Shown here: in pieces, positions 1 through 64,000 of the stretch | Position numbering within the stretch: position 1 is the stretch's first letter | Layout of the letters: each line of letters starts with the position of its first letter | Assembly: GCA_001513045.1 (NCBI GenBank) | Contig: LFSB01000010.1 | Coordinates: 33,900 to 97,899, forward strand | From: Clostridiales bacterium DTU089 | GTDB taxonomy: Bacteria; Bacillota; Clostridia; Oscillospirales; Acutalibacteraceae | Reading direction: 5' to 3' | DNA: 64,000 bases | Made by a program: the position numbers and the translations under genes | Notes under the pieces: generated by a model | The model's input: only the letters and a program-made list of their open reading frames with translations | Told to the model about the DNA's origin: nothing | Databases searched by the model: none

Positions 1-383
1 GTGACCGCGCACACCTTTTCAAGCTGCTTTACCGGGTCAATTCCCGCGCTTATAAACTGGTTCGGGTAGGGCGTTACTGCCATGATTTTAAAGCCGTTTT
101 CCTTGTAACGTGCGCATTTCTCTTTGAAGGAGGAATAACTGCCAGATATTCTGCCGTCCTTTTCATAAGGGAAGCTTATATCAAAGCGCACCCAGCCTAT
201 ATGCGCGTCCGATATCTGCTTAAAGTTGTCATCGGGATGGCACACGCCGAGGATGGTTCCCCCCGCCTTTTTGCGAAAAGCGTCCGCGTCCGCGGCGGTC
301 TTTTTCATAAAGCTTCCGCGAATGAGGTTGGAGGGGACATATCTTAGGCCGTATTTTATTTGTTCGATAACATATTGCTCCAT
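1..383 (-). CDS. N-terminal part of an ORF that runs off the left edge; possibly a TIM-barrel glycoside hydrolase
   Basis: Hand translation from ATG (383-381) gives MEQYVIEQIKYGLRYVPSNLIRGSF...GWVRFDISFPYEKDG...ENGFKIMAVTPYP with no stop down to position 1. The ATG overlaps the stop of the upstream transporter gene (TGATG). Function is a weak guess from sequence flavour and glycan-locus context. Confidence 0.5.
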   Translation of the reverse strand, partial: MEQYVIEQIKYGLRYVPSNLIRGSFMKKTAADADAFRKKAGGTILGVCHPDDNFKQISDAHIGWVRFDISFPYEKDGRISGSYSSFKEKCARYKENGFKIMAVTPYPNQFISAGIDPVKQLEKVCAV

Positions 384-1990
384 CAGTTATCCTCCGGCTG
401 TTCTCCGGCAAGCATTTCAATCATTTCGTCAATGTTTTCATTTGTGCTGTGCTCGTTGGCGATAAGCGCACGGCGCTCATTGAGCGCGATGTACATCTGC
501 TCACGCTTTTCGCCCTCAAGGTCATAGAAGAAATACGGAATAACCTTTATAAATCTCGGCAAAAGATTTATTCCGACAAACAGGAAAAACACCTTTTGAT
601 AGATAATCTTGCTGCCTTGCGACCAGTAAAGCATTTTAAGGGTTGTGTCATAGCCGGACCATTTGAAGATTTTAATTGTGAGCAATGCGTTAAGCGGCGA
701 AGTTACCTTCTTTATCAAATCGGTAAGGATGTTGAAGGTTCCGTCGGGACGCTCTCCGGTCATATACTCGGTGTAGTCGTTTATTTCTCTGCCGAGCTCG
801 CCCTCGAACACGTTAGACGGACCGTTGTTTGCGCCCTCAAGCCCGTAAAACAGCGCATAGAGGAGTATCATAACCCAGCGCTTATCAACAAATTTCACAC
901 CGGACAGGGTCAGAAGACCCGCGCAAATGAGGTCCCAGGTGCGCAGCCAAATAACCGCCCGCTTATTGTTGTTCTTAAAAAGCTTTTGAAATTTCGGGAT
1001 GAAGGTGACGCTTAACGGGTCGAGAACTCTGTAGGGTGCGTAGGCACAGGCGGAAAACAGGGTGCCGCCGAAAATCTCCATCTGCGTTACAACGTCCCAC
1101 GAGTAGCCGCCCTCGCTCCACCAGCTTGTTGCAAAGCTTGCGACGAAGTTTCTGCGTGCATACTTATTCTTCAGAACATAAAACAGCGATTTGGATATCG
1201 GCGCGGGCTTGGGCTGAAGCAAAATTCTTTCCTTGCAGCCGATTGCCATTGCTATATTGCTGAACATGCCGAAGCTCGCCGTAATGCATGATATGACCGC
1301 GAATACCATCGACATCGGAGCATTTATATAGCCCTTGTTGTTAAGCTCCATAAGCGGCAGGAAGATGATATAAACTATCTGCGCGCCTATTTCACCTATA
1401 TAGGTGTTGAGCAGCCCGACGTTTATTCTGTCCTTGGGGTTCGGAGACATAAGTGTTACCATGTTGTTTCGCGGTATTGCGTATATTGTTGAGAAGGTTT
1501 CCTGCAAGAACAGCATGACAAACACAAAGAGTATTTTTTTAGGATTGTCGCCGGAGGTGTCGCCCAGAAACAGCGCTCCGCTGAAAAGAACCGCGGTGCT
1601 TGCAAAATAAGGTATCGCGGCAAAGGCGACATACGGACGCGCCTTGCCCCAGCGGGTTCGTGTTTTGTCATAGGCTATGCCCATGAGGGGGTTGTTGAGT
1701 ATATCATATATACCTATAAGAGTGAGCATAGCGGTGACATATACCATGTCTATTTTCAGCACGTTTACGAAATAGAGTGTGCGGTAGTAGGTGATACCGC
1801 TTAGAAGCCTCGTGGCAAATTCCGCAACGGAGGGGAATGCCATTTCCTTTGAGGTCAGCACCCGCGTGTGAAACATTTTAATGGCTATTTTGCTGTACCT
1901 GTTGAGCTTGGTTTTCTCAATATGCGCGGCGGCATTTTCCTCCGCGCCGAAAATCTTTTCGGAAAGATTCTTTTTTACGGGCTCACTCAT
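383..1990 (-). CDS. MFS/GPH-family glycoside-pentoside-hexuronide:cation symporter
   Basis: 535-aa polytopic ORF. The N-terminal block DILNNPLMGIAYDKTRTRWGKARPY is typical of MelB/GusB-type GPH carriers. GGAGGTGG SD lies upstream of the ATG. Confidence 0.75.
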   Translation of the reverse strand: MSEPVKKNLSEKIFGAEENAAAHIEKTKLNRYSKIAIKMFHTRVLTSKEMAFPSVAEFATRLLSGITYYRTLYFVNVLKIDMVYVTAMLTLIGIYDILNNPLMGIAYDKTRTRWGKARPYVAFAAIPYFASTAVLFSGALFLGDTSGDNPKKILFVFVMLFLQETFSTIYAIPRNNMVTLMSPNPKDRINVGLLNTYIGEIGAQIVYIIFLPLMELNNKGYINAPMSMVFAVISCITASFGMFSNIAMAIGCKERILLQPKPAPISKSLFYVLKNKYARRNFVASFATSWWSEGGYSWDVVTQMEIFGGTLFSACAYAPYRVLDPLSVTFIPKFQKLFKNNNKRAVIWLRTWDLICAGLLTLSGVKFVDKRWVMILLYALFYGLEGANNGPSNVFEGELGREINDYTEYMTGERPDGTFNILTDLIKKVTSPLNALLTIKIFKWSGYDTTLKMLYWSQGSKIIYQKVFFLFVGINLLPRFIKVIPYFFYDLEGEKREQMYIALNERRALIANEHSTNENIDEMIEMLAGEQPEDN

Positions 1991-3396
1991 GATACCACCT
2001 CCGTTTTACATGTTGCCTTATAGAAGCCGTCATCGGAAAGTGCATAGATGTTTGCGGCTCCGGGACTCACTGCGGTTATCGTGCCGTTGTTGTCAACCGT
2101 AGCCACAGCCTCGTTGTCGGAATACCAGGTTACGGTTTTGACAGTTGCCTTTTTGGGAGAGACTGTTGCGGAGAGTGTGAAGTTCTCACCCTGTCTGAGC
2201 TCCAGCTTTCTTTTTGAAATATCAAGACTTTCAACCGCGGTTTTTACGAATATCTCACACTCGTCGCTGTAGGTCTTTCCGTTGAAAACGAAGCTTGCGG
2301 TTATTATCGTCTTTCCTGATTTTTTACCGCTCTTTACATAGCCCTCGGAGTCCACCGTTGCAACCGATTCGTCAGAGCTTGCCCAGGTGACGGTTTGTTT
2401 GACCGGCTCATTGCATGTGAGGGTAGCTTTAAGTGCCTCGGTTGTGCCGAATTCCATGGACAGAGAATCGGAGGAGAGCTTTATGCCCGCCCATGAGAAT
2501 GAGAATTTTACGCTTTCGCGTGAGGTGAAATATACCGGCTGCTTGCCGAGCTGCTCAAACATACCGGTGAAATCGGCGGAGGTATTTATATCGGATTTTT
2601 TATAGTATTCGAGGGAGTATATCTGAAGGCTGAACCGGTTTATTCTTGCGGTTATTTTTATATTGCTGTAAGCTGCCTCGAAATCACCGCAGGTCAGATA
2701 ATTCTCGAACGCATTGCCTATGAAGCCGTCAATATCCGACTGAGTTCGCATACGGAAGGTCTTCGTTGCAGCGGCATCGGTAAGGTCAAGCGTCAGAACA
2801 TAGTCGTCATGATATCTTTTCTCAAGCGGCTCCGGGTTGTCACAAGCAGGGCATCTGTCGGAGGGTGTGTCAAAATCCTCCTCACATTGCGGACACACAT
2901 AATAGATGTAGGTGCATTTAAAATCTGTTATATCATCCGCCGTGATGTTCGGAAGCCACAGCTTGTTTTCAAGCCCCTCGCCGTAGTCTGCCGACAGGTC
3001 GGGGAAGCTGTCCTCAAGCGCGTCCGAAGCACTGTCCTTGATATGCTTTGCAACCGTGGCGGCGAGAGCGGTTTTTTCGTCGCCTATGCGTATTCCGTCG
3101 CCCTCGTTTTCGGCTTTATCCTCATCGTCATCGTTTGTGCCGAATCTTACCGAATCTGAAACCGAGAGTGCCGGCTTTATTTCGAGCGCATTATCTATCG
3201 CGCCGTTGAGCAGGGCAAGGGCGTCCTGCTTTGTCTGCGGGCAGGCGACAACACCCTCGGTAAGATTTGCCGGAATCATTGTGCCCTCCATTTCAAGCAG
3301 ACTGTTTGCTCCCCAGACGACACCGAAGACGAAGAAAAAGCACAGCAGTGCAATTACGGCAACCGGAAGCAGCTTTTTACCGTCAAATTTACGCAT
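1987..3396 (-). CDS. Membrane-anchored protein with internal CxxC...CxxC zinc ribbon and two C-terminal Big_2 (bacterial Ig-like) repeats
   Basis: 469-aa ORF with an N-terminal hydrophobic anchor and the motif CPQCEEDFDTPSDRCPACD. Two repeats of the type VTWxSSDxxVATVDxxGxV are Big_2-like. GGAGGTG SD; 4-nt overlap with the transporter gene. Confidence 0.6.
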   Translation of the reverse strand: MRKFDGKKLLPVAVIALLCFFFVFGVVWGANSLLEMEGTMIPANLTEGVVACPQTKQDALALLNGAIDNALEIKPALSVSDSVRFGTNDDDEDKAENEGDGIRIGDEKTALAATVAKHIKDSASDALEDSFPDLSADYGEGLENKLWLPNITADDITDFKCTYIYYVCPQCEEDFDTPSDRCPACDNPEPLEKRYHDDYVLTLDLTDAAATKTFRMRTQSDIDGFIGNAFENYLTCGDFEAAYSNIKITARINRFSLQIYSLEYYKKSDINTSADFTGMFEQLGKQPVYFTSRESVKFSFSWAGIKLSSDSLSMEFGTTEALKATLTCNEPVKQTVTWASSDESVATVDSEGYVKSGKKSGKTIITASFVFNGKTYSDECEIFVKTAVESLDISKRKLELRQGENFTLSATVSPKKATVKTVTWYSDNEAVATVDNNGTITAVSPGAANIYALSDDGFYKATCKTEVVS

Positions 3397-4282
3397 CTGC
3401 CGTCACCTCCTTATCCGCATGCTTGTCGGTGTATTTTTGACGTTCCTTTTCAATTTCCGCCTCGATGGCGCGTGTCTCGGCAGTCTCAACTATCGGCTGA
3501 GGCAAATCCTCAAGCTTGATTTCGCCGGACTTTACCTTCTTTGCGATTTCGGCACGTTCAAGCGCTCCCTCGTCGTATTCAACGGGGAGTCCTCTTTTGG
3601 CAACGAGAAGGTTGAGAGTAAATACCACGGCAAAAGCAAGTGCGGCGACAATACATCCCAAGGAGGTGCTGCCGGAAAGTATTTCGGCAGATACAGCCTT
3701 GCTCGCAGTTGCAAAATTGTTGACAAGCACCGTCGAGGCAACTGAGCACACAGTGCCGAGCACGGAAAAAGCGCATAACAGGCGTGCCATGTTTTTTATA
3801 CTGATAAAGCACAGCACGGTCCCCAGCAGAACAAGCACGGCAAATACCGCCGCTCCGGCAAAGGCGAAAAGTGATGCCTGAAGCGCCGAAAAGGCCTTGC
3901 CGAAAATTTCGGATGCCGTCATCTCTCCGATGAAGCCGAGCGTGCCGTCGGAAAAAATATTGTATATTCCGAGCGCGCTCACCGGGATTTCCTGCTTCAA
4001 AAACGGGAAATTTATCACGGCGTTTCCGGTGGGTGCGAGCATGGCAAGCAAGGGCAGAAGAAATACGCAGAGTCTTGCGAGTGAAAGCTTGTTTGCAAGA
4101 AACGCTCTTTTGAACTTGCGTATGAGGATATGTACCTTTGCAGATGACAGCTCCGCCATTTTTGCGTCCGTTGTAAAGCGCTCCTCAAAGCCGTAGAAGC
4201 GCATATTTGTTCCGCAGTGAGGACATTTCTGCCCTATATCGAACAAACGGAGTTTTTTTTGGCATTTCGGACATACGCCCAT
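3389..4282 (-). CDS. Polytopic membrane protein with N-terminal zinc ribbon (CPKC-x10-CPHC); unknown function
   Basis: The ORF is open from 4324 (GTG). ATG at 4291 or 4282 is more plausible, and an AGGGG SD favours 4282. There are several hydrophobic spans and an acidic/lysine-rich C-terminal tail. 8-nt overlap with the downstream Big_2 gene. Confidence 0.55.
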   Translation of the reverse strand: MGVCPKCQKKLRLFDIGQKCPHCGTNMRFYGFEERFTTDAKMAELSSAKVHILIRKFKRAFLANKLSLARLCVFLLPLLAMLAPTGNAVINFPFLKQEIPVSALGIYNIFSDGTLGFIGEMTASEIFGKAFSALQASLFAFAGAAVFAVLVLLGTVLCFISIKNMARLLCAFSVLGTVCSVASTVLVNNFATASKAVSAEILSGSTSLGCIVAALAFAVVFTLNLLVAKRGLPVEYDEGALERAEIAKKVKSGEIKLEDLPQPIVETAETRAIEAEIEKERQKYTDKHADKEVTADA

Positions 4283-4345
4283 CAAACCCATCCCCTTTTT
4301 CGGCACACCGGCAAAACGGCGCACCTGTATTTTATTCGGTTTTAT

Positions 4346-5140
4346 TTAAAGTCTTCCGAGCTTTTTGAATTGGCTCGGCGACATATTTGCGCGCTCGGAA
4401 AAGCACTGATTGAAGCTTCTGACGCTGTTGAAGCCCACGCTGAACGCTATTTCGGATATGCTCATATCCGTTGAGCGTAAAAGAATGATGGCTTTGTCAA
4501 AGCGGAAATCCTTGAGATAGTCGGAAAAGCCTATTTTATCACCGGAATTAAGCACTCTGCTCAGGTGGGAGCGGTTGACGTTCAGCTCATCTGCGAGACT
4601 CTGAAGCGTGAGCGGATTTGAAAAATTTTCCTGCATATAGGTTATTGCGCTCGCAAACAGGTTGTAGCTCGATTCTTTCTCAATGTGAGTGAGCTCGTTT
4701 TTTTCAATAAAATCCGAGCACAGCAGATAGACGAACGCACTGAGTGTAATTGCGTCGTCACAGGGCTTTTCAACAAGATTTTCGGTTACAAGCTTATTTA
4801 TATCCGCATCGGGGCGGTAAGGGCTGCTTTTCGGCAGGCAGCCTGCAGTTCTGGAACAAAACAGAGGAACGAGCTCTCCGGGGAATATTATTGTGTATGA
4901 GTCGGAGTGCTCGGGAGTATAAATTGAGTGAAGATGGTTCGGGAAAATCAGAACGGCGTCTCCCTCAAGCAATTTTACGTTTTCGCCGTCGAGCGTGACA
5001 TTCAGACAGCCTCCGGCTACATATATATATTCAAAAGAGGTTTGCAAATGCAATCTGAAAACAGCATCGATTCCGCGCTGTCCGGTAAACTCAATGCCCT
5101 CCTTGAAAATTTTACGCTGACGTGCAATTCTTTTGTACAT
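4346..5140 (-). CDS. AraC-family transcriptional regulator (cupin sensor + HTH_18)
   Basis: The C-terminal part (LTLQSLADELNVNRSHLSRVL...SISEIAFSVGFNSVRSFNQCFSE) is the AraC double-HTH signature. AAGAGG SD sits 8 nt before the ATG at 5140. Divergent from the GH92-like gene. Confidence 0.85.
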   Translation of the reverse strand: MYKRIARQRKIFKEGIEFTGQRGIDAVFRLHLQTSFEYIYVAGGCLNVTLDGENVKLLEGDAVLIFPNHLHSIYTPEHSDSYTIIFPGELVPLFCSRTAGCLPKSSPYRPDADINKLVTENLVEKPCDDAITLSAFVYLLCSDFIEKNELTHIEKESSYNLFASAITYMQENFSNPLTLQSLADELNVNRSHLSRVLNSGDKIGFSDYLKDFRFDKAIILLRSTDMSISEIAFSVGFNSVRSFNQCFSERANMSPSQFKKLGRL

Positions 5141-5279
5141 CGGGTTCACCTCTTATCCATTATAATTAACTCGCAAAAATTATGCAACAAAAAAATCAAA
5201 AATGCAAATATTTTGCCATATGTGCTTGTCAATTGCGACATTTTTGCTTTACGGCGACTATTTCAAGGCGAAAACTCCT

Positions 5280-5308
5280 TTGTCACAAAAAGAAAAAGTG
5301 TACATAAT
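5280..5308 (+). promoter_or_regulatory. Candidate sigma-A promoter for GH92-like gene
   Basis: TTGTCA, 17-nt spacer, CATAAT, about 55 nt upstream of the TTG start. Sequence pattern only. Confidence 0.35.
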
Positions 5309-5362
5309 CGGGATTTTATGATAAGATAAGCTGCAGAGAGATATCTGACGGAGGCGAGTTCA

Positions 5363-7414
5363 TTGAAGGATTACTGTAAATTTGTAAACGTGTTTCAGGG
5401 CTGCTCCGAGACAAAACTGCCGCAACCTCAGGGGATTGCGGCAACATGGCATTTCATAAAGGCGATAACCGGCAACACCCTGCCGGCGGCGGTTCTTCCG
5501 TTCGGCAAATATTCCTGCTGCGCGTATACAGAAGGCTATCCGGGAGGTTACGGCGACCATCTTCCGAACTCCTGCCCTTCGGATTTGCGCTTCCTTTCCG
5601 AGGGAGCAAGGTTTCGGGGGCTTTCGCATTTTCATCAGAGCGGCACAGGCGCTATTGACTACTACTACAATTATGCCGTGACGCAGCCGTATATGGGTCT
5701 GCTCCCGCCGGAGAACGGGTGCGGCATACTTTCACAGGAGGGAACGCCCGGATATTATTCCGTGACAGGAGAGGACGGAATCCGAAGTGAGGCTGCGGTT
5801 TCGCACAATTCCGTATATCACCGCTTTACATTTCCCGGCTCCGGCGGAAGGATTGCCGTGGATTTCACAAATGACGGGCTGATGAAAACCGACAGCAGAA
5901 TGTACAGCCGTCCGCAGAGCGGAAAGGTATCGCTGCTGAGCGAAACCGAGGTTTGCGCCGAGGTAACGCTCGACGGCCTGAAGCAGTATTTTTATTACAA
6001 ATGCGAGGGCGCCCGGGTTGTGAGTCTGTTGCGCTCGGGCGAGCCGGTTCCGGGCAGGTCCGCCGCCTTCGGCGAAACAAAGGACACCTATGGTGTGCTT
6101 TTCAAAGCAGAGGGTGAAACGGTAAACGGATGTCTCGGCGCTTCATTTAAGAGTGCGCAGGCGGCAAAGGAGGACTGCTTAAAGGATGAGGGCGGCTTCG
6201 ATGAGGTGCGTCTGAATGCATACAGGCAGTGGAACGAAAAGCTCGGCTCGATTGAAATAGAAAGCTCCGATGAGAAGGAGCTTGAAATATTTTATTCAAA
6301 TCTTTATCATTCCATTATTAAACCGTCCGACCGGAGCGGTGAATGTCCGCTGTGGCAGGATGACGGCTTTGTTGTGGATTTTTCCACAATGTGGGACATA
6401 TATAAAACACAGCTCCCGCTTGTGCTGACGCTTTATCCGGAGGCTGCTCAAAAAATTGTAAACACCATACTCGATTGCGGCAGACATCTCGGCGCGTTTC
6501 CGCACACCATGGTTATGCGGGAGGGCTTCCTTGAGGATTCTCTTCAGGCGTGTATGCTTGCCGAATATACCGTATGTGACGCCTTTTACAGAGGCGTGAA
6601 AGCGGACTATGCGGACGCGCTTGAGCGTATGGTGAGGGATATATACAGGCCTTCATATAAAAATCTGATTGACGGAGAGCTTCCGCCGAGAATTACACAT
6701 ATTCTGGACGCGGCGGACGCATGCGCGGCGGTTGCACAGCTTGCAAGACTTACGGGTTACGGTCAGGTTGCGCAGAAGCTGGAGAAAACAGCGCAAAGAC
6801 GCGCCGAGTGCTATGATTCCGAAACGGGTCTGCTCAAAGCCGATGCCGATTATTATGAGGGTAATGTGTGGAATTATTCCTTCCGTTTGCATCCCGATAT
6901 GGAGCGGCGTATTGAAGTCGCCGGGGGCACACAGTCCTTTACCGCCCTGCTCGACCGATTTTTCGGGTACACCTTCCCGGAGTCGGTTGAAACCCGTTTT
7001 GAGGGCTTTAATAACGAGCCTGATATGGAAACACCCTATGCATATCATTTCGTCGGCAGACATGACCGTATAAGTGAGATAATCGATGCTTCAAGGAAAT
7101 ATATGTTTGTGTCCGGAAACGGAGGCTTGCCGGGAAACAACGATTCAGGAGGACTTTCCTCATGCTTTGTGTGGAATGCAATCGGCATTTTCCCCGTTAC
7201 AGGGCAGGACCTTATGATTATCGGAACTCCGCTTTATAAAAAAGCCGTTCTGCATCTTCAGAACGGAAAAACCTTTACCGTTGAACGCTCAGGTGAGGGT
7301 ATATATGTAAAGCGCGCCGCGCTTGACGGGCAGACGCTTGCAAAGCTGGAATTTCCCGTTACGCGGATGATGCGTTCGGGCACTCTGACGCTTGAAATGT
7401 GCAATGAGATATAA
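5363..7414 (+). CDS. GH92-like glycoside hydrolase (alpha-mannosidase family)
   Basis: 683 aa with a TTG start and GGAGG SD. Blocks MWDIYKTQLPLVLTLYPE, YEGNVWNYSFRLHPD, FNNEPDMETPYAYHF and PGNNDSGGLSSCFVWNAIGIFPVTG resemble conserved GH92 blocks, from memory. Confidence 0.65.
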   Translation: MKDYCKFVNVFQGCSETKLPQPQGIAATWHFIKAITGNTLPAAVLPFGKYSCCAYTEGYPGGYGDHLPNSCPSDLRFLSEGARFRGLSHFHQSGTGAIDYYYNYAVTQPYMGLLPPENGCGILSQEGTPGYYSVTGEDGIRSEAAVSHNSVYHRFTFPGSGGRIAVDFTNDGLMKTDSRMYSRPQSGKVSLLSETEVCAEVTLDGLKQYFYYKCEGARVVSLLRSGEPVPGRSAAFGETKDTYGVLFKAEGETVNGCLGASFKSAQAAKEDCLKDEGGFDEVRLNAYRQWNEKLGSIEIESSDEKELEIFYSNLYHSIIKPSDRSGECPLWQDDGFVVDFSTMWDIYKTQLPLVLTLYPEAAQKIVNTILDCGRHLGAFPHTMVMREGFLEDSLQACMLAEYTVCDAFYRGVKADYADALERMVRDIYRPSYKNLIDGELPPRITHILDAADACAAVAQLARLTGYGQVAQKLEKTAQRRAECYDSETGLLKADADYYEGNVWNYSFRLHPDMERRIEVAGGTQSFTALLDRFFGYTFPESVETRFEGFNNEPDMETPYAYHFVGRHDRISEIIDASRKYMFVSGNGGLPGNNDSGGLSSCFVWNAIGIFPVTGQDLMIIGTPLYKKAVLHLQNGKTFTVERSGEGIYVKRAALDGQTLAKLEFPVTRMMRSGTLTLEMCNEI

Positions 7415-7419
7415 AAAAA

Positions 7420-7443
7420 CTCCCCGTAAGGGGAGCTTTTTGT
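7420..7443. terminator. Bidirectional intrinsic terminator
   Basis: CTCCCC-GTAA-GGGGAG hairpin flanked by an A-run and a T-run, between convergent genes. Confidence 0.7.
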
Positions 7444-7459
7444 TGAAACTTCGGCGATT

Positions 7460-8101
7460 TTATTGCTTTACAACAGGCTTTATAGGATGCCTTATGACTG
7501 TTTTCCATTTTTCCGACGGAACCTTCCTCGCGTCGGACATGTATATTTCATGGTGCAGACGGGTGTCGGTAATATCATTTTCATAGCCCTGAGCGCAGAT
7601 GAATTCATCCATGAGCGCAACGGATTCCGGCTCGTCATCGAAGGCGCCTATATGCATAATCTGAACGCATAAGCCCTCGTCAACACTGAGAAATTCGGCA
7701 GATGAGCAGTCAAGCTTTTTCTTTTCGGTTGCCGTGCGCACAGCCCAGTCAAAGTCGGCACGGGTTATAAAATCCGGCAGACGTATAACGGATATCCATT
7801 TAAATGTCTCTTTTCTCGTGGGGTCGAAGCCGTCAACGCCGTCCTGCTGCCAGAATCCCTCAAGCGGGGGGACTACATACTGAAAAAAACCTTCGATTTT
7901 ATGCTCGCCCATGTAGCTCATCTTTAAGGTATAAGCAATTGCGTAGAGAACGCCCACAGCCTTTTTGTATGCTCCGTCCTCGTCGTTGGGGTTGCCCGTG
8001 CCACGTACCGCAATATAGTTGGCCGCAGGTACGCTTACAAGCTCCGGCTTGCGTCCGGGCATGTAAAACTCCTTGTATTCTTTTTTAAAGTCGAATGCCA
8101 T
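7460..8101 (-). CDS. GyrI-like small-molecule-binding domain protein
   Basis: MAFDFKKEYKEFYMPGRKPELVSVPAANYIAVRGTGNPN is the typical N-terminus of GyrI-like/effector-binding proteins. AAGAGG SD sits 8 nt before the ATG at 8101. Confidence 0.75.
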   Translation of the reverse strand: MAFDFKKEYKEFYMPGRKPELVSVPAANYIAVRGTGNPNDEDGAYKKAVGVLYAIAYTLKMSYMGEHKIEGFFQYVVPPLEGFWQQDGVDGFDPTRKETFKWISVIRLPDFITRADFDWAVRTATEKKKLDCSSAEFLSVDEGLCVQIMHIGAFDDEPESVALMDEFICAQGYENDITDTRLHHEIYMSDARKVPSEKWKTVIRHPIKPVVKQ

Positions 8102-8144
8102 ATATTTCACCTCTTGAGTATGAGTATATCAGAAGCGGTTAATT

Positions 8145-8230
8145 GTTTCAAGTGATATGCCGATTTTGCAGGCGGCAATTTCGGCAATATTCCTTTTGCG
8201 TCGGGACAGCGCAGCTGAGCACAATCTGCT
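8145..8230 (+). repeat. Degenerate 5' fragment (A') of the heptamer-hairpin element family
   Basis: TTCAAGTGATATGCCGA (8147-8163) is identical to 9002-9018. The downstream sequence keeps only loose similarity to copy A (GCAATATTCC vs GTGATATTCA). Confidence 0.6.
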
Positions 8231-8269
8231 TGATAAACAAAGCTTATGAAGTCGGGATTTTGCCCGGTG

Positions 8270-8779
8270 TTATACTTTCTTCCGGGTCAGGAAAATCCCG
8301 ACAATTAATAATATAAGGGTAATCGGTGCCACTCTGAAAAACAGCCATTCATATGCGTGAAGGGTCACTCCGACGACGGCAGTTTCGGGGTCGCTGTAAT
8401 CCCAGCCCAGGTAAGGACTGTTTATTGTGATTAAGACAGCGGATATTACCACTATGAGAACACATAATGAGATGAGAATCCAATGAAGTATTCTTCTTCT
8501 CGCAGTCTTTCTTTGTGCAAGCTGAAGGTTGATAACCTCCAGCTTTTCGGCAATCGCTTTTAAGTCGTCCGCCTTATGCTCTGAAACAGTTTCTCCGAGT
8601 AAAGTGCTTACAGGCGTTTCAAGCACCTCGGATATAGAAATCAGCATATCCGAATCCGGAACCGACAAGCCCTGCTCCCATTTTGAAATTGTTTGCCGTA
8701 CCACGTTCAGCTTAACGGCAAGCTCCTCCTGCGAGAGCCCTTTTGACTTTCTGATTGCTTTAATGTTTTCGTTTAACAT
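8270..8779 (-). CDS. XRE-family HTH regulator with C-terminal transmembrane segments
   Basis: N-terminus MLNENIKAIRKSKGLSQEELAVKLNVVRQTISKWEQG is an HTH_3 domain. Two hydrophobic spans lie at the C-terminus. GAGGT SD. Confidence 0.8.
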   Translation of the reverse strand: MLNENIKAIRKSKGLSQEELAVKLNVVRQTISKWEQGLSVPDSDMLISISEVLETPVSTLLGETVSEHKADDLKAIAEKLEVINLQLAQRKTARRRILHWILISLCVLIVVISAVLITINSPYLGWDYSDPETAVVGVTLHAYEWLFFRVAPITLILLIVGIFLTRKKV

Positions 8780-8961
8780 CAGGGTGACCTCTTTTCTTCA
8801 GTTCGTTACCGCTATTGTATAAACAACAGGCCGTTGCGTCAAGCAACGCATATTAACATTAAAGCGTATTGCCGAGCACTTCTCTTTTTGTAAAGAGGTT
8901 ACAAAAAAGATGCCCGGCATTTTTTAAAATGAGGACTTGAACTAACATATCATTTGCTCGA

Positions 8962-8993
8962 CAAACCGGAATTTGTGCGCGCACGCACAAATT
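8962..8993 (+). repeat. Short hairpin repeat H (copy 1)
   Basis: ACAAACCGGAATTTGTGCGC is shared 20/20 with 54554-54573. It forms AATTTGTGCG-CGCA-CGCACAAATT, a 10-bp stem. Confidence 0.7.
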
Positions 8994-9001
8994 ACAGTTT
9001 A

Positions 9002-9181
9002 TTCAAGTGATATGCCGACTTCGTCGGCGTGATATTCATGCCTTGCGACAAGAGTGATATTTCTCGCTGCGCTCGAAGTGATATTCTAATCGCGTCCAAA
9101 ACGCGCGAAGTGCATATCACTACCGAAGGTAATATCACGCGACGAAGTCGCATATAACTCGTGCTTGCGCGAATAGAACTG
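9002..9181 (+). repeat. Heptamer-hairpin structured element, copy A (candidate sRNA or structured DNA site)
   Basis: GTGATAT at 9007, 9029, 9054 and 9078, separated by hairpins. ATATCAC/ATATAAC at 9114, 9132 and 9152, also separated by hairpins. Same skeleton as 56471-56647. Confidence 0.85.
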
Positions 9182-9212
9182 AAAAACCGCCTTGCAAAGC
9201 AAGACGGTTTTT
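9182..9212. terminator. Bidirectional intrinsic terminator shared by element A and tRNA-Leu
   Basis: A5, CCGCCTTGC-AAA-GCAAGACGG, T5. The identical 30-mer recurs at 55459-55488. Confidence 0.75.
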
Positions 9213-9213
9213 C

Positions 9214-9300
9214 TGGTGCCGATGACCGGGCTTGAACCGGTACGATGTTGCCACCGAGGGATTTTAAGTCCCTTGCGTCTGCCAATTCCGCCACATCGGC
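9214..9300 (-). tRNA. tRNA-Leu (anticodon UAA), CCA encoded
   Basis: Reverse complement folds as a cloverleaf. Acceptor GCCGATG/CATCGGC, anticodon stem AGGGA/TCCCT with loop CTTAAAA, long variable arm, T-arm ACCGG-TTCAAGC-CCGGT, 3' ACCA. Confidence 0.92.
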
Positions 9301-9331
9301 ATTAACGGAGTATTGCCGCAGAACCTCAAAA

Positions 9332-9360
9332 ATTATATACAATTTCCGGTTTCATGTCAA
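9332..9360 (-). promoter_or_regulatory. Sigma-A promoter for tRNA-Leu
   Basis: On the minus strand: TTGACA, 17-nt spacer, TATAAT, about 30 nt upstream of the tRNA 5' end. Confidence 0.6.
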
Positions 9361-9397
9361 GCGAAAAGAAGGGCTTTTATGACCGGAGGGGAGTTTT

Positions 9398-10132
9398 TTA
9401 TATAACAAGGCCTCCGTTGACCGCAAGAACCTGTCCGGTGATGTAGCGGGCACTTTCGGAAAGGAGAAATTTTACCGCATGCGCAACCTCGTCCGGGGTT
9501 CCGAGTCTGCCAAGGGGAATGTCCGCGCACATGTTTTCCTTGTCCTCGGACGAAAAACCGCTCATCATATCGGTTGCGATTATTCCGGGCGCTACGCAGT
9601 TGACTGTTATCGAGCTTGGCGCAACCTCCTTGGCAAGTGCCTTTGTGAGGCCTATAATTCCGGCCTTTGCCGCCGAATAATGAACCTCGCACGAGCCGCC
9701 GGTCTGTCCCCACATGGAGGAGATATTGACGATTGAGCCGCTTTTGCGTCTTATCATATCCTTGAGCGCCTCTTTGGAGCAGTTGAATGCACCTGTCAGA
9801 TGAACTGCAAGCATACGCTCCCATTGGGAGGATGAAATATCCGAAAATACACGCTGTTCGGCTATGCCGGCGTTGTTCACAAGTGCCGTTACCTCGCCGA
9901 GGCTGAGGCGGATTTCGGAAAACATCCTTTCAACCTCGTCAGGCTCGGAAACATCCGCTTTGAAGGCTCCGGCGCGTCCGCCGTGTGAATTAATATACTC
10001 GGCAATGTCGTTGGCTGCGTCGGCGGAGTTCAGGTAGTTGACGGCAACGGAATAACCGCTCTGCGAAAGAAGCAGGGCGGTGCTTTTTCCTATTCCGCGC
10101 GAAGCGCCTGTTACGAGTACGGTTCCGCTCAT
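9398..10132 (-). CDS. SDR-family oxidoreductase (FabG-like 3-oxoacyl reductase fold)
   Basis: TGASRGIG cofactor motif, NNAG, and the S...YxxxK catalytic pattern (YSAAK). 244 aa with a GGAGGAGG SD. Confidence 0.8.
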   Translation of the reverse strand: MSGTVLVTGASRGIGKSTALLLSQSGYSVAVNYLNSADAANDIAEYINSHGGRAGAFKADVSEPDEVERMFSEIRLSLGEVTALVNNAGIAEQRVFSDISSSQWERMLAVHLTGAFNCSKEALKDMIRRKSGSIVNISSMWGQTGGSCEVHYSAAKAGIIGLTKALAKEVAPSSITVNCVAPGIIATDMMSGFSSEDKENMCADIPLGRLGTPDEVAHAVKFLLSESARYITGQVLAVNGGLVI

Positions 10133-10917
10133 TTTGAGCCTCCTCCAAAGGCGAGAAGGTCGGATGATTTGCCCTTTTCGTATCCGTCGGGAACTGCAAA
10201 ATACGCTTCGGGCGGGTCGGGCGTAAGCTCGTCTATAACAAGATCCATCTCTATAACTCCGTCAGCGTCATAGGAGGACATTTTCAGCATATTGTCTCCG
10301 CTCATATAGTATTTCACCGATGAGCCGTCTTCGGATTTGAAGTTTTTACACACAACCTTGCAGCCGTCGAGAATTTCCTCGGTTTCACCGAGATATTCCG
10401 CACTTGAGTCTGAACCGATAGAATCAAGATTGAAGCCTCCGAGTATGAAATTGGGCATATTGTAATAAAGCTTCATGTCGGGGAACAGCAGCAGACCGTC
10501 CTTGCCGTACATTATGACGGATGCCGAAAGGCCGGAAAGCTGCGTCTGCATGGATACCTTGTCGATTTTGTAGGCAATTTTTATCGGAACATATCCGGTG
10601 TCGGCATCAACATACATGCTGCCGACAAGCAAAAAGTTACGTGAATTAAAAACAGAAATATCGTCGGTGGGAACGGAAGGAGCCGTTGTTGATTCGGTTG
10701 ATGTCGGGGTTTCGCCGTCTGGCACGGAGGTCTGCTCGGAGGGGACGGACGGCTGAACCCGGTCTGTATTTATCGAGCCGGATTTATCGGCTGAATGTGT
10801 CTCCTCAAAAAAATTAATATCTCCGCCGGAGGTGGCAACAGTGGTGCCTGAGCCGCACGAGCACAGCGAGAGAACCATAACAAGCACGAATATAAAAGAG
10901 AGAGATTTTTTCAAAGC
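10129..10917 (-). CDS. Lipoprotein of unknown function
   Basis: Signal peptide ending LSLCSCGSG (lipobox-like), then a Ser/Thr/Pro-rich linker. A TTG start at 10917 is favoured by GAGGTG SD spacing. 4-nt overlap with the SDR gene. Confidence 0.55.
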   Translation of the reverse strand, partial: ALKKSLSFIFVLVMVLSLCSCGSGTTVATSGGDINFFEETHSADKSGSINTDRVQPSVPSEQTSVPDGETPTSTESTTAPSVPTDDISVFNSRNFLLVGSMYVDADTGYVPIKIAYKIDKVSMQTQLSGLSASVIMYGKDGLLLFPDMKLYYNMPNFILGGFNLDSIGSDSSAEYLGETEEILDGCKVVCKNFKSEDGSSVKYYMSGDNMLKMSSYDADGVIEMDLVIDELTPDPPEAYFAVPDGYEKGKSSDLLAFGGGSK

Positions 10918-10999
10918 TATCAACACCTCAACAAAATAATGAAATTATGATATCATTTTACACGTAAAAAGTCAAACAATACAGACGAAAAGCTTCATA

Positions 11000-11028
11000 T
11001 TGATTTTTTCTCCGCAAAAGAGTATAAT
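11000..11028 (+). promoter_or_regulatory. Sigma-A promoter for phosphoglucomutase gene
   Basis: TTGATT, 17-nt spacer, TATAAT. Confidence 0.5.
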
Positions 11029-11057
11029 ATACAACAGAATAATACATGGAGGTAGAC

Positions 11058-12782
11058 ATGATGAACGATATACATGCACTTTATGAGCTTTGGAAGGAAA
11101 AAGCGGTGCTTGACCCCGACCTTAAAACCGAGCTTGATGCCATGGAGGGCAATGAGGATGCCATACTCGACAGCTTTTACTGCAATCTGCAGTTCGGTAC
11201 GGGCGGACTTCGCGGAGTAATCGGTGCCGGAACCAACAGAATGAATGTCTATACAGTCGGGCAGACAACGCAGGGTCTTGCCGATTATCTCAATGCAAAT
11301 TTTGAAAATCCGTCGGTAGCGATAGCCTTTGACTCGCGTATAAAATCGGAGGTATTTGCACATCAGGCGGCGGGCGTTCTTGCCGCCAACGGAATAAAGG
11401 TCTATATTTATCCGGAGCTTATGCCCACGCCGATGCTTTCATTTGCGGTGAAACGTCTGGGCTGCTCGTCCGGAATAGTAATAACCGCAAGCCATAATCC
11501 TTCAAAATATAACGGATACAAGTGCTATGACCCGCACGGCTATCAGATGACCGATGAAGCTGCCGCCGCAACCTATGAATATATAGGAAAGGTCGATATA
11601 TTCACAGGCGTAAAGCGTATGGATTTTGATGACGCTCTTGCCGAGGATATGGTGGATTTCATAGAGGACTGGGTGAAAGAGGAGTTTTTTGCCGAGGTGC
11701 TCAAAACCCAGATTAATCCGGGAATATGCAAAAAAGCAGGGCTGAAAATCATATACACTCCGCTTAACGGCACCGGAAACAAGCCTGTCCGCCGTATGCT
11801 CCGTGTTGTAGGCGTAAAGGATGTTTCTGTTGTTCCCGAGCAGGAAAAGCCGGACGGACATTTCCCCACCTGCAGCTATCCTAACCCGGAATTCCGCGAG
11901 GCGTTTGAAAGCGCGTTGGCAATGGCGGAAACCTCGGATGCCGATTTGCTGATTGCAACAGACCCCGACTGTGACCGTATCGGCATAGCCGTCCATCATG
12001 ACGGGGACTATCGCCTGATGACCGGTAACGAGGTCGGAGCGATGCTTTCCGAATATATTCTCGAACAGAGAACGGCAAAGGGGAATCTTCCCGAGCATCC
12101 GTATATTCTCAAATCAATAGTAACCTCACCGCTCATATCAAAAATAGCGGAGGCTTACGGCTGTGAGATGGTCGATTTGCTCACAGGCTTTAAGTATACA
12201 GGCGAATTTATAACCAAGCTTGCCGAAAAGGGTGAGTTTGACCGCTTCCTTCTCGGAATGGAGGAGAGCTACGGCTATCTGTCGGGCGCTCAGGCGAGGG
12301 ATAAGGACGCGGTCGGCGCCTCTGTTCTTGTTGCGGAAATGGCATCTTACTACAAAACTCTCGGCATGGACCTCGTGGATTTCATGGATTCAATATACAA
12401 AAAATACGGATATTATCTCAACGTCGTTAACAACTTCGGCTTTGAGGGTGCACAGGGGATGCAGCAGATGCAGGATATAATGTCCGCGATGCGTAAGGCC
12501 GCTCCCGCACAGCTCGGCGGAAAAAAGGTGGAAAAGACATCCGACTACAAGCTCGGCGAGATTGTCTGTGTGGCATCGGGTGAAAAATGCGATACGGGAC
12601 TTCCGCGCTCAAATGTGCTTTCGTATGACCTTGAGGACGGCAATCGTGTAATGGTTCGTCCGTCGGGCACAGAGCCGAAAATAAAGGTCTATATTACCTC
12701 AAGAGCCGCCGACCGCGCAGCTGCCGAGAAGCAGGCGGAAGCGTTTTCTGCTGATATGAAAAGCCATATGGGAATCAAATAA
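11058..12782 (+). CDS. Phospho-sugar mutase (alpha-phosphoglucomutase/phosphomannomutase family)
   Basis: Active-site loop TASHNPSKYNGYK, a metal loop DPDCDRIG, and GEESYG-like MEESYGY. Start at 11058 or 11061, after a GGAGG SD. Confidence 0.88.
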   Translation: MMNDIHALYELWKEKAVLDPDLKTELDAMEGNEDAILDSFYCNLQFGTGGLRGVIGAGTNRMNVYTVGQTTQGLADYLNANFENPSVAIAFDSRIKSEVFAHQAAGVLAANGIKVYIYPELMPTPMLSFAVKRLGCSSGIVITASHNPSKYNGYKCYDPHGYQMTDEAAAATYEYIGKVDIFTGVKRMDFDDALAEDMVDFIEDWVKEEFFAEVLKTQINPGICKKAGLKIIYTPLNGTGNKPVRRMLRVVGVKDVSVVPEQEKPDGHFPTCSYPNPEFREAFESALAMAETSDADLLIATDPDCDRIGIAVHHDGDYRLMTGNEVGAMLSEYILEQRTAKGNLPEHPYILKSIVTSPLISKIAEAYGCEMVDLLTGFKYTGEFITKLAEKGEFDRFLLGMEESYGYLSGAQARDKDAVGASVLVAEMASYYKTLGMDLVDFMDSIYKKYGYYLNVVNNFGFEGAQGMQQMQDIMSAMRKAAPAQLGGKKVEKTSDYKLGEIVCVASGEKCDTGLPRSNVLSYDLEDGNRVMVRPSGTEPKIKVYITSRAADRAAAEKQAEAFSADMKSHMGIK

Positions 12783-12800
12783 AATACGGGAGTTGCAAAG

Positions 12801-13064
12801 ATGGTATCCAAAAAAATTATACGAGTGGTTTCACTTTTGCTCGCTCTGCTTATGGCTGCCGGAGCTGTGGCGGTGATTTTTCAGGTGGTTGCAAACGGGG
12901 CGGATGTGAACGCCGTTCCGGAAACCGGAAGGAATTCATCGGTGAAGGTTGTATACTTCGCCGCAGGCGCTGCGCTTATATGCGCAGGCTGTGTCATAGC
13001 CGGAAGAAAAAGGAAAAAGCCCGATGAAAGCAAGGGTGAAACCTATACCGAAAAGAACGTGTGA
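12801..13064 (+). CDS. Small pre-protein with signal peptide and LPXTG-like (VPETG) sorting signal but almost no passenger
   Basis: 87 aa. N-terminal hydrophobic span (residues 8-30), VPETG at 39-43, second hydrophobic span at 49-68, RKRKK at 69-73. GGGAG SD 8 nt upstream. Confidence 0.55.
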   Translation: MVSKKIIRVVSLLLALLMAAGAVAVIFQVVANGADVNAVPETGRNSSVKVVYFAAGAALICAGCVIAGRKRKKPDESKGETYTEKNV

Positions 13065-13108
13065 AACACAGGCAAAAAATAAAAGATTTCCCATACAAAA
13101 AATTTTTG

Positions 13109-13137
13109 TTGACAAACTTGAAAAATTAGTCTATTAT
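13109..13137 (+). promoter_or_regulatory. Sigma-A promoter for sigma-factor gene
   Basis: TTGACA, 17-nt spacer, TATTAT. Confidence 0.55.
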
Positions 13138-13171
13138 AAGGTCATTCTCGGATGTTGAGAGGTGCCACTGA

Positions 13172-13756
13172 ATGAATGCACCGCAAAACAAAAGCTATAA
13201 GACGCTTGCGGACGAAGCTCTTGCTTCGCTTGCAAAGGGAGGGGACTCCAAGGCGTCTGCGGAGCTTGTTTTAAGGCTTACCGGAGTGGTAAGGGCGCAG
13301 GCTGCCGCCTTTTCGGGCACATTGCTTGAGGCGGAGGATTTGGCGCAGGAGGGTATGTTCGGTTTGCTTTCGGCAATCAACACCTACACCCCCGGCGGAC
13401 AGGCTTCTTTTAAAACGTACGCGGGAGTGTGTGTGCGTAACAGAATGGCGGATGCTCTTAAATCTGCCTCAAGAGGTAAGCATTCCCCGGCTAATCTGCA
13501 GGTTCCTATTGATGACCGGCAGCCGGATTCAAATGCAGGTCCGGAGGCATATGTAATATCAAAAGAAAGCGTCGAGAATATAAAAAGGTTTCTCGTAAGC
13601 GGTCTTTCGGAAACAGAAAGCACGGTAATCAGGCTGTATCTCGGCTCAATGAGCTATGAAGATATAGCGGCAAGGCTCGGTATCACGGCAAAATCGGTTG
13701 ACAATGCTCTCCAAAGGGCGCGGCGTAAACTCCGGTATTTTGACAGTGGCGGCTGA
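13172..13756 (+). CDS. Sigma-70 family RNA polymerase sigma factor, SigH-like
   Basis: Region 2 (DLAQEGMFGLLSAINTY...SFKTYAGVCVRNRMADALKSASRGKH) resembles the SigH pattern QEGMIGL...KH. Region 4 HTH (SYEDIAARLGITAKSVDNALQRARRKL). Confidence 0.75.
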   Translation: MNAPQNKSYKTLADEALASLAKGGDSKASAELVLRLTGVVRAQAAAFSGTLLEAEDLAQEGMFGLLSAINTYTPGGQASFKTYAGVCVRNRMADALKSASRGKHSPANLQVPIDDRQPDSNAGPEAYVISKESVENIKRFLVSGLSETESTVIRLYLGSMSYEDIAARLGITAKSVDNALQRARRKLRYFDSGG

Positions 13757-13885
13757 GATTTTTATATAACCAATATACAGCTCAAGCTGTTAATATGCCC
13801 TCATAGCTCAAAGAGAGCGTTGTTTACAAAGATAGCGGTGCGATTCCGTTGGGGGGTAATACTTTATTTCAAGCGAGGTAGCAAA

Positions 13886-14164
13886 ATGTACGAAGACAAA
13901 ACTCTCATCTGCAAGGAATGTGGCGAGGAATTCATTTTCACCGCCGGCGAGCAGGAATTCTACGATGCAAAAGGTTTCGTAAACGAGCCCCAGCGTTGCA
14001 AGAACTGCCGCGATCAGCGCAAAGCCGCTTCAAGAGGCGAGCGCGAAATGTACACAGCCACATGCGCGTCATGCGGTCAGGAAGCAAAGGTTCCCTTTAA
14101 GCCCCGTGAAGACCGTCCTGTTTATTGCAGTGATTGCTTTGCAAAAATGAAGGAAGAAGCATAA
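13886..14164 (+). CDS. Zinc-ribbon protein (CxxC-x17-CxxC type)
   Basis: 92 aa containing CKECG...CKNCR and CASCG...CSDCF. The ATG at 13886 is preferred over the 13820 ORF start. Confidence 0.7.
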   Translation: MYEDKTLICKECGEEFIFTAGEQEFYDAKGFVNEPQRCKNCRDQRKAASRGEREMYTATCASCGQEAKVPFKPREDRPVYCSDCFAKMKEEA

Positions 14165-14186
14165 ATTTTTATAAAATTATGCCGGT

Positions 14187-14227
14187 AAGGCTCCTACTCG
14201 AAAGGGTTAGGAGCCTTTTCTTTTTTT
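14187..14227 (+). terminator. Intrinsic terminator
   Basis: AAGGCTCCTA...TAGGAGCCTT stem followed by a T-run. Confidence 0.7.
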
Positions 14228-14293
14228 CGTTGCATATTAGGCGCACAAATGAAAATAATACCTCTTGAAGCATTAGTGAAAAGAGGTAAAAAT

Positions 14294-14647
14294 ATGATAT
14301 TTCTGAAAGCGTTTCTTGTCGGAGGAGTTATCTGTGCGATAGGTCAGCTCATAATCGACCTTACAAAGCTGACGCCGGGCAAAATACTTGTTATTTTCGT
14401 AATAGCCGGTGTCGTGCTCGGTGCGTTCGGTGTATATGAGCCGCTTGTCGAGTTCGCCGGGGCGGGTGCAACCGTACCCTTGACCGGCTTCGGCAATGTG
14501 CTTGTAAAGGGTACCCGCGAAGCGATAATGAAGGACGGCTTGCTCGGTGTCCTGACAGGGCCGATGAGTGCGGGTGCGGCGGGGATAATGGCTGCGCTCA
14601 TCAGCGGAATCGTTGTATCATTTCTCGCAAAGCCCAAGCAGAAATAA
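14294..14647 (+). CDS. spoVAE: Stage V sporulation protein AE (SpoVAEB-type)
   Basis: MIFLKAFLVGGVICAIGQLIIDL...FAGAGATVPLTGFG closely matches the SpoVAEB pattern as I recall it. AGAGG SD. Confidence 0.8.
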   Translation: MIFLKAFLVGGVICAIGQLIIDLTKLTPGKILVIFVIAGVVLGAFGVYEPLVEFAGAGATVPLTGFGNVLVKGTREAIMKDGLLGVLTGPMSAGAAGIMAALISGIVVSFLAKPKQK

Positions 14648-14689
14648 AACAGAAGGGAATGCGATATACGGTATCGTGCGGTAAAAGGC

Positions 14690-15574
14690 ATGAATTTCAG
14701 AACCGACCTTGCGCTTGAGCGCCGTGAACTGCTCGGAAAAGCCGATATACCGGGTGTTGAGAGCCGTGAAAGCGATATGGGAAGCGCACATGTCACAGAA
14801 ATAAAAATTACCGGAGACGAAGGCTCGCAGAGGCTGGGCAAGCCAAAGGGAAGATATATAACCGTTGAGGTGCCGCCGTTTTCAGATGATGCCGAGGTGC
14901 TTGATGAACGTCTGGAGGCTCTCAAACAGGCGTTGCTGTCCTTGCTGCCTTCCGAGGGGCTTGTTCTGGTGGCGGGTCTTGGGAATGATGAGATAACCCC
15001 GGACTCCTTCGGACCGAAAACCCTGCGCAGACTGATTGCTACGCGGCATATTACCGGAGAGGTGGCGCGTGCGGCGGGACTCGGTGAGCTCAGGGCGGTA
15101 GCCGGAATAGTACCCGGAGTTCTCGGACAGACCGGCATTGAAACCGGGGAGATAATAAAGGGTGTCGCAGACTGTGTAAAGCCCTCTGCGGTTGTAGTTG
15201 CCGACGCTCTTGCATCAAGGAGTCTTTCAAGGCTGGGACGCACCGTACAGCTTTCGGATACGGGGATATGCCCCGGCTCGGGAGTGGGCAACAGGCGGGC
15301 GAAAATTGATGCCGGCACACTCGGCGTGCCAGTGATTTCAATAGGTGTTCCCATGGTGGTGGATGCCGCAACGCTTGCGCTTGATGTTCTGGACGGTTCG
15401 GCTTCGGGCTTGCCGGAGGCGGAAAAAAGAATAGACCCGGCGGCGCGTGAAATGATGGTCACTCCCAGAGAGATAGACCTTGTAAGTGAACGGGCGGCAA
15501 GGCTTACATCTCTTGCGCTCAATTGTGCGCTTCAGACAAGTATGAGTGCGCAGGACGTGCTTGCTTTAATGTAA
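14690..15574 (+). CDS. gpr: Germination protease (GPR endopeptidase)
   Basis: N-terminus MNFRTDLALERRE, typical size of 294 aa, and the conserved gpr-spoIIP gene order. Confidence 0.88.
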   Translation: MNFRTDLALERRELLGKADIPGVESRESDMGSAHVTEIKITGDEGSQRLGKPKGRYITVEVPPFSDDAEVLDERLEALKQALLSLLPSEGLVLVAGLGNDEITPDSFGPKTLRRLIATRHITGEVARAAGLGELRAVAGIVPGVLGQTGIETGEIIKGVADCVKPSAVVVADALASRSLSRLGRTVQLSDTGICPGSGVGNRRAKIDAGTLGVPVISIGVPMVVDAATLALDVLDGSASGLPEAEKRIDPAAREMMVTPREIDLVSERAARLTSLALNCALQTSMSAQDVLALM

Positions 15575-15625
15575 TATAAGTGCGCCTCCCTGCATAAATT
15601 TTAAGGTGAAGGGAGGCGTGCGGAT

Positions 15626-16762
15626 ATGCGTGTACAGCTTAAAGGAAGACTCGGTTGCCTGCTTGCGGTGCTCATAATTGCGGCATCTGTTATATACAGC
15701 AACACTCTTTCGGGCGGTATAGCTTTTGCGGCGCTGTTTTCCGCAAGGGCAGCTATGCCGCAGGCGGCACTGGCTAATTTGCGGAACGAGGCGGGCGATA
15801 CGAGTGTGAGCGGCGCTCTGTCTGCGGTGAAGGATGAGCAGGGCGCTTATAAAAGCGAGTCAAAGCCGTCGGCTCTTCTTCCGGTTTACTCTCCGCTTGC
15901 CGCGGTGCCTGATGATATATTGTCGCTTATGGAGTCCGCAAATGAGATGTATTCATCCTTTGAAAGGAGCGGCAACATAAACGAAAGGCAATATACCGCG
16001 GCGGACGCTTCAAGTGTATATGAAAACATAGCCGTGCGCAGCTCCTCGGCAACCTACAGCGTAAATATAAAAAACGAGCTTGAAACGGGGACGGATTTGA
16101 CGATTGCCGACAAATCCCAACCGTGCGTTCTCATATATCATACCCACGCGACCGAGGGCTTTGAGTTGCTTTCGGAGGGCTGGTATTCAAATTCTTACGA
16201 TTCGCGCACTGCGGATGTCGGAAAAAATATAGTCCGTGTAGGCAAAGAAATAGCCTCGCAGCTTGAAAAATCAGGCTACAAGGTTATACATGACGAGAGC
16301 ATCTATGACACCTCATACAGCGGTGCTTATGCCCGTTCCGCCGAAGCGGTGAAGGCTTATCTTGCAAAGTACCCCGGAATAAAAATCACTCTCGATATTC
16401 ACCGCGACGCCATAAAGCTTGACAACGGCACAAAGCTCAAGCCCACGGCCGTCATAAACGGCAAAAAAGCGGCACAGATTATGATAATAAGCGGCTGTGA
16501 GGAGGGGAGCATCACCGATTTTCCGGAGTGGCGTCAGAATTTCAGGTTTGCCCTGCGGCTTCACCAGGCGTGTGAAAATGAATACGGCGGAATTATGAGA
16601 CCTATAATGTTCGGTCCGCGCCGCTACAACATGAATCTTACGCCGTGGTCGCTGCTTGTGGAATTCGGTACCGATGCGAATACGCTTGACGAGGCGGCAT
16701 ACTCCGGCAGACTTTTCGGGGATGCACTTGCAAAGCTGCTTGACACGGCAAATGCCGTTTGA
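15626..16762 (+). CDS. spoIIP: Stage II sporulation protein P
   Basis: N-terminal anchor, IYHTHATEGF block, and position immediately after gpr. Confidence 0.8.
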   Translation: MRVQLKGRLGCLLAVLIIAASVIYSNTLSGGIAFAALFSARAAMPQAALANLRNEAGDTSVSGALSAVKDEQGAYKSESKPSALLPVYSPLAAVPDDILSLMESANEMYSSFERSGNINERQYTAADASSVYENIAVRSSSATYSVNIKNELETGTDLTIADKSQPCVLIYHTHATEGFELLSEGWYSNSYDSRTADVGKNIVRVGKEIASQLEKSGYKVIHDESIYDTSYSGAYARSAEAVKAYLAKYPGIKITLDIHRDAIKLDNGTKLKPTAVINGKKAAQIMIISGCEEGSITDFPEWRQNFRFALRLHQACENEYGGIMRPIMFGPRRYNMNLTPWSLLVEFGTDANTLDEAAYSGRLFGDALAKLLDTANAV

Positions 16763-16786
16763 ATTCAAGGAAAAGGAAGAAACAGA

Positions 16787-16954
16787 ATGAAAAATTCAGA
16801 GCTTTCGCAATTACTCAGGATGTACATTGTAAGTATGGCGGCATGCCTGCTGCTCATTGCTCTCGGTGCAGGAATAGTGTCTGTAAACAACAACACCAAA
16901 GCTGTAAGCTTTGGTGAAGAGGTTGTTATGAGAGAAGAGACAGGCAGGAGTTAA
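16787..16954 (+). CDS. Small (55-aa) single-pass membrane protein, hypothetical
   Basis: Hand-found ORF MKNSELSQLLRMYIVSMAACLLLIALGAGIVSV...; it falls below the ORF-track length cut-off. An AAGGAAG SD-like motif lies upstream. Its stop overlaps the convergent cysK stop. Confidence 0.4.
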   Translation: MKNSELSQLLRMYIVSMAACLLLIALGAGIVSVNNNTKAVSFGEEVVMREETGRS

Positions 16955-17883
16955 ATCTCAAACAAATTCGTGGAAAGATATCTCTCGCCCGAATCGGTGA
17001 ACAAGACGGCTACCGTTTTGCCCTCCGCTTCGGGTCTTTTTGCAATTTGCGTTGCCGCATACAGTGCCGCGCCGGAGGAAATGCCTACAAGCAAGCCCTC
17101 TTTTTTTGCAACAAGTCGCGCACATTCGTATGCCTGCTCGGTTGTTACGGTGATAACCTCATCAAGTATTCCGCGGTTAAGATTATCCGGCACGAAGCCC
17201 GCGCCTATGCCCATGATTTTATGCGGTCCCGCCTGGCCTCCGGACAGCACCGGGGAATCCGCCGGCTCGACGGCAACAATCTTTATGCGCTTGTTGAATG
17301 CCTTTAAAATCTCGCCGACACCGGTTATCGTGCCGCCTGTTCCCACGCCGGCAACAAAATAGTTTATCTTGCCGTTTGTGTCGCGAAGCAGCTCGGGACC
17401 TGTGGTTATACGGTGTATCTGAGGATTTGAGGGGTTGGAAAACTGGTCGGGTATGTATGCGTCGGGTATGGTCTGCGCGAGGGCTTTTGATTTTTCGATA
17501 GCTCCCGCCATACCCTCGCTCGCCGGAGTGAGCACAAGCTCCGCACCGAGGGCACTCAGGAGCTTCTTGCGCTCCTCACTCATGTTTTCGGGCATGGTGA
17601 GTATGAGACGGTAGCCCTTTATTGAGCAGGCGAAGGCAAGCCCCACGCCCGTGTTGCCGCTGGTGGGTTCGATAACAACAGAGGATTTTTTGAGCAGTCC
17701 CTGCTTTTCGGCATCCTCTATCATTGCGAGTCCGACCCTGTCCTTGGCGCTGCCGAGGGGGTTGAAGTACTCAAGCTTGGCAATGATTCCGGCGCGTGCT
17801 CCGACCTCCGCGCAGTAGCGCGAAAGGCTGAGTACGGGTGTTTTACCTACAAGCTGTGTGAGATTTGCAGCTATATCAGACAT
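16951..17883 (-). CDS. cysK: Cysteine synthase A (O-acetylserine sulfhydrylase)
   Basis: PLP-lysine block NPLGSAKDR and GTGGT loop (VGTGGTITG). GGAGGTG SD before the ATG at 17883. Confidence 0.9.
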   Translation of the reverse strand: MSDIAANLTQLVGKTPVLSLSRYCAEVGARAGIIAKLEYFNPLGSAKDRVGLAMIEDAEKQGLLKKSSVVIEPTSGNTGVGLAFACSIKGYRLILTMPENMSEERKKLLSALGAELVLTPASEGMAGAIEKSKALAQTIPDAYIPDQFSNPSNPQIHRITTGPELLRDTNGKINYFVAGVGTGGTITGVGEILKAFNKRIKIVAVEPADSPVLSGGQAGPHKIMGIGAGFVPDNLNRGILDEVITVTTEQAYECARLVAKKEGLLVGISSGAALYAATQIAKRPEAEGKTVAVLFTDSGERYLSTNLFEI

Positions 17884-17904
17884 GTGTGCCACCTCCGTAA
17901 AAGT

Positions 17905-19332
17905 TTAATATTTTAGTATGGGGTTTCTTACCGCAGCCGTTTCGTCGGGACGTCCGACGGGAGTTGTTACGGGTGCGGCGTGAAGTGTATCGGGAGCGGT
18001 TTTCGCCGTTTCATACAGCTTCTTCATAACCTCAACGGCATTGTCGAGGGTTTCGCGGCTTTCGGTTTCCGTAGGCTCAAACATAAGTGCCTCGTGAACA
18101 ATCAGAGGGAAGTACATCGTGGGCGGATGAATTCCGTTGTCGATAAGTCCCTTTGCGATATCGGATGCGCTTATTCCGGTTTCGTGCTTGAGCTTGTCGA
18201 GTGACATTACAAACTCATGCATGCATGAACCCTCGAACGGAATATCGTAGGTGTCGCGAAGCTTTTCAAGCATATAATTTGCGTTAAGCACGGCGTTTTC
18301 ACTCGCCTGCTTCAGCCCTGTGCCGCCGAGCACGCGAATATAGCAATACGCCTTGAGATATACAAGGAAGTTTCCATAGAAGCTCTGAACCTTGCCGATG
18401 GATTTTTCGGGGGTGAAGAAGGTGTATTTTCCGTTATCCTCGCACACGAGAGGCGAGGGAAGATATTTTTCAAGAAAGCTCTTGCAGCCCACGGGACCGC
18501 TGCCGGGACCTCCGCCTCCGTGAGGGGTGGAGAAGGTCTTGTGCATGTTCAAATGCACAACGTCAAAGCCCATGTCGCCGGGACGGGCGATACCCATTAT
18601 CGCGTTGAGATTCGCACCGTCATAGTAGACAAGTCCGCCGGCATCATGCACAGTCTTGGAGATTTCGAGAATGTTACGGTCAAATCTTCCTACGGTGTTG
18701 GGGTTTGTAAGCATCAGCGCGGCGGTGTCGTCTCCGACCGCGTTTTTCAGCGCATCAAGGTCAACAAAACCGTCCGGCGTGGAGGGAATATTTACTATTG
18801 TGAAGCCGTTCATAGCGGCGCTTGCGGGGTTTGTGCCGTGCGCCGAGTCCGGAACGATAAGCTTTGTGCGTGCGCTCATGCCGTTGTCACGCAGATAAGC
18901 GCCTATAAGCGACAGTCCCGTGAATTCACCGTGTGCTCCGGCGGCGGGCTGGAGCGTGATGGCGTCCATGCCGGTGATTTCGCAAAGTGAACGCGAAAGC
19001 TTGTACATGATTTCAAGGCATCCCTGCGCATCCGCCTCGTCAAGCTGCGGATGCATGTGAGTGAATCCGGGAAGAGCGGCTGCCGCTTCATTGATTTTCG
19101 GGTTGTACTTCATAGTGCAGGAGCCGAGAGGATAGAAGCCGTTGTCCACACCGTATGCCTTGCGGCTGAGGTTGGTGTAATGCCTTACAAGGTCAACCTC
19201 CGCCACCTCCGGAAGAGGTGCCGGTGAGGTTCGTGCATATTTTTCGGGAAGACTTACGCTTTCAACTCCGCATTCGGGGAAATAAACGGCGCGTCTGCCC
19301 TCGTGACTTTTTTCAAATATAAGCTCACTCAT
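17905..19332 (-). CDS. gcvPB: Glycine dehydrogenase (decarboxylating) subunit 2
   Basis: HLNMHKTFSTPHGGGGPG PLP-lysine block. 4-nt overlap with gcvPA. Confidence 0.93.
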   Translation of the reverse strand: MSELIFEKSHEGRRAVYFPECGVESVSLPEKYARTSPAPLPEVAEVDLVRHYTNLSRKAYGVDNGFYPLGSCTMKYNPKINEAAAALPGFTHMHPQLDEADAQGCLEIMYKLSRSLCEITGMDAITLQPAAGAHGEFTGLSLIGAYLRDNGMSARTKLIVPDSAHGTNPASAAMNGFTIVNIPSTPDGFVDLDALKNAVGDDTAALMLTNPNTVGRFDRNILEISKTVHDAGGLVYYDGANLNAIMGIARPGDMGFDVVHLNMHKTFSTPHGGGGPGSGPVGCKSFLEKYLPSPLVCEDNGKYTFFTPEKSIGKVQSFYGNFLVYLKAYCYIRVLGGTGLKQASENAVLNANYMLEKLRDTYDIPFEGSCMHEFVMSLDKLKHETGISASDIAKGLIDNGIHPPTMYFPLIVHEALMFEPTETESRETLDNAVEVMKKLYETAKTAPDTLHAAPVTTPVGRPDETAAVRNPILKY

Positions 19333-20648
19333 ACCGCTGTCACCTCCTTGAGAATTGACGCAACCTCGTCAATTTGCGCCTTGGTATTTACCTCTGTGAC
19401 GCACCAGAGTATTCTTCCGCAGTCAAGTATCTTGCCTCCGAGAATGCTCCTTTCGGCAAGAGCGGACATAATCTTTTTTGCATCACAGGGGCAGTCGGTT
19501 ATGAATTCGTTGAAAAATTCACCGGAGAACCTAAGACCGAAGCCGGGGATGGCAGAAAACAGCTTTGCTGCATAATGTGCCTTGCTGTAAGACTGGGAGG
19601 CTACCTCAATAAGTCCCTCGCGGCCTACCGCGGCGCAGTAAATTGTTGCCGTAAGTGCGCAAAGCGCTTCATTTGAGCATATCGAGCTGGAGGCCTTTTC
19701 GCGGCGTATATGCTGTTCTCTCGCCTGAAGCGTGAGGACATAAGCGTCCCTGCCTTCGGAGTCGGTGGTTTTACCGACGATTCTTCCGGGCAGCTTGCGC
19801 ATATTTGCTGTTGTGGAGGCCATATATCCGAGGTACGGGCCTCCGAATGAGAGCTCAAGACCGAGACCCTGCGCCTCTCCGACGGCGATATCCGCACCGT
19901 ATTCGGCGGGGGTTTTAAGCAGCGCGAGCGAAACCGGCTCGCAGCCCATGATGAGCTTTGCCTTCTTTTCGTGCACAAGTGAAGCGATATCCTGAGCGTT
20001 TTCAATGAGCCCGTAATAGTTGGGCTGTTCGATATATACGCATGCGGCGGTGTCATCGAGAGCGCAGCCGAGTGCGCCGAGGTCGGCAAGTCCGTCAACA
20101 CAGGCAATAACCTCAACCTTTGCTCCGGCGGAGCAGGCATAGGTTTTCAGTACGGAGAGCACCTGCGGCTTTATGTTTGAAAAGGTTATAAGCTTGTTGC
20201 GTCCGCGCTCACGGCACATTGCAAACGCCTCTGCTGCGGCGGAGGCTCCGTCATATACCCCGGCGTTGCTCACATCCATACCGGTGAGTCTGCATATAAC
20301 GGACTGATACTCGAAAATAACCTGAAGTATACCCTGGCTTACCTCCGGCTGATACGGTGTGTAGGCGGTGACAAATTCACTTCTTGACGAGAGGCTTTTT
20401 ACGACCTCGGGGATGAAATGGTTGTATGCGCCGGCACCGCGGAATATCGCTTTGTATTGTCTGTTCTTTGCCGCAATGCTTTCTATATCCGAGAGAACTT
20501 CAAATTCTGTCTGAGCCTCGGGAAGATTCAGAGGAGCTTTGAGCCTTACGCTCTCAGGTACGCAGGAAAATAAATCATCAATGCTTTTGCAGCCCGTATC
20601 CGCGAGCATTTCGGCTCTTTCGCGGGCGGTTCCCGGAATATAAGACAT
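19329..20648 (-). CDS. gcvPA: Glycine dehydrogenase (decarboxylating) subunit 1
   Basis: Typical N-terminus MSYIPGT...AERAEML-like sequence. Size and gene order gcvT-H-PA-PB. Confidence 0.92.
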   Translation of the reverse strand: MSYIPGTARERAEMLADTGCKSIDDLFSCVPESVRLKAPLNLPEAQTEFEVLSDIESIAAKNRQYKAIFRGAGAYNHFIPEVVKSLSSRSEFVTAYTPYQPEVSQGILQVIFEYQSVICRLTGMDVSNAGVYDGASAAAEAFAMCRERGRNKLITFSNIKPQVLSVLKTYACSAGAKVEVIACVDGLADLGALGCALDDTAACVYIEQPNYYGLIENAQDIASLVHEKKAKLIMGCEPVSLALLKTPAEYGADIAVGEAQGLGLELSFGGPYLGYMASTTANMRKLPGRIVGKTTDSEGRDAYVLTLQAREQHIRREKASSSICSNEALCALTATIYCAAVGREGLIEVASQSYSKAHYAAKLFSAIPGFGLRFSGEFFNEFITDCPCDAKKIMSALAERSILGGKILDCGRILWCVTEVNTKAQIDEVASILKEVTAV

Positions 20649-20675
20649 GTGTCAACAATCCTTTCGGAATTTTTA

Positions 20676-21047
20676 TCAGCCGAGGAACGCCTCATATTCG
20701 GCGGCATCCATAAGTCCGGCGGTGTCCTTTGCACATTCGATTTCAACAAGCCATGCATCATAGGGGGTCTTGTTGATTTTTTCGGGTGCGTCAGCAAGCT
20801 CGTCGTTAACGGCAACAACATTTCCGCTCACCGGGCAGTAAACGTCTGATACCGCCTTTATGGATTCAATGTCGCAAAGCGTGTCACCGGCGGAGAAGCT
20901 TTCGCCTATGTCCGGAAGATTTACGAACGCGACATCGCCCATCTCCTCCTGTGCATGGTCGCTGATTCCGATGAGAGCCGTGCCCTTATCCGTGAATTTT
21001 ACCCACTCATGTGTCTGTGTAAAGAAATAATCATTGGGAATGCTCAT
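20676..21047 (-). CDS. gcvH: Glycine cleavage system H protein
   Basis: 123 aa with the lipoyl-lysine block ESIKAVSDVYCPVSG. Confidence 0.93.
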   Translation of the reverse strand: MSIPNDYFFTQTHEWVKFTDKGTALIGISDHAQEEMGDVAFVNLPDIGESFSAGDTLCDIESIKAVSDVYCPVSGNVVAVNDELADAPEKINKTPYDAWLVEIECAKDTAGLMDAAEYEAFLG

Positions 21048-21077
21048 GTTAAAAACTCCTTTTTTATATATGAATTT

Positions 21078-22166
21078 TTATTTCGACCTTTTGTAAAACG
21101 GAAGCTTTACAGCTTTTGCACAAAGCCTTTTTCCGCGTGTTTCAACAGTAAGAGCGGTATCTTCGGACGCTGCCGCGATATCGACAATTGCCATTGCAAT
21201 TGATTTTTTCAGGCACGGAGCCATTGTGCCGGAGGTTATGAAGCCGACCTGCTTTTCACCGAGAAATACAGGCTCGCCGCCTCTTGCTATGCCTCTGTCG
21301 AGGATTTCAAGACCTATGCGTGTGCGAGCGGGCTCGCCCTTTGCAATCAGAGCGTCTCTGCCTATAAAATCGCCCTTGTCAAGCTTGACAAAGCGACCGA
21401 GACCGGTTTCAAGAGGCGTTATTTCATCGGTCATCTCATGTCCGTAAAGAGGCATTGCCGCCTCAAGACGAAGTGTGTCGCGGCTGCCGAGTCCGCAGGG
21501 GATAAGTCCGAAGGGCTTGCCCGCTTCGAGCAGCTTTTCCCACAGCTCGGCGGCGCAGTTGTTTTCGCAGTACAGCTCAAAGCCGTCCTCTCCGGTGTAT
21601 CCGGTGCGCGAAACCATGCAGGATATGCCGCCTACGGAAACGTTATCTGTAAAGCTGTAATACTTTACAGGAATGAGGCTTTCATCGCAGAGGGTTTTAA
21701 GTATGTCTTTGGCACGCGGTCCCTGCAAAGCGATTTCCGCGGTGTCGTCAGAACAGTCGGTAAACAAGACTTTTCCGGAGAGCTTTGATTTTATCCATGC
21801 CGCATCCTTTTCATGGTTTGCGGCGTTGACAACTATGTAGTAAAGGTCTTCGCCTTTACGGTACACTATGAGGTCATCAACCACTCCGCCGTTGTCGTTG
21901 CACATAGGGCTGTATCTTACAAAGCCGATTTCAAGACTTAAATAATCATTTGAAAGAAGATGCTGGAGGTTTTTCAGCGCGTCCTCTCCCTCAAGTATTA
22001 TCTCGCCCATGTGGGACACATCGAAAAGTCCGGCAGCGGTCCGTACGGCGTTGTGCTCGGCGATTATGCCTGTCGGATATTGAACCGGCAGCAGATAGCC
22101 GGCAAAGGGCACAATTTTTCCTCCCGATTTTTCATGAAGGTCATACAGAGGTGTTTTCAATTCCAT
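21078..22166 (-). CDS. gcvT: Aminomethyltransferase (glycine cleavage T protein)
   Basis: [30 protein letters not shown]...[10 protein letters not shown] signature. Confidence 0.93.
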
Positions 22167-22195
22167 TTGCGGTACGCTCCTTAAAAAACAATATT

Positions 22196-23596
22196 TTATT
22201 TTACTCCGAAATACTCAACAGCGTTGTTGTATGAGATATCGCATACGATTTTTTCAAGTGTTTTGCGGTCATCGGGATACAGACCTTCCTCGACTGTATT
22301 TCCTATAAGCTCGCAGAGGATGCGCCTGAAATATTCGTGTCTGGGATAGGAGAGGAAGCTTCGCGAGTCCGTGACCATGCCGACAAATTTCGGAAGTATA
22401 CCGAGGTTGCCGAGCGCTTTCATCTGCTCGCGCATGCCGTCAATATTGTCATTGAACCACCACGCCGAACCGAACTGTATTTTTGAGGCCGCCTCGCTGC
22501 TCTGGAAATTGCCGAGCATGGAGCCGAGCACATAGTTGTCCTTGGGGTTGAGCGTGAAAAGAATTGTCTTAGGCAGAGCACCTTCGTATTCAAGGCTGTT
22601 AAGCAGCTTTGAAAGATTCTGCGCCGCCTCGCGGTCATCAATTGAGTCATAGCCTGTATCGGGGCCGAGCTTTTCAAACATGCGGGTGTTGTTGTTGCGC
22701 ATTGCCCCGATGTGTATTTCCATACCCCAGCCGCGCGAGGCATATTCCTTTGCGAAGAAGCGGAACAGCTCGGTGCGGTAGGCATCCGCCTCGCCGACGG
22801 AAAGTGCTGTACCTTTCATACGCTTTTCAAATATGGTTTCAAGGTCCGAATATGATGCCCTTTTATAGGGCACATAGGTGAAGGCGTGGTCTGTTGCGCG
22901 GCAACCCATCTTTCCGAAGAAGTCTATTCTTGAAAGCAGAGCCGCGGTAAGCTGAGAATATGACGAAACCTTCATTCCGGAGGTCTTTTCGAGTGCCGCC
23001 ACCCAGTCGCAATAGCCGGGAGCGTCAATGTTGAGCGCCTTGTCGGGACGGAATGCCGGAATGACCTTGCAGGGGAAGCTGGAGTCCTGCGCTATAAGGG
23101 CGTGGTATTCAAGCGTGTCCGCGGCATCATCCGTTGTGCATACGAAATTCACGCCGGATTTTTTGATAAGCTCCTTAGGGGTGAAGCCTCCGGCTTTTAT
23201 CATGGCGTTTGCCCTGTTCCATATATCCTCTGCGGTGTCCTCGCTGAGTGTTTCATATATTCCGAAATATCTCTGAAGCTCAAGATGAGTCCAGTGATAG
23301 AGAGGATTGCCTATGCAATACTGTATAACCTTTGCCCATGCAAGAAATTTCTCGTGATTGCTCTTTGAGCCGGTTATGTATTCCTCGTCTATTCCGAACG
23401 AACGCATGGCGCGCCATTTGTAATGGTCGCCGGCAAGCCAGAGCTGCGCTATGTCCTCAGGCTGCTTGTTTTCGTATATCTCCTTGGGTGAGAGGTGACA
23501 ATGCCAGTCAAATATCGGCATTTCGTTTGCCTTTTCAAACAGTGCGCGCGCAGTCGGTGTTGAAAGCAGGAAATCCTTGTCCATAAAGCTTTTCAC
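22196..23596 (-). CDS. uxaC: Glucuronate isomerase
   Basis: FLLSTPTARALFE...PIFDWHCHLSPKEI N-terminal signature. 466 aa, GTG start with GGAGAG SD. Confidence 0.9.
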   Translation of the reverse strand: MKSFMDKDFLLSTPTARALFEKANEMPIFDWHCHLSPKEIYENKQPEDIAQLWLAGDHYKWRAMRSFGIDEEYITGSKSNHEKFLAWAKVIQYCIGNPLYHWTHLELQRYFGIYETLSEDTAEDIWNRANAMIKAGGFTPKELIKKSGVNFVCTTDDAADTLEYHALIAQDSSFPCKVIPAFRPDKALNIDAPGYCDWVAALEKTSGMKVSSYSQLTAALLSRIDFFGKMGCRATDHAFTYVPYKRASYSDLETIFEKRMKGTALSVGEADAYRTELFRFFAKEYASRGWGMEIHIGAMRNNNTRMFEKLGPDTGYDSIDDREAAQNLSKLLNSLEYEGALPKTILFTLNPKDNYVLGSMLGNFQSSEAASKIQFGSAWWFNDNIDGMREQMKALGNLGILPKFVGMVTDSRSFLSYPRHEYFRRILCELIGNTVEEGLYPDDRKTLEKIVCDISYNNAVEYFGVK

Positions 23597-23610
23597 AGAT
23601 ATCTCTCCTT

Positions 23611-25086
23611 TTATAAAATTACTCCGTCCTTGAAAATTGCCGTCTCGCGGAAGCCGTTGAGCTCGTTTTTCGCGCGTCGGGTTCCGGAGGCGATATTCAG
23701 AATGATTTCGAGCAGCTCCTCGGCGGCGGTGTCAAAGCTTTTTCCGTCGAGAATTGCGCCGGCGTCATAATCAATCCAGTGAGGCTTTTTCTTCGCCAAT
23801 GCGGAATTTGTGGATATTTTAACCGTGGGAGCCTGTGCGCCCAGCGGCGTACCTCTGCCGGTGGTAAAGAGAATCAGGTTCGCACCGGCCGCTGTCAGGT
23901 TGGTGGTTGAAACAATGTCGTTTCCGGGTCCGTAGAGCAGGGAAAGACCGTTCGTTTTGCAGTGTTCATACATCTCCAAAACATCGGTTACCGCAGCGCG
24001 CCCGCCCTTTTGAATACAGCCGAGAGATTTTTCCTCAAGCGTGGTTATGCCGCCCTCCTTGTTTCCGGGGGAGGGATTTTCGTATATCTGCTGCGAGTGG
24101 CGGATGAAGTACTGCTTGTATCCGTTTATCATATCCACGGATTTTTCAAACACGTCTCCGCTTACCGCGCGCGACATCAAAATCGTTTCCGCGCCGAACA
24201 TCTCCGGCACCTCGGAGAGTATGACTCTGCCGCCGCAGGAGCAGACTATATCGGCAATCCGTCCGCATAGCGGGTTGGCGGTTATGCCCGAAAAGCCGTC
24301 ACTTCCGCCGCATTTCATGCCGATTGTCAGCCGCGAGAGCGGAAGCCCGGTTCGTTCATCGGATTGGGCAATCGCCGCAATTTCGCCTATGAGCGCGAGC
24401 GCTTCTTCAATTTCATCGTCCGCCTGCTGGGTTACGAGAGTCTTTATTCTGGAGGAATCATATTCGCCGAGCACCGGCAGAAAGCTGTCAAGGTTGTTGT
24501 TTTCACAGCCGAGACTGAGAATGAGTACACCGGCAGTGTTCGGGTGGCGGCACAGTGCCGCGAGAGCCTCCTGCGTTGCTCGGTGGTCACCGCCGAGCTG
24601 GGAGCAGCCGTAGGGGTGACGCACGGCAAAAACTCCGTCACAGCTGTCTGCATAGAGCGTGTTGGCCTTCTCGGCAATTATACGGGCGGTGTCGTTTACG
24701 CATCCGACAGTGGGAATTATCCATATTTCATTTCGTATTCCGACACCTCCGCCGGAACGCTCGTAGCCGTAAAAATAAAGATTTTTAACAGCTTCGGTTT
24801 TTTCGCCCTCGCACGGAGAAAAACTATATTCGGTTTCTCCGCACAGGGAGGTTTTCAGATTGTGGGAGTGTACCCACGCACCCTTTTTTATGTCTGCAAA
24901 TGCCGTGCCTATCGGTGCGCCGTATTTTATCACCGACTCGCCGGTTTTTATATCGCACAGTGCCATTTTGTGACCCGGCGGAATGTGTGCAAGCGCGGTG
25001 ACATCACCGAATTCATCGCCGGAGGCGGCTCCGGTGATGCACACGGCAACATTGTCATCGGGATGGATTTTCAAAAATTTTTCCAC
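23611..25086 (-). CDS. uxaA: Altronate dehydratase (UxaA family)
   Basis: N-terminal SAF domain (IHPDDNVAV...IPPGHKMAL) plus a large UxaA C-domain. 491 aa. Confidence 0.85.
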   Translation of the reverse strand: MEKFLKIHPDDNVAVCITGAASGDEFGDVTALAHIPPGHKMALCDIKTGESVIKYGAPIGTAFADIKKGAWVHSHNLKTSLCGETEYSFSPCEGEKTEAVKNLYFYGYERSGGGVGIRNEIWIIPTVGCVNDTARIIAEKANTLYADSCDGVFAVRHPYGCSQLGGDHRATQEALAALCRHPNTAGVLILSLGCENNNLDSFLPVLGEYDSSRIKTLVTQQADDEIEEALALIGEIAAIAQSDERTGLPLSRLTIGMKCGGSDGFSGITANPLCGRIADIVCSCGGRVILSEVPEMFGAETILMSRAVSGDVFEKSVDMINGYKQYFIRHSQQIYENPSPGNKEGGITTLEEKSLGCIQKGGRAAVTDVLEMYEHCKTNGLSLLYGPGNDIVSTTNLTAAGANLILFTTGRGTPLGAQAPTVKISTNSALAKKKPHWIDYDAGAILDGKSFDTAAEELLEIILNIASGTRRAKNELNGFRETAIFKDGVIL

Positions 25087-25103
25087 GACGCTTTCCTCCG
25101 GTT

Positions 25104-26555
25104 TTAAAGTCTTTCAAGAGCCGCTCTTACGCCAAACCTTTCAATGCTTGCAAGGTCATTCTCCACAGCCTCGGTAAAGCCCTCAAGCTGTGTGAGATTG
25201 CGCCCCCAGAATACGGTGTTTGAAAGCACCGCCTTAACGGTTTGCGGGGTTTTCCATGCGTCGCACATGAATTTGAGCACTGCCTCATCGTCACGTATTT
25301 CATATTTTTCACCGTTGCGCGTGCCGAAGTACTTTCCGTCCTCAAACTCGCCCTTGTAAAAACGGATGAGCGCGGCAAGTCCGAAGGCGAGCGCCTTGGG
25401 CGCACGGTGATTTTCGGCGGTGTAATCAATTACGGACGGCAGGCAGCGAGCCTTGTATTTCGATACAGAGTTAAGAGAGATGTCGAGAAGCCTGTGCTTT
25501 ATAAACGGATTGCCGAAGCGCTCAAGTACGCTTGCGGCAAAGTCCGCCTTCTCCTGCTCCGGCAGGGGAATAAACGGAATTATCTCCTCACGCAGAGCGT
25601 TTTTAATGAGCGAGGAAAACACCTCATCGTTCATCATTTCAAGCACTATGTCATGTCCCGCAAGATATGCCGCAAGCACGCTTAAGGTGTGGGAGCCGTT
25701 GAGGATTCTCACCTTGCGTGTCTTGTATGCGGTTATATCCGGCACGAACACAACGTCGAGTCCGAGGTCGGTTATCGGGAAAACCTCCGCCCATTTTTCA
25801 TCGGCTTCGATTGCCCAGAACAGGAACGGCTCGCAGGTGTCGAGAAGGTTGTCCTCATAGCCGAGCTTTTCGCATATCTGCTGCGCGTCTGCATGCGGAT
25901 AGCCCGTGACTATGCGGTCAACGAGCGTGTTCGCTATGTGGCAGGAGGTGTTTATCCATTCGGAAAAGCCCTCGGAAATGCCCCAGTCCGCGACGTATTG
26001 CAGGATGTATTTTTTCAGGAAGGTGCCGTTGTTTTCAATAAGCTCAACCGGAAGTATCAGCAGACCCTTGTCAGCAGCGCCGTTGAAGGTTTTATATCTC
26101 TCATAAAGAAATGCGGCAAGCTTTGCCGGGTAGGATACGGGCGGAGTGTCCGTGAGCAGGTCACCCTCGCGATAGGCTATTCCCGCCTCGGTGGTGTTGG
26201 AGATAACCACCTTTAGCTCCTCGTTGCGCGCAACTGCGATATATTGCTCATAGTCCGCGTACGGGTTGACGCAGCGGGAAACAGATGTCAGGGTTTTGTA
26301 CTTTTCCACGACCTCGCCGTTTTCAACTCCGCGCATGAGCAGGGTGTATATGCCGTTTTGAGCATTGATGGCATCGCACATGCCTCTTTCGATGGGCTGG
26401 CACAGCACGATGCTGCCGTTGAACTTGCCGGCGGCGTTGGCGGTGTCGGTTATGTAGTCGGCAAAGGCGCGCAAAAAGTTGCCCTCGCCGAATTGTATTA
26501 TTTTTTCGGGAAGCGAGCCGAAGGTCTTTTGCGTTACCTGAGAGATGTTTTTCAT
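25104..26555 (-). CDS. uxaB: Tagaturonate reductase (altronate oxidoreductase), mannitol-dehydrogenase family
   Basis: IIQFGEGNFLRAF N-terminus. 483 aa, in a uxaB-uxaA-uxaC context. Confidence 0.8.
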   Translation of the reverse strand: MKNISQVTQKTFGSLPEKIIQFGEGNFLRAFADYITDTANAAGKFNGSIVLCQPIERGMCDAINAQNGIYTLLMRGVENGEVVEKYKTLTSVSRCVNPYADYEQYIAVARNEELKVVISNTTEAGIAYREGDLLTDTPPVSYPAKLAAFLYERYKTFNGAADKGLLILPVELIENNGTFLKKYILQYVADWGISEGFSEWINTSCHIANTLVDRIVTGYPHADAQQICEKLGYEDNLLDTCEPFLFWAIEADEKWAEVFPITDLGLDVVFVPDITAYKTRKVRILNGSHTLSVLAAYLAGHDIVLEMMNDEVFSSLIKNALREEIIPFIPLPEQEKADFAASVLERFGNPFIKHRLLDISLNSVSKYKARCLPSVIDYTAENHRAPKALAFGLAALIRFYKGEFEDGKYFGTRNGEKYEIRDDEAVLKFMCDAWKTPQTVKAVLSNTVFWGRNLTQLEGFTEAVENDLASIERFGVRAALERL

Positions 26556-26571
26556 ATTTACGCCTCTTTTA

Positions 26572-28065
26572 TCAATGATAGTTTACAGCAACCGCCAAAA
26601 GCATGAATGCCACTGAAATCACGCCTTCGAGCGCAAAGAGCTTCCATGACCAGCGCAGCCATTTGCCGTAGGATATTCCGACAAGCCCGATGGCAATAAT
26701 CATTATTCCGCTTGTGGGATAAAGGAGATTTGTGAAGCCGTCGCCCAAACAGAAGGAGAGCACGACCGATTGACGCGTGACGCCCACGAGGTCGGCAAGC
26801 GGGGCGACCAGCGGCATGATAAGAAAAGCCTTTGCGGTTCCGCTTCCGATGAAAAATTCAAGCACCACAACAAACAGAAACAGCAGCAATATTGACTGGT
26901 AAGGATTGAAGCCGCTGACAACATTGTATACGAAGTTCAGAATCGTATGAATGATTTTGCCCTCTTTAAGAATATACGATATGGCGATGACGAATATTAT
27001 CAGGGGCAACGCGGGCGCTATGGATTTTATTCCGGCAACAAAGCTTTTCGCAAGATTTTTGCCGCGAAGTCCGGCGTTATATCCCGCAAGAAGTCCGCCG
27101 ATTGTGAAAAGCAGAGCCATAGCCGGCAGGGATATCATTCCGCCCGCCTTGACAATAAAATCAAGTATTATGAACACAAGCACTCCGCAAAGGCAGAAGA
27201 CGAATGAACGCGTAGCCTTTCTGACGGCCGGGTCTGAGAGCAGTGCGTCCGACTCGTCAAGCGAAAACTTGCGGCGAAGCACCTTGTCGTTTTCGTAGCT
27301 CAGGGATTTTTCGGGGTGCTTTTCTATCTTTTTTGCATACACAATGAGATATCCCGTTAACACGGCGTAGACTGCGGCAAAGACTATCAGCCTAAGCCAT
27401 AGTCCGGAGAAGACCTCAAGTCCGGCAAGCTTCTGCACGGTCATGACATTGAACGGGTTAAAGGTTGCTGCCGTGAAGCCGAAGGCTATGGATACGAGGC
27501 TTATACCGAGTCCCACAAACGAGTCCCAGCCGAGCGCAAGTGATATTGCAACCGCAATCGGAACAAGCGTAACCGACTCCTCGAGTATTCCCGCGGTGGA
27601 GCTTAAAAGCATGCACACAAACACCATAACGGCAAGCAGTGTGTATTTGCGGCTGCCGAATTTTTTGATTATTACCGACATTATGTATTTGAGCGCTCCG
27701 ACCTTGTCGAGAATGAGGAAGGTGCCGCCTATGAGTACGATAAAGAGTATTATCGCAAGTCCGGTTGTCGCCTCGCTTGAAGCGAATACAAGTATGGGAG
27801 AGAGTATGATTTTCCATATCGGCATCTTGAAATCAATCTGTGTGTAGGTGCCGTTGATTATTGATTCATGGCCGTCAATCATCTGTGTCTGATACTCTCC
27901 GCGCGGCATTACCTGTGTGAGTATGCCGGCAAAAACCATTATTGAGAACAACACCACAGAAATAATGACCATGGTTTTTTTGTCGAGCTTTATTCCTACC
28001 TCCGCAGACGATTTCGGCGACTGTACGGCATTATCGGGTTTTACGGTGTTTTTTTTCTTACTCAT
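26572..28065 (-). CDS. YfcC/DcuC-type anaerobic carrier family membrane protein
   Basis: 497-aa polytopic protein. Its N-terminal tail followed by VMPRGEYQ is typical of YfcC-family proteins, from memory. Confidence 0.65.
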   Translation of the reverse strand: MSKKKNTVKPDNAVQSPKSSAEVGIKLDKKTMVIISVVLFSIMVFAGILTQVMPRGEYQTQMIDGHESIINGTYTQIDFKMPIWKIILSPILVFASSEATTGLAIILFIVLIGGTFLILDKVGALKYIMSVIIKKFGSRKYTLLAVMVFVCMLLSSTAGILEESVTLVPIAVAISLALGWDSFVGLGISLVSIAFGFTAATFNPFNVMTVQKLAGLEVFSGLWLRLIVFAAVYAVLTGYLIVYAKKIEKHPEKSLSYENDKVLRRKFSLDESDALLSDPAVRKATRSFVFCLCGVLVFIILDFIVKAGGMISLPAMALLFTIGGLLAGYNAGLRGKNLAKSFVAGIKSIAPALPLIIFVIAISYILKEGKIIHTILNFVYNVVSGFNPYQSILLLFLFVVVLEFFIGSGTAKAFLIMPLVAPLADLVGVTRQSVVLSFCLGDGFTNLLYPTSGIMIIAIGLVGISYGKWLRWSWKLFALEGVISVAFMLLAVAVNYH

Positions 28066-29167
28066 TTGTTACAAGATTCCTTTCCGCATTCACCAAAAAG
28101 TCCTGTATGTTGGTGACTATGCCGTTTACGCTCAGTGAGCCTCTGTCGTGAAGCTTGTTGACAGCAAATTCGGAGATGTCGACCGAGTAGAAGAATACCG
28201 GACGGATTTCGCCGTTGACAAGCTGATATGACGGTGTCATGTTGCCTGTGGCAATCGTATGCAGCTGTGTGGCAAGTGCGATGACTGTGGTTGCCTTGCG
28301 GGTATGTGCGCGCATTGCGTCCTGTGACTCATATACATTCGCAATCACGCCCGGCAAAGGTCCGTCGTCACGAATGGAGCCGGCAAGCACAAACGGAACA
28401 TCGTTTTTAACCAGAGCGCTTATAACGCCTGTGTCGAGCTTCTTTTGCTTTACAAACTCAGGCAGGGAGCCTGCGGCGCGCGCAAGATTTATTGTGTGAA
28501 GATGGTTGTAATGCCCGTTTTTCATGAGCTTTTTTGTGTATATATCCTGACCGAGCCCGGTGTTGAATATCGCCGCCTCAAGGTCATGTGTTGCAAGAGC
28601 GTTTCCTGCAAACAGTGCGTCACAGTAGCCGTTGTTGATGAGGTTTGCCATCGCACGGCGGCTGTCATGGTCGAACACGCACGCGGGGCCGAGCACCCAC
28701 ACTATGTAGCCGTTGTCGCGGTCATGACGGAGAATGTCATAGAGCCGGTCGTAATCCCTTGAATATGATGATTCTCTCGACTTTCCGGTGCGGAAGGCGA
28801 ACGCGGCGCCCGAGCCGTCCTCTTCGTCGTCTTCCTCCTCTGCGGGCTCTGAAAACGGGTCGGAGTGAACATAGATTCCGGCAGTTCCGTCGTCGGTGCG
28901 GTTGATTACAACCTGCTCGCCTTTTTTTATGTTGCGAGGCTCGATTACGCAGGGGACACCGTCGCGTATTACTACGCATGAGTCCATGCGGCTTTCGGTA
29001 ATCATTTTCCACTCGCCGTTGATTTTGAAGTATTCGGGGAATATGGTGGTTGCGTAAAAATCAAACGGAAGCCAGCCGTCGTCCGCCGGAGCGGTGCTGA
29101 CATCGGGCGAGCTCAGGTAGGGTTCACGGTTGAAATCCGGTTTGTTAAAAACGGGCATCCTGAACAT
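28058..29167 (-). CDS. LOR/SDH-like (TIGR00300-type) protein, possible ornithine cyclodeaminase
   Basis: 369 aa. The C-terminal half (VLGPACVFDHDSR...NNGYCDALFAGNALATHDLE...GHYNHL...VLAGSIRDDGPLPGV) resembles the archaeal-type ornithine cyclodeaminase/LOR family, from memory. GGGAGG SD. Confidence 0.5.
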   Translation of the reverse strand: MFRMPVFNKPDFNREPYLSSPDVSTAPADDGWLPFDFYATTIFPEYFKINGEWKMITESRMDSCVVIRDGVPCVIEPRNIKKGEQVVINRTDDGTAGIYVHSDPFSEPAEEEDDEEDGSGAAFAFRTGKSRESSYSRDYDRLYDILRHDRDNGYIVWVLGPACVFDHDSRRAMANLINNGYCDALFAGNALATHDLEAAIFNTGLGQDIYTKKLMKNGHYNHLHTINLARAAGSLPEFVKQKKLDTGVISALVKNDVPFVLAGSIRDDGPLPGVIANVYESQDAMRAHTRKATTVIALATQLHTIATGNMTPSYQLVNGEIRPVFFYSVDISEFAVNKLHDRGSLSVNGIVTNIQDFLVNAERNLVTNE

Positions 29168-29206
29168 TTAAAATCCTCCCTTTTAGCAACATATTATAAC
29201 CAATAA

Positions 29207-29236
29207 ATTATAACATACAGGATTACATAATAACAA
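29207..29236 (-). promoter_or_regulatory. Candidate sigma-A promoter for the 10-gene minus-strand array
   Basis: On the minus strand: TTGTTA, 18-nt spacer, TATAAT preceded by TGT (extended -10), about 35 nt upstream of the start at 29167. Confidence 0.45.
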
Positions 29237-29329
29237 GTGGAAAAAAGGTAAAAAATGACGAAAATCCGAGTCCGTTCCGTGCATTTTATAAGCAACCTGA
29301 CTTTTTGTGCGACACGGCAATGACTTTTC

Positions 29330-29358
29330 TTGACGCGGAAAGCAAAAAATGATATGCT
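29330..29358 (+). promoter_or_regulatory. Candidate sigma-A promoter for ydbS/ydbT-like pair
   Basis: TTGACG, 17-nt spacer, TATGCT with an upstream TGA (extended -10). Confidence 0.45.
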
Positions 29359-29385
29359 AAAGAGCAACGGAAAGGGGGTTTTGTA

Positions 29386-29862
29386 ATGGAATATCAAGGC
29401 TTGTCAAAAAAAGCGCTCTCTGTTTTGCGCGTAAATGCGGTGATAGGGGTTGCGTTCTTTGTGCTGGGTGCGGCAGTTGCGTCCGTGCTGCTGTTTACAG
29501 GCGGCTTTAAGCTCGCCGCGGTGCTTGTCGCCGCCGCGGTGCTCATACTCGCTGTGCTTTATGTCGCAATTGTTCCGGCGTTTCGCTTCAAAAGATACAA
29601 ATACCTCATATCCGATGACCGTGTGGAAATAATCGAGGGTATTTTATTTGTAAACAGAACGATTGTACCCATCGACAGAATTCATCAGATAGACATAGCC
29701 CGCGGTCCGATAGATACCGCCTTCGGAGTCGGCAAGGTGATAGTTACAACGGCAGGCTCGGTTGCCAGACTCAGATTTCTTGAGCTTGACAAGGCGCAGG
29801 AAATAGCCGAGCAGCTCAACACCGTTGTCGGGCTCAAGATACGAGGAGGCGAAAATAAGTAA
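29386..29862 (+). CDS. Membrane-flanked bacterial PH-domain protein (YdbS-like)
   Basis: Two N-terminal TM spans, then the bPH_2-type block YLISDDRVEIIEGILFVNRTIVPIDRIHQIDIARGPIDTAFGV. Confidence 0.7.
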   Translation: MEYQGLSKKALSVLRVNAVIGVAFFVLGAAVASVLLFTGGFKLAAVLVAAAVLILAVLYVAIVPAFRFKRYKYLISDDRVEIIEGILFVNRTIVPIDRIHQIDIARGPIDTAFGVGKVIVTTAGSVARLRFLELDKAQEIAEQLNTVVGLKIRGGENK

Positions 29863-31380
29863 ATGTTTTCAACTCCCTCAAGAAATCATCCTTCAATAGT
29901 TATTGAAAGGCTGTTTTCGGTCATTTTCATTCTGTTAATCGTAGCCGCGCAGGGTATGACAGAAAGTGCCGAAAGCTTTTTGCTCATATTTTCCGCCGAA
30001 TTCTGGCGCGACATGTTTTCGCAGCTTGCGTCCGGAAGATTTGAGGTTCTGCTCTCCGGCGCCGGTGTGCTGCTGTTGCTTGTGATTATACTTTTCTTTG
30101 CCTTCCGTGTGTGGAGCAAAACGTTTTTTTACATTGACGACCTCAATTTGGTTGTGGAACGAAAGACGATTTTCAAAAAGCTTTCGCGTCTTCCGGTGGC
30201 AGGTATTGCCAACATAAATATCGAGCAGAACATACTTGAACGTATACTCGGTACCGCAAAGGTCAAAATTGATATCAACTCGTCTGTCACTGCAAATCAG
30301 ACCGATTTCATTTTTGTTCTGAGGCAGGTTCAGGCGCAGGATTTCAAGCAGGCATTGCTTTCGGCTAAGCAGGGCGTGTCCGGTGAGGACATAGTGCTTG
30401 CACAGCAGCATGAGCAGGAGCGCGAGACAGTAATTTCGTTCTCCTTTATTGATGCCGTACGCCATAAGCTGCTGAATTTGCCCGCGGCGCAGATAATTTC
30501 GGCTGCACTGCTTTTGCTTCCGGCATTTATCGAAAAATTTATACCTGACGAAGCGGTTGCCGAAGCTCAGACAGCACTTGAAGCGCAGCCGGCGGGCGAG
30601 GGGAGCGTGTTGGCATTTGTTGCTTTCCTGGCATTTGCCTATGTGGCTTCGTTTGTGTACGGGGTGCTCAATATATCGAATTATAAGCTTGAGCGAGACG
30701 GCAGAAATTTTTACATAAGCTGTGGATTGCTGAAAAAATCAAACTTTACATTTGAGCATAATAAAATAAATGCCGTGATAGTCAAGCAGAGCCTGCTTGC
30801 GCGCATCTTCGGGTATTACTATGTCGAGATAGCCGTCATAGGTCTGGGCAATGAGCAAAAGGAGAGTCCGCAGCTGTGCCTTTATACCGATAAGGCATCA
30901 GCCGACAGAGTGCTTGCAACCTGTGCACCGGATTTTTCGTGCAAAGGCGAGCGCATAGGCTGTGAAAAGCCCATGCTTGTGTCTTACCTTGTCTGTGTTT
31001 TTCTGATAACACTTCCGGCGCTTGCGTGCATTCCTCTGTTCAGCTTCGGTTTTGTCGTGCCCATTGCGGTGCTTGTAATCGGGGCGGTTGCTGCCGTGCT
31101 TTCATACAAAAACAAGTCAATAGCCTATGATGAGGATGTTTTCGGATATTCCTCCGGCGTGTTTTCCAAGAAAAGGGTATGTATCAAATACGGTGATATA
31201 CAGCTTGCCCGTGCGCATACAAATTTCTTTTACAAGAGGTATGACGTGCAAAGAATATGTGTCAATATTCTTTCCTCGCTCCAGCTTACCTCCCACAAGA
31301 CGGGCTGCTTTAAAACCGAGCATTATGAAAATGTCGCCTCGCGTGTGGTTGCGGCGGCAGACACCTCGGACAGATTGTAA
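29863..31380 (+). CDS. Triple PH-domain membrane protein (YdbT-like)
   Basis: 505 aa with alternating TM pairs and PH-like modules. It starts directly after the ydbS-like stop. Confidence 0.65.
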   Translation: MFSTPSRNHPSIVIERLFSVIFILLIVAAQGMTESAESFLLIFSAEFWRDMFSQLASGRFEVLLSGAGVLLLLVIILFFAFRVWSKTFFYIDDLNLVVERKTIFKKLSRLPVAGIANINIEQNILERILGTAKVKIDINSSVTANQTDFIFVLRQVQAQDFKQALLSAKQGVSGEDIVLAQQHEQERETVISFSFIDAVRHKLLNLPAAQIISAALLLLPAFIEKFIPDEAVAEAQTALEAQPAGEGSVLAFVAFLAFAYVASFVYGVLNISNYKLERDGRNFYISCGLLKKSNFTFEHNKINAVIVKQSLLARIFGYYYVEIAVIGLGNEQKESPQLCLYTDKASADRVLATCAPDFSCKGERIGCEKPMLVSYLVCVFLITLPALACIPLFSFGFVVPIAVLVIGAVAAVLSYKNKSIAYDEDVFGYSSGVFSKKRVCIKYGDIQLARAHTNFFYKRYDVQRICVNILSSLQLTSHKTGCFKTEHYENVASRVVAAADTSDRL

Positions 31381-31402
31381 TTTTTTCGGAAGGATGATAT
31401 AA

Positions 31403-32650
31403 ATGGCGGTATTCAAACCCTTCAAGGCTTTGCGTCCGGTTGCCCGGTATGCTTCACAGGTTGCCGCGCTGCCGTATGATGTTATGAACAGCGAGGAAGC
31501 CCGTGTTATGGCGGAGGGTAAGCCCTACTCCTTTTTGCATGTTGACAAGGCGGAGATTGACCTGCCCGCCGGCACGGATTTGTACTCCGATGCCGTATAT
31601 GAGAAGGCTGCGGAAAATCTCAAAAGGCTTGAGACGGACGGCGTGTGCAAGTCCGATGCAAAGCCCTGCTTCTATATTTACAGACAGATTATGAACTCAA
31701 GGGCGCAGACCGGTCTTGTCGGCTGCGCAAGTGTCGATGATTACATAGGGAATGTGATAAAAAAGCATGAGCTTACGCGTGCGGATAAGGAGGCTGACCG
31801 TATCCGCCATGTCGATGAGTGTGATGCGAACACGGGTCCCATTTTCCTTTGCTACCGCTCGGAAAAGGTGATACACGATGCCATGGAGAGCTGGCAGAAG
31901 CAGCATGCGCCGGTTTATGATTTTACAACCGATGACGGCGTGGAGCATACCGTATGGGTAATAGATGATGACGCGCTCAACGCCTCGCTTTGCGAGCGCT
32001 TTGAAAAGGTGGACAGCTTCTATATAGCGGACGGACATCATCGTGCGGCTTCCGCGGTAAAGGTTGCGGGCAAGCGCCGTGAGCAGAAACCGGATTATGA
32101 CGGCACCGAGGAATTTAATTTTTTCCTCGCTGTGCTGTTTGAGAGCGATTGTCTTGCAATAATGGACTACAACCGCGTAATTGCGGATTTGAACGGAATG
32201 TCCGAAGCGCAGTTTTTACAGAAAATTTCGGAAAAATTCGAGGTTGAGCGCTATGCCGGAGAGGGTCAATGCAGACCCGAAAAGGCGCACAGCTTCGGAA
32301 TGCTGTTGGGTAGGAGCTGGTATCTTATTACCGCCAAGGACGGCACATATCCGCAGGGCGACCCGGTTGAAAGCCTTGATGTGTCAATACTTCAGAACAA
32401 CCTGATTTCACCTGTGCTCGGCATAGCCGACCCAAGAACCGATAAGCGCATTGACTTCGTCGGAGGTATCAGAGGACTCGGAGAGCTTGAAAAACGCGTG
32501 AACGGCGGAATGGCGCTTGCGTTCTCAATGTATCCGACCACTCTTGACGAGCTTATGGCTATTGCGGATGCCAGAAAGGTCATGCCGCCCAAGTCAACAT
32601 GGTTTGAGCCTAAGCTGCTGAGCGGACTTTTTATCCACAAGCTGAAATAA
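31403..32650 (+). CDS. DUF1015 family protein
   Basis: MAVFKPFKALRP...AALPYDVMNSEEAR and the ADGHHR block match DUF1015 as I recall it. Confidence 0.75.
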   Translation: MAVFKPFKALRPVARYASQVAALPYDVMNSEEARVMAEGKPYSFLHVDKAEIDLPAGTDLYSDAVYEKAAENLKRLETDGVCKSDAKPCFYIYRQIMNSRAQTGLVGCASVDDYIGNVIKKHELTRADKEADRIRHVDECDANTGPIFLCYRSEKVIHDAMESWQKQHAPVYDFTTDDGVEHTVWVIDDDALNASLCERFEKVDSFYIADGHHRAASAVKVAGKRREQKPDYDGTEEFNFFLAVLFESDCLAIMDYNRVIADLNGMSEAQFLQKISEKFEVERYAGEGQCRPEKAHSFGMLLGRSWYLITAKDGTYPQGDPVESLDVSILQNNLISPVLGIADPRTDKRIDFVGGIRGLGELEKRVNGGMALAFSMYPTTLDELMAIADARKVMPPKSTWFEPKLLSGLFIHKLK

Positions 32651-32674
32651 AGCAAAAAGAAATCAAAAAAAATC

Positions 32675-32703
32675 TTGCAATTCTGCGCAAAGCATGTTAA
32701 TAT
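32675..32703 (+). promoter_or_regulatory. Sigma-A promoter for rpsT
   Basis: TTGCAA, 17-nt spacer, TAATAT. Confidence 0.5.
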
Positions 32704-32738
32704 ATCAAACTGTATGACGAGCAAAAGGAGGTGGGATC

Positions 32739-33002
32739 ATGCCCAATATCAAGTCAGCGAAAAAGCGCGTTATAGTCAACAAGACCAAGACGGACCGCAA
32801 TAAGTCAAGGAATTCCGCACTTAAAACAGCTCTCAAGAAGGCGAACGCCGCTATCGACAACGGTGCAGCCGATAAGGAGGCAGTCGTTACTGCAGCAGTC
32901 AAGAAGATTGACCAGGCCGCAGCAAAGGGACTCATCCACAAGAACAACGCCGCCCACAAGAAGTCGGCTATTGTTTCAAAGCTTAACAATTCCAAAGCTT
33001 AA
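32739..33002 (+). CDS. rpsT: 30S ribosomal protein S20
   Basis: MPNIKSAKKRVIVNKTKTDRNKSRNSALKT. 87 aa with an AGGAGGTG SD. Confidence 0.95.
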   Translation: MPNIKSAKKRVIVNKTKTDRNKSRNSALKTALKKANAAIDNGAADKEAVVTAAVKKIDQAAAKGLIHKNNAAHKKSAIVSKLNNSKA

Positions 33003-33025
33003 TAAGCGGATAATTGTGATTATCT

Positions 33026-33060
33026 GCCCTGCCCGTTGTGAGCAGGGCTTTAGTCATTTT
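33026..33060 (+). terminator. Intrinsic terminator after rpsT
   Basis: GCCCTGC...GCAGGGC stem followed by a T-rich tract. Confidence 0.5.
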
Positions 33061-33074
33061 TGTCTGCTTTTTTC

Positions 33075-33102
33075 TTGACATTTTGCAGTGAGGTAATATA
33101 AT
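33075..33102 (+). promoter_or_regulatory. Sigma-A promoter upstream of leader L1/nagB-like
   Basis: TTGACA, 16-nt spacer, TATAAT. Confidence 0.55.
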
Positions 33103-33111
33103 GTACCTAAC

Positions 33112-33251
33112 AAAGCCCGGAAGGAAAAGTTTGAAGGATAAATCTTTCAAACTTCAAATTTGTGTCCTGACGGTCAGCGGCCGTCATTTCATAACGAAGC
33201 AGGGCTTCGTTTGCCGAATACCGCCGCAAAGTTTGCGGTTCGGCGGAAAGG
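33112..33251 (+). repeat. Multi-hairpin leader repeat L1 (5' UTR of nagB-like gene)
   Basis: About 140 nt, near-identical to the reverse complement of 35755-35901. Hairpins: GTTTGAAGG..CTTTCAAAC, TGACGGTC..GGCCGTCA, ACGAAGC-AGG-GCTTCGT, CCGCCG..CGGCGG. Confidence 0.85.
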
Positions 33252-33264
33252 TGTGGTTATAAAC

Positions 33265-33987
33265 ATGAAGCTGATTATTTCGGATACCTCAAAGGCTCTT
33301 GCGGTTGCCGCGGCGGCTGATATTGCTGCAGCCCTCAATGCGGCCGTGAGTAAGTCCGGCAGTGCAAGAATGGTGCTTTCCACAGGTGCCTCGCAGCTGG
33401 AAATGTTCGAGGAGCTTATAAAGGCTCCGGTGGATTGGAGCTGCGTTGAGATGTTCCATCTTGACGAGTACATAGGCATTCCCGAAACTCATCCCGCGTC
33501 CTTCCGCAAATATTTAAAGGAGCGCTTTGCCTCTAAGGTTCCGCTGAAGGCGGCGTACTTTGTAGACGGCACTCCGGAGGGCATTCGCACAATATCCGAA
33601 AAGCTGTGTGAGCGTGAGGTCGATTTGGGAGTTATAGGCATCGGCGAAAACGGGCATATAGCCTTCAATGATCCTCCGGCGGATTTTGAAACGAAGGACG
33701 CATACATAGTAGTGAATCTCGATGAACGCTGCCGCCGTCAGCAGGTAGGCGAGGGCTGGTTTAACGGTCTTGAGGATGTTCCTAAGCAGGCGGTTTCAAT
33801 GACGCCCTATCGCATAATGCAATGCAAAAAAATCATATCCGTCGTGCCGTACGCCGTTAAGGCGGAGGCTGTGCTCAACACCCTTGAAAATGACGTTACG
33901 CCCGATATTCCCGCAACACTTATGAAGACACATCCGGACTGGACGCTCTATATCGACCGCGACTCGGCTTCACTTCTGAAAAAATAA
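33265..33987 (+). CDS. nagB: Glucosamine-6-phosphate deaminase family protein (NagB-like)
   Basis: MKLIIS..., FHLDEYIGI, GIGENGHIAFNDPP blocks. The ATG at 33265 is preferred because the ORF-track extension is a translated leader. Confidence 0.75.
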   Translation: MKLIISDTSKALAVAAAADIAAALNAAVSKSGSARMVLSTGASQLEMFEELIKAPVDWSCVEMFHLDEYIGIPETHPASFRKYLKERFASKVPLKAAYFVDGTPEGIRTISEKLCEREVDLGVIGIGENGHIAFNDPPADFETKDAYIVVNLDERCRRQQVGEGWFNGLEDVPKQAVSMTPYRIMQCKKIISVVPYAVKAEAVLNTLENDVTPDIPATLMKTHPDWTLYIDRDSASLLKK

Positions 33988-34002
33988 AAACACTATGAGA
34001 AC

Positions 34003-34039
34003 AAAACGGCAGGGGAACTATTGCTCCCGCTGCCGTTTC
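34003..34039. terminator. Bidirectional intrinsic terminator
   Basis: CGGCAGGGGA...TCCCGCTGCCG stem (one bulge) flanked by A- and T-runs, between convergent genes. Confidence 0.5.
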
Positions 34040-34044
34040 GCTTG

Positions 34045-34305
34045 TTACTCTGCGCTCATCGTGCTTGACATATCTGCAATGCCGGTTGAAATATCCGATG
34101 CAATGTCTCCTACAACACCGTTGCCGCTGGTTGAGTTGTCAATTTCCCCGTTTTCCTTTTTCGGAAGCGTAATGTCTCCGTCAGAGGTTGAAGCGGCGGG
34201 TATATTAGTTGTGGTGGTGACCTTCATATCATCCTTGCCGCAGCCGGCAAATACGAAGGCGCACAGCAAAATGAGAACGCAGAGTGCGAATATTGTTTTT
34301 TTCAT
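34045..34305 (-). CDS. Small lipoprotein, hypothetical
   Basis: MKKTIFALCVLILLCAFVFAGCGKD is a signal peptide plus lipobox. GGAGGA SD. The longer ORF-track version has no SD. Confidence 0.6.
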   Translation of the reverse strand: MKKTIFALCVLILLCAFVFAGCGKDDMKVTTTTNIPAASTSDGDITLPKKENGEIDNSTSGNGVVGDIASDISTGIADMSSTMSAE

Positions 34306-34391
34306 ATTTTTCCTCCCGGAAGAATTTACATCATGCGGACGGCGGTATTGCCGCCCTGTTTGAGTATTCCCCGAACAGTGCATTTTATGCG

Positions 34392-35741
34392 CTATTTCGT
34401 CAGGATTCCGCCGTCTGCGTACAGCAGAAGAAGAATTCTTTCCTCGTAGCCGGTGTCGGCGTTTATATAAACGAGCAGCTCCTCGCCGTTTTTGCCGGTG
34501 CAAAGAAACTCAAAGCAGTAAATTTCCGATGCATAGTCGGTGGGAATTATTGCCGTTTTAAAATCAGTGGGAGTGAGATTGGGGCTGAGCGCCATTGCCG
34601 CATCGGGATAGGATATTTTGCTCTCAGGAATCTCTCTCTCGTGATGATTCATAATATATCCACGTGCATCAAACGCAAGTATTTTTCCTGTATCCAGACC
34701 GACCGAAACCTTTATCAGGTCGGTATAGCATACGGTTCCGTCGGAAAGGACGTAGGCAAAGTTTACGGTACATATTCCGTCGGCTGTTGAAAAATAGCTG
34801 TCCTTCATATTTGTATATCCGTGAGTCTCAAGGAATTTTGCCGCGCGTGTAACTGCGTCCGCCTGGGTTATTGATGCCTCTCCGGCATAATCGGAGGAGA
34901 GCATATAGCACACCTCGCCGCCCTGACGGCTTACAGCCACGGTTAAAGTGTCGGTGTAGAATATATATGCCGGAAGATTGCCGTCCTCACCGGTACCCTG
35001 CCGCAGCAGCGATGCGTTTACACCGGAAAAGCCTGCCGCTATTTCAAGGGCCTCGGAATCGCTGATGTTTTCCCTGCCTTCAAGCAGTGAAGGCTTTTTC
35101 TGATTTATATGGTCCGAGAACGGTCCGTCATATATGAGGGTGGGATAGTCCGTAAGCGCCTGCTGGGTGTCGGTTATTTTTGTTCCGAAATAAACAGGCT
35201 CATCGCGTGTGTCCGACAGCAGCATATCGGACGCTTGGGAAAAGCTGAGCGAGCCGTCCGTGCATTCGAGCCGTATCGCGTCTATTCTTTCCGAAAGCTT
35301 GCCCGCGTATGCCGACAGTGCCTCAAGAAGCGCGGTATCCTCGGCGGTCACTTTCGTGCCGTTTGAGGCTTTGGTGTTCAGTGCGGTTGTGAATTCGCCG
35401 ACCTGTGACAGGAATTTATAGATGTTTATCAGCTCATCGGAGCCGGAAGGCAGTGCCGAAAGAGCGCTTTTTGCAGCCGCGGTTTCGCGCCGTATGTCGG
35501 CGGAAAGCTTTGATGTCATCGGCGGAGTGTTTGCATATATTCCCTTTGCAAGGTCTGTTTCGATGTTGTCAAGGTAGCTTCCCAGCTCATTAAGAGAGCG
35601 CTGGAGAGCGGCGTTTTTTTGCCTCTCAAGCACAGTTGCCTTTAAGGTCATTGATGCACCCCATATTGTGAGTACCGCAATCAAGGCGATAATATAAGAT
35701 GTGAGGCGTATTTTTCCTCGTTTTGAAAGTGATTTTTTCAT
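34392..35741 (-). CDS. ypeB: Germination protein YpeB (PepSY-domain protein)
   Basis: N-terminal anchor MKKSLSKRGKIRLTSYIIALIAV, a coiled region (QRSLNELGSYLDNIETDL) and C-terminal PepSY-like repeats. Architecture matches YpeB. The start is placed after leader L2. Confidence 0.7.
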   Translation of the reverse strand: MKKSLSKRGKIRLTSYIIALIAVLTIWGASMTLKATVLERQKNAALQRSLNELGSYLDNIETDLAKGIYANTPPMTSKLSADIRRETAAAKSALSALPSGSDELINIYKFLSQVGEFTTALNTKASNGTKVTAEDTALLEALSAYAGKLSERIDAIRLECTDGSLSFSQASDMLLSDTRDEPVYFGTKITDTQQALTDYPTLIYDGPFSDHINQKKPSLLEGRENISDSEALEIAAGFSGVNASLLRQGTGEDGNLPAYIFYTDTLTVAVSRQGGEVCYMLSSDYAGEASITQADAVTRAAKFLETHGYTNMKDSYFSTADGICTVNFAYVLSDGTVCYTDLIKVSVGLDTGKILAFDARGYIMNHHEREIPESKISYPDAAMALSPNLTPTDFKTAIIPTDYASEIYCFEFLCTGKNGEELLVYINADTGYEERILLLLYADGGILTK

Positions 35742-35754
35742 AGTTACGACCATT

Positions 35755-35901
35755 CCTTTCCGCCGAGCCGCAAACTTTGTGGCGGTATTCGGCAAACGAA
35801 GCCATGCTTCGTTATGAAATGACGGTCATTGACCGTCAAGGCACAAATTTGCCGTTTGAAAGATTTATCTTTTAAACTTTTTTCCTCCGGATTCGGGCTT
35901 T
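35755..35901 (-). repeat. Multi-hairpin leader repeat L2 (5' UTR of ypeB)
   Basis: Inverted copy of L1. It ends 13 nt before the ypeB ATG, exactly as L1 does before the nagB-like ATG. Confidence 0.85.
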
Positions 35902-35976
35902 TTTTCTTTTCGATATCATCGACAATATTTTTGCGGATTTTTTTAAAAATATACACTGTAAAATGCTTCAAATTGT

Positions 35977-36005
35977 TTGCAAAAAAGCTGCTAATATGGT
36001 ATACT
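35977..36005 (+). promoter_or_regulatory. Sigma-A promoter for nifS-thiI operon
   Basis: TTGCAA, 17-nt spacer ending in TGG, TATACT (extended -10). Confidence 0.55.
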
Positions 36006-36030
36006 TTCTCGGATATGGAGTGTATGAGGC

Positions 36031-37164
36031 ATGATGGAAAAAATATATCTTGATAACAGCGCCACAACAGCCCCCTGCGAACAGGCTGTTCGGGCTGCGG
36101 AATATGCAATGACAACCTGCTACGGAAACCCTTCATCGAAGCATCAGCTCGGCACTGATGCTGCCGGATTGGTTTCGGCTGCGCGCAAAAATGTCTCATC
36201 TGTGCTCGGCTGCGCGAGCGAGGAGTTGTTTTTTACGGCATCGGGTACAACGGCGAACAATACCGCGATTTTCGGTGCCTATGAAAAGCTCAGACGCTCC
36301 GGCAACCGGATAGTTACAACCTCGGTTGAGCACGCGAGCGTTGAAGAGCCGCTAAAAAGGCTTGAGGCTGCCGGTGTCGAGGTCATACGTCTGCGTGTCG
36401 GCGCCGATGGTAAAATCGACGAAAACGAGCTTTTCAACGCCGTTACGAAGGACACAATCCTTGTCAGCATCATGGCGGTCAACAACGAGGTCGGCGCAAT
36501 TGAGCCGACCGCCGCGGCAAGACGTGCCGTAAAGCGCTCCGGTTCGCGTGCGCTGGTTCACGTCGATGCGGTTCAGGCATTCGGTAAAATCGATGTGCGT
36601 CCGTCACTCTGCGGCGCGGATATGATAAGCGTAAGCGCACACAAAATCCACGGAATCAAGGGCGTCGGTGCGTTGTATATAAAAAAAGGCACAAACATAA
36701 AGCCCTATGTTCTCGGCGGAGGGCAGGAAAACAATATGTTCTCCGGCACCGAGGCCGTTCCGGCAATAGCCGCCTTCGGTGCAGCCGCACTTGAGTCTGC
36801 AGATGCCGGGCAATCCCTTGAAAGGCTCGCCTCCCTGCGCGACGGCTTTGTTTCAAGGCTTCGTGCCGCGGGCGGATTTGAAATCAATTCCCCCGATGAC
36901 GCGCTACCGTATATAATCAATATTTCCGTTACGGGCTGCCCGTCCGAGCCGGTTATAAATGCGCTCTCGCAGGCAGGAGTTTATATATCCGCAGGCTCGG
37001 CGTGCAAAAAAGGTCACAGAAGCCATGTCCTCACCGCAATGGGAATATCTCCGGAGCGTGCGGACTGCGCCGTCCGGATAAGTCTCAGCAGAAGCACCAC
37101 TCGCGAGGAGCTGGACTTCGCTTTCGATGAGCTTGTAAAAATAAAAGACAGGATAAAAAGATAA
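36031..37164 (+). CDS. Cysteine desulfurase (NifS/IscS class)
   Basis: IYLDNSATT N-terminus, SAHKIHGIKGVGALY PLP-lysine block, GSACKKG active-site Cys loop. Confidence 0.85.
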   Translation: MMEKIYLDNSATTAPCEQAVRAAEYAMTTCYGNPSSKHQLGTDAAGLVSAARKNVSSVLGCASEELFFTASGTTANNTAIFGAYEKLRRSGNRIVTTSVEHASVEEPLKRLEAAGVEVIRLRVGADGKIDENELFNAVTKDTILVSIMAVNNEVGAIEPTAAARRAVKRSGSRALVHVDAVQAFGKIDVRPSLCGADMISVSAHKIHGIKGVGALYIKKGTNIKPYVLGGGQENNMFSGTEAVPAIAAFGAAALESADAGQSLERLASLRDGFVSRLRAAGGFEINSPDDALPYIINISVTGCPSEPVINALSQAGVYISAGSACKKGHRSHVLTAMGISPERADCAVRISLSRSTTREELDFAFDELVKIKDRIKR

Positions 37165-37166
37165 AT

Positions 37167-38342
37167 ATGAAGGAAATAATTCTTATTAAGGACGGAGAGC
37201 TTGCGCTCAAGGGACTTAACCGCTCAACCTTCGAGGATGTTCTGATTAAAAACATCCGCCGCAGCATAAGCGGTCTGGGGGATTTTAAATATTATAAATC
37301 ACAGTCGACAATAACCGTTGAGCCTGTTCGGGACAATGTCCGTCTTGATGAGGCGGCGGACAGAATATCAAGGGTTTTCGGTATAGCCGCATTTTCACGC
37401 GCCGCTGCCGTTTCAAAGGATATTGATGAAATACTCGCAACCGCGCCCGAATATCTTGCGGACCAGCTTTCGGAGGCTTCAACCTTTAAGGTCGAGGCAA
37501 AGCGCTCGGATAAAACCTTTCCGCTCAATTCACCGCAGATATGCGAAAGGGTGGGAGAGGCAATACTCAACGCCTTCGGGCATCTGAGCGTTGACGTGCA
37601 TAAGCCCGACATTGCAGTGAGCGTCGAGATACGCGACAATTATGCCTACATAAGAGGCAATCAGCTTCGCGGCGCAGGCGGAATGCCCACCGGAACCTCG
37701 GGCAGAGCGGCGTTGCTTATATCCGGAGGAATCGACAGCCCGGTTGCCGGATATATGATGGCAAAGCGCGGCTTGGAGCTTGTCGGCATACATTTTGCGT
37801 CACCGCCGTACACCTCGCAGCGCTCTGAGGAAAAGGTTCATTCTTTACTTTCAAAGGTTGCCCGTTACAGCGGAAAAATTGCACTTCTGACAGTTCCGTT
37901 CACCGAGATTCAGGAAGCCATACGAGACAACTGCCCGGAGGAATATTTTACACTTGTGATGCGCCGCTTTATGATGCGTATTTCGGAAAAGATAGCACAA
38001 AAGCAGGGCTGTGCCGCATTGATAACCGGCGAGAGCGTCGCGCAGGTTGCAAGCCAGACTCTTCCCGCACTTGTGTGCACGGACGCGGCAGTCAACATGC
38101 CTGTTTTCCGTCCGGTGATAGGAATGGATAAAAACGAAATCATCATAATTTCAAGACAGATAGATACATTCGATATTTCCATACAGCCGTTTGAGGATTG
38201 CTGCACGGTGTTTACCCCCAAGCATCCGAGGACGCGCCCTAAGCTCGGGGATGTTGAGGCCGCGGAGGCGGTGCTCGACATTGAGGCACTCACGGACAGA
38301 GCGGTTGAGGGCGCTGTGTTAAAGCTTATAGAGGCGGAGTGA
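37167..38342 (+). CDS. thiI: tRNA 4-thiouridine(8) synthase ThiI
   Basis: N-terminal block GELALKGLNR, a THUMP region, and the PP-loop LISGGIDSPVA. Confidence 0.9.
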   Translation: MKEIILIKDGELALKGLNRSTFEDVLIKNIRRSISGLGDFKYYKSQSTITVEPVRDNVRLDEAADRISRVFGIAAFSRAAAVSKDIDEILATAPEYLADQLSEASTFKVEAKRSDKTFPLNSPQICERVGEAILNAFGHLSVDVHKPDIAVSVEIRDNYAYIRGNQLRGAGGMPTGTSGRAALLISGGIDSPVAGYMMAKRGLELVGIHFASPPYTSQRSEEKVHSLLSKVARYSGKIALLTVPFTEIQEAIRDNCPEEYFTLVMRRFMMRISEKIAQKQGCAALITGESVAQVASQTLPALVCTDAAVNMPVFRPVIGMDKNEIIIISRQIDTFDISIQPFEDCCTVFTPKHPRTRPKLGDVEAAEAVLDIEALTDRAVEGAVLKLIEAE

Positions 38343-38344
38343 TT

Positions 38345-38842
38345 ATGAGCACGGAGTATGAAATACTTGACGCAACGGCACAATATGCGGTGGAGCTGCT
38401 TCGCAGCAGGGGTAAGAAGCTTGCCCTCGCCGAATCCTGCACAGGCGGACTCATAGCCAAATGCATAACGGATGTTTCCGGTGCTTCCTCGGTGTTTGAA
38501 TGCGGAGTTGTGTCATATTCGGACGCCGTCAAGCATTCCCTGCTCGGAGTGAAGCTTGAAACACTTGAAAAATACGGAGCGGTGAGCACCGATACGGCGA
38601 TTGAAATGGCGCGCGGGGTGCGCGAGATATCGGGTGCCGACCTCGGGCTTTCCGTAACAGGCATAGCCGGACCTCTTTCCGACGGCTCCGGTAAGCCGGT
38701 AGGCTGTATATATATTGCAATTTCCGCCGAGGACGGTGACCGCTGTGAGGCTCTTTCAACGAATTTCACGGAGAATATCCGTGAAAACAACCGTCTCACC
38801 GCAGCCCGCAAGGCGCTTGATATGGTAATAAAATCACTTTGA
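38345..38842 (+). CDS. CinA C-terminal domain protein (nicotinamide-nucleotide amidohydrolase PncC-like)
   Basis: LALAESCTGGLIA...VFECGVVSYSDAVKHSLLGV signature. ATG at 38345 after a GGCGGAG SD. Confidence 0.85.
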   Translation: MSTEYEILDATAQYAVELLRSRGKKLALAESCTGGLIAKCITDVSGASSVFECGVVSYSDAVKHSLLGVKLETLEKYGAVSTDTAIEMARGVREISGADLGLSVTGIAGPLSDGSGKPVGCIYIAISAEDGDRCEALSTNFTENIRENNRLTAARKALDMVIKSL

Positions 38843-38858
38843 TTGTCGGAGGATGAAT

Positions 38859-39983
38859 ATGAGCGAGAACAACATGAATGAGCAGGAGCGCAGAATCGAA
38901 AGAGAAGAGCGTCCGATTCCCGAATGGGCAAGGGTTGACGAGAACGAGGGCAGACGACCCAAGAAGCAGAAGCCCGGAAAAAAGGAAGGCTCGTCTAACG
39001 GCGGGAGCGGCTCCGGGAAAAAGCCGATAGGGGCGCAGACGGTGCTGCGCGCGCTCGGCGTGGTTGTAATAATAGCGTGCTGCGCCTTCATAACAATAAA
39101 GGTTTCAAAGGGCGATGCCGGCAAGCCCTCCGGAGGCACGGACACACCCGATATTCCTCCCGTACAGGTGCAGCGCGCCAAAAATCCGGTGCTCGGAAAT
39201 TCGTTGACAGCGCTTGCGGCAAAGACGGGCTCGAACACGAATTATCCGGCGGGAATACAGGAGCGCTTCAAGTATCTTTATTCCATAAATCCCGACCTTA
39301 TCGGCTGGATAAAGATAGCAAACTCCTCGATAGATATGCCGATTTACCAGACAAGCAACAACTCCTATTATCTCGATAAGGATATATACCGCAAATATTA
39401 CCTCTACGGCGTATGCTTTATGGACAGACGCAACAGCGCGGTGAACTTCTCAAGAAACACCATTCTCTATGCACATAACGGCCACGATGAGTATCTTTTT
39501 GCGGAGCTTCTTCATTACAGAGAGATTGACTACTATAAGGCGCATCCGGTAATAGAGATGAGCACGCTTTACAAGGATTATAAATACAAGGTCATTGCCT
39601 GCTTTGTTACAAGCTGGAAGCCGGAGGATGACAACGGCTACCGCTTCAACTACATCTATCCGGATATGAGCAACGCAAACTTTACAAGCTATATAAATCA
39701 GCTGCGCGACCATTCCATAATCGACACGAATGTTGATGTCAACGAGAACGACAAAATTCTTACGCTTTCCACTTGCACAAGAGAAATGGATACCCCCTCA
39801 TACCACGTCAGCGATGCAAGATTCGTTGTGGTTGCAAGGCTTGTCAGAGACGGAGAGAGCGCCGATGTCGATGTCGGAGGAGCCCAGCTTAACACGAGCG
39901 TGCGCTATCCTCAGCTCTGGTTTGACGTTAACGGTAAAACAAATCCCTTCAAGGGTGCGTCGAGATGGTATCCGGAGGCGTAA
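38859..39983 (+). CDS. Class B sortase with long N-terminal cytoplasmic/TM extension
   Basis: GWIKIANSSIDMPIYQ, catalytic His (ILYAHNGHD), TLSTC Cys motif and a downstream RFVVVARL Arg. About 60 basic residues and one TM precede the domain. Confidence 0.8.
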   Translation: MSENNMNEQERRIEREERPIPEWARVDENEGRRPKKQKPGKKEGSSNGGSGSGKKPIGAQTVLRALGVVVIIACCAFITIKVSKGDAGKPSGGTDTPDIPPVQVQRAKNPVLGNSLTALAAKTGSNTNYPAGIQERFKYLYSINPDLIGWIKIANSSIDMPIYQTSNNSYYLDKDIYRKYYLYGVCFMDRRNSAVNFSRNTILYAHNGHDEYLFAELLHYREIDYYKAHPVIEMSTLYKDYKYKVIACFVTSWKPEDDNGYRFNYIYPDMSNANFTSYINQLRDHSIIDTNVDVNENDKILTLSTCTREMDTPSYHVSDARFVVVARLVRDGESADVDVGGAQLNTSVRYPQLWFDVNGKTNPFKGASRWYPEA

Positions 39984-40004
39984 CGCACTTCAAGGAGAAA
40001 CCTT

Positions 40005-41219
40005 ATGCAGGATAACAAGTACAACGGCACGGATATGGGCTTCCTCGACGGCTTGGGAGACATTGATGAGCTGAAAAAGAAATATTGCGTAGACGGAGCG
40101 CAGGATGAGCTCTCCGGTTCGGCTCGGCCGGATTCGGAGGAGTTGCGTGATGATACCGTGCGTGTTCACGGTTCTTCGCCGCGTTCCGGGCACACATCTG
40201 CGCAGGAGCCTGTCAAACGCAAAAAAAAGAAGGCTCCCCTCGGAAGACGTATACGGGAGCTGTTCCCGGAAAAAGGAGACAAAGCCGGAGAAGTCATACG
40301 GAAAATTGTTTTTCTTGTTGCAGTTGTTACACTTATTGTTTCCGGTTTGAAGCTGATTTCGGATTCGCTTGAGAAAATAGAGCAGGAAAAGATAAACAGG
40401 CGGCTGAGTACTCTCGTTATAGATGACGGCACACAGAATACGGATTCGGCTGTGTGGGAGCAGCTCAGGGCAAAATATCCGGAGCTTGCGGGTGTGGAGT
40501 TCCCGGAGGGCTTAAATCCCGCCTATGCTCTGCTTTATGCACAAAACAAGGATTTTGCAGGTTACATCAAGGTTCCCGGAACCACGATAGATTATCCGGT
40601 CGTTCAGGGTGAAGACAATTCACATTATCTTGATTACAATTTTTACGGACAGAAGACGATATACGGCGCAATTTTCGTCGATTACCGCAACGACCTGAAA
40701 AATCTTGACCGCAACACGATAATATACGGTCACAATGTTCACGACAACAGGACGATGTTCACTCAGGCGCAGAAATACCTCAAGCTCGACGGCTACAAGG
40801 AGTCGCCGGTAATCGAATACAATACGCCTTACGGCAACTACAAGTGGAAAATAGTGTCTGTATTTGTTGTGAACACCGACAAGCAGGACGATAACGACTA
40901 TGCTCTGAGATACATTTTCAATGACACGAGCGATGAAAACTTTGTAAAATACATCGATGAGCTGAACAAGCGTACACTCTATTTTACCGGAACGGATATA
41001 CTTCCGACGGATAAGCTGCTTACGCTTTCAACCTGCACACCGGAAATAAAGAAGAACGGGCGGCTTGTAATCGTTGCGCGCATGGTGCGCGAGGGCGAAA
41101 GTGAAAGTGTCGATGTTTCACTGGCAAAGGAAAACCCGAGCATAAAATATCCTCAGGTATGGTACGACAGAAAGGGTATTGAAAATCCGTATATAAATGA
41201 TGAAAAATGGTATCCGTAA
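40005..41219 (+). CDS. Class B sortase paralogue with ~100-aa N-terminal extension
   Basis: GYIKVPGTTIDYPVVQG, IIYGHNVHD, TLSTCTP and RLVIVARM motifs. AAGGAG SD. Confidence 0.8.
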   Translation: MQDNKYNGTDMGFLDGLGDIDELKKKYCVDGAQDELSGSARPDSEELRDDTVRVHGSSPRSGHTSAQEPVKRKKKKAPLGRRIRELFPEKGDKAGEVIRKIVFLVAVVTLIVSGLKLISDSLEKIEQEKINRRLSTLVIDDGTQNTDSAVWEQLRAKYPELAGVEFPEGLNPAYALLYAQNKDFAGYIKVPGTTIDYPVVQGEDNSHYLDYNFYGQKTIYGAIFVDYRNDLKNLDRNTIIYGHNVHDNRTMFTQAQKYLKLDGYKESPVIEYNTPYGNYKWKIVSVFVVNTDKQDDNDYALRYIFNDTSDENFVKYIDELNKRTLYFTGTDILPTDKLLTLSTCTPEIKKNGRLVIVARMVREGESESVDVSLAKENPSIKYPQVWYDRKGIENPYINDEKWYP

Positions 41220-41249
41220 GAAACGGATGCAAAGGATGATGGGAGTATT

Positions 41250-42650
41250 ATGAAAACAAGGTGCTTTTCGTTTAATACCGATAACGCTGAGCCTTTTAAA
41301 AGAGTGCAGGAGAAAATTCTGCGGGCTCTCGGACAGTTTTCGGCGGAACAGTTTGAAAATTATGACAGACTCAGCTCGCTTATGGGCGCGTTGGGCGAGG
41401 CTCTTGAAAGCAGTGATGTAATAATTATTGCGGCTGAGCCGAGACTTTATAATAAGCTGAAGCAAAGTCTGATAAAAGCTCTTTCCCTGCCGTGCTCGCA
41501 TAATTCCGAAATTATGCGTACCGCGTCGGCAACCCTCGGTTCGGATGACAGGGAAGACACGGTGCTCAGGGCACAGGCGCTCATGCCGGAGGACGCAAGA
41601 GTGTTCATGTCGCGTGACGGTCTGCATTGCGGCTTCGCACTTGAGGCGGATTCTCAGCATATACTGATGTTACCGCTTGATGCCGGAAGGCTGGATTTCA
41701 TACTTAATAACGGCGCCGTTCCTTATCTTCAGGGCGCTTTGAATGTAAACGAATTCACAAGCGAGGAGACGATTACTCTCAACCGTGAGCAGGAAATACT
41801 TCGTTTTCTTGCGGACAATTCTTTCGGCGTGGCTGTTTCATCAACTCCGGCGTCGGATTATATAAAAGAGCTTGCGAAGGGAATTGCCGAATTCACAAGG
41901 GTGTTTTCCTTTACGCCTAATCTTGAGGACAGGGGAGACACGCTTCCCAAGGATTATGCCGCGTCAATAGCCAGGGTGGCGAAGGAGCTTTCAGGTTCCG
42001 ATTTCGGTGCGGCACTTACAAATATCTATGAGGAAACCTCCGAAGACGGAGGTCAGGATATATATGTGCTTGCGGCGATAGCGGATGACGAAAAGGCATC
42101 TGTACGCAAGATATTTGCCCGTGAGGGAGAAAGTATTCCCGAGCTTCTGAAAGCGGCTGCCGATGAATTGTTCGGTATGATATATTCCGCGGCCAAGGCT
42201 GCTGTGGGTGCGGAGCTGCCGCAGGAGGAGCCGGTATATGAGCCGGGCGACAGACCTCAGGCAAAAATGGGAAAGAGCGGAGCAATTGTAGTGCTGATAA
42301 TACTCATTGCGGCGCTTACACTGTGCATAGCAATGGGAATAAAATTTAAAAATGCCGCAGAAGCGGATGACCCCACAACCACTGAGCCGCCGACATCGCT
42401 TGTAACAACAACCGAGGCTCTCACCTTTAATTTTGAAAACCTGCTGCCGCTTCCGGAGCTTCCGGGCGGAAGCTCTACAGCATCGGAAACGGCTCCGAGC
42501 GATACCTCGACTGCGGCTCCAACACGCGCACCTACCCGTACACCTACGCGCGCGCCTACACAGCCGCCGACTCAAGCGCCAACAGAAGCGCCCACAGAGG
42601 CGCCGACAGAAGCACCCACAGAAGCACCGACCCAGACACCGGCGGAATAA
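41250..42650 (+). CDS. Hypothetical single-pass membrane protein with Pro/Thr-rich extracellular tail
   Basis: 466 aa: a ~340-aa N-terminal domain, a TM segment (GAIVVLIILIAALTLCIAMGI), and a C-terminal APTRAPTR...APTEAPTEAPTEAPTEAPTQTPAE. Confidence 0.55.
   Translation: MKTRCFSFNTDNAEPFKRVQEKILRALGQFSAEQFENYDRLSSLMGALGEALESSDVIIIAAEPRLYNKLKQSLIKALSLPCSHNSEIMRTASATLGSDDREDTVLRAQALMPEDARVFMSRDGLHCGFALEADSQHILMLPLDAGRLDFILNNGAVPYLQGALNVNEFTSEETITLNREQEILRFLADNSFGVAVSSTPASDYIKELAKGIAEFTRVFSFTPNLEDRGDTLPKDYAASIARVAKELSGSDFGAALTNIYEETSEDGGQDIYVLAAIADDEKASVRKIFAREGESIPELLKAAADELFGMIYSAAKAAVGAELPQEEPVYEPGDRPQAKMGKSGAIVVLIILIAALTLCIAMGIKFKNAAEADDPTTTEPPTSLVTTTEALTFNFENLLPLPELPGGSSTASETAPSDTSTAAPTRAPTRTPTRAPTQPPTQAPTEAPTEAPTEAPTEAPTQTPAE
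42515..42641 (+). repeat. Imperfect 12-nt tandem repeats encoding (A/T)PT(E/R/Q) units
   Basis: Repeated GAAGCNCCNACA-type units inside the 41250-42650 CDS. Confidence 0.8.
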
Positions 42651-42680
42651 AGTATCAATCATTTCAAGGAGTGATATATT

Positions 42681-43706
42681 ATGGCAATACTCGTCACCGG
42701 AGGAGCCGGATTTATAGGCTCTCACACCTGCGTTGAGCTTCTCAACGACGGCAAGGAGGTTATCGTGGTTGATAATCTCTCCAACAGCTCGGAGGAATCA
42801 GTTGAGCGCATAAAAGAAATCACAGGTAAGGATTTTCAGTTTATCAAGGGTGATATACGTGACAGAATGACACTTGAAAAAGTGTTTTTCCAGAACAAAA
42901 TAGACTGTGTTATACATTTTGCCGGAAGCAAGGCCGTCGGAGAGTCCTGCCGTATTCCTATAAAGTATTACGACAACAACGTCTGCGGAACCATTACCCT
43001 GTGCGAGATTATGGCAAAATACGGCTGCAAAAGGATAGTCTTCAGTTCCTCGGCAACTGTATACGGCAGCACAAATGCATCTCCGCTGCGCGAGGATATG
43101 CCGTTGGGCGAAACCACCAATCCCTATGGCGAGACTAAAAAGATGATAGAGCGTATTCTCAGCGACCTTTATAAATCCGATAACAAGTGGAGCGTGTGCC
43201 TGCTCAGGTATTTCAATCCCATCGGTGCGCATAAGAGCGGAAAAATAGGCGAAAATCCCAACGGCGTACCGAATAATCTTATGCCCTACATAACACAGGT
43301 GGCGGTCGGGAAATATCCGTTCCTCAATGTTTACGGGAACGATTATCCCACTCACGACGGAACCGGCATAAGGGACTATATTCATGTTGTGGATCTTGCG
43401 GTCGGCCATGTGAAGGCGGTTGAAAAGGTTGAGGAGAGCACCGGACTTAATATTTACAATCTCGGCACCGGAAAAGGCTACAGCGTGCTCGATATAGTCA
43501 AGGCCTTTGAAAAGGTTACGGGAAAAAAGATAGAATGCAAGATTATGCCCCGCCGCCCCGGTGATTTAGCGGTTTGCTACTCTGACCCCCATAAGGCGGA
43601 AACCGAGCTTGGCTGGAGAGCGGTAAGAGGACTTGAGGAGATGTGTGAGGATTCCTTCCGCTGGCAGAGCATGAACCCCAACGGCTTTATAAGAATGCAA
43701 GACTGA
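42681..43706 (+). CDS. galE: UDP-glucose 4-epimerase
   Basis: [15 protein letters not shown], YGxxK (YGETKKM), and NYFNP-like RYFNPIGAH. Confidence 0.93.
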
Positions 43707-43724
43707 TTCTTCGGGGGCTTTTTA

Positions 43725-45584
43725 ATGTCATTTATTCCCTATAATTCCAGAGATGCCCGGCATAAATCCAAATTCGGAGCGGTCGTCGCAGGAAAGACCT
43801 TTACGTTAAGAGTGCTCATGCCCCGTTCGCTTTGCTGTACCGGTACTCTGTTTGTTATTCATTCAACCGACGGAAACGACGAATGTCTGCCCATGAACTG
43901 GGAGGGCATGTGCGGAAGCGATGCGGAGTGGTGGCGTCTTGACTATACACCGCAGCAGACGGGCTTGAACTTTTATCATTTTGAATATGACGCCTCATAC
44001 GGCAGAGGAAAGATTTTTCTTGAAAGCTCCGGAATGGGGGCTTTTCTGCCTGTCGGGGATGAGTGGCAGCTCACCGTGTATTCTTCACAATTCAAGGCTC
44101 CGAAATCGGTAAAGGGCGGAGTTATATATCAGATTTTTCCGGACCGCTTCTGTAACTCCGGGGACATAAAGCACGGCGTTCCCGCTGACAGAGAGCTTCG
44201 CAGCGACTGGGGAGGCATCCCCCGGTGGCGTCCGGACGAGAACGGGGAAATACTCAACAACGATTATTTCGGCGGGGATTTGAAGGGCATAGAGTCAAAG
44301 CTTGACTATATCGCCTCTCTCGGCGTGACGCTTATATACTTGAATCCTATATTTGAGGCACACTCAAACCACCGTTATAACACCGCGGATTATATGAAAA
44401 TCGACCCTCTGCTCGGAACGCGTGAGGATTTTGAGCATCTGTGTTCGGAGGCTTCAAAGAGGGGAATCGGAATAATTCTTGACGGGGTGTTCAGCCATAC
44501 CGGCTCGGACAGCATCTACTTTAATAAAAACGGACGCTATGAAACCACAGGCGCATACAATTCAAAAAATTCAAGATATTATCCGTGGTATAATTTCAGA
44601 CACTGGAACGATGATTATGCCTGCTGGTGGAATATACTTACGCTTCCCGAGGTGGATGAGAACAACGCGTCATATACGGAGTTTATAACCGGCGAGGACG
44701 GAGTTATCCGCACATGGCTTTCGGCAGGTGCGGCGGGCTTTCGTCTGGATGTGGCGGATGAGCTTCCGGACGATTTTCTCGATGAGGTTTACCGGAGCGT
44801 AAAGGGCTTCGATTCCGAAAAGTATCTCATCGGAGAGGTCTGGGAGGACGCGTCCAACAAGATAAGCCACGGCGGAAGACGCAGATATCTGCTCGGAGGC
44901 CAGCTTGATTCTGTTATGAATTATCCGTTCGCCTCGGCAATAACCGATTTTGTCCGCGACGGGCTGGCGGAGGAGTTCACGGAGAGCATTGTGAGTATTG
45001 CGGAAAACTATCCTCCCGAAGCGCTCAACACTGCGATGAATCATATAGGAACCCATGATACCGTACGTGCGATAAGCGGCTTTGTCTGCGAGGAGCTTGA
45101 AAACAGCTCAAGAGAGCGTCAGGCCGAATTTAAGCTTGATTCGGAACAGTATGCCCGCGGCAGACAGCTTTTAAAATTCGCATCGGCAATTCAGTATACT
45201 CTTCCCGGCATACCGTCGGTTTATTACGGCGATGAGGCCGGAATGCAGGGTGGAAAAGACCCGTTTAACCGCGGCTGCTTCCCGTGGGGGGAAGAGGATA
45301 CAAGCCTTACCGACTGGTACAGATTGCTCGGTAAAATCAGAAAGGAACATCCCTGCCTTGCCGACGGAGAGCTTTCTCCGGTGTCCGCAATGCTCGGCTG
45401 CGTGGCTTACGCAAGAATAGGAAAAACCGAAAAGCTGCTCTTGATTGCAAATCATAACGACCATTCAATAACCTACAACCTTCCGCCCCAATGGCACAAT
45501 TCCGCAGAGCTTACACGCGATGAGGATGTCGGAATGTCCGTGGAGGTGGACGCGACGGGTGTGGTAATATTAGTTAAAATATAA
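43725..45584 (+). CDS. GH13 alpha-amylase-family enzyme (neopullulanase/cyclomaltodextrinase-like)
   Basis: Four conserved GH13 regions: DGVFSHTG, GFRLDVADE, GEVWED, NHIGTHD. Confidence 0.85.
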   Translation: MSFIPYNSRDARHKSKFGAVVAGKTFTLRVLMPRSLCCTGTLFVIHSTDGNDECLPMNWEGMCGSDAEWWRLDYTPQQTGLNFYHFEYDASYGRGKIFLESSGMGAFLPVGDEWQLTVYSSQFKAPKSVKGGVIYQIFPDRFCNSGDIKHGVPADRELRSDWGGIPRWRPDENGEILNNDYFGGDLKGIESKLDYIASLGVTLIYLNPIFEAHSNHRYNTADYMKIDPLLGTREDFEHLCSEASKRGIGIILDGVFSHTGSDSIYFNKNGRYETTGAYNSKNSRYYPWYNFRHWNDDYACWWNILTLPEVDENNASYTEFITGEDGVIRTWLSAGAAGFRLDVADELPDDFLDEVYRSVKGFDSEKYLIGEVWEDASNKISHGGRRRYLLGGQLDSVMNYPFASAITDFVRDGLAEEFTESIVSIAENYPPEALNTAMNHIGTHDTVRAISGFVCEELENSSRERQAEFKLDSEQYARGRQLLKFASAIQYTLPGIPSVYYGDEAGMQGGKDPFNRGCFPWGEEDTSLTDWYRLLGKIRKEHPCLADGELSPVSAMLGCVAYARIGKTEKLLLIANHNDHSITYNLPPQWHNSAELTRDEDVGMSVEVDATGVVILVKI

Positions 45585-45597
45585 CGGAGGAAAGACA

Positions 45598-46443
45598 ATG
45601 GAAAATCTCGGCTACTACAATGGAAAATTCGGACCGTGCGAGGAAATGACAATTCCCATGAATGACCGCGTATGCTACTTCGGCGACGGAGTGTATGACG
45701 CTACATATTCAAGGAATTACAAAATTTTTGCGCTTGACGAGCATGTGGACCGCATCTTTAACAGCGCGCGGCTGCTTGAGATACCCGTGCCCATGAGCAA
45801 GCAGGAGATGAAGGACCTGCTTTACGAAATGGTCAACAAGATGGACACAGGCGAGAATTTCGTTTACTGGCAGCTCACACGCGGAACGGGCATGAGAAAT
45901 CATATCTTTCCGCAGGACGGCAGCAAGGCAAATGTATGGATTACAATAAAGCACCTCGATATCAAGGATACCTATGCAAAAATCAAGCTTATAACAATGG
46001 AGGATACCCGCTTCCTGCATTGCAACATAAAAACACTCAACCTTCTTCCGAGCGTAATCGCTTCACAGCGTGCACTTGAGGCGAAGTGTGACGAGACAGT
46101 TTTCCATCGCGGAGACAGAGTTACCGAGTGCGCACACAGCAATGTGCATATAATCAAGAACGGTGTGTTCAGAACCGCTCCCACGGACAACCTTATCCTT
46201 CCCGGTATAGCGAGGGCTCATCTTATAAAGGCATGCAAGGCTCTGGGAATACCTGTCGATGAAACTCCCTTTACTCTTGCGGAGCTTTTTGACGCGGACG
46301 AGGTTATTGTTTCCTCCTCCGGCTCGCTGTGCCTCTCGGCTGTTGAAATAGACGGTAAGGCGGTTGCCGGCAAGGCTCCCGAGCTTCTCAAGAAAATACA
46401 GGACTATGTATATAACGAGTTTATGGAACAGACCAACGCCTGA
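45598..46443 (+). CDS. dat: D-amino-acid (D-alanine) aminotransferase, class IV
   Basis: 281 aa. RVCYFGDGVYD, CNIKTLNLLPSV (PLP Lys) and ECAHSNV blocks. Confidence 0.82.
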   Translation: MENLGYYNGKFGPCEEMTIPMNDRVCYFGDGVYDATYSRNYKIFALDEHVDRIFNSARLLEIPVPMSKQEMKDLLYEMVNKMDTGENFVYWQLTRGTGMRNHIFPQDGSKANVWITIKHLDIKDTYAKIKLITMEDTRFLHCNIKTLNLLPSVIASQRALEAKCDETVFHRGDRVTECAHSNVHIIKNGVFRTAPTDNLILPGIARAHLIKACKALGIPVDETPFTLAELFDADEVIVSSSGSLCLSAVEIDGKAVAGKAPELLKKIQDYVYNEFMEQTNA

Positions 46444-46457
46444 AAGGAGATACAATT

Positions 46458-47522
46458 ATGACTCAGCAGGAGCTTACCGAGCTTAATCTCGGTCAAAGTC
46501 TTGACGACCTGACAAACCTTGACCCGCGCGGCTACGGAGTGTGCAAAATACTTTACAAGGCCTCGCGCGAGTACACAGGAGCACCGCTTACCATGAATGC
46601 CGCAAAAAAGCTTGCCGCCACGGTTAAAGAGGGCGATTTTGTATTCATAATGACGGGCTTCGTGCTCCGTCCGCTCAAGCATGCGGAAACCGACGGAATA
46701 ATCAGCTCAATGCTTCTTGCAAGGGCGCTCGTAAAAGCTTTTAATGCAAAGCCCGTAATCATCTGCCCCGAGGAAAATCTCAAGGCGGTTGAGGCTCTTG
46801 CGGCGTGTGTCGGACTTCATCTTTTCAAGGATATGGAAACGCTCAGGCAGATGCCGGTTTCCATGGGCGTGATAGTTTTCACCAAGGACAAAATCAAAGC
46901 GGCTGTGCAGGCGGATGAAATAATCAAAGCCGCAGTGCCCTCCGCAGTGGTCACAATCGAGTGTCCCGGCGAAAACTCAATAGGCACCTATCATAACGCA
47001 ATCGGTCTTGACGTTACAGAGCTTGAGGCGAAGCAGGACATACTTTTCGACAAGCTTCAGGAGATGGGCATTATGAACATCTCGATAGGCGACCTCGGCA
47101 ATGAGCTGGGTATGGGTACGATTGCCGACCATCTCAACAAATACATCCCCTACGCCGCGCACGGCGCATGCAGCTGCGGCTGCAACGGCGGACTTGCCGT
47201 TCGCACCAAGGCGGATAACATCATCACCGCAACGGTTTCCGACTGGGGCTGCTACGGCATGATGGCGGCGCTCGCTTTCCTCAAAGAGGATATAGACATC
47301 TGCCCGGATGCACAGCTTGAGCAACGCGCTCTTATCACCGCATGTGAAAACGGCATGATAGATATGTACGGCTGGCTCATTCCCGCGATAGACGGCTTCA
47401 ACAGCACAATAAATACCTCTATCGTTACGCTCATGCGTGAATGTGTAAAATCAGCTCTTTCGCTCAAAACGACCTGCAAGACGTGGTTCAGCAAGGTTAA
47501 CGAGCTCGGCTTCTTCGGTTAA
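46458..47522 (+). CDS. DUF4392 (D-glutamate cyclase-like) domain protein
   Basis: 354 aa. Family assignment is from remembered DUF4392 features (N-terminal DPRG motif, TGF...ETDG block). Moderately sure. Confidence 0.6.
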   Translation: MTQQELTELNLGQSLDDLTNLDPRGYGVCKILYKASREYTGAPLTMNAAKKLAATVKEGDFVFIMTGFVLRPLKHAETDGIISSMLLARALVKAFNAKPVIICPEENLKAVEALAACVGLHLFKDMETLRQMPVSMGVIVFTKDKIKAAVQADEIIKAAVPSAVVTIECPGENSIGTYHNAIGLDVTELEAKQDILFDKLQEMGIMNISIGDLGNELGMGTIADHLNKYIPYAAHGACSCGCNGGLAVRTKADNIITATVSDWGCYGMMAALAFLKEDIDICPDAQLEQRALITACENGMIDMYGWLIPAIDGFNSTINTSIVTLMRECVKSALSLKTTCKTWFSKVNELGFFG

Positions 47523-47530
47523 GTGCGTAA

Positions 47531-48268
47531 ATGGAAGGCGTAAGATTTCTTCTTTGCGGAGACTGTGCGCTTACCGTAGAATTCGGTAACGAAATAAGCA
47601 GCGAAATCAACAGCCGTGTCAAATGGCTGTTTGATTCGCTGTGCCGTAAGCCGGTGAAGGGCGTGAGAGAATGTGTCCCGACCTTTCGCTCGCTTGCGGT
47701 TTATTATGACCCGTGTGTAATCTCCTTTGACAAGCTCGAAAGAAAAATAAAAAAACGCCTTGACGGTATGAGCGATACGGCTGCTCAAAGCGCAAGGGTA
47801 ATAAAAATCCCCGTGTGCTATTGCGAGCAGTTCGGTGAGGATTTGGCGTTTGTTGCAAAGCATGCCGGAATGAGTACGGATGAGGTAATAAGGCTGCATT
47901 CCGGTACGGATTACCTTATATATATGTTGGGCTTTCTGCCCGGCTTTGCATATCTCGGCGGACTTGACAAACGGCTTGTCACACCCCGGCTCGAAAGCCC
48001 CAGAACGCTGATACCTCAAGGAAGCGTCGGAATCGGAGGAGAACAGACGGGCATATATCCCATTGCCTCACCCGGAGGCTGGCAGCTTATAGGCAGAACT
48101 CCGGTTAGACCGTATGATGCAAAAAGACAGCCCCCCATACTTTACAATGCGGGGGATTATATCCGTTTTGTCCCGATAAGCCTTGAGGAATATTCTCGCA
48201 TAGAGGCTCTTGTGAAAAACGGGGAATATGAATGCGAATGGGAAGAGCTGCGGGGGGAATGCGTATGA
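47531..48268 (+). CDS. pxpB: 5-oxoprolinase subunit PxpB (KipI/allophanate hydrolase subunit 1 family)
   Basis: FLLCGDCALTVEFG... and GFLPGFAYLGGLD blocks. Confidence 0.85.
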   Translation: MEGVRFLLCGDCALTVEFGNEISSEINSRVKWLFDSLCRKPVKGVRECVPTFRSLAVYYDPCVISFDKLERKIKKRLDGMSDTAAQSARVIKIPVCYCEQFGEDLAFVAKHAGMSTDEVIRLHSGTDYLIYMLGFLPGFAYLGGLDKRLVTPRLESPRTLIPQGSVGIGGEQTGIYPIASPGGWQLIGRTPVRPYDAKRQPPILYNAGDYIRFVPISLEEYSRIEALVKNGEYECEWEELRGECV

Positions 48269-49212
48269 GTATGAAAATCACATTTCCGGGCGCGCTTACA
48301 ACGGTTCAGGACCTCGGAAGGTTCGGCAGTATGCGCTTCGGCTTTCCCGCTTCCGGAGCGATGGATACGGACTCTGCGCGCATCGCGAACCTGCTCGCTG
48401 ATAATGACGAGCGGGAGGCTGTGCTTGAGATGACCATGCTCGGCATAAAGGCAAGCTTCGATTCGGATTGTGTAATTGTTCTCACCGGTGCGGATATGAC
48501 TCCCGAAATAAACGGAGAGCCGATACCGATGTATGCCGCACTTGAGGTCAGGGCTGGAGATATCCTCGCGCTTTCCGCGGCAAAAAGCGGCTTGCGTTGT
48601 TATATGGCGGTTTCGGGCGGCTTTGATATCCCTTCTGTCATGGGCAGCTTTTCCACAAACCTGAAGTGTGCCGTCGGAGGCTTTAACGGCAGAGCGCTTA
48701 AAGCCGGTGATGTTCTGGATTTCAGAACACAGCAGGACACCTTGTTCGGGATTTCCGCAAGACGTCTTGAGGAGGATGAAATTCCTCGGCATGACGAATT
48801 TATACGTGTTGTGTTGGGCCCTCAGGACGATTATTTCACCGACGAGGGTGTGAGCACCTTCCTTTCACAGGTGTATACACTTTCAAACGCGTCCGACCGT
48901 ATGGGTGTGAGGCTTGAGGGCGAGAGTATACAGGCGAAGGCAAAATCCGACATAATATCGGACGGCATCGCTCTCGGCAGCGTACAGATTCCCGCGTCGG
49001 GCAAGCCTATAATCATGATGGCGGACAGGCAGACAACGGGAGGCTATGCAAAAATCGCCACCGTTATATCCGCCGATATTCCCTCCCTCGCTCAAAAGAA
49101 GCCGGGAGATTCAATCCGTTTTAAGGCTGTAGATATAAAACAGGCTCAAAAAATATACATAGCACACGAGCGTTGGTTCAGGAATTTCGCCGTGTCGCTT
49201 ATGAGGAGCTAA
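48265..49212 (+). CDS. pxpC: 5-oxoprolinase subunit PxpC (KipA/allophanate hydrolase subunit 2 family)
   Basis: GALTTVQDLGRFG... and the QTTGGYAKIATVISADIP block. ATGA overlap with pxpB. Confidence 0.85.
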   Translation: MSMKITFPGALTTVQDLGRFGSMRFGFPASGAMDTDSARIANLLADNDEREAVLEMTMLGIKASFDSDCVIVLTGADMTPEINGEPIPMYAALEVRAGDILALSAAKSGLRCYMAVSGGFDIPSVMGSFSTNLKCAVGGFNGRALKAGDVLDFRTQQDTLFGISARRLEEDEIPRHDEFIRVVLGPQDDYFTDEGVSTFLSQVYTLSNASDRMGVRLEGESIQAKAKSDIISDGIALGSVQIPASGKPIIMMADRQTTGGYAKIATVISADIPSLAQKKPGDSIRFKAVDIKQAQKIYIAHERWFRNFAVSLMRS

Positions 49213-49260
49213 GGCTTTCAAACATCAAATTTGCGCCTCTGCGAAAGGATGGGTCATAAT

Positions 49261-50046
49261 ATGGATTATTCAAACATGAAGCCGTGCGATGTGCGCGCGC
49301 TTATAAGAAAAGGCAAAATAACGCATCAGACCTCCGGAATGTGTAACGGCTACGCACAGGCAAACCTTGTCATACTTCCGCGTGAGCTCGCTTATGAGTT
49401 TTTGCTGTTTACACAGCGCAATCCCAAGTCATGCCCGGTGCTTGAGGTTTCGGATGTCGGAAGCCGTGAGCTTAAATACATAGCAAAAAACGCAGACATT
49501 GCCAGAGATATTCCCAAATACCGCGTATATGAAAACGGCGTATTGACCGGAGAATATGACAGCGTGGAGCACCTTTGGCGCGATGATTTTGTCAGCTTTC
49601 TCATCGGCTGCAGCTTTTCCTTTGAGGGCGCGCTGCTTGAGGCGGGAGTGCCTGTAAGACATATAGAAGAGGGCTGCAATGTTCCGATGTATCTCACAAA
49701 TATCGACTGCGAGGAGGCGGGACGCTTCCACGGAAAAATGGTGGTGAGTATGCGCCCGATACCGTATTCGCAGATTGTTACCGCTACTACGGTGACCGCG
49801 GCTGTACCGAGAGTTCACGGCTCGCCCATACACATAGGTGACCCGTCCGTCATCGGCATAAAGGATATAAACAAACCCGATTTCGGTGATGCCGTAACCA
49901 TAAACAAGGGTGAGGTTCCGGTGTTCTGGTGCTGCGGAGTCACGCCGCAGTCGGTTGTTATGAGCGTGAAGCCCCCCATAGCCATAACACACGCACCCGG
50001 ACACATGTTCATAACGGATATTACCAATGTATCCTTGAGAGTTTAA
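49261..50046 (+). CDS. DUF1445 putative hydro-lyase (YcsI-like; D-glutamate-cyclase C-domain-like)
   Basis: VRALIRKGKITHQTSGMCNGYAQANLVILP and the PVLEV block are typical of UPF0317/DUF1445. Confidence 0.78.
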   Translation: MDYSNMKPCDVRALIRKGKITHQTSGMCNGYAQANLVILPRELAYEFLLFTQRNPKSCPVLEVSDVGSRELKYIAKNADIARDIPKYRVYENGVLTGEYDSVEHLWRDDFVSFLIGCSFSFEGALLEAGVPVRHIEEGCNVPMYLTNIDCEEAGRFHGKMVVSMRPIPYSQIVTATTVTAAVPRVHGSPIHIGDPSVIGIKDINKPDFGDAVTINKGEVPVFWCCGVTPQSVVMSVKPPIAITHAPGHMFITDITNVSLRV

Positions 50047-50071
50047 ATTTTGTGAGGGACGGCGATACATA

Positions 50072-50836
50072 ATGTATAAGATTGACCTTAACTGCGACCT
50101 CGGCGAAAGCTTCGGCGCATATAAAATCGGACTTGATGATAAAATACTTCCCTTTATTTCGTCGGCGAATGTCGCTTGCGGCTTTCATGCGTCCGACCCC
50201 GTTGTGATGAGCAAAACCGTTGCTGATGCCGCAAGAGCCGGTGCCGGAGTCGGTGCTCATCCGGGCTTCCCCGATCTTATGGGCTTCGGAAGAAGAAATA
50301 TGGTCGTTTCTCCTGCCGAGGCAAAGGCGTATGTGACATATCAGATAGGCGCTCTTGATGGGTTCTGCCGTGCTAACGGTGTAAAGCTTCAGCATGTCAA
50401 GCCGCACGGTGCGCTCTATAATATGGCTGCAAAGGACCGCGCGCTTGCCGACGCAATATGTGAGGCAGTTTACGAATACGACAGTTCGCTTATACTTTTG
50501 GCTCTTTCCGGCAGCAAGATGCTTGAGGCTGCGGCGGAAAAGGGCGTGGCGTGCGCAAGCGAGGTGTTTGCGGACCGCGCTTATGAGGAGGACGGCTCTC
50601 TCGTTGCAAGAAGCAAGCCCGGAGCCGTAATAACCGACGAGGAACAGGCGGTCAGCCGCGTGGTGCGCATGGTTACACAGGGCAAGGTCACGGCAATATC
50701 CGGAAAAGATGTGCCGATAAAGGCGGACTCCGTGTGCGTACACGGCGACAACGAAAAGGCGCTCGCCTTTGTTATGAAAATCCGCGAAAAGCTTGAACAA
50801 AGCGGCGTTGAAATATTGCTCCTGAGGGAGATGTAA
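50072..50836 (+). CDS. pxpA: 5-oxoprolinase subunit PxpA (LamB/YcsF family)
   Basis: IDLNCDLGESFGAYKIG...SSANVACGFHASDP signature. Confidence 0.9.
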   Translation: MYKIDLNCDLGESFGAYKIGLDDKILPFISSANVACGFHASDPVVMSKTVADAARAGAGVGAHPGFPDLMGFGRRNMVVSPAEAKAYVTYQIGALDGFCRANGVKLQHVKPHGALYNMAAKDRALADAICEAVYEYDSSLILLALSGSKMLEAAAEKGVACASEVFADRAYEEDGSLVARSKPGAVITDEEQAVSRVVRMVTQGKVTAISGKDVPIKADSVCVHGDNEKALAFVMKIREKLEQSGVEILLLREM

Positions 50837-50840
50837 AATT

Positions 50841-52001
50841 ATGTCCGAATACACAAGAACCTATGCGGAAATCAACAAGGACGCGATACTTCACAATTTT
50901 TACGCTCTGAGGGCAAGAGTGCCAGAGGGCGTAAAGGCAGTGGCTGTGATAAAGGCGGATGCCTACGGTCACGGCGCACTCAAGACCGCACAGCTGCTTG
51001 AAGGTAAGACTGATTATTTTGCCGTCGCAACCTTTGATGAGGCACTTGAGCTTCGCAAGGGCTTAATAAGCACACCTATACTTATTTTATCCTACACCTC
51101 TCCGCTGTTGTATGATAAGCTGATTGAAAATTCAATCACACAGACAATATTCACACTTGAGGATGCAAAGCAGCTTTCAGCTGCCGCGGTAATGCTCGGT
51201 AAAACTGCCAAGCTTCATATTTCACTCGATACCGGAATGAGTAGGATTGGCTTCAGACCCGATGCCGCAAGCGCACAGATTGTGCTTGAAATTTCAAAGC
51301 TTCCCAATGTCTTTGTTGAGGGAATATTCACTCATTACGCATGTGCGGATTGTGCGGGCAAGGAAGCGGTTACCGCTTCGCAGACGGCAAAGTTCAAGAC
51401 GTTCTGCGGTATGCTTTCCGAGCTCGGTGTTAATATCCCGATTAAGCATATATGCAACAGCGCGGGAATAATCGAGCTTGACGAGTTTTTTGATATGGTG
51501 CGTATGGGTGTTTCACTGTACGGACTCTATCCCTCGGACGAGGTCAACAAGACGGCAGTCGAGCTCAAGCCGGCAATGCGCCTGATAAGCCATGTAATAT
51601 ATGTCAAGGAAATCGAAGCAGGTACGGGTGTGAGCTACGGACACATCTATACCGCGCAGAAAAAAACCAGAATAGCAACCGTGTGCGTCGGCTATGCGGA
51701 CGGTTATCCGCGCGCCCTTTCATCCAAAGGACATGTGATAATAAACGGCTGCTTTGCTCCGGTTGTGGGCAAGGTGTGCATGGATCAGATTATGCTTGAC
51801 GTCACGGATATTCCGGACGTAAAGGTCGGCGACCGCGTTATCCTTATGGGAGAGGAGTCCGGGAAATGTATCACCGCCCAGGAGATAGGCGAGATGAGCA
51901 TGAGCTTCAATTATGAGGTCGTATGCGGAATTTCACGGCGTGTCCCGAGGGTGTATGTCGCCGAAAATCAACCGCAGGAAACGGTTTCATATCTTCTGTA
52001 A
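50841..52001 (+). CDS. alr: Alanine racemase
   Basis: AVIKADAYGHGA PLP-lysine motif. 386 aa. Confidence 0.9.
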   Translation: MSEYTRTYAEINKDAILHNFYALRARVPEGVKAVAVIKADAYGHGALKTAQLLEGKTDYFAVATFDEALELRKGLISTPILILSYTSPLLYDKLIENSITQTIFTLEDAKQLSAAAVMLGKTAKLHISLDTGMSRIGFRPDAASAQIVLEISKLPNVFVEGIFTHYACADCAGKEAVTASQTAKFKTFCGMLSELGVNIPIKHICNSAGIIELDEFFDMVRMGVSLYGLYPSDEVNKTAVELKPAMRLISHVIYVKEIEAGTGVSYGHIYTAQKKTRIATVCVGYADGYPRALSSKGHVIINGCFAPVVGKVCMDQIMLDVTDIPDVKVGDRVILMGEESGKCITAQEIGEMSMSFNYEVVCGISRRVPRVYVAENQPQETVSYLL

Positions 52002-52020
52002 TATATAACGGATATAACGG

Positions 52021-52053
52021 AAAAAGCGCCGCCCGAAAGGGTGGCGCTTTTTT
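52021..52053. terminator. Intrinsic terminator after alr (left edge of AT-rich island)
   Basis: A5, GCGCCGCCC-GAAA-GGGTGGCGC, T6. Confidence 0.75.
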
Positions 52054-52123
52054 AGTTGTTAAGTGTTATTTGATAAGTTTTTTTACTCTATGTAAGGGAG
52101 AGGTTTATGACAGGCGAATCAGC

Positions 52124-52957
52124 TTACAATTTTTTGTTTATGTTGTGACGTTGGACCGCGCCGACTACCGCGGCTTTGTTTGCATCTCGCCTCGCTTTTT
52201 CGGCAATATCGTTTTGCTCTTCAAGTAAGGATGCTTGCGTGGCTGCAAGCTGATTTGCCCTTTGCTGTTGCTCATTTAAAAGTCTTTGTTCTTCCAAGCG
52301 CTGTTCATCAATTTTCCTTTGTTCATTTCTGTCATACAAATCAATTGCCTGTTTTATATCATAATTGGAAGTGGAAATCATATCATATATATACTCTATT
52401 GCCGAAATATTGCGATATTGAACAGGCAGAATTTTTGTTGAATTATAGCAATCACACAGCTTTTTTTCAGCATCGCTTAATTCGTTTGATACAACAGTGA
52501 TTTCTTCTTCCCGTTTCTTTGTCCAAGCCTCCAAATCGTGATTGTACTGCGGTATTATGACGTTATTGTATTCATTGACGTTATTTTTATATTCAAGGTC
52601 TAAAGCTGCTTGTCTTTCAGCGACCCTTTTATCTATAGCTTGACACTGGGACTTGTATGCATCGGAATTTTTTATTGCTTCAATATCAGCTTCCTTGTCT
52701 TTTTTGTAAATCACAAAATAATATATAAAAAACCAGGGCAAGAAAAGCAAAGACGGCAACAAGGCTAAAGGCCAATTAAATTTAATCTCTGATTTTATTT
52801 CGGGATAATCAATGCTTATAGTTCCCCTTACCGGTTCATCCGGTTCTTTTCTGAATCTTTGATTTTTTAAGCGGGATAACGTTTTAGATTTGTCTTTTAT
52901 GAACAATTCCAAATCAAGAACATTTTTCAGGGTTTCAATTTCATTAATATTTTCCAT
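52124..52957 (-). CDS. Hypothetical coiled-coil protein with one or two central TM segments
   Basis: GAGGAG SD 6 nt before the ATG at 52957 (MENINEIETL...). Hydrophobic WPLALLPSLLFLPWFFIYYFVIY, followed by a long Q/E/R-rich helical tail. Confidence 0.55.
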   Translation of the reverse strand: MENINEIETLKNVLDLELFIKDKSKTLSRLKNQRFRKEPDEPVRGTISIDYPEIKSEIKFNWPLALLPSLLFLPWFFIYYFVIYKKDKEADIEAIKNSDAYKSQCQAIDKRVAERQAALDLEYKNNVNEYNNVIIPQYNHDLEAWTKKREEEITVVSNELSDAEKKLCDCYNSTKILPVQYRNISAIEYIYDMISTSNYDIKQAIDLYDRNEQRKIDEQRLEEQRLLNEQQQRANQLAATQASLLEEQNDIAEKARRDANKAAVVGAVQRHNINKKL

Positions 52958-53120
52958 TTTGTTCTCCTCACCCAACATTAATTTTCGCAAATATCAACAA
53001 ACAAAAAAGTTAATATTTACACGACAAGTATATCACCATTTACTCGTTGCGTCAACTATATTCTCGTTTTTTTGCGCATACAACCCTTTATTAACTTAAA
53101 ATGTACATGAGGTGATTTGT

Positions 53121-53435
53121 TTGAGCTTTAGCGATAAGTTGCGTTCCCTTATTGAGGAAAGAAATATAACACAAAAACAGTTGGCAATGGATTTAAATAT
53201 TGCGCCCTCAACAATCGGCGGCTATGTTCAGGGAAGCAGTGAGCCGGATTTTGAAACACTGAAACGGTTGGCAAAATATTTTAATGTAAGCACCGATTAT
53301 TTGTTAAACATTCACTTGACGAACAGCGACAGTTTGAAAGAGGACGAATTACTGCGGGTTTTCCGTTCTATGACGGCAGAACAACAAAATATTTTTATCG
53401 AGCAAGGGAAGGTTTTGATAAAATACAAAAAATAA
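53121..53435 (+). CDS. XRE-family HTH transcriptional regulator
   Basis: LRSLIEERNITQKQLAMDLNIAPSTIGGYVQG is an HTH_3 domain. The TTG start at 53121 is favoured by a GAGGTG SD. Divergent from the coiled-coil gene. Confidence 0.75.
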   Translation: MSFSDKLRSLIEERNITQKQLAMDLNIAPSTIGGYVQGSSEPDFETLKRLAKYFNVSTDYLLNIHLTNSDSLKEDELLRVFRSMTAEQQNIFIEQGKVLIKYKK

Positions 53436-53557
53436 ATTATTTTATAAAATTAATTAGAGTATATTATTGCGCTTTTGACATCTGCAGAAAAAACTTCAAA
53501 TATTATTCCGGAGCGCGGTGCACGGAGCGTATTTTAAGCGCACATCGGCTTTTTCAT

Positions 53558-53592
53558 GAAAAAGACCTTATTCCTAAGAATAAGGTCTTTTT
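53558..53592. terminator. Bidirectional intrinsic terminator
   Basis: AAGACCTTATTC-CTAA-GAATAAGGTCTT flanked by an A-run and a T-run. Confidence 0.75.
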
Positions 53593-53749
53593 ATGCCTTG
53601 CGTGAGGAAAAGAGATGTCCGGAAATAATCATACAAATCAGTGCCTGACGGTGAGCTGCCGCAGGTAATCGGGGCTTTAATTGTTGGTGATTTTAAATGC
53701 ACTGCTGACCGAAAACGTCGTGACAAATCAAAATTGACCGATTTGGAAT

Positions 53750-54421
53750 TTATTCAAATGATTTCTCCAGCAATTCACTGTATTCCTGTGGGATGCAATA
53801 ACACCACACTGTATATGGTTTGGATGAACCGTCGGCATTGTGCTGCTCATCAGATATTTCTGTTGTAATACACCATTTATCATTAACGATTCCCATGTAG
53901 CCTGCAAAGTAGGTTCCTACGGGACAGCCGTTATAACCGATATATAAATCCCGCATTTTTTGATTGTCTTGTATGCTGTATATGGCTTCCGTTTCGTATT
54001 CAAAATCAGAAACTGCGTTTTCGAGAATTTTTGATACAGCATTGATGAATTCGGTATTTTTTATCTCATTTCCTCCCCAGAATACAGTTGTTATTTCACC
54101 GGAAACAGGAACAGTATAATCTGATTTCACAAATAACTCCTGATCCAGAAAGCTGCGTGCAACAATAAATGTGTTGCTGCTGTCCTCTTTCACTGCATTT
54201 ATATGCCAGCCGTCCTTTGTCTTTGCTATCGTTTTCCATTCTGTGTATTTGCCGTAACACGACACGTACATTGTGTCATTCCAATATATGCCGCCGTCCC
54301 TTTTTTCGGCTGTATGGTCAAAAACAATCAGCCCTTTTGTGATTAAAAAGCACAAAATAACGCCGATTACTGCCGTAACAATAACAGAAAAGCAAAGGAT
54401 TTTTCTTTTGGCAGTAAACAT
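53750..54421 (-). CDS. Hypothetical N-terminally anchored extracytoplasmic protein
   Basis: 223 aa with a GGGAGG SD and a TM anchor (ILCFSVIVTAVIGVILCFLI). No motif recognised. Confidence 0.55.
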   Translation of the reverse strand: MFTAKRKILCFSVIVTAVIGVILCFLITKGLIVFDHTAEKRDGGIYWNDTMYVSCYGKYTEWKTIAKTKDGWHINAVKEDSSNTFIVARSFLDQELFVKSDYTVPVSGEITTVFWGGNEIKNTEFINAVSKILENAVSDFEYETEAIYSIQDNQKMRDLYIGYNGCPVGTYFAGYMGIVNDKWCITTEISDEQHNADGSSKPYTVWCYCIPQEYSELLEKSFE

Positions 54422-54553
54422 GCTTCAACGCCTCCCGTAAACTTCTGATTTGCTCTCAGGAAAACCGAAAATTTGGCGGCGTGTCGCCGCTGACAATTCG
54501 GGCAGACAGACTGTTTTTAGAATAACCATTCCGCCCGGCCGAAAAAAGAATAA

Positions 54554-54588
54554 ACAAACCGGAATTTGTGCGCTTACGCGCAAATGAA
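54554..54588 (+). repeat. Short hairpin repeat H (copy 2)
   Basis: ACAAACCGGAATTTGTGCGC is identical to 8961-8980. An imperfect hairpin lies just 3' of the GNAT stop. Confidence 0.65.
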
Positions 54589-54591
54589 TAA

Positions 54592-55026
54592 TCAACAATA
54601 AATCGTTTTGCTCATATGGTCTGAATCATCATAAACATATCCGTGTCCTGAGTAAAAAAATCTTGATTCAAAATATGTTTCTTTCTCGCCAAGATGCAAT
54701 TTAATAATTTCGCATTGACGCATTTTTGCAAAATTTTCTGCTGTTTTAAGCAACTCAGATCCAATTCCTTGTCTTTTCATATTGTGTTTTACATACAGCC
54801 TATGCAAAACAGCAGAGTTGTTTTCTATATTACAACCGATAGATCCTATTACTCTATCATTTTCATCAATGGCAATCCAAAACATATCGCCTTTATTGAA
54901 ATAATATTCATCAATATCCAATAAATCAGGGTTTAATGTCGGTATTCTTTTCAAAGCATTTTTAGCCTCTAAAACCATAAAAATCAAATCATCTCTGTAT
55001 TTCGGAGTAAATTTTATGATTTTCAT
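54592..55026 (-). CDS. GNAT-family N-acetyltransferase
   Basis: Acetyl-CoA motif A (LYVKHNMKRQGIGSELL). Start at 55026 (MKIIKF). Confidence 0.8.
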   Translation of the reverse strand: MKIIKFTPKYRDDLIFMVLEAKNALKRIPTLNPDLLDIDEYYFNKGDMFWIAIDENDRVIGSIGCNIENNSAVLHRLYVKHNMKRQGIGSELLKTAENFAKMRQCEIIKLHLGEKETYFESRFFYSGHGYVYDDSDHMSKTIYC

Positions 55027-55255
55027 TGTGTCACCCCACATAATATAACTATTAGGAGTTGCTTTCAATTTATAGCAAAGACGGTCTCGTTGCTACAAAT
55101 TCCGATTTGCCGAGTTGTTTTTAAAGTTATTCTATCATGTCTTTGCGACTATTTCAACCTCGTGTCCCTGTTTTGGTAAGTCTGAATCTTTTTTAAAGCA
55201 GAAAACGAAGAACGGATGAAGACGGGATTCGCCATAATGGGCGACTTCATTTTAG

Positions 55256-55312
55256 TGTCAGTAGGGGGATATGAACCCGAAGCCGATTTTTGGGGTGGAT
55301 TCGTACCCTCAC
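55256..55312 (+). repeat. Direct repeat DR1 flanking element C
   Basis: TGTCAGT..GGATATGAACCCGAAGCCGATTTTTGGGGTGGATTCGTACCCTCAC, about 88% identical by eye to 55490-55549. Confidence 0.8.
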
Positions 55313-55322
55313 AAAGGAACGA

Positions 55323-55455
55323 ATGAAATATTGCTGTCGCAATATGAAATAATCCTTGCGGATTATGAAATTTCCTGCTTTCGCAGAAAGTGAAATAAAA
55401 TTTGCCCCTTATGTGCCGCAGCATATTTTACTTGCCCGCGTGGCAAATTTCATTG
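55323..55455 (+). repeat. Heptamer-hairpin structured element, divergent copy C
   Basis: (A/G)TGAAAT at 55323, 55344, 55365 and 55390, separated by hairpins ATTGC-TGTC-GCAAT and AATCC-TTGC-GGATT (same loops as copy B). Long-range helix AAATTTGCC/GGCAAATTT. Confidence 0.75.
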
Positions 55456-55488
55456 AAAAAACCGCCTTGCAAAGCAAGACGGTTTTTT
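55456..55488. terminator. Bidirectional intrinsic terminator of element C
   Basis: Same CCGCCTTGC-AAA-GCAAGACGG hairpin as at 9187-9207, flanked by A6 and T6. Confidence 0.7.
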
Positions 55489-55489
55489 C

Positions 55490-55549
55490 TGGCAGTGTAA
55501 GTGGATATGAACCCGAAGCCAATTTTTTTGGGTGGATTCGTACCCTCAC
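55490..55549 (+). repeat. Direct repeat DR2 flanking element C
   Basis: Second copy of DR1. It occupies the position that a tRNA occupies next to copies A and B. Confidence 0.8.
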
Positions 55550-55588
55550 GGCGATAGGGTTAACATAATCCACACGGCGGAAATGAAG

Positions 55589-55999
55589 TTAACACATAAC
55601 CGGTTTCCACGCAAAGGGCAATAAATCACTTGCTTTTACTTTTATCAATTCGCCGTATTCATCATTTACAATGACTTTTATATCGGGACAATATTCAAAT
55701 AACATTTGACGGCAATTCCCGCAAGGTGAAATTACACAATTAAGATGTTTCTCATGGACAGCGACAATGGTGTCAAAATCTCTTTCGCCTGCCGAAATAG
55801 CAATACCCATTGTTATGTATTCCGCACAAGAACCATGGATACCGTCACAATTTACTCCTTTATAAACATGCCCGTTGCGACATAGTAATGCGCATCCGAC
55901 TGTATGATTATATATACCATCATCAAAATTCTGTTCTAATATATTTAGGCCTTCCTTTATTAGTTCCCTGTCTTTTTCGGTTATTGTATATTTCTCCAC
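55589..55999 (-). CDS. Small cytidine-deaminase-fold protein, blasticidin-S deaminase (Bsr/BSD)-like
   Basis: Zn ligands (H/C)AE (GSCAEY) and PCGNC. The FDTIVAV block and overall length of 136 aa resemble Bsr as I remember it. GTG start with GAGGAG SD. Confidence 0.75.
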   Translation of the reverse strand: MEKYTITEKDRELIKEGLNILEQNFDDGIYNHTVGCALLCRNGHVYKGVNCDGIHGSCAEYITMGIAISAGERDFDTIVAVHEKHLNCVISPCGNCRQMLFEYCPDIKVIVNDEYGELIKVKASDLLPFAWKPVMC

Positions 56000-56069
56000 A
56001 GTTTAACTCCTCATTTGTCCATTTATCAAAGCGATTCTAAAGGGATGATACCATATGCTTACGCCTTTT

Positions 56070-56426
56070 TCAACATTTGCTTTTCTTTGCGGTGTTGATG
56101 GAAGCAATGAGCATACGGCGAATTGATCCGCAGGTGCTTTGTAGTGATTGATATTGCTCGTTTGGTATATAGCCGGTCTCCGAAAGCAACTCAAGCCAAT
56201 ACTCGGTTTCATAACACTCTTTTTGCGCGATTTCAAGCTTCGATATGAAATCTTTTGTTCCTTGCGCATATTGTGCTTCATGAAGATTTGCGCCGATTGA
56301 TGTTCCGGAACGCAAAAGTTGATTGGTCAGTACCGATTCCCGTTGATTTGCTTTTATATCTCTGCAAAGATAGACGATTTGCTTTGCAAATTCTTTGGCT
56401 TTATTCCTTAAAATGCTATCAGCCAC
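56070..56426 (-). CDS. Four-helix-bundle protein (23S rRNA intervening-sequence protein family)
   Basis: LLRSGTSIGANLHEAQYAQGTKDFISKLEIAQKECYETEYWLELL is the family signature. Confidence 0.78.
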   Translation of the reverse strand: MADSILRNKAKEFAKQIVYLCRDIKANQRESVLTNQLLRSGTSIGANLHEAQYAQGTKDFISKLEIAQKECYETEYWLELLSETGYIPNEQYQSLQSTCGSIRRMLIASINTAKKSKC

Positions 56427-56470
56427 AAGTATCACCTCTTTAATAAAGTATAGTATAAATCTTTAGCTCT

Positions 56471-56647
56471 GTAAAGTGATATGCCGCTGTCGCGGCGTGA
56501 TATTCTTGCCTTGCGGCAAGAGTGATATTTCTCGCTGCGCTCGAAGTGATATTCTATTCGCCTCTCACGCCCGCAGGCATATCACTCGGCGTAGCCGAAT
56601 ATCACGCCCCAAAGGGGCATATAACTCGCCGCAGGCGAATAGAACTG
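56471..56647 (+). repeat. Heptamer-hairpin structured element, copy B (candidate sRNA or structured DNA site)
   Basis: GTGATAT at 56476, 56497, 56522 and 56546. ATATCAC/ATATAAC at 56579, 56599 and 56619. Hairpins lie between every pair of heptamers. Confidence 0.85.
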
Positions 56648-56680
56648 AAAAAAGCACATCGCATTGCGATGTGCTTTTTT
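56648..56680. terminator. Bidirectional intrinsic terminator shared by element B and tRNA-Gly
   Basis: A6, GCACATCGC-ATT-GCGATGTGC, T6, ending 1 nt from the tRNA CCA end. Confidence 0.8.
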
Positions 56681-56681
56681 C

Positions 56682-56755
56682 TGGAGCGGAAGAGGGGAAT
56701 CGAACCCCCGCTATCTGCTTGGGAAGCAGAAGTTCTGCCATTAAACTACTCCCGC
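56682..56755 (-). tRNA. tRNA-Gly (anticodon CCC), CCA encoded
   Basis: Reverse complement is GCGGGAG-TA-GTTTAATGGCAGAAC-T-TCTGC-TTCCCAA-GCAGA-TAGC-GGGGG-TTCGATT-CCCCT-CTTCCGC-T-CCA, a 74-nt cloverleaf. Confidence 0.92.
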
Positions 56756-56773
56756 GAGTTTTAATTCCCGATT

Positions 56774-56802
56774 ATTTTACCACATCTTTCCGGATTTTTA
56801 AA
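56774..56802 (-). promoter_or_regulatory. Candidate promoter for tRNA-Gly
   Basis: On the minus strand: TTTAAA, 17-nt spacer ending in TGG, TAAAAT (extended -10), about 18 nt upstream of the tRNA. Confidence 0.4.
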
Positions 56803-56976
56803 GGGCTTTTTTACTTTTTGCAGATGTTTTTTCTCTTTTCATGAGGATTTTTCTGTTCATACGCTGCATTTTATGCTACAATAATCAAGATACAAGAAAA
56901 ATATACGAAAGGCACGATGACGTTATGCAAATGAGCCTCCGGAAGCTGCGCAAAACGGCATCATACGGTGATTAAA

Positions 56977-59208
56977 ATGCAGTTTGATTTCACATCTCTT
57001 TGTGTGTGTGTTGAGCATCCGTCGGCACGTGCGGCGGCGGAGCTTTTCATGCAGGAGATAGCTGTGCGTACCGGCAACAATGTTCCGTTTACGGACAATG
57101 CCGTTGCTCCGTGCGCGGTTTTCGGAATATGCGATACGCTGAAAAACAAGGATTGCTACAGGATTTCACTTTCGGACGGAGTAATCGGCTTTTTCGCGTC
57201 GGGAACCCGCGGTCTGATATATGCGTTTTCAATGTTCCTCAGAAAAAGCGTTTACGAGAACGGTAAAATTCTGCTTATAAAGGACATTTCCGGCGAGTAT
57301 GTGCCCGACAAGTCCATAAGGGGTCATCAGCTCGGCTACCGCACCACACCGAACAGCTATGATGCGTGGGATTATGAGCAGTATTACCGCTACTACCGTG
57401 ACCTGATGTTTTTCGGAGCGAACACCTGTGAGCATATACCGAATGAAGACCTCAAGGTGCGCCGCAACAGGCTTATGAAATATGAGCCGGAGGAGTTTTT
57501 GCCGGAGGCCTCGCGCCTTGCCGACTCGCTCGATATGGATGTTTCGCTGTGGTACCCGAACAATGAGGAAAGCATAGACGCTGCGGTTGAGCGCCGCTCA
57601 AGGCTGTTTGAAAAGGTTCCGAGAATTGATGCGGTATTTCCTCCCGGAGGCGACCCCGGTGAGTTCTATGCCGACGAATTTATAGAGCGTTGTATAGCCA
57701 TATCCAAGGGCTTGAAAAAGGTGCATCCGAATGCGCAGATGTGGCCTTCCGCTCAAAAGCCGCACACATATCCGGACTGGGGCGAGGCGTTTATTGAGGA
57801 GCTTGAAAAGCTTCCCGACGAAATTGACGGCGTAATAACCGGCCCGAATCACGCTTTGCCGATGGATGAGCTGCGCCGCAGGCTGCCGTCAAAGTATCCG
57901 CTGCGCTTCTATCCCGATATAACCCACAATGTGCGTTGTGAATATCCGGTGCATTTCAACCGTGATGACTGGCACTATGCTCTTGCATCTACGCTTTCGC
58001 GCGAAAGCATAAATCCGCGTCCGACCGAGTTCCGCCTTCTCCACCGCATTACTCGCCGCTATGTTATAGGCTCGGTGAGCTACTCCGAAGGCGTGAGCGA
58101 TGACATAAACAAGATGGTCTGGAGCGATATGGACTTCTTCCCCGAGGTATCCCTGCGCGATACGCTTGAGGACTATTCGAGAGTCTTCTTTTTCGGCGCT
58201 CCCGCCTCAACAGTTGCCGACGGTATACTTGCTCTTGAACGCAACTGGCAGGGAGACCCCTTTGAAAACTCCGGAATAGACGACACTCTTTTGCTGTGGG
58301 AGCGGCTTTCGGAAAATTATCCGTTTCTCAATGAAAACTGGCGTTTTCTGCAATGCCTGTTCCGCGCAAAGTGCGATGCTCTTGTCAGACGGCGCAGAGT
58401 GTTTGAAACACGGCTTGTCGAGGATGCAAGGTATTATCTGAAAAAGCGCGATACAGCCCGTGCACGCGAGGTTCTCGAAACTCCTTTTGATGATGGCTAT
58501 ACCGCCCTGCGCGGCGAGATAGACAATCTCGGAAAGAGGTTGTTTGAAAAAATCGGTCTGCAGCTCGATGTTGAGCATTACTGCGCGGACTCATGGGAGC
58601 GCGGCGCAACGCTTGAAACAATCGACCAGCCCGTGACGGACAAGAAATGGCTTCTCAACCGCCTTGACTACTGTGATGCTCTCCCGGAGGCTGAGCAAGA
58701 CGGCTTTATCGACCGGCTTCTCGGACGCAATACGGTTGAAAGCGATGAATATTATTTCTCGCTCGCGGAGCATGGCTTTGATGTGCTGGGCGTACCTGTG
58801 GAAGGGGAGTTTTACATAGACTTCCGCGGCGACAGACCGTCGGTTAACAACGGCAGCATGCCGATGTCAATGCTCAAGGTTTACGACCATTATCAGCTGA
58901 GGCTGAAAACCGCCGGATTTGCCCCCGATACGGATTATACGCTGCGTGTGAGCTTCAAGTCCGAAAAGTATCCGGTGCTCAAGCATCACCACGTAATTGC
59001 AAACGGGGTTACGGTGTACGACGGCCCGCAATTCGGCGGTGAACGCGATGAGAAATTCGATTCCGAGCTGTTGGCTCCGGGCTTTGAAACGGCATCGTAT
59101 GTTTTGCCTGCATCCGTGTTCGTCAACGGCTGCCTTGAGCTTGAAATAGGCGAGCCCTATGCCGGAGTAAAGCTGTGCGAGCTGTGGATAAAAAAGCGCA
59201 GCAGATAA
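56977..59208 (+). CDS. Large uncharacterised protein, possibly a glycoside hydrolase
   Basis: About 743 aa; start uncertain (GTG 56968 or ATG 56977). The N-terminal third (SIRGHQLGYRTTPNSYDAWDYEQYYRYYRDLMFFGANTCEHIP) resembles TIM-barrel GH modules preceded by a GH20/GH67-like N-domain. This is a weak assignment. Confidence 0.4.
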   Translation: MQFDFTSLCVCVEHPSARAAAELFMQEIAVRTGNNVPFTDNAVAPCAVFGICDTLKNKDCYRISLSDGVIGFFASGTRGLIYAFSMFLRKSVYENGKILLIKDISGEYVPDKSIRGHQLGYRTTPNSYDAWDYEQYYRYYRDLMFFGANTCEHIPNEDLKVRRNRLMKYEPEEFLPEASRLADSLDMDVSLWYPNNEESIDAAVERRSRLFEKVPRIDAVFPPGGDPGEFYADEFIERCIAISKGLKKVHPNAQMWPSAQKPHTYPDWGEAFIEELEKLPDEIDGVITGPNHALPMDELRRRLPSKYPLRFYPDITHNVRCEYPVHFNRDDWHYALASTLSRESINPRPTEFRLLHRITRRYVIGSVSYSEGVSDDINKMVWSDMDFFPEVSLRDTLEDYSRVFFFGAPASTVADGILALERNWQGDPFENSGIDDTLLLWERLSENYPFLNENWRFLQCLFRAKCDALVRRRRVFETRLVEDARYYLKKRDTARAREVLETPFDDGYTALRGEIDNLGKRLFEKIGLQLDVEHYCADSWERGATLETIDQPVTDKKWLLNRLDYCDALPEAEQDGFIDRLLGRNTVESDEYYFSLAEHGFDVLGVPVEGEFYIDFRGDRPSVNNGSMPMSMLKVYDHYQLRLKTAGFAPDTDYTLRVSFKSEKYPVLKHHHVIANGVTVYDGPQFGGERDEKFDSELLAPGFETASYVLPASVFVNGCLELEIGEPYAGVKLCELWIKKRSR

Positions 59209-59242
59209 AGCGGTTAAAACGCAAACACATACATTATAAAAA

Positions 59243-59279
59243 ATCCGGACTGCTCAATGATGAGCAGCCCGGATTTTTT
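59243..59279. terminator. Bidirectional intrinsic terminator
   Basis: ATCCGGACTGCTCA-ATGA-TGAGCAGCCCGGAT flanked by A6 and T6, between convergent genes. Confidence 0.75.
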
Positions 59280-59289
59280 ATGTTGTTTC

Positions 59290-61365
59290 TTATTCTTCGT
59301 CTTCGATTTTGGCTTCGGCGATAACCTTGTCGGCAATCATCTGGGGAGCCTCCTCGTATCTTGCAAACTCGCAGGAGAAATAGCCTCTGCCTGCGGTTAC
59401 CGAACGGAGAATTGTCGGGAAGTCGCCGAGCTCCGCCATGGGAACCTCTGCAATAAGCTCCTGCATCTTGGGCTCGTTGGCAGGACCCATTCCGAGGACT
59501 CTGCCGCGGCGCTTGGTGATGTCGCCCATGATATCGCCGAGGTTGTCGTCCGGCATGTAAGCCTTGACGGTTCCGATAGGCTCAAGTATGGTGGGCTGAG
59601 CTTCGGGGATAGCGTTTTTGAAGGCTATCTGCGCGGCGGTTTTGAATGCCATTTCAGAGGAATCGACCGGGTGATAGGAACCGTCGTGAAGCGCTGCCTT
59701 TATGCCGACCATGGGATAACCCGCAATCATGCCCTTGGCTATGCAATCGCGAAGACCCTTTTCAACAGCGGGGAAGAAGTTCTTAGGTACGCTGCCGCCG
59801 ACAACCTCGTCGGATGTGAACAGGAAGCCCTCCTCGCCGGCATACGGCTCGAAGCGAATCCACACGTCACCGAACTGGCCGTGACCGCCGGACTGCTTCT
59901 TATGACGTCCCTGCTTATCAACAACCTTGCGGATGGTTTCTCTGTAAGCGACCTTGGGTACGCTGGTGTCAACCTCAACGCCGAATTTGCTCTTGAGCTT
60001 GGAGATGATGATGTCTATATGCTGCTCGCCGAGTCCGCTGAGTATCGGCTCGTGAGTTTCATCGTTGGTGTAATAGGAGATTGTGGGGTCCTCCTCCATA
60101 AGTCTGCGAAGACCGGAGGCTATCTTTTCCTCCTCGCCCTTCTTGCGAGCACGGACGGCTACTGAGAGGCAGGGCGCCGGGGAGTTGACTCCGGCAAGCT
60201 TTATTATTTGCTTGGAATTGCAGATGGTGTCGCCGGTGTTGATTCCGGTAAGCTTTGTAACAACGCCGATGTCACCGGCGGGTATGCCTGCTGAATCCTC
60301 CTGCTTTATGCCCTTAACGGTGATTATTTTACCCATTCTTTCGCTCTCGCCTGTTGTGGCGTTATATGCGGGAGTATCGGCGGTGATTTTGCCGGATACC
60401 ACCTTGAGGAAGGACATCTTTCCGACGAACGGGTCGGCGATGGTTTTAAAGCAGATTGCAGCAAGCGGTCCGTTTTCGTCGCACTTGACTTCAAGCTCCT
60501 TGCCGTCACCGTCAACAGCGTTTTCGGATGCCTTGTCGGCAGCACTCGGAGCTGTGAGAGCAATGGCGTTGAGGATGAGCTCAACAGCATCGGTGTTGTA
60601 GCCTGAGCAGGCATATACGGGGAAGAGAACTCCGTCCTTGATTCCGGCGGAAAGCCCCTTAACTATTTCTTCATGAGTAAACTCCTCACCCTCGAAGAAC
60701 TTTTCCATAAGCTCCTCATCGGCGCCGGCCACTGCCTCGGTAAATACGGACTTCATCTCGGCAATTCGTGCGTCGTCAGGGAAGGCGATTTCCTTGCCCT
60801 TGCCGCCGGCATATTCATACGCCTTACCCTCGGCAAAGTCAACATAAGCACTAACCTTGTCGCCGCTCATGAGCGGAACAACAACGGGGCATACGGCGCT
60901 GCCGTATTCATCGGTCAGGGCGGAAAGAGTTTTGTAAAAATCGGTGTTTTCGGCATCAAGTCTGGTTATTGCGAACATTTTCGCAATGCCTCTCTGGCTT
61001 GCTGCCTTGAATGCCTTTTCGGCTCCCACGTCAAGCCCTGAGCCGGCGGCTGTAACTATAAGCACGGACTCTGCCGCTCGTACACCCTCGGCAACTCCGC
61101 CTGCAAAGTCGAAAAGACCAGGAGTGTCAAGAAGATTTATTTTTACATTTTTCCACTCAAGAGGGGATACAGCCGTTGAAACGGATACCTTCCTCTTTTT
61201 TTCCTCTGCGTCAAAGTCCATAACAGTGTTTCCGTCGGCGGTTCTGCCGAGTCTGTCGGTTGAGCCTGCGAGGAAAAGCATTGCTTCCGCGAGAGTGGTT
61301 TTGCCTCTGCCGCCGTGTCCGGCGATGGCGATGTTTCTGATGTCGTTTGCATTGTAGGCTTTCAA
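59290..61365 (-). CDS. Elongation factor G paralogue with non-canonical G3/G4 motifs
   Basis: 691 aa with EF-G domain order and P-loop GHGGRGKTT. G3 reads DTPGL (not DTPGH) and G4 reads TRLD (not NKMD). TTG start with GGAGGA SD. Confidence 0.85.
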   Translation of the reverse strand: MKAYNANDIRNIAIAGHGGRGKTTLAEAMLFLAGSTDRLGRTADGNTVMDFDAEEKKRKVSVSTAVSPLEWKNVKINLLDTPGLFDFAGGVAEGVRAAESVLIVTAAGSGLDVGAEKAFKAASQRGIAKMFAITRLDAENTDFYKTLSALTDEYGSAVCPVVVPLMSGDKVSAYVDFAEGKAYEYAGGKGKEIAFPDDARIAEMKSVFTEAVAGADEELMEKFFEGEEFTHEEIVKGLSAGIKDGVLFPVYACSGYNTDAVELILNAIALTAPSAADKASENAVDGDGKELEVKCDENGPLAAICFKTIADPFVGKMSFLKVVSGKITADTPAYNATTGESERMGKIITVKGIKQEDSAGIPAGDIGVVTKLTGINTGDTICNSKQIIKLAGVNSPAPCLSVAVRARKKGEEEKIASGLRRLMEEDPTISYYTNDETHEPILSGLGEQHIDIIISKLKSKFGVEVDTSVPKVAYRETIRKVVDKQGRHKKQSGGHGQFGDVWIRFEPYAGEEGFLFTSDEVVGGSVPKNFFPAVEKGLRDCIAKGMIAGYPMVGIKAALHDGSYHPVDSSEMAFKTAAQIAFKNAIPEAQPTILEPIGTVKAYMPDDNLGDIMGDITKRRGRVLGMGPANEPKMQELIAEVPMAELGDFPTILRSVTAGRGYFSCEFARYEEAPQMIADKVIAEAKIEDEE

Positions 61366-61450
61366 ATTTATTTCCTCCTTGTGCCGGCCCGAGTCGGAGC
61401 CGGACGAATTTAAGACCGAACGTGACTTGAATCATAAATACACAAGGGCG

Positions 61451-61479
61451 ATTATAACATACTTCACCGACTATTTCAA
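61451..61479 (-). promoter_or_regulatory. Sigma-A promoter for EF-G paralogue
   Basis: On the minus strand: TTGAAA, 17-nt spacer ending in TGT, TATAAT (extended -10). It leaves a ~78-nt 5' UTR containing hairpin CCGGC...GCCGG (61384-61403). Confidence 0.55.
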
Positions 61480-61529
61480 CGAAAAATTAGATGAAATAAC
61501 AATTTTTTTTGTTAAGATTTGTATTTTGC

Positions 61530-61558
61530 TTGAAATCCGGCAATCTTTATGATAAACT
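61530..61558 (+). promoter_or_regulatory. Candidate sigma-A promoter for lipoprotein gene
   Basis: TTGAAA, 17-nt spacer ending in TGA, TAAACT. Confidence 0.4.
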
Positions 61559-61617
61559 GTATAAAGGTATATATGGGTTGTTTAATATATAAATTTCTCC
61601 GGAGGTGCTTTTTTCCC

Positions 61618-63408
61618 ATGAAAAAGTATATAAAACTTCTGCCGGTATTTATAACAGGGTGCGTTATAGTACTTATTCTTGCCAGCTGCAAAGGAAAGGA
61701 CTCTCTCGACCCTATAGTTGTAACCGATGAGAACGGTGTTGTGGTGACTGATGAAAACGGTGAACCGATGACCGTGATTCCTCAGACTACACAGGTGTAT
61801 GTTACGGATGCGAACGGTGCGTATGTAACAGATGCAAACGGTAACAAAATAACAACGGTGGTAGGCGTACCGATTGAGGTCACCATTCCGGTTACAAATC
61901 CGGACGGTTCAAAGGTTAAGGATTCCGACGGGAAAGACGTAACAAAGGTTATAACGATAACTCCATCAATTGACGAAACCACAAATACAACGCTTTATCC
62001 CACATATCCGGGCGGCACCACCATGGTACCGCTTACGGACGGAGAGGGCAACACTGCAACCAATGCGGGCGGAGAGGTTATTACGGTTCCCATAATTCCC
62101 ACCGAGCCTCCCACGGCGGCACCTACACCGGTTAATCCCACAAGCTGGAAGACAACCTTCGGAGGAACTCTGGCGGATTATTTTTCAGCGGTCACAGCTC
62201 TTTCCGACGGCGGCTGCGTGGCAATCAACGTTACAAACTCCTCGGATAACGATATGCTCTCCATTGCGGATTCAATAGGCAGACCGTGCTCGGTAATTAT
62301 CAAGTATGACGCGCAGGGCGCTGTCATGTGGAAGAAGGCATTCGGAGGAAACGGAGCTACCACACTTGTGTCTATTGCTCAAACTCCGGACGGCGGCTTT
62401 GTTGCCTGCGGATATTCCAATGCCACAGACCTCGGCGTTGAATGCCGCGGCTCCTATGACGCGATTGTCGTTAAGTTTGACTCACAGGGCAACAAGCTTT
62501 GGGTTAAGAATTTCGGAACAAGCACCACCGACACGTTTAACGGCGTTGCGGTTGCGCCCTCCGGAGACATAATAGTCGCAGGAAGCGTCGGAACCAATGA
62601 CGGCGATATCGCTTCCCTTGCGCGAACCTCGCGCGGAAGCTCGGCGAGTATAGTTTCATACACCTCAACAGGTGAGGTCAACTGGTACAGAATAATAGGC
62701 GACAATATGGACCGCTTCAACAATGTTACGGTTGATTCCGATAACAGCATTTTCGCGGTGGGCTCCTTTAAAAACGCAAAAACAAACACGACTCCTTACG
62801 GTATAATAGTTCCTAAGGGTGAATTCGACGGTGTTGTTGCCAAGCTTTCTGCGAAAGGCAATACCACATGGATAACAAGCTTCGGCGGCAGCAGAAACGA
62901 TATTTTTGATGCCATTTGCACCACCGGCGACGGCGGATGCGTAGTGGCAGGCTACTCAAGGTCCGCGGACGGAGAGCTTTCCGCGCTTTCAACCAATAAG
63001 GGAAATAACGACGGTATAATAGTCAGGTTCGGCAAGGATTCCTCCGTGGAATGGTCGGTTAACTTCGGCGGAAATGCCGAGGATATTCTCGAATCCGTAG
63101 TAAAAGTCAACGGCGGATATATAGCGGTCGGAAGCACTCGCTCCGCAAACAGGGACCTTGCGGTTGTGGGCAATCACGGCGGACTTGACGGTCTTGCGGT
63201 GAGTGTGTCGGATAACGGCAGAGTTTCATGGAGCCAGGTATTCGGCGGAACTAAAAACGATAGCTTCAGATGTGTTGCTGCCTCTCCGGACGGAGCATTC
63301 TTTGCAGCCGGCAGATCTCTCTCCTCGGACGGCGACATATCAGACATAACCTCTGTGAAAAGCGGCGGTCAGTTTGATGTGGGCGTAATATCAAAATTTA
63401 AGGGCTGA
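61618..63408 (+). CDS. Lipoprotein with N-terminal VTDxNG repeats and a seven-repeat beta-propeller-like domain
   Basis: MKKYIKLLPVFITGCVIVLILASCKG is a lipobox. GGAGGTG SD before the ATG at 61618. Seven repeats of about 55 aa, of the form FGG(x)xxDxFxxVxxxxDGGxVxxGxSxSxDGD. Confidence 0.65.
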   Translation: MKKYIKLLPVFITGCVIVLILASCKGKDSLDPIVVTDENGVVVTDENGEPMTVIPQTTQVYVTDANGAYVTDANGNKITTVVGVPIEVTIPVTNPDGSKVKDSDGKDVTKVITITPSIDETTNTTLYPTYPGGTTMVPLTDGEGNTATNAGGEVITVPIIPTEPPTAAPTPVNPTSWKTTFGGTLADYFSAVTALSDGGCVAINVTNSSDNDMLSIADSIGRPCSVIIKYDAQGAVMWKKAFGGNGATTLVSIAQTPDGGFVACGYSNATDLGVECRGSYDAIVVKFDSQGNKLWVKNFGTSTTDTFNGVAVAPSGDIIVAGSVGTNDGDIASLARTSRGSSASIVSYTSTGEVNWYRIIGDNMDRFNNVTVDSDNSIFAVGSFKNAKTNTTPYGIIVPKGEFDGVVAKLSAKGNTTWITSFGGSRNDIFDAICTTGDGGCVVAGYSRSADGELSALSTNKGNNDGIIVRFGKDSSVEWSVNFGGNAEDILESVVKVNGGYIAVGSTRSANRDLAVVGNHGGLDGLAVSVSDNGRVSWSQVFGGTKNDSFRCVAASPDGAFFAAGRSLSSDGDISDITSVKSGGQFDVGVISKFKG

Positions 63409-63417
63409 GCAGACTTT

Positions 63418-64000
63418 ATGCAGAATAAAATTGCCATAACAACAGACAGTGCGGCAGATATGCCGGAAAATATATTGGAGCGGTATGGGGTTTCCCTTAT
63501 ACCGCTTCATATCGTCCTTGACGGTAAAAGCCGGCGTGACGGGATTGAAATAACTCCCGCGGAGCTTTGCCGTGAATGCCGCGAAAGCGGTGATATTCCG
63601 AAGACCTCGGCGGTCACGATAGGCGAGTACATAGACGTTTTCAAAAGCTATACAGACGAGGGGACGGCGGTTGTTCACCTGAGCCTGTCTGCGGAAATCT
63701 CGTCAACCTATCAGAACGCCTGCATTGCCGCGGCTGAGGTGGGGAATGTATACGTTGTTGACAGCAAAAGCCTGTGCGCCGCAATAGGACTTCTCGTTAT
63801 TAAGGCGTGTGAAATGCGCGAGCAGGGTCTTTCTGCACCGGAGATTGCCGAAAAGCTTTCCGCGCTCCGGGAGCGCGTCGTAACAACATTTATAATTGAT
63901 AAGCTGGATTTTCTCTATAAAGGCGGCCGCTGTTCGGCGGTTTCTGCGTTCGGAGCAAATATTCTCGGCATAAAGCCGTCCATTGAGATGGAATCCGGAA
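63418..64000 (+). CDS. DegV-family fatty-acid-binding protein (3' end outside window)
   Basis: Hand translation MQNKIAITTDSAADMPENILERYGVSLIPLHIVLDGKS...SLSAEISSTYQNA is a typical DegV N-terminus. Open to the window end. Confidence 0.85.
   Translation, partial: MQNKIAITTDSAADMPENILERYGVSLIPLHIVLDGKSRRDGIEITPAELCRECRESGDIPKTSAVTIGEYIDVFKSYTDEGTAVVHLSLSAEISSTYQNACIAAAEVGNVYVVDSKSLCAAIGLLVIKACEMREQGLSAPEIAEKLSALRERVVTTFIIDKLDFLYKGGRCSAVSAFGANILGIKPSIEMESG

Follow-up and report, generated by a model that had tools for sequence, protein, structure and literature searches.

REP/BIME elements of the Proteobacteria are extragenic palindromes that occur in multiple copies and are flanked by a short conserved motif, and in REPtrons the RAYT genes are flanked by REPs. 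The intervening sequences (IVSs) of 23S rRNA carry an open reading frame of the PF05635 family. This family (TIGR02436/PF05635) is very large and, to our knowledge, its only understood member is Avd, the accessory protein of DGRs. The Avd pentamer clamps an RNA stem-loop, and flipped-out bases at the foot of the stem enter the crevices between its subunits (bioRxiv 10.1101/2023.10.23.563531). Short stable hairpins are also known from DNA: the mini-hairpins d(GCGNAGC) and d(GCGNNAGC) are found at single-strand initiation sites, and loops of the type C-GNA-G or C-GNNA-G have an extraordinary stability in DNA that is much reduced in RNA (PMC13037366). The published note on Gut-1 (Rfam RF01706) reports this motif from human-gut environmental sequence only, with no sequenced organism (Weinberg et al. 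2010, PMC2864571). Rfam types Gut-1 as an sRNA gene and, since its cataloguing in 2010, the motif has been without a function, a host organism or a partner.

We analyzed a 64-kb window (the whole stretch of DNA under study), in which a first-pass annotation had flagged a hairpin element beside a tRNA-Leu gene and read it as a folded nucleic acid under selection. Judged by its sequence matches, this element (copy A) is not a new RNA but the already catalogued orphan Gut-1 motif, which Rfam models on the opposite strand. Relative to the Rfam gathering cut-off of 50 bits, a second copy in the window (copy B) scores above it on the minus strand (66.8 bits, 56574–56647) and 38.9 bits on the plus strand (56474–56557). 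The right arm of copy A falls 0.9 bits under the cut-off, with 49.1 bits on the minus strand (9109–9181; E-value of 7.7e-9 in a local search and 1.2e-6 for the whole window), and its left arm scores 35.3 bits on the plus strand (9005–9089). The cmscan alignments span the full Gut-1 model (positions 1–77) in both arms of copy A and in copy B, and the three consecutive hairpins, the A-U plus U-G closure and the 3-nt linkers inside GUGAWAU heptamers that characterize Gut-1 are all found. In the forward sense, closure by an invariant A-U plus U-G pair is possible for every hairpin, as in the Rfam model. One Gut-1 seed sequence (BAAZ01025322) runs from a tRNA 3′ end through a terminator, CAGUUAUAUUCGCC, three hairpins with GUGAUAU and GCGAAUAUAAUAUCAC into a reverse arm, and its far end matches a PF05635-linked locus type (L384). 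Both arms and the tRNA context were already visible in the 2010 seed alignment, whereas the Rfam model covers one arm only. The inverted arm, the long-range helix and the terminal hairpin, as well as the multi-copy status, the named Clostridia hosts and the link to PF05635, were not found in the 2010 note or in the literature searched. Our analysis adds named hosts, the full architecture and a candidate protein partner.

Copy A spans positions 9007–9213 in the plus-strand reading. Its left arm (9007–9084, plus) consists of four GTGATAT heptamers (at 9007, 9029, 9054 and 9078) and the hairpin spacers P1 (9014–9028), P2 (9036–9053) and P3 (9061–9077). The second hairpin, P2, has two mismatches and is degraded, as had been described. 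The long-range helix P4 pairs TTCTAATCGCG (9084–9094, plus) with CGCGAATAGAA (9168–9178) with a single A-A mismatch. The right arm (9103–9181, plus) begins with P5 (9103–9113), which has a C-GAA-G loop, and alternates the heptamers ATATCAC (9114–9120 and 9132–9138), ATATAAC (9152–9158) and ATAGAAC (9173–9179) with the hairpins P6 (9121–9131), P7 (9139–9151) and P8 (9159–9172). P8 (TCGTG-CTTG-CGCGA, with one T-G wobble) is a local hairpin that overlaps the 3′ strand of P4. The terminal hairpin P9 (9181–9213) is a bidirectional intrinsic terminator, composed of an A-run, a 15-bp stem and a T-run, and is shared with the tRNA-Leu(taa) gene (9214–9300, minus), which abuts it and is convergent with the plus-strand reading of copy A. 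Read on the minus strand, tRNA-Leu(taa) precedes copy A.

Copy B, the "master" copy (56476–56681, plus), has the same architecture, with heptamers H1–H4 at 56476, 56497, 56522 and 56546, P4 formed by 56552–56562 with 56635–56645, a right arm (56579–56645) with heptamers at 56579, 56599 and 56619, and P9 at 56647–56681, followed by tRNA-Gly(ccc) (56682–56755, minus). Copies A and B share a skeleton of four GTGATAT heptamers with a hairpin after each, then a long-range helix, three to four hairpins joined by ATAnnAC, a terminator hairpin and then a convergent tRNA. The earlier comparison of the two copies stood up when checked again against the sequence. The heptamers, spacer 3 (TTCTCGCTGCGCTCGAA; 9061–9077 in A and 56529–56545 in B) and the 3′ tail (GCGAATAGAACTGAAAAA; 9169–9186 in A and 56636–56653 in B) are identical, and the four pairs of hairpins listed as differing in sequence while remaining hairpins are correct. 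GTGATAT occurs 20 times in the 64-kb window, compared to 5.7 matches expected, a count reached in none of 100 shuffles. A third, divergent copy (copy C, 55323–55490, plus; Gut-1 44.2 bits, E-value 2e-5) contains three ATGAAAT and one GTGAAAT with hairpin spacers, P4 (AAATTTGCC/GGCAAATTT), P8 (TTGCC/GGCAA) and ATTTCAT. The 25-nt core of P9 is identical in copies A and C, and 52-nt direct repeats are located on both flanks of copy C.

Compensated stems had suggested selection on a folded nucleic acid rather than a decaying duplicate, and both the stems and P4 hold across 45 species. The alignment consisted of 45 elements, each from a different species, and was tested against shuffles and slid controls. 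Standard pairs account for 97.4% of the pair cells, compared to 83.8% in the shuffles, and double-sided changes are present at 21 pairs (200 cells), a level that none of 500 shuffles reached; the slid controls were 30–61% paired. The stems of the left arm of copy A are among those that covary in this multi-genome alignment. P4 is paired in 44 of the 45 species, its variable position being A-U in 20, C-G in 13, U-A in 11 and broken in one. The left-arm heptamers are invariant in the 45 elements, whereas those of the right arm are variable, the first position being ATATCAC in 23 elements, ATACCAC in 12 and others in the rest. Pairing between heptamers (GUGAUAU/AUAUCAC, stacked four-way junctions), as used in single-sequence folds, was rejected as a conserved feature because the right-arm heptamers (ATACCAC, ATATAAC, ATAGAAC, ATAAAAC) vary without compensation. 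The full element is a dyad, an inverted pair of Gut-1 units with a fixed architecture of ∼175 nt, in which each unit consists of short, GC-rich, position-specific hairpins with a fixed heptamer between them (in this lineage, GTGATAT). The long-range helix closes one of the arms, and the terminator hairpin at the end of the element, P9, accompanies it in other genomes.

The element is multi-copy and widespread in gut and rumen Clostridia. Nearly all matches listed in a genome scan are Clostridia MAGs, several genomes were matched twice, and the hosts named include Oscillospiraceae, Acutalibacteraceae, Christensenellaceae, Ruminococcus, Roseburia and Butyrivibrio. Independent assemblies have contig breaks inside the element, and three copies are located within the 64-kb window alone. 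The element sits at the convergent 3′ ends of genes and tRNAs: the downstream neighbor is convergent in 47 loci versus 16, and the convergent-tRNA context reported for copies A and B recurs in 16 of 86 pattern matches, with many different tRNAs and always in convergent orientation (16/16). The neighboring genes are heterogeneous on both sides, and the tRNA link, at about one in five, is not general; thus, the element is unlikely to regulate tRNA-Leu/Gly or any fixed neighbor gene. Most downstream genes are convergent, and no constant site upstream of functionally coherent genes, as in riboswitches, was seen among the neighbors. A Pfam scan of 68 upstream and 62 downstream neighbors matched 75 and 88 families; among the 25 commonest families listed, no transposase was found and PF05635 was the sole recurrent family. 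Our best reading of copy A is an "orphan" copy of this modular element, a hairpin array that gut and rumen Clostridia carry in multiple copies.

The PF05635/TIGR02436 gene of the window (56070–56435, minus) encodes a four-helix bundle (Avd-like, "23S rRNA IVS protein") and starts 40 nt from H1 of copy B. The protein matches TIGR02436 with 112 bits and PDB 2RLD, a pentamer, with an E-value of 2e-30. A promoter-like TTTACA-17-TATACT (56475–56447) abuts H1, and the locus reads tRNA-Gly, P9, array B and PF05635 gene on the minus strand. PF05635 accounts for 5 of the 68 upstream neighbors, all five divergent, and these proteins are 68–73% identical. Their best 80 metagenomic relatives have 42 distinct upstream regions, and 36 of these contain an array of at least three units, as called by an unbiased 7-mer test, and the other six look partial by eye; close homologues of the gene beside copy B are almost always found next to such an array. 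A tRNA lies upstream in 22 of the 36 array-plus-gene loci, co-directional with the gene in all 22, and tRNA, terminator, array and PF05635 gene usually follow one another in this order on one strand. The heptamer shifts as the protein diverges (GTTATAT, GTGTTAT, GCTAAAT, GTTATGA, ATGATAT, GTGAAAT), a co-divergence that shared descent alone could produce. The array is only 13–30 nt from the start codon in ∼9 of 28 gene-linked loci, a gap so short that transcription of the gene has to pass through the array. A near-consensus promoter is present between H1 and the start codon in 18 of the 28, with its -35 typically abutting H1. These loci are best read as one copy per genome (here copy B) directly beside the PF05635 gene, with copies A, C and others scattered.

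We propose, with a probability of roughly 0.4, that the array is a multi-site hairpin ligand, probably RNA, for the Avd-like PF05635 protein. The hairpin-plus-heptamer units would be repeated binding sites, and the ligand would most likely be RNA produced when tRNA or upstream-gene transcription reads through the terminator, on the minus strand of the window. The array would then form a protein-loaded structure in a 3′ trailer or a 5′ leader, which could serve in auto-control or titration of the protein, or as a barrier or handle for read-through transcripts. The proposal draws on the analogy with Avd, where a PF05635-family pentamer sits on a hairpin and reads the stem-foot bases between protomers; here, the protein would meet many tandem sites, compared to one in the DGR spacer RNA. 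No RT was found among the window genes scanned near copies A and B or among the neighbor families listed, and no DGR template or variable repeat was noticed. The locus resembles the 23S IVSs in having a PF05635 gene on a stable-RNA transcription unit with strong hairpins on both sides, but the cassette follows tRNA genes and terminators and is not inside rRNA. That Gut-1 arrays in general are the cognate multi-site ligands of a PF05635/TIGR02436 subfamily, making up an unrecognized cassette behind tRNA genes that seeds orphan arrays, has in our judgment only slightly less than an even chance. This would provide the first partner outside DGRs for an orphan RNA motif and for a large orphan protein family. 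Should the link prove functional, motif and protein could both be given a role by a simple binding experiment, and the link could account for PF05635 genes next to stable-RNA genes. Against the proposed ligand of the PF05635 protein stands the presence of two heptamer classes (GTGATAT and ATGAAAT) in the window with one PF05635 gene, as do several features of the stems and loops.

Both strands of the element fold much better than shuffles (z −7.7 to −9.9). The stem pairs comprise 1094 Watson-Crick, 10 G-T and 18 A-C in the left arm, 294, 4 and 2 in the right arm, and 502, 1 and 3 in the terminal hairpin. With ∼1% G-T and 1.4% A-C, the stems favor neither strand, and assignment of the strand by G-U versus A-C counts was abandoned, as neither the hairpins nor the terminal hairpin is biased. 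An RNA read from a single strand seldom has such near-pure Watson-Crick stems, which fit a constraint that acts on the DNA or on both strands alike. That the conserved linkers are single-stranded motifs of one RNA is doubtful, given a dyad of opposite-strand Gut-1 units in which both strands fold equally well, and the case shows that good covariation alone cannot tell RNA from DNA action. C-GNA-G and C-GNNA-G loops are found on the outward strand of each arm, the commonest right-arm spacer being tGCGAAGCa, and many loops and closing pairs are exactly of the DNA mini-hairpin type (e.g. GCGAAGC, CCGAAGG and GGCGTAAGCC), whose stability as DNA likewise counts against an RNA ligand (PMC13037366). 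Unlike the mini-hairpin sites, the element has no replication origin or primase context, and the resemblance may reflect only selection for very stable short hairpins. These properties argue for a DNA-level, REP/BIME-like repeat, in which either the PF05635 protein or some other factor would read extruded or single-stranded hairpins, or duplex heptamer sites; the gene-side array would be an operator, and terminators and the 3′ flanks of tRNAs would be the places where the dispersed copies survive or spread. As in REP/BIME, dispersed multi-copy extragenic palindromes are organized as inverted unit pairs with two arms, are located after genes or between convergent genes, and comprise one gene-side copy and dispersed others. 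The contig breaks, the direct repeats around copy C and a unit number that varies by strain (locus L418 vs L384) point in the same direction. The -35 that touches H1 in many of the 18 promoter-bearing gene-linked loci also resembles a DNA operator arrangement more than an RNA ligand.

We nevertheless regard a DNA-level repeat as unlikely. No linked transposase, recombinase or HUH gene, including the RAYT (Y1/HUH) gene of REPtrons, is present among the listed families of the 68 upstream and 62 downstream neighbors, and the linked protein is a four-helix bundle without known nuclease activity instead of a Y1/HUH transposase. The hairpins are position-specific within a fixed architecture, compared to the near-identical hairpins of REPs, and are conserved across families, which would not be expected if identical copies had spread in a recent burst. 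The two arms differ, their heptamers being invariant on the left and variable on the right. Additionally, the array is necessarily inside the transcript of the gene in the ∼9 loci with the shortest gap, and the solved nucleic-acid complex found for the PF05635 family is with RNA (bioRxiv 10.1101/2023.10.23.563531).

The first-pass annotation noted that P8 and P4 would fit a switch; a stand-alone plus-strand small RNA with such a switch, its own promoter and a shared terminator is distinctly improbable. A hairpin and T-run always come next after the forward array on the plus strand, even in five variants that have only the left arm, and this regularity, the invariant left-arm heptamers and the one-sided changes in P4, most of which would allow a G-U pair on the plus strand (8 vs 3), fit such an RNA. 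P8 and P4 compete for one 3′ strand, as had been pointed out, and the competition recurs with other sequences in three further heptamer classes (the GTGAAAT class, a GCTAAAT variant and the ATGAAAT copy C), the two pairings changing jointly between classes. Within the GTGATAT class P8 is nearly invariant, so the argument for a switch comes from the cross-class comparison only, and on sequence grounds a conformational switch would be only a structural possibility. The small RNA is also at odds with the 45-element alignment, which contains no conserved promoter on either side and no -10/-35 within 30 nt of H1. A sigma-70 promoter belonging to the element was accordingly not among its conserved features: copy A has a weak 9/12 match on the plus strand with a hairpin after it, and no plus-strand promoter-like site was found in copy B. 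Terminators abut both ends of many copies, and many begin ∼12 nt past the upstream terminator; these and the lack of a conserved promoter weigh on the RNA-ligand reading as well. The element is multi-copy, and neither a ligand-type conserved pocket nor a fixed regulated gene was seen among the neighbors scanned. The signs of an RNA in this Rfam sRNA gene are mixed, with no G-U excess and no conserved promoter, and with a terminator present.

A structural backstop at convergent gene ends, which would stop read-through or 3′ exonucleases with no dedicated protein and with incidental heptamers, is very doubtful: the position of the element, which lies between convergent units and has a terminator on at least one side, the terminator-like calls that a pattern scan made for the forward hairpins of copy B and some neighbors from families that are usually highly expressed (GroEL, GAPDH and PPDK, judged by family) suit it, but the invariant heptamer, the conserved P4 and the strict PF05635 link are left unexplained, and the GTGAAAT class is without U-rich tails after its hairpins.

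Several other identities were considered and rejected. The box A heptamer of P1-type parS is ATTTCAC, which recalls the GTGAAAT heptamers, but the element is not in a plasmid or prophage context, and the neighbor families listed include no ParB. The window genes scanned are ordinary cellular genes without replication or partition functions, and a search for the array pattern matched none of 72,556 plasmids and a single one of 50,697 phage records. A phage cos/pac site was dismissed with one viral contig carrying an array beside a terminase and ∼7 true arrays in three viral scans. For oriC/DnaA boxes, a single TTATCCACA is located at the outer end in one Christensenellaceae-type subfamily, with no cluster.

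In searches for array-free sites, a metagenome search with a 265-residue neighbor protein found no relatives, and searches for the exact proteins yielded nothing beyond the same genome and contigs ending inside the element. Some arrays are preceded by a conserved unit of ∼170 nt, for which Rfam gave no match. A TAnAAT is present at the center of the element on the minus strand, and GTGATATT resembles an extended -10; the promoter scan supports neither. The PF05635 protein beside copy B did not match the PADLOC defence models. A deaminase-like gene adjoins its gene.

Copy A, the hairpin-array element under study, spans positions 9007–9213 on the plus strand. Its left arm consists of four GTGATAT heptamers alternating with GC-rich palindromic spacers (P1, 9014–9028; P2, 9036–9053; P3, 9061–9077), and TTCTAATCGCG lies between the fourth heptamer and a small C-GAA-G hairpin (9103–9113). 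The right arm, read on the same strand, comprises ATATCAC, TACCGAAGGTA, ATATCAC, GCGACGAAGTCGC, ATATAAC, TCGTGCTTGCGCGA, ATAGAAC and TG. The element closes with a 15-bp terminal hairpin (9181–9213), which has an A-run on one side and a T-run on the other and directly adjoins the 3′ end of tRNA-Leu(taa) (9214–9300, minus strand). Copy B (56476–56681, plus strand) shares this skeleton, with tRNA-Gly(ccc) as the adjoining tRNA. The window contains 20 GTGATAT matches, compared to 5.7 expected, and both copies fold far better than shuffled sequences, to an equal degree on both strands (z −7.7 to −9.9). All of the A/B identities and hairpin pairs listed in the first-pass annotation are correct; we add to them one A-A mismatch in the long-range helix (P4) and one T-G wobble in the last hairpin of copy A. 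To the left of copy A (8970–9006), a 10-bp hairpin, AATTTGTGCG..CGCACAAATT, is followed by ACAGTTTATTC. Since this region mirrors the right end (GAATAGAACTG and hairpin), the dyad symmetry of copy A seems to extend as far as its flanking hairpins.

The element is an already known orphan motif, Gut-1 (RF01706). The right arm of copy B matches Gut-1 on the minus strand with 66.8 bits (Rfam 15; cut-off 50), and that of copy A scores 49.1 bits (E 7.7e-9), slightly below the same cut-off. On the plus strand, the model recognises both left arms, with 35–39 bits. As the matches in the two arms lie on opposite strands, the element is an inverted, inward-pointing pair of Gut-1 motifs. Gut-1 was reported in 2010 as a candidate non-coding RNA, from human-gut metagenomes only and without further comment (PMC2864571). 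The model of those authors covers one arm only, though both arms are visible in their seed alignment, in the order tRNA, terminator, CAGUUAUAUUCGCC.

A pattern scan (three GTGATAT with gaps of 10–22 nt, one genome per species) identified at least 80 loci, and all but ∼4 of those listed are MAGs or isolates of gut or rumen Clostridia. Hosts among the listed matches include Oscillospiraceae, Acutalibacteraceae, Christensenellaceae, Ruminococcus, Roseburia and Butyrivibrio. The consensus of a clean alignment of 45 full-length elements begins TT.A, (GTGATAT-hairpin) ×3, GTGATAT, T.TATTCGCC, AAAACT, CGCGAAGCG, AATATCAC, and continues TCGGCG.AAGCCGA, ATATCAC, TGCGAAGCA, ATATAAC, TCGCC-loop-GGCGA, ATA.AAC, TG and the terminal hairpin. 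On the RNAalifold consensus structure of these elements, 97.4% of cells are standard pairs, compared to 83.8% in shuffles, and changes on both sides occur at 21 pairs (200 cells). None of 500 shuffles reached the observed values for pairing and both-side changes, and slid controls were 30–61% paired. P4 is paired in 44 of the 45 elements, and its variable position is occupied by A-U, C-G or U-A, in agreement with the covariation of the long-range helix proposed earlier from two copies. Thus, the array is real and statistically solid, and the earlier structural inference of selection on a folded structure stands.

The element occurs in multiple copies. Besides A and B, the window holds a third copy (copy C, 55323–55490; Gut-1 44.2 bits), which is divergent but shares an identical 25-nt terminal-hairpin core with copy A; contigs are broken inside copy A in two independent Logan assemblies, and several MAGs were matched twice among the matches listed in the genome scan. 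Copy C is bracketed by 52-nt direct repeats (55261–55312 and 55497–55549, ∼92% identical, 236 nt apart), which are tRNA T-arm-like without a tRNA call and, in layout, resemble a target duplication or else a partial tandem duplication.

The genes nearest to the arrays on both sides are heterogeneous in Pfam scans, except for PF05635 (“23S rRNA intervening sequence protein”), which accounts for 5 of 68 upstream neighbours. These five genes are all divergent, start 40–50 nt from the first heptamer, and encode proteins from different Clostridia families that are 68–73% identical. One of them lies beside copy B (56070–56435, minus strand); its product also matches TIGR02436 (“four helix bundle protein”) and the pentameric PDB 2RLD. 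A deaminase-like gene (cytidine/deoxycytidylate, 136 aa, PF00383, E 7e-8; 55589–55999, minus strand) follows directly; a PF00383 gene also follows PF05635 in a Roseburia sp. locus (L128) and is absent there in three other linked loci.

We searched metagenomes with an alignment of the five proteins and kept the 80 best relatives (58–84% identity). Among these, 42 distinct upstream regions are at least 150 nt long, and 36 of them contain an array of three or more heptamer-palindrome units according to an unbiased 7-mer test; the other six appear partial by eye. The architecture is retained, and the heptamer shifts with protein divergence (GTTATAT, GTGTTAT, ATGATAT, GTGAAAT, GCTAAAT, GTTATGA). 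Because the flanking genes vary between loci, gene and array constitute a conserved pair. A tRNA lies upstream at 22 of the 36 loci, always on the strand of the gene; at least eight anticodons are represented, and tRNA-Gly(ccc) of copy B is a ninth. These loci run tRNA, terminator, array, PF05635 gene. Counted from the element side, only ∼1 in 14 arrays has the gene, consistent with each genome having a single gene-linked copy and many orphans. Copy A is such an orphan. Some PF05635-linked arrays are very long, for example with 16 units of ATAACAC and a 13-nt hairpin (L452, 1–350) and 12 units of AATGATATT with short hairpins (L459, 1–448), so unit number is highly variable. L418 and L384 represent one locus in different human-gut samples; two right-arm units of L384 are missing from L418, the deletion falling between two ATATCAC heptamers, and L404 and L397 carry other array rearrangements; these differences are either strain polymorphism in unit number or assembly artefacts at a repeat. 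No description of the Gut-1/PF05635/tRNA pairing was found in the literature searched, and this near-universal association, in which the motif is paired with a PF05635 gene and both lie behind tRNA genes, is a useful new lead.

Avd of diversity-generating retroelements is the PF05635-family member whose interaction we found described. In cryo-EM, its pentamer clamps an RNA stem-loop of 11 bp, and bases flipped out at the stem foot are inserted between protomers (bioRxiv 10.1101/2023.10.23.563531). A hairpin with a fixed flanking heptamer could be the kind of site that an Avd-like protein reads. Our preferred reading, to which we assign a probability of about 40%, is that the arrays are candidate ligands offering multiple sites to the PF05635 protein. 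Their active form would most likely be RNA arising by read-through from the tRNA or an upstream gene, and they might control or titrate the protein as well as take part in handling read-through transcripts. On the plus strand, a hairpin and T-run always follow the array. Downstream neighbours are convergent at 47 loci compared to 16, tRNA neighbours at 16 of 16, and in the forward sense invariant A-U and U-G pairs can close each hairpin, as in the Rfam Gut-1 model. These sequence features point to a direction and to transcription. At ∼9 of 28 distinct loci the array ends 13–30 nt from the start codon, so there the PF05635 gene must be transcribed through the array.

The main rival, which we consider rather unlikely, places the same putative partnership at the DNA level, or regards the element as a REP/BIME-like repeat. 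The dyad symmetry speaks for this rival, as do stems that are almost purely Watson-Crick: 1094 Watson-Crick, 10 G-T, 18 A-C and 11 other pairs in 191 distinct left-arm spacers, 294, 4, 2 and 3 in 62 right-arm spacers, and 502, 1, 3 and 4 in terminal hairpins. The loops are also of a DNA type. Their plus-strand bias is mirror-symmetric (TTC, TTGC, TGC and TAC in the left arm; GAA, GTA, GTAA and GCAA in the right), so that the outward-reading strand has C-GNA-G or C-GNNA-G loops in both arms; such “mini-hairpin” loops have extraordinary stability in DNA but are much weaker in RNA (PMC13037366). Additionally, a near-consensus promoter lies between array and PF05635 gene at 18 of the 28 loci, its −35 typically abutting the first heptamer.

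A stand-alone plus-strand sRNA with a switch is improbable. P8, the last local hairpin, and P4 compete for one 3′ strand, and P8 is near-invariant within the GTGATAT class. The competition is conserved, because both pairings change together in other heptamer classes: AAATCC/GGATTT and GAAATAAATCC/GGATTTATTTC in GTGAAAT, TTGCC/GGCAA and AAATTTGCC/GGCAAATTT in ATGAAAT, and joint alterations in GCTAAAT (L461). Neither a switch, as suggested in the first-pass annotation, nor a tRNA regulator follows from the data. Many copies start ∼12 nt past an upstream terminator. No conserved −10/−35 was found within 30 nt of the first heptamer in the 45-element alignment, the promoter scan found no plus-strand promoter-like site at copy B, and that at copy A matches at only 9 of 12 positions. 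Heptamer-to-heptamer pairing is not conserved in the same alignment. The Watson-Crick stems, mirrored loops, lack of a conserved promoter, multi-copy status and unconserved heptamer pairing are not what would be expected of an ordinary single-strand sRNA gene. Least probable of all is that the hairpins form a protein-independent backstop.

Immediately upstream of ∼12–15 of ∼82 arrays there is another conserved non-coding unit, ∼170–200 nt upstream of the first heptamer (L125, L155, L160, L169, L184, L187, L190, L135, L162, L179, L185), and is reversed in L168, L182 and L191. Its approximate sequence is ...GGTGNTGTYCTTANCGGAGAA ... GCATTTG-loop-CAAATGC ... GGGC-loop-GCCC ..., with an AG-rich terminator-like hairpin at the end. 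Rfam gave no match for this unit at the gathering threshold or E≤1, and its flanking protein genes differ between loci. In a Christensenellaceae-type subfamily (L164, L176, L186, L201), a single perfect DnaA-box 9-mer, TTATCCACA, is located at the far end of the element, adjoining the terminator-like hairpin; no DnaA-box cluster was found at the outer ends of these arrays. A viral contig (IMGVR_UViG_3300031867_000663; L025, 4998–5240) carries a two-armed GTGAAAT-class array (Gut-1 61.9 bits) ∼90 nt upstream of a terminase large-subunit-like gene, with four tandem GTAACTTGCCG copies after the array. Another array (L166, 590–660) lies 54 nt upstream of a divergent NikA/MobC-like mobilisation protein gene, a position typical of an origin of transfer.

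Follow-up and report, generated by a model that had tools for sequence, protein, structure and literature searches.

Downstream of tRNA-Gly(ccc) in the genome of Clostridiales bacterium DTU089 (2.45 Mb in 59 contigs), an AT-rich island with a G+C content of 31-42%, against 47-57% in its flanks, carries a hairpin-rich element, here named copy C, between two direct repeats (DR1 and DR2). Two related elements, copies A and B, are present in the same 64,000-nucleotide stretch of DNA that was analysed (hereafter the window), and both of them lie against a tRNA gene. Copy C has a repeat in this place. The locus therefore raises the question of what kind of element copy C is, and what kind of sequence stands next to it where a tRNA would be expected. 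An earlier reading, made from the letters of the DNA without database searches (the sequence-only reading), had suggested either a tandemly duplicated unit of element and partner or an insertion footprint, and a family that is, or was, mobile or recombinogenic. Nearly every feature which that reading claimed for positions 55256-55549 is present in the sequence. Our analysis suggests that an inserted or reshuffled DNA cassette fits the locus better than a small-RNA gene with a partner. Coordinates of the features are collected in Table 1.

Table 1. Features of the tRNA-Gly(ccc) island and of the copy A locus, in window coordinates.
Feature	Coordinates	Strand	Remarks
Copy A (9005-9181, GTGATAT type), terminator (~9179-9215) and tRNA-Leu(taa) (9214-9300)	9005..9300	-	
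GNAT acetyltransferase gene, 149-158 aa	54592..55068	-	downstream of DR1
DR1	55250..55312	-	just after copy C on the minus (tRNA) strand
Copy C, dyad-symmetric Gut-1 double hairpin array	55313..55455	.	covariance model, folding, heptamer scan
Bidirectional intrinsic-terminator hairpin (A6, 16-nt arms, T6)	55455..55489	.	
DR2	55484..55549	-	immediately ahead of the terminator on the minus strand; placed and oriented like the 3' end of a tRNA
Cytidine/dCMP-deaminase-fold gene, 136 aa	55589..55999	-	cargo upstream of DR2
PF05635 gene (Avd-like, '23S rRNA IVS protein')	56070..56435	-	directly after copy B; E 4.6e-29
Copy B, Gut-1 double array, GTGATAT heptamer type	56474..56647	.	covariance model
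Terminator (56647-56681) and tRNA-Gly(ccc) (56682-56755)	56647..56755	-	array of units docked on tRNA-Gly(ccc)

Copy C is a Gut-1 double array

Copy C contains four RTGAAAT heptamers, three of them ATGAAAT (starting at 55323, 55344 and 55365) and one GTGAAAT (starting at 55390). Their spacings of 21, 21 and 25 nt agree with the 21-25 nt given by the sequence-only reading. Three TGAAAT boxes at such spacing occur twice in the 64-kb window, both times in copy C, against an expectation of 0.01. The spacers between the heptamers form flush hairpins (ATTGC-TGTC-GCAAT, AATCC-TTGC-GGATT and TTTCCTGC-TTTC-GCAGAAA). Hairpins with the same TGTC and TTGC loops are found in copy B (GCCGC-TGTC-GCGGC and TCTTGCC-TTGC-GGCAAGA), a likeness which had been noticed earlier and is seen in both sequences. 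The long-range helix proposed for copy C is also present, as an inverted repeat with arms of 13 nt each (55394-55406 and 55442-55454) that are 92% complementary. The inverted half of the element is degenerate and has only two recognisable heptamers, ATTTTAC (55425) and ATTTCAT (55447), in line with the shorter 3' domain ascribed to copy C before.

The terminator hairpin beside copy C has its arms at 55455-55470 and 55474-55489. Its identity with the terminator beside copy A holds, but the match is a 31-mer (55457-55487, identical to 9182-9212) and not the 30-mer that had been claimed (55459-55488), which is offset by one base and includes a sixth T absent from copy A. The modules are thus reshuffled, the terminator of copy C being that of copy A although the array subtypes of the two copies differ.

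Copy C belongs to the same family as copies A and B, as the covariance model of the Rfam family Gut-1 (RF01706) matches all three. The left half of copy C (55292-55376, plus strand) aligns to the entire 77-position model with a score of 44.2 bits (E 6e-7), and the inverted half (55365-55455, minus strand) scores 23.3 bits. Copy B scores 66.8 bits on the minus strand and 38.9 bits on the plus strand; the corresponding values for copy A are 49.1 and 35.3 bits. The Rfam gathering score for Gut-1 is 50 bits, and copy C falls under it. It is a sub-threshold yet clear member of a known family that is without an explanation, since the three consecutive hairpins and four flanking (G/A)UGAAAU heptamers of Gut-1 are all there. 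The left half of copy C is 92-95% identical to copies on two other contigs of the same genome (C6 and C10) and 78-87% identical to copies in many congeners.

Because the consensus heptamer of the Gut-1 model is (G/A)UGAAAU, the box of copy C is the canonical one and those of copies A and B (GUGAUAU) are variants. The sequence-only reading had taken copy C for the divergent type. Its heptamer is indeed different relative to copies A and B, but not relative to the family consensus, and it is copies A and B that deviate.

The Gut-1 element is a dyad, in which an array on one strand is followed by an array on the opposite strand, so that either strand reads sense heptamers and then antisense heptamers. 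The family is already catalogued and is not new. In the paper that defined it, Gut-1 was described as a probable non-coding RNA from human-gut sequence only, with no function (Weinberg et al. 2010, PMC2864571).

The direct repeats stand in the position of a tRNA 3' end

Direct repeats around copy C had been claimed with a length of about 57 nt and an identity of about 88%. We find two matching blocks, 55261-55291 against 55497-55527 (90% identity) and 55287-55312 against 55524-55549 (96%), which are separated by a one-base indel in a T run. In an alignment of three copies of the repeat, similarity continues across the junction CA(C/G)+AAAA; the repeats therefore span approximately 55250-55312 and 55484-55549 and are 63 and 66 nt long with the junction included. 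No similarity above chance was found beyond these edges (p=0.37 and 0.53). The further degenerate unit that had been suspected at 55149-55255 is not supported, as alignment there stays at chance level and the region gives no covariance-model match at E<=10.

On the minus strand, DR2 ends in ...CACTGCCA, followed by G and AAAAAA, which parallels the end of tRNA-Gly, ...CGCTCCA followed by G and AAAAAA. The earlier observation that DR2 lies at the point at which copies A and B adjoin the CCA end of a tRNA is borne out by this match of ...CTGCCA, G and A-run to ...CCA, G and A-run. DR1 ends in ...CTGACAC+TAAAA on the same strand, carries two T-arm-like boxes (GGTACGAATCC and GGTTCATATCC), and has neither CCA nor a terminator behind it. 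A second copy of the tRNA-Gly 3' end was found neither in the window nor at the far side of the island.

Each repeat contains, on the tRNA strand, the two boxes GGTACGAATCC and GGTTCATATCC, which resemble GGTTCRANTCC with at most one mismatch; such boxes are present at 202 non-tRNA sites in 4.9 million positions. DR2 agrees with the T-arm region of tRNA-Leu(caa) at 16 of 18 positions (shuffle p=0.015; p=0.065 for DR1), and weak matches of the repeat profile in relatives fall on T-arms and 3' ends of tRNAs. The likeness of the repeat to a T-arm is modest and was noticed after looking; it is suggestive and not a proof.

A T-arm-like box (GTTCAAGTCC) is also located at the start of a 'tail' module (GTTCAAGTCCTCATTTCAAAAA...ATCTTTTTTGTAACC) that follows other arrays. 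There are five copies of this module, four of them directly after arrays and one 1.25 kb downstream, past a cargo gene. Alignment by eye had suggested that the repeat is a homologue of the tail, but an nhmmer profile of the tail does not match the repeat, and we therefore claim the same position for both and not homology.

The repeat is present in three copies in the whole genome, namely DR1, DR2 and a copy on contig C28 (C28:46786-46861). Each of them lies against a Gut-1 unit, and all three hold the position and orientation of the tRNA. This disposes of the possibility that the repeat is common genome-wide and has no relation to the element. The C28 copy comes right after a residual array end and immediately precedes CAG and AAAAAA, which are followed by another terminator and by a half-array of the second heptamer subtype. 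It shows that the repeat is a recurrent spacer between units.

Outside this genome, the repeat is absent from about 60 congeners. A scan of 185,579 species genomes with 17-mers of the repeat returned 31 matches, which is the number predicted by chance; six of them were inspected, among them all three from Eubacteriales/Oscillospiraceae, and proved to be chance matches. A metagenome scan returned the genome's own contig alone, no match was present in the plasmid collections searched, and the match to one phage-labelled scaffold lies in the array and not in the repeat. The repeat is a spacer of the tRNA-end position that is rare and specific to this lineage. As a coding sequence it was rejected: an overlapping ORF of 91 aa has no Pfam match, and neither this ORF nor a second overlapping one of 54 aa corresponds to a gene call on the related contig.

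Organization of the island and distribution of Gut-1 arrays

Read on the minus strand, the order of the island is tRNA-Gly(ccc), terminator, copy B, Avd-like gene, deaminase-fold gene, DR2, terminator, copy C, DR1, GNAT gene and further genes. Good promoter-like sites on this strand are located just after copy B, for the Avd-like gene (56475-56447), and before the GNAT gene, which has a site of its own (TTGAAA-17-TAGAAT, 55157-55129). PF05635 genes number only two in the genome, and in a sample of relatives searched by tblastn the start of an Avd-like gene lies within 400 nt of the array in 2 of 29 cases; most arrays are therefore orphans, and in this genus the association of Gut-1 with the Avd-like protein is a loose one. 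No recombinase is present in or beside the island, and none of the five tyrosine recombinases (PF00589) of the genome adjoins a Gut-1 array. A reverse transcriptase gene (PF00078) is absent from the genome, and tRNA-primed reverse transcription was rejected on this ground.

The genome contains 32 Gut-1 half-matches and about 17 double arrays. Inspection of the 3' flanks of all tRNAs predicted by ARAGORN places CCA and G, a terminator hairpin between A-run and T-run, and an array behind 11 of the 45 tRNA genes. Gut-1 is present in 90 of the 98 genomes of the genus, and in relatives the arrays are also found behind tmRNA genes and behind the terminators of some protein genes. The array therefore lies beyond the tRNA's bidirectional terminator, downstream of it and on the side of the tRNA, and is not a convergent gene that merely meets the tRNA. 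The elements had been regarded as convergent small-RNA genes running into a tRNA; they are in fact dyad double arrays beyond that terminator.

Units also occur in tandem. The end of contig C28, which carries tRNA-Gln, runs into the start of C49, giving four tandem units behind tRNA-Gln; three of the units on C49 are near-identical, with a period of 313-314 nt. Two Gut-1 units are in tandem on contig C40. The terminator hairpins form families whose near-identical members lie behind unrelated tRNA genes, with or without arrays.

Bracketed units and insertion polymorphism at other loci

Units bracketed by repeats are not confined to copy C. At locus L068, a terminator and an array are bracketed by a 140-nt repeat. 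This repeat combines a portion of the terminator of tRNA-Leu with a conserved hairpin module and with the final 20 nt of the tRNA, and the 16-nt tRNA end is present three times. At locus L118, a unit with the order terminator, array, tail, second terminator and module lies between the end of tRNA-Leu(tag) and a repetition of its final 20 nt. In the present genome itself, a 75-nt repeat brackets an insert on contig C3, where a 23-nt 3' fragment of tRNA-Ser is located directly before the terminator of the array. Altogether, the 16-nt 3' end of the tRNA is duplicated in 7 of the 27 listed loci.

Insertion polymorphism is seen in the genus. In genome G110 (contig C12), a 357-bp insert with a Gut-1 double array is located in the loop of a terminator hairpin with a 13-bp stem, and the same hairpin is intact in the close congener G022, with flanks that are 97% identical. 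The insert has a 6-bp target duplication (GCATTC) and a 9-bp subterminal inverted repeat (GTTGATAA(A/G)G), that is, the short target duplication and inverted repeats by which MITEs and transposons are recognised. At a second locus an array is present in G022 and absent from G110, with untidy boundaries. The GTTGATAA inverted repeats were rejected as general ends of Gut-1 units, of which 37 gave 2 weak cases, and the arrays may therefore be moved by more than a single process.

The copy C locus itself appears stable. The window, the ENA digester contig L077 and the NCBI metagenome contig LSQX01036807.1 agree here at 99.3% identity without gaps and have the same order of repeat, copy C and repeat; between 55200 and 55600, L077 and LSQX01036807.1 differ from the window by one base. 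The sequence-only reading had proposed to look for presence or absence of the unit at this locus. No empty site was seen among these three independent assemblies, which all carry the same structure. Its suggestion of a mobile or recombinogenic family holds for the genus, on the evidence of the filled and empty pair of G110 and G022 and of the other bracketed or tandem units, but not for the copy C locus, and Gut-1 polymorphism was seen only at other loci of other species. Synteny at alr in congeners (65-69% identity, no tRNA nearby) is uninformative for an empty site. One Logan contig (L078), which leaves the locus at the terminator, was rejected as a variant and judged to be an assembly walk through the 31-mer in common with copy A. 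The two repeats have diverged by about 10%, so the event is old.

Origin of the repeat-bracketed unit

We consider that the repeat is best read as a docking or junction module carried along with a cassette-like Gut-1 unit, and we give this reading about an even chance of being right. The island is a chain of modules, starting with the ...CCA and G of tRNA-Gly and continuing with terminator, array B, the Avd-like and deaminase genes and DR2, and then again with G, terminator, array C, DR1 and finally the GNAT gene, which has a promoter-like site of its own. The repeat may imitate the 3' end of a stable-RNA gene or may be a decayed copy of one, as suggested by the T-arm-like boxes and by the CCA and G of DR2. 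Against such 3' ends the unit of terminator and Gut-1 double array is docked throughout the genome and the genus. The A-B-A arrangement is the outcome expected when a unit carrying its own docking module recombines next to a resident copy, in an accretion of the Campbell type or a site-specific one, like that which builds tandem arrays at tRNA genes. The recombinase or reader would presumably act in trans, none being encoded in the island, and the Avd-like protein beside copy B is a candidate heptamer binder only. The anatomy, the three copies of the repeat with their fixed position, the parallels at other loci, the insertion polymorphism in congeners and the wobble-free hairpins are observations, whereas a role of the repeat as a recombination or docking site and an action of the element at the level of DNA are inferred. 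Several points speak against the reading: the three assemblies show no polymorphism at this locus, no recombinase adjoins the island or any array, the T-arm likeness is modest, DR1 has neither CCA nor a terminator, the clean insertion in G110 is of another kind, with a 6-bp duplication and an inverted repeat that other copies lack, and the divergence of the repeats makes the event an old one.

The strongest rival of this reading is a plain local duplication, and a functional RNA or regulatory role comes next. In the former case, the bracketed unit would be an ordinary local segmental duplication that arose by unequal crossing-over or replication slippage in a repeat-rich spacer, with no dedicated mobility and with a functionless repeat that was copied accidentally. 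This is compatible with repeats that are diverged and stable in three assemblies and with the lack of a recombinase nearby, and the near-identical tandem units on C49 show that local amplification occurs. However, a simple tandem duplication gives A-B-A-B, whereas A-B-A is found here and nothing of a second B is seen. Moreover, the third copy of the repeat, on another contig, keeps the register and is joined to another terminator and another array subtype, and where units are bracketed in other genomes, it is the end of the local tRNA that serves as the repeat. Local duplication thus appears rather unlikely to us.

It is also possible, but in our view improbable, that the array is a plus-strand small-RNA gene ended by a terminator that it has in common with a tRNA-like end, the repeat being a second functional RNA, a promoter or a leader and thus the partner that replaces the tRNA. 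A non-coding RNA is indeed what Gut-1 was proposed to be (PMC2864571). Copy C folds much better than shuffled sequences on either strand (z -5.6 and -8.4), and a weak promoter-like site (CTGACA-16-CATTAT) overlaps the end of DR1. However, the promoter scan gave no plus-strand promoter-like site upstream of copy C. The repeat, which is missing from about 60 congeners, has no match to an Rfam family at E<=10 and folds no better than its shuffles (z -1.5 to +0.05). On these grounds the repeat was rejected as a known or structured RNA, and the suggestion that it might be part of a gene for another small RNA is not upheld.

The stems of the hairpins also speak against a small-RNA gene. In 85 hairpins of tRNA-adjacent arrays we counted 465 Watson-Crick, 3 G:T, 2 A:C and 19 other pairs, so that G:T and A:C account for 3 and 2 of the 489 stem pairs. 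Structured RNAs usually allow G:U pairs on the transcribed strand. The near absence of such pairs, together with the perfect dyad grammar that makes the element symmetric on both strands, implies that both strands are constrained equally. Such a constraint suggests DNA that is folded or bound by protein, or else an element transcribed from both strands. The almost wobble-free stems thus argue indirectly against a constraint on Gut-1 that acts on RNA only.

Finally, the view of the 177-nt terminator-plus-array as a miniature transposon, with the 57-63-nt repeats as its target-site duplication, is highly improbable: although the Gut-1-bearing segment inserted in a congener did give a target duplication, its length there is 6 bp and not about 60, no terminal inverted repeats or short target-site duplication were found to bound copy C, the repeat is present at a third locus and so is not an arbitrary target, and its features are common to the docking position at tRNAs. 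An A-B-A order with sharp edges is not the product expected of a staggered-cut target duplication. The simple insertion footprint considered by the sequence-only reading is not supported either, since repeats of this length, with their divergence and with a third copy elsewhere, do not fit a target-site duplication.

Implications and relation to known systems

Beyond the docking module that we prefer for the repeat, a wider reading can be proposed, although taken as a whole it is speculative and probably goes too far. According to it, the terminator and the Gut-1 double array form an unrecognised, non-autonomous DNA cassette that docks at the junction of stable-RNA 3' end and terminator (T-arm ... 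CCA). Each insertion would regenerate a surrogate of the landing pad, and the present repeat would be such a surrogate; with the landing pad regenerated, cassettes and cargo genes (Avd-like, deaminase, GNAT) would therefore pile up behind tRNA genes. The platform would resemble that of an integron, except that no integrase resides on it. A factor acting in trans, possibly the four-helix-bundle protein of the Avd-like gene, would read the heptamers, and the Gut-1 'ncRNA' would be a DNA recombination or binding site.

Gut-1 has been a candidate non-coding RNA without known function since 2010. The locus described here and its relatives suggest a modular, symmetric DNA element that is docked on terminators, for the most part behind tRNA and tmRNA genes, that stands in chains with small cargo genes and that may be present in one genome and absent from a close relative. 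If true, the Rfam family would have to be reinterpreted, and gut and digester Clostridia would have a new way to build small gene-cassette arrays at stable-RNA genes.

Compared with the catalogued Gut-1 motif, copy C shows the same three short hairpins with (G/A)UGAAAU heptamers between and around them. However, the catalogued motif is half of the present element, which consists of two inverted arrays docked on a terminator. The motif was described from the human gut, whereas the related contigs here come from anaerobic-digester metagenomes, and it was described as a probable non-coding RNA, whereas the wobble-free stems suggest an element that works at the level of DNA.

REP/REPIN sequences and MITEs resemble Gut-1 in being dispersed intergenic hairpin repeats and in forming inverted pairs beside terminators, and the G110 insertion, with its short target duplication and subterminal inverted repeats, adds to this likeness. 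In contrast to these elements, the hairpin sequences of Gut-1 vary from copy to copy and the heptamer alone is constant. No RAYT or transposase partner was found, and copy C itself lacks the terminal inverted repeats and short duplication of such elements.

Integrase-mobilised islands and CIMEs accrete in tandem at tRNA and tmRNA genes and are bounded by duplicated tRNA 3' ends. Here too, a tRNA gene is followed by a stack of units, and a copy of the putative docking sequence bounds each of them; in relatives this copy is a true 20-23-nt fragment from T-loop to CCA. Cargo genes lie between the units, and there is no recombinase inside. However, the present repeat is only T-arm-like, the 3' end of tRNA-Gly having no second copy in the window, the units are very small, at about 240 nt, and a cognate recombinase is not seen, as none of the five PF00589 genes lies beside an array.

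Integron cassettes are small promoter-less or single-gene units, and their imperfectly palindromic attC sites carry 7-nt core and inverse-core boxes. The present system differs from integrons in that it has no IntI-type integrase or attI, in that each site has many hairpins instead of one bulged stem, and in that its stems are perfectly paired, without strand-marking extrahelical bases. Its platform is the 3' end of a stable RNA. Both systems have in common that small cassettes are split by structured sites with 7-nt boxes, in which structure is conserved more than sequence.

Organization of the regions next to the arrays

One good sigma-70-like promoter site (TTTACA-17-TATACT) is located directly after copy B of the Gut-1 double array (a dyad of heptamers and hairpins, Rfam RF01706), ahead of the Avd-like (PF05635) gene, and another (TTGAAA-17-TAGAAT) is located ahead of the GNAT gene. 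These two sites place the arrays, as predicted from sequence, in the gap which extends from a terminator to the next promoter-like site.

Copy A is followed by a 24-nt palindrome, AATTTGTGCG..CGCACAAATT. The same palindrome occurs twice behind tRNA-Leu(caa) on contig C56 of the DTU089 assembly, where the pair encloses a cargo gene of 227 aa which is itself situated between an array and a 'tail' module (a spacer with a T-arm-like box, found after other arrays of this genome). Copy A looks like an empty version of this palindrome-bracketed cargo cassette.

Locations of features next to Gut-1 arrays and of related elements
Feature	Location	Strand
TTTACA-17-TATACT site	window 56447-56475	-
TTGAAA-17-TAGAAT site	window 55129-55157	-
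24-nt palindrome, copy A	window 8970-9000	
24-nt palindrome, tRNA-Leu(caa)	C56 ~117100 and ~116000	
AATGAAT / ATTCATT run	C56:116980-117100	
Second Avd-like gene and its flanks	C57:19417-20000	-
Tandem array of ~93-nt units	L131 2240-2480 (G022:C43)	
Tandem array of ~93-nt units	G110:C47	
Phage-labelled scaffold (L130)	MT835590.1:13312-16394	

Related elements elsewhere in the genome

Runs of a heptamer different from that of Gut-1 (AATGAAT / ATTCATT), with no hairpins in between, are present downstream of tRNA-Lys(ttt) (contig C4) and of tRNA-Glu(ttc) (contig C31), and also on C56. They come after the same kind of terminator as the Gut-1 arrays, behind other tRNA genes.

The second Avd-like gene of the genome lies outside the window, between two copies of a 38-nt direct repeat that is identical with tRNA-Leu(cag) over its 5' half, as far as the anticodon loop. 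Of these copies, the first stands alone as an orphan fragment; the second belongs to the intact tRNA gene. Inverted AATGCA / TGCATT hexamer runs are present at the flanks of the Avd-like gene in place of a Gut-1 array.

Elements in relatives and public collections

A hairpin-rich module of ~75-100 nt is present at the relatives' loci L068, L072/L108, L073/L127, L074, L107, L117, L118 and L133, between the own terminator of a tRNA or tmRNA gene and a second copy of a 20-23-nt stretch from the 3' part of the same gene. The module has the local T-arm, inverted, at its start and CGGCGAAGCCGAACAYAATCGGGTGTTCGCGYAGCGAATG as its core, and is repeated with a period of 150-160 nt, up to three times (L117). 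This core was not found in the DTU089 genome.

Tandem units of ~93 nt (ATCGACCGACGGCGTACAAGGGTACGCCGAGG...) adjoin a Gut-1 array in the congener G022; the tandem array is present in both close congeners, G022 and G110, with a neighbouring Gut-1 array in only one.

An unverified 'Bacteriophage sp.' scaffold from human faeces shows the same module order, in which a gene end is followed by a terminator, a Gut-1 double array and an Avd-like gene. Because of this shared order, the module of terminator, double array and Avd-like gene may also be carried on phage-like DNA.

Follow-up and report, generated by a model that had tools for sequence, protein, structure and literature searches.

The 210-nt module beside tRNA-Gly in the window (the whole 64,000-nt stretch of Clostridiales bacterium DTU089 DNA analysed here) is a copy of Gut-1, an Rfam motif, and the explanation that we tentatively place first, at a little short of even confidence, is that it serves a family of small mobile cassettes of gut-type Clostridia as a cis element at the DNA level. 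What Rfam models is just one arm, the one nearer the terminator, of a dyad with mirror symmetry, and this dyad resembles a mobile gene cassette's DNA signature more than it does a stand-alone small RNA (sRNA) gene. Gut-1 was catalogued in 2010 and described as a stand-alone sRNA of the human gut only, function unknown, with a rating of 'RNA: Y' from Weinberg et al. (PMC2864571); our literature search for Gut-1 or RF01706 found nothing beyond that paper. The added context makes two orphan functions testable together, that of Gut-1 and that of the very widespread 'four helix bundle / 23S rRNA IVS' proteins. Among the latter is a clade that a Gut-1 dyad almost always precedes.

A known motif as one arm of a dyad

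A preliminary description of the window had offered the module as a candidate new element, subject to comparison with known Rfam families. That comparison (cmscan) matched positions 56574–56647 of the minus strand to the full Gut-1 model (RF01706, model positions 1–77; 66.8 bits, E = 4.1 × 10−11), above the Rfam gathering score of 50 bits, and the motif is therefore not new. The left arm (plus strand, 56474–56557) also resembled Gut-1 (38.9 bits, below the gathering score). As expected of Gut-1, the right arm has three hairpins, GUGAAAU-like linkers (GUGAAAU/GUGAUAU) and stems with covariation support, belongs to gut-type uncultivated Clostridia and lies in the context of the published seed alignment, the order of which is tRNA, terminator, Gut-1 and inverted heptamer array. 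It departs from the published description in being one half of a dyad, in a metagenome-assembled genome (MAG) assembly (GCA_012933745.1), in stem and loop statistics that point to DNA hairpins on the opposite strand, and in the linkage of the element to a four-helix-bundle gene and cassette-like cargo.

The regular layout first described held when the sequence was re-read (Table 1): four GTGATAT heptamers separated by two hairpins and a weaker third, followed by reverse heptamers (ATATCAC twice, then ATATAAC) that are again separated by hairpins, and a bidirectional terminator ending 1 nt from the CCA of tRNA-Gly. This terminator hairpin comprises A6, 17-bp arms and T6, and its inverted repeat is 100% complementary (repeat search and terminator scan). 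The window contains 20 GTGATAT heptamers where 5.7 would be expected, a count that none of 100 shuffles reached, and 14 of them fall within two modules. Folding against shuffles gave z = −9.0 for the plus strand of dyad B and z = −9.6 for the minus strand; neither strand folds better, and thermodynamics give no strand choice. The view of a genuine non-coding, highly structured, multi-copy module was borne out.

Table 1. Features of dyad B, its surroundings and the other copies in the window (H, hairpin).
Feature	Position	Strand	Basis or remark
Left (forward) half, dyad B	56476–56552	+	Four GTGATAT (56476, 56497, 56522, 56546) split by H1–H3; heptamer enrichment, Rfam
H1, GCCGC-TGTC-GCGGC	56483–56496	+	Sequence
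H2, TCTTGCC-TTGC-GGCAAGA	56504–56521	+	Sequence
H3, weaker	56529–56545	+	Sequence
Box a, TCTATTCGCC	56553–56562	+	5′ arm of conserved long-range pairing
Right half, dyad B (Rfam Gut-1 match)	56574–56647	−	cmscan
Right-half heptamers	ATATCAC 56579, 56599; ATATAAC 56619; ATAGAAC 56639		Plus-strand reading
Right-half hairpins	56569–56578, 56586–56598, 56606–56618, 56626–56638		
Box c, GGCGAATAGA	56634–56643	+	3′ arm of long-range pairing
Bidirectional intrinsic-terminator-like hairpin	56647–56681	.	Common to dyad B and tRNA-Gly
tRNA-Gly(ccc)	56682–56755	−	ARAGORN; Rfam tRNA 66.1 bits; 3′ end at terminator
Sigma-70-like promoter, TTTACA-17-TATACT	56447–56475	−	Promoter scan, 10/12 matches
Four-helix-bundle protein gene, TIGR02436 / PF05635 '23S rRNA intervening sequence protein', Avd-like	56070–56435	−	
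Cytidine-deaminase-family cargo gene	55589–55999	−	Pfam PF00383; NCBIfam matches below cutoffs
Module A, solo dyad without four-helix-bundle gene	9005–9212	+	Rfam, sequence
tRNA-Leu(taa)	9214–9300	−	Adjoins module A terminator
Module C, diverged dyad, TGAAAT heptamers	55292–55489	+	Rfam, sequence
52-nt direct repeat	55261–55312 and 55497–55549	.	90–96% identity, spacing 236–237 nt

Two further full copies had been reported and both are present, module A beside tRNA-Leu and module C. Their Gut-1 scores stay below 50 bits: 49.1 bits on the minus strand (9109–9181) and 35.3 bits on the plus strand (9005–9089) for module A, and 44.2 bits on the plus strand (55292–55376) and 23.3 bits on the minus strand (55365–55455) for module C, in which AAATTTGCC and GGCAAATTT form a separate long-range pair and a terminator hairpin spans 55455–55489 (inverted repeat search). 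The additional claim of two fragments was checked in part, and a 52-nt direct repeat was found, with one copy on each side of module C; the repeat takes in the initial 26 nt of the module. The remainder of the repeat looks like the 3′ end of a pseudo-tRNA, at a place where ARAGORN calls no tRNA. For the SDR protein beside copy A, the only identical records were those of the source genome and of one identical contig.

For comparison, we surveyed more than 120 loci of gut and rumen Clostridia, with 94 arrays drawn from 120 loci; the search pattern dictated the forward heptamers, which are thus subject to ascertainment bias. A stereotyped dyad was present in approximately 50 of the 94 arrays, and across the surveyed loci Gut-1 was one arm of a ~200-nt dyad with four 'heptamer + mini-hairpin' units on one strand and three or four on the other. 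Without exception the dyad lay directly past a terminator, that of either a tRNA gene or a protein gene, and in a single polarity; its right-hand neighbour was a convergent gene or tRNA ending 0–20 nt from the hairpin. Several MAGs held more than one copy (the window has three within 64 kb), and neighbouring genes were unrelated even between loci with a near-identical module and hairpin. Approximately 94% of the dyads were solo, many of them enclosed by locus-specific halves of a terminator (A-run/stem ... stem/T-run), and perfect, locus-specific outer inverted repeats of 13–41 nt surrounded units of ~330 to 1,300 nt. These outer repeats could represent a closing helix that covaries, and not a target that was split. 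Across many genera, conservation extends to the heptamers, the closing C:G pairs, the kinds of loop and both boxes (a and c), and the stem sequences turn over; within one species, dyad polymorphism was about that of third codon positions (few sites and small counts), which gives no sign of strong constraint, and indels of whole units were seen.

Outside chromosomes, matches were few. Annotated plasmid collections gave no array match, and phages gave one weak match, on an unannotated contig. A degenerate viral scan (GTGAWAT three times) returned almost only chance matches, including giant-virus bins, and was discarded; a strict-pattern scan yielded only two genuine viral arrays. A second conserved motif, which lies near many of the copies and is absent from the window, had no Rfam match.

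Covariation and strand-specific signals

In the right-arm hairpins, 98% of cells were paired and 13 of 17 pairs had changed on both sides, a level that none of 500 shuffles reached. Hairpin covariation is also compatible with RNA. At longer range, two pairings had been proposed. That of forward with reverse heptamers failed: it showed no covariation, its values were indistinguishable from shuffles, and changes in the reverse heptamers were uncompensated (17 of 48 cells unpaired at one position). The alternative, TTCTATTCGCC with GGCGAATAGAA, was complementary in all 50 of 50 modules, and its variable position (box a position 2) was A–T, T–A or C–G. Taken as the 10-nt pairing of TCTATTCGCC with GGCGAATAGA, 98.3% of cells were paired, with pair 9–114 distributed as AU20/CG14/UA14, and this covarying 10-bp helix brackets the right arm. 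Since box c overlaps the 3′ arm of the local hairpin at 56626–56638, it has two alternative partners.

Stems were almost purely Watson–Crick, with 873 such pairs against 8 G:T and 15 A:C in left halves and 155 against 2 G:T and 0 A:C in right halves. The stability needs of short stems (5–7 bp) might alone account for an exclusion of G:U. Loops were closed by C:G in 87% of cases and were strongly strand-biased: the ATATCAC strand had 48 GNA triloops and 37 GNNA tetraloops, the other strand 3 and 0, and the bias was mirrored between the two halves of the dyad. DNA mini-hairpins of the GCGNAGC/GCGNNAGC type have exceptional stability and are found at single-strand initiation sites (PMC13037366). 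The near-absence of wobble pairs, the loop types, the equal folding of the two strands and, in copy B, the order of terminator, dyad and promoter on the gene strand count for DNA over RNA.

Linkage to a four-helix-bundle gene and evidence bearing on mobility

The product of the gene beside dyad B is a four-helix-bundle protein (Pfam E = 4.6 × 10−29; NCBIfam 112.5 bits, cutoff 24; PDB 2RLD, E = 3.5 × 10−38), with a weak match to the bAvd Pfam family (17.6 bits against a cutoff of 40) and no identical copy on record. Among 70 relatives of this gene, 66 had a dyad directly upstream, and the dyad-linked relatives followed at least six different tRNAs, or no tRNA; the converse linkage was low, with the gene beside only ~6% of dyads (5–6 of 94 arrays). 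The −35 box of the promoter at dyad B touches the first heptamer, and the promoter reads away from the dyad into the four-helix-bundle gene. Equivalent promoters occur in other copies linked to this gene, with the −35 box 1–8 nt from the last heptamer. On the gene strand, copy B presents a strong terminator before the dyad and a promoter after it; as a general layout this order was rejected, the strict rule leaving an outward promoter only in the four-helix-bundle-linked copies and one other. A complete unit runs from the terminal hairpin through the dyad, sigma-70 promoter and four-helix-bundle gene (TIGR02436/PF05635) to a variable cargo gene, and the window holds one such unit (dyad B, four-helix-bundle gene, deaminase). 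PADLOC matched none of the island genes to known defence systems.

From 56710 to 55598, the window is 69% identical over 1.15 kb to four loci (L394, L400, L399 and L126), and in three of these (the metagenome loci L394, L399 and L400) the dyad/four-helix-bundle/deaminase unit is set after tRNA-Tyr(gta). The same unit behind different tRNAs argues for mobility. Against it, the complete units contained neither a recombinase nor a transposase, and none was found beside them. As regards the usual marks of tRNA-targeting integrative elements (an integrase gene at one end and flanking direct repeats of the tRNA 3′ end), no integrase lies near copies A, B or C, module C sits between the 52-nt direct repeats, and an integrase with mob genes lies beside the array in one outside locus (L169). 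Copy B yielded no pair of occupied and empty sites, as synteny beside tRNA-Gly is lost even where proteins are 84% identical. The 746-aa gene on the far side of tRNA-Gly has homologues (84% and ~65% identity), with neither a tRNA nor a dyad upstream of them.

If the dyad is indeed part of a mobile cassette, units would insert at or into terminator hairpins and then spread, and a dyad on its own would be a copy that has decayed or lacks autonomy. It is as DNA, single-stranded or extruded, that the hairpins would act, which would explain both the pure Watson–Crick stems and the C-GNA-G loops, and the invariant heptamers displayed between them may be protein recognition sites. The most economical candidate binder would be the co-travelling Avd-like four-helix-bundle protein, possibly with a recombinase supplied in trans; that this protein binds the heptamer array we purely infer. 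As a side effect, the element would supply or preserve terminators between adjacent genes. Were this DNA reading true, the Rfam 'sRNA' family would be reclassified, the units would show how small cargo genes spread behind tRNA genes and terminators in abundant gut Clostridia, and the recurrent assembly breaks at dyad sites would be explained.

A narrower version of the cassette reading is doubtful, and we rank it below the structured RNA weighed in the next section. By this account, the Gut-1 dyad and the TIGR02436/PF05635 protein would together form a previously unrecognised kind of mobile cassette that targets terminator-hairpin loops or adjacent sites, behind both tRNA and protein genes, and is akin in mechanism to the PF05635 intervening sequences of 23S rRNA. 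A probably pentameric, Avd-like protein would recognise the 4–5 DNA mini-hairpins presented by the invariant heptamers, the many solo Gut-1 copies would be non-autonomous derivatives of the cassette, and the Rfam entry 'Gut-1 sRNA' would describe a DNA element, and on the wrong strand.

Alternative explanations

The most serious rival, possible although we think it unlikely, is a structured RNA as annotated in Rfam: either a minus-strand Gut-1 or 3′ trailer, co-transcribed by read-through from the upstream tRNA or gene, or the plus-strand sRNA first proposed (170–200 nt), ending at the bidirectional terminator, with the hairpins in both versions displaying single-stranded heptamers to an RNA-binding protein or nuclease. 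The match above the gathering score, the original authors' 'RNA: Y' (PMC2864571) and the strong covariation of hairpins and long-range helix all fit such an RNA, as do the right arm, which is always co-directional with the upstream gene or tRNA, and the forward-only arrays of phage contig L115, which lie between cistrons in mRNA sense. However, on neither strand does G:U exceed A:C or other mismatches in frequency; the arms are mirror images, so any single transcript holds one of them in antisense; and in tRNA-linked copies such as B a strong terminator separates the tRNA from the dyad. For the plus strand, H3 and F4 form a promoter-like TTGAAA-16/17-TGaTATTAT (−35 at least 4/6 in 29 of 50 modules) that would drive a ~120-nt RNA through the right arm, but this internal site is weak (TTTCTC / TATTCT) in both GTGATAT-type copies of the window, and a promoter scan found no plus-strand promoter upstream of array B. 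GNRA-type loops do lie on the plus strand of the right arm, but C-GNA-G triloops are known for their stability in DNA, not RNA, and the GNA loops are on the strand opposite to the annotated one. Were the RNA reading true, the element would stay an ordinary, unexplained member of a known orphan family.

The remaining explanations are improbable to varying degrees. In a double-stranded operator or centromere-like array, the foremost of them, the heptamers would bind a ribbon-helix-helix or similar repeat-binding protein that controls the dyad-abutting promoter or tethers DNA. The omega/ParB protein of pSM19035 binds 5′-WATCACW-3′ heptads, direct and inverted, that overlap promoters, with at least four repeats needed; these heptads must be contiguous (at least two for binding, at least four for partition), and interruption abolishes function (PMC9499535). 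The heptamer with its flanking base (TATCACT) fits WATCACW, there are ~4 units per arm, the 21–25 bp heptamer spacing is close to two helical turns, and in four-helix-bundle units the −35 box is adjacent (1–8 nt). Yet heptamers here are 14–18 bp apart where omega heptads are contiguous, those of the right arm are degenerate (ATAnnAC), so that the ATCAC core is often lost, most dyads are without an adjacent promoter, no ribbon-helix-helix gene is linked except NikA/MobC in the single locus L169, and palindromic spacers with compensatory changes and strand-biased loops are left without a reason. Still less probable is a functionless, MITE-like palindromic repeat whose perfect hairpins arise through replication template-switching (quasi-palindrome correction) rather than selection. 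Copies are indeed many, dispersed and intergenic, wobble pairs are nearly absent, and unit-number indels and roughly neutral within-species polymorphism (on small counts) are as expected, but such a repeat would not be expected to conserve heptamers, closing C:G pairs, loop types and boxes a and c across genera despite stem turnover, to keep a fixed polarity relative to the upstream gene or to be tightly linked to one protein clade. Least probable of all, in our judgement, is a pair of signals, one on each strand, for single-strand DNA initiation or transfer (ssi, sso or oriT type) that mobilisable elements left behind after integrating, with the mini-hairpins serving priming or relaxase recognition in single-stranded DNA. 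C-GNA-G mini-hairpins do occur at the G4 origin, ssiA of RSF1010 and N4 promoters; the stable-loop strand switches at the dyad centre and, judging from loop counts, would be the lagging-strand template for forks diverging from there; and locus L169 has a 4-unit array in oriT position, upstream of nikA/mobC, a relaxase and an integrase. But mob genes lie near only 1 of the 120 loci, plasmids gave no match and phages one weak match, and origins would not readily account for dozens of chromosomal copies that follow ordinary genes. A relaxase/oriT link as a general explanation was rejected, L169 being the one locus with mob genes beside its array.

Comparison with known systems

The preliminary description did not recognise the module as a riboswitch, CRISPR array, type III antitoxin (ToxI-type) array or classical REP, and we concur. 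CRISPR arrays have direct repeats of at least 23 nt and unique, non-palindromic spacers of similar length; here the repeat is only 7 nt, the 'spacers' are palindromes of 13–18 nt and half of the array is inverted. ToxI arrays are tandem, near-identical repeats of ~36 nt directly upstream of a toxin endoribonuclease gene, whereas the present units are ~22–24 nt with differing stems, and have diverse neighbours and no PADLOC match. REP/BIME elements have conserved palindromic units of ~35 nt, in which the stem sequence is kept, and a 5′ GTAG-type foot, whereas here the stems differ from unit to unit and from copy to copy and the 7-nt linker is conserved. Like REP/BIME and BOX/RUP/Correia (MITE-like) elements, the dyads are dispersed, multi-copy, modular palindromes, direct and inverted, at intergenic gene 3′ ends or terminators, and vary in unit number; in those elements, however, the hairpin sequence is conserved, whereas in the dyad stems turn over and linkers are invariant. 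The dyad is also specifically linked to a TIGR02436 gene; no transposase was found, and no RAYT (Y1 transposase) among the annotated ORFs near the three window copies.

An omega-type operator or parS was likewise set aside: the dyad resembles pSM19035 operators (TATCACT, direct and inverted, ~4 per arm, promoter adjacent), but palindromes split the heptads and no ribbon-helix-helix gene lies beside the window copies. With the G4 origin, RSF1010 ssiA/ssiB and N4 early promoters the dyad shares short-stem C-GNA-G/C-GNNA-G loops (one dyad hairpin is often literally GCGAAGC) and, as with ssiA and ssiB, signals on opposite strands; ssi mini-hairpins, however, are single and belong to replicons and phages, whereas dyads have 3–4 per arm at many chromosomal intergenic sites, with no primase or replication gene linked to them. 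A diversity-generating retroelement, the context of Avd, would have a reverse transcriptase and a TR/VR repeat pair beside the Avd-like gene; it was rejected, since deaminase and GNAT acetyltransferase genes are the neighbours and no reverse transcriptase is among them.

In 23S rRNA intervening sequences, a PF05635 open reading frame lies in an insertion bracketed by inverted repeats, in a hairpin loop of a stable-RNA locus. The dyad units would resemble them in encoding a PF05635 protein within a stem-bracketed insertion, but they lie after tRNA or mRNA terminators, not in rRNA, and carry heptamer–hairpin arrays, their own promoter and cargo genes. An integron proper was rejected, there being no integrase between alr (50841) and tRNA-Gly, no IntI or attI, and a consensus (GTGATAT/ATATCAC) that does not fit the RYYYAAC/GTTRRRY core sites of attC. 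Dyads further differ from attC in being arrays of mini-hairpins rather than one long bulged hairpin, and their units in having their own promoters and locations set by terminators and tRNAs. Shared with attC cassettes are small cargo genes (GNAT acetyltransferase, deaminase, unknown proteins of 100–200 aa), each with an imperfect palindromic site, and conserved 7-mers with variable paired parts, presumed to work once a single DNA strand has folded; the window itself has a cassette-like succession of dyad B, four-helix-bundle gene, deaminase, dyad C and GNAT.

Gut-1 membership and architecture

The module beside tRNA-Gly(ccc) (module B) is real and was well described, and it is a further member of a known, function-unknown family, Gut-1, not a new class. 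All the forward and reverse heptamers and hairpins read in the preliminary description are present in the sequence (see the table), its terminator is a perfect 17-bp inverted repeat that scored as such and ends 1 nt from the CCA of the tRNA, and the two further full copies it reported were found (modules A and C, for exactly three in the window). GTGATAT occurs 20 times in the window versus 5.7 expected (0 of 100 shuffles reach 20), and each strand of module B folds ~9 standard deviations better than shuffles. The novelty that it also suggested is refuted by an Rfam match, the outcome that the same description had set as its refutation: Gut-1 (RF01706) scores 66.8 bits (gathering score 50, E = 4e-11). 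The gathering score is reached only on the terminator-proximal arm, on the strand opposite to the forward array; the left arm of module B scores 38.9 bits on the plus strand, and copies A and C score 49.1/35.3 and 44.2/23.3 bits on opposite strands. Because the model passes on one arm only, 'Gut-1' is one arm of a dyad, in which a left arm of GTGATAT heptamers and hairpins is mirrored by a right arm with ATATCAC. The published seed alignment with flanks already runs from tRNA 3' end to terminator, Gut-1 and an inverted ATATCAC heptamer run, so the window copy is a typical member. Gut-1 was described, from human-gut metagenomes only, as a probable non-coding RNA, with no function offered (Weinberg et al. 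2010; PMC2864571); our literature search found nothing later on it.

Features of the three modules and their surroundings (window coordinates)
Feature	Position	Strand	Remark
Module A	9005-9212		beside tRNA-Leu
Terminator of copy A	9179-9213
ORFs of 288 and 223 aa	52124-54421		between alr and the cassette region
Xre-type HTH gene	53112-53435		between the two ORFs
52-nt direct repeat	55261-55312, 55497-55549		flanks module C
Module C	55292-55489
Terminator of copy C	55455-55489
Proposed cassette unit	56681 to 55598		terminator, dyad B, four-helix-bundle gene, cytidine-deaminase-family gene
Four-helix-bundle protein gene (TIGR02436/PF05635)	56070-56435	minus	beside copy B
Module B	56474-56681
Forward GTGATAT heptamers	56476, 56497, 56522, 56546
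Forward hairpins	56483-56496, 56504-56521, 56529-56545
Gut-1 match	56574-56647	minus
Reverse heptamers	56579, 56599, 56619		ATATCAC, ATATCAC, ATATAAC
Reverse hairpins	56586-56598, 56606-56618, 56626-56638
Terminator of module B	56647-56681
tRNA-Gly(ccc)	56682-56755	minus

Scanning one genome per species for three spaced GTGATAT heptamers gave at least 120 loci. Among the matches listed, hosts were almost all gut or rumen Clostridia MAGs (Oscillospiraceae, Acutalibacteraceae, Christensenellaceae and Ruminococcus), several with more than one copy, and ~50 of the 94 non-redundant arrays had a single layout: aGTTTTWA, three GTGATAT-plus-hairpin units, a fourth GTGATAT, box a (TnTATTCGCC) and an A-rich linker, followed by hairpin, ATATCAC, hairpin, ATATCAC, hairpin, ATAKMAC, TCGCC-nnn-GGCGAATAn'A (box c), ACTG and a strong terminal hairpin. 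A forward-only subfamily of 4-5 units (genome loci L146, L208, L210, L223, L224 and L234) has a palindromic GTTGYGGAATATTCC-like box in place of the inverted arm, with two such arrays in tandem in L208. Long tandem arrays containing GTGATAT with a 21-23-nt period occur in Prevotellaceae, Rikenellaceae and other MAGs (L149, L184, L193, L199 and L240, the last with >15 units) and may be unrelated tandem repeats.

Pairing and strand statistics

In an alignment of 48 centre-plus-right arms, the four local hairpins were 98.0% paired, with both-sided changes at 13 of 17 pairs (0 of 500 shuffles as high). The alternative long-range pairing put forward earlier, between boxes a and c, held up at 98.3% paired; at the variable pair, 20 sequences have AU, 14 CG and 14 UA, with no cell unpaired. 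This helix and the last local hairpin compete for GGCGA. The proposed pairing of forward with reverse heptamers fell away: its counts equal those of shuffles, and reverse heptamers decay to ATAnnAC uncompensated.

Stems contained 873 Watson-Crick, 8 G:T and 15 A:C pairs in left arms and 155, 2 and 0, respectively, in right arms; on neither strand were wobble pairs commoner than other mismatches. The closing pair was C:G in 87% of regular hairpins, and loops on the ATATCAC strand included 48 GNA triloops (C-GAA-G in 28) and 37 GNNA tetraloops, versus 3 and 0 on the GTGATAT strand. GCGAAGC is often the literal sequence of one hairpin; GCGNAGC/GCGNNAGC are DNA mini-hairpins of exceptional stability that occur at the G4 origin, ssiA of RSF1010 and N4 promoters (PMC13037366). 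The 'structure-optimised' strand is the opposite of the Rfam annotation and switches at the dyad centre, and both arms cannot be in the optimised sense on one transcript.

Dispersal and the linked gene

Next to the terminal hairpin is either a convergent gene, with its stop codon 0-20 nt away, or a tRNA (at least 10 different isoacceptors), whose CCA end the hairpin abuts. Different loci have unrelated neighbouring proteins, even for modules and hairpins that are almost identical, and similarity ends right after the terminal hairpin, as expected of a dispersed repeat. At no fewer than 15 loci, the sequence beyond this hairpin (8-15 nt and a T-run) is matched by an exact reverse complement, an A-run plus 8-15 nt, 96-200 nt left of the array (620-1,085 nt in gene-carrying copies), so that the whole unit lies inside an apparent split, locus-specific bidirectional terminator; alternatively, a covarying outer helix may close the unit. 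No empty site was obtained among homologous loci of copies A and B, and no recombinase was found in or next to complete units.

The closest solved relative of the window four-helix-bundle protein is 2RLD (five chains in the deposit), and the protein has a weak Pfam match to bAvd; in diversity-generating retroelements, Avd is a basic barrel of five subunits (PMC6182149). The four-helix-bundle gene adjoins only 5-6 of the 94 arrays among the matches listed. The converse association is almost complete: relatives (71-84% identity) are encoded at 70 metagenome loci that could be assessed, and 66 of these have a dyad directly upstream. Such loci run from a tRNA or gene through the terminal hairpin, the right and then the left arm and a sigma-70 promoter (-35 box 1-8 nt past the last heptamer) to the four-helix-bundle gene, with a second conserved motif, a variable cargo gene and the matching outer repeat on the 3' side of that gene. 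Copy B likewise has a strong terminator before and a promoter after the dyad on the gene strand; a promoter scan found no plus-strand promoter upstream of its array. Over 1.15 kb, the window unit shares 69% identity with units at L394, L400, L399 and L126, the metagenome loci among which belong to the set behind tRNA-Tyr(gta), not tRNA-Gly(ccc); the unit has relocated between tRNA loci. Past the deaminase gene, the minus strand continues with a pseudo-tRNA-like 3' end, a terminator, dyad C, a second such fragment and a GNAT gene, and the series looks like successive cassettes.

The 52-nt repeat seems to comprise a pseudo-tRNA 3' end (ARAGORN called no tRNA there) and the first 26 nt of module C; its second copy ends ...ACTGCCA on the minus strand, directly before the terminator, and the duplication could be att-like or reflect tandem cassette accretion. 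The second conserved motif (~55 nt; GGGTWTGGGC..GCCC..GCATTTGTA.nTACAAATGC..GAAAC.GG) does not occur in the window and matches no Rfam family at gathering level. Where the four-helix-bundle gene is present, it follows the stop codon and precedes variable cargo genes (L388, L393, L408); it also lies near many gene-less dyads in either orientation, including in left module flanks (L134/L187/L195, L237/L172, L191/L220/L228).

Interpretation

Tentatively, we read the module as the cis-acting DNA part of a family of small mobile cassettes, our leading if still uncertain interpretation. Complete units would carry the four-helix-bundle gene and cargo and insert into terminators, and solo dyads such as window copy A would be non-autonomous or decayed copies. 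The hairpins would act as DNA and the invariant heptamers as putative protein recognition sites, and the most economical candidate for binding them is the four-helix-bundle protein that travels with the dyad. Weak points of this reading are that neither a recombinase nor an empty site was found in the searches above, and that within-species polymorphism, at small counts, revealed no strong constraint on the dyad. The added context, namely the dyad, hairpins of DNA type and a four-helix-bundle clade almost always tied to Gut-1, unites two orphan features in a single testable hypothesis.

A structured RNA, on either strand, is rather unlikely, yet has several points in its favour: the original authors judged Gut-1 to be RNA, covariation is strong, the right arm and upstream gene are always co-directional, a viral contig (L115) carries intercistronic forward-only arrays in mRNA sense, and some modules have a promoter-like site at the third forward hairpin and fourth heptamer (-35 match of at least 4/6 in 29 of 50), although this site is weak in the window copies. 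Several independent signals lean towards DNA over RNA: the almost purely Watson-Crick stems, the C:G closing pairs and strand-biased loops, the likeness to stable DNA mini-hairpins, the switch of the optimised strand at the dyad centre, and the place of dyad B between a terminator and a promoter. We consider a duplex operator of the omega-heptad type improbable and functionless palindromic repeats more doubtful still. Single-strand signals of the ssi/oriT type seem the least probable.

Observations at individual loci

Copies A and C have almost the same terminator hairpin (CCGCCTTGC-AAA-GCAAGACGG, plus A and T runs), and their dyads are of two heptamer subtypes (GTGATAT and TGAAAT), a combination suggestive of recombination between copies. 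An independently assembled Logan contig (L242) is identical to window 9183-13132 and ends inside the copy-A terminator, consistent with assembly breaks at a multi-copy repeat. Neither Pfam, NCBIfam nor PADLOC gave a match for the 288- and 223-aa ORFs.

Human-gut loci behind tRNA-Arg(acg) (L331-L382) provided a population sample of 33 loci with 26 distinct sequences. The right arm of one strain has lost 36 nt, from heptamer to heptamer, and the last hairpin has a 13:13 G/A polymorphism, read as C.A on the Gut-1 strand and as G:T on the opposite one. The Rfam seed BAAZ01025322 is apparently of this locus type and would therefore also adjoin a four-helix-bundle gene. The viral contig IMGVR_UViG_3300028832_000052 (L115:3780-4390) has two forward-only arrays of GC-rich mini-hairpins with mRNA-sense heptamers, each beginning directly after a stop codon and sharing the first hairpin, in a co-directional block (615 aa, array, 98 aa, array, 137 aa, 788 aa). 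At L169:330-4705, the only mob-gene case among the matches listed (120 loci), a four-unit GTGATAT-hairpin array lies directly upstream of a divergent NikA/MobC ribbon-helix-helix gene, where the oriT of an integrative mobilisable element would be, with genes for a MobA/VirD2-type relaxase, a tyrosine integrase and an HTH_17 excisionase-like protein.
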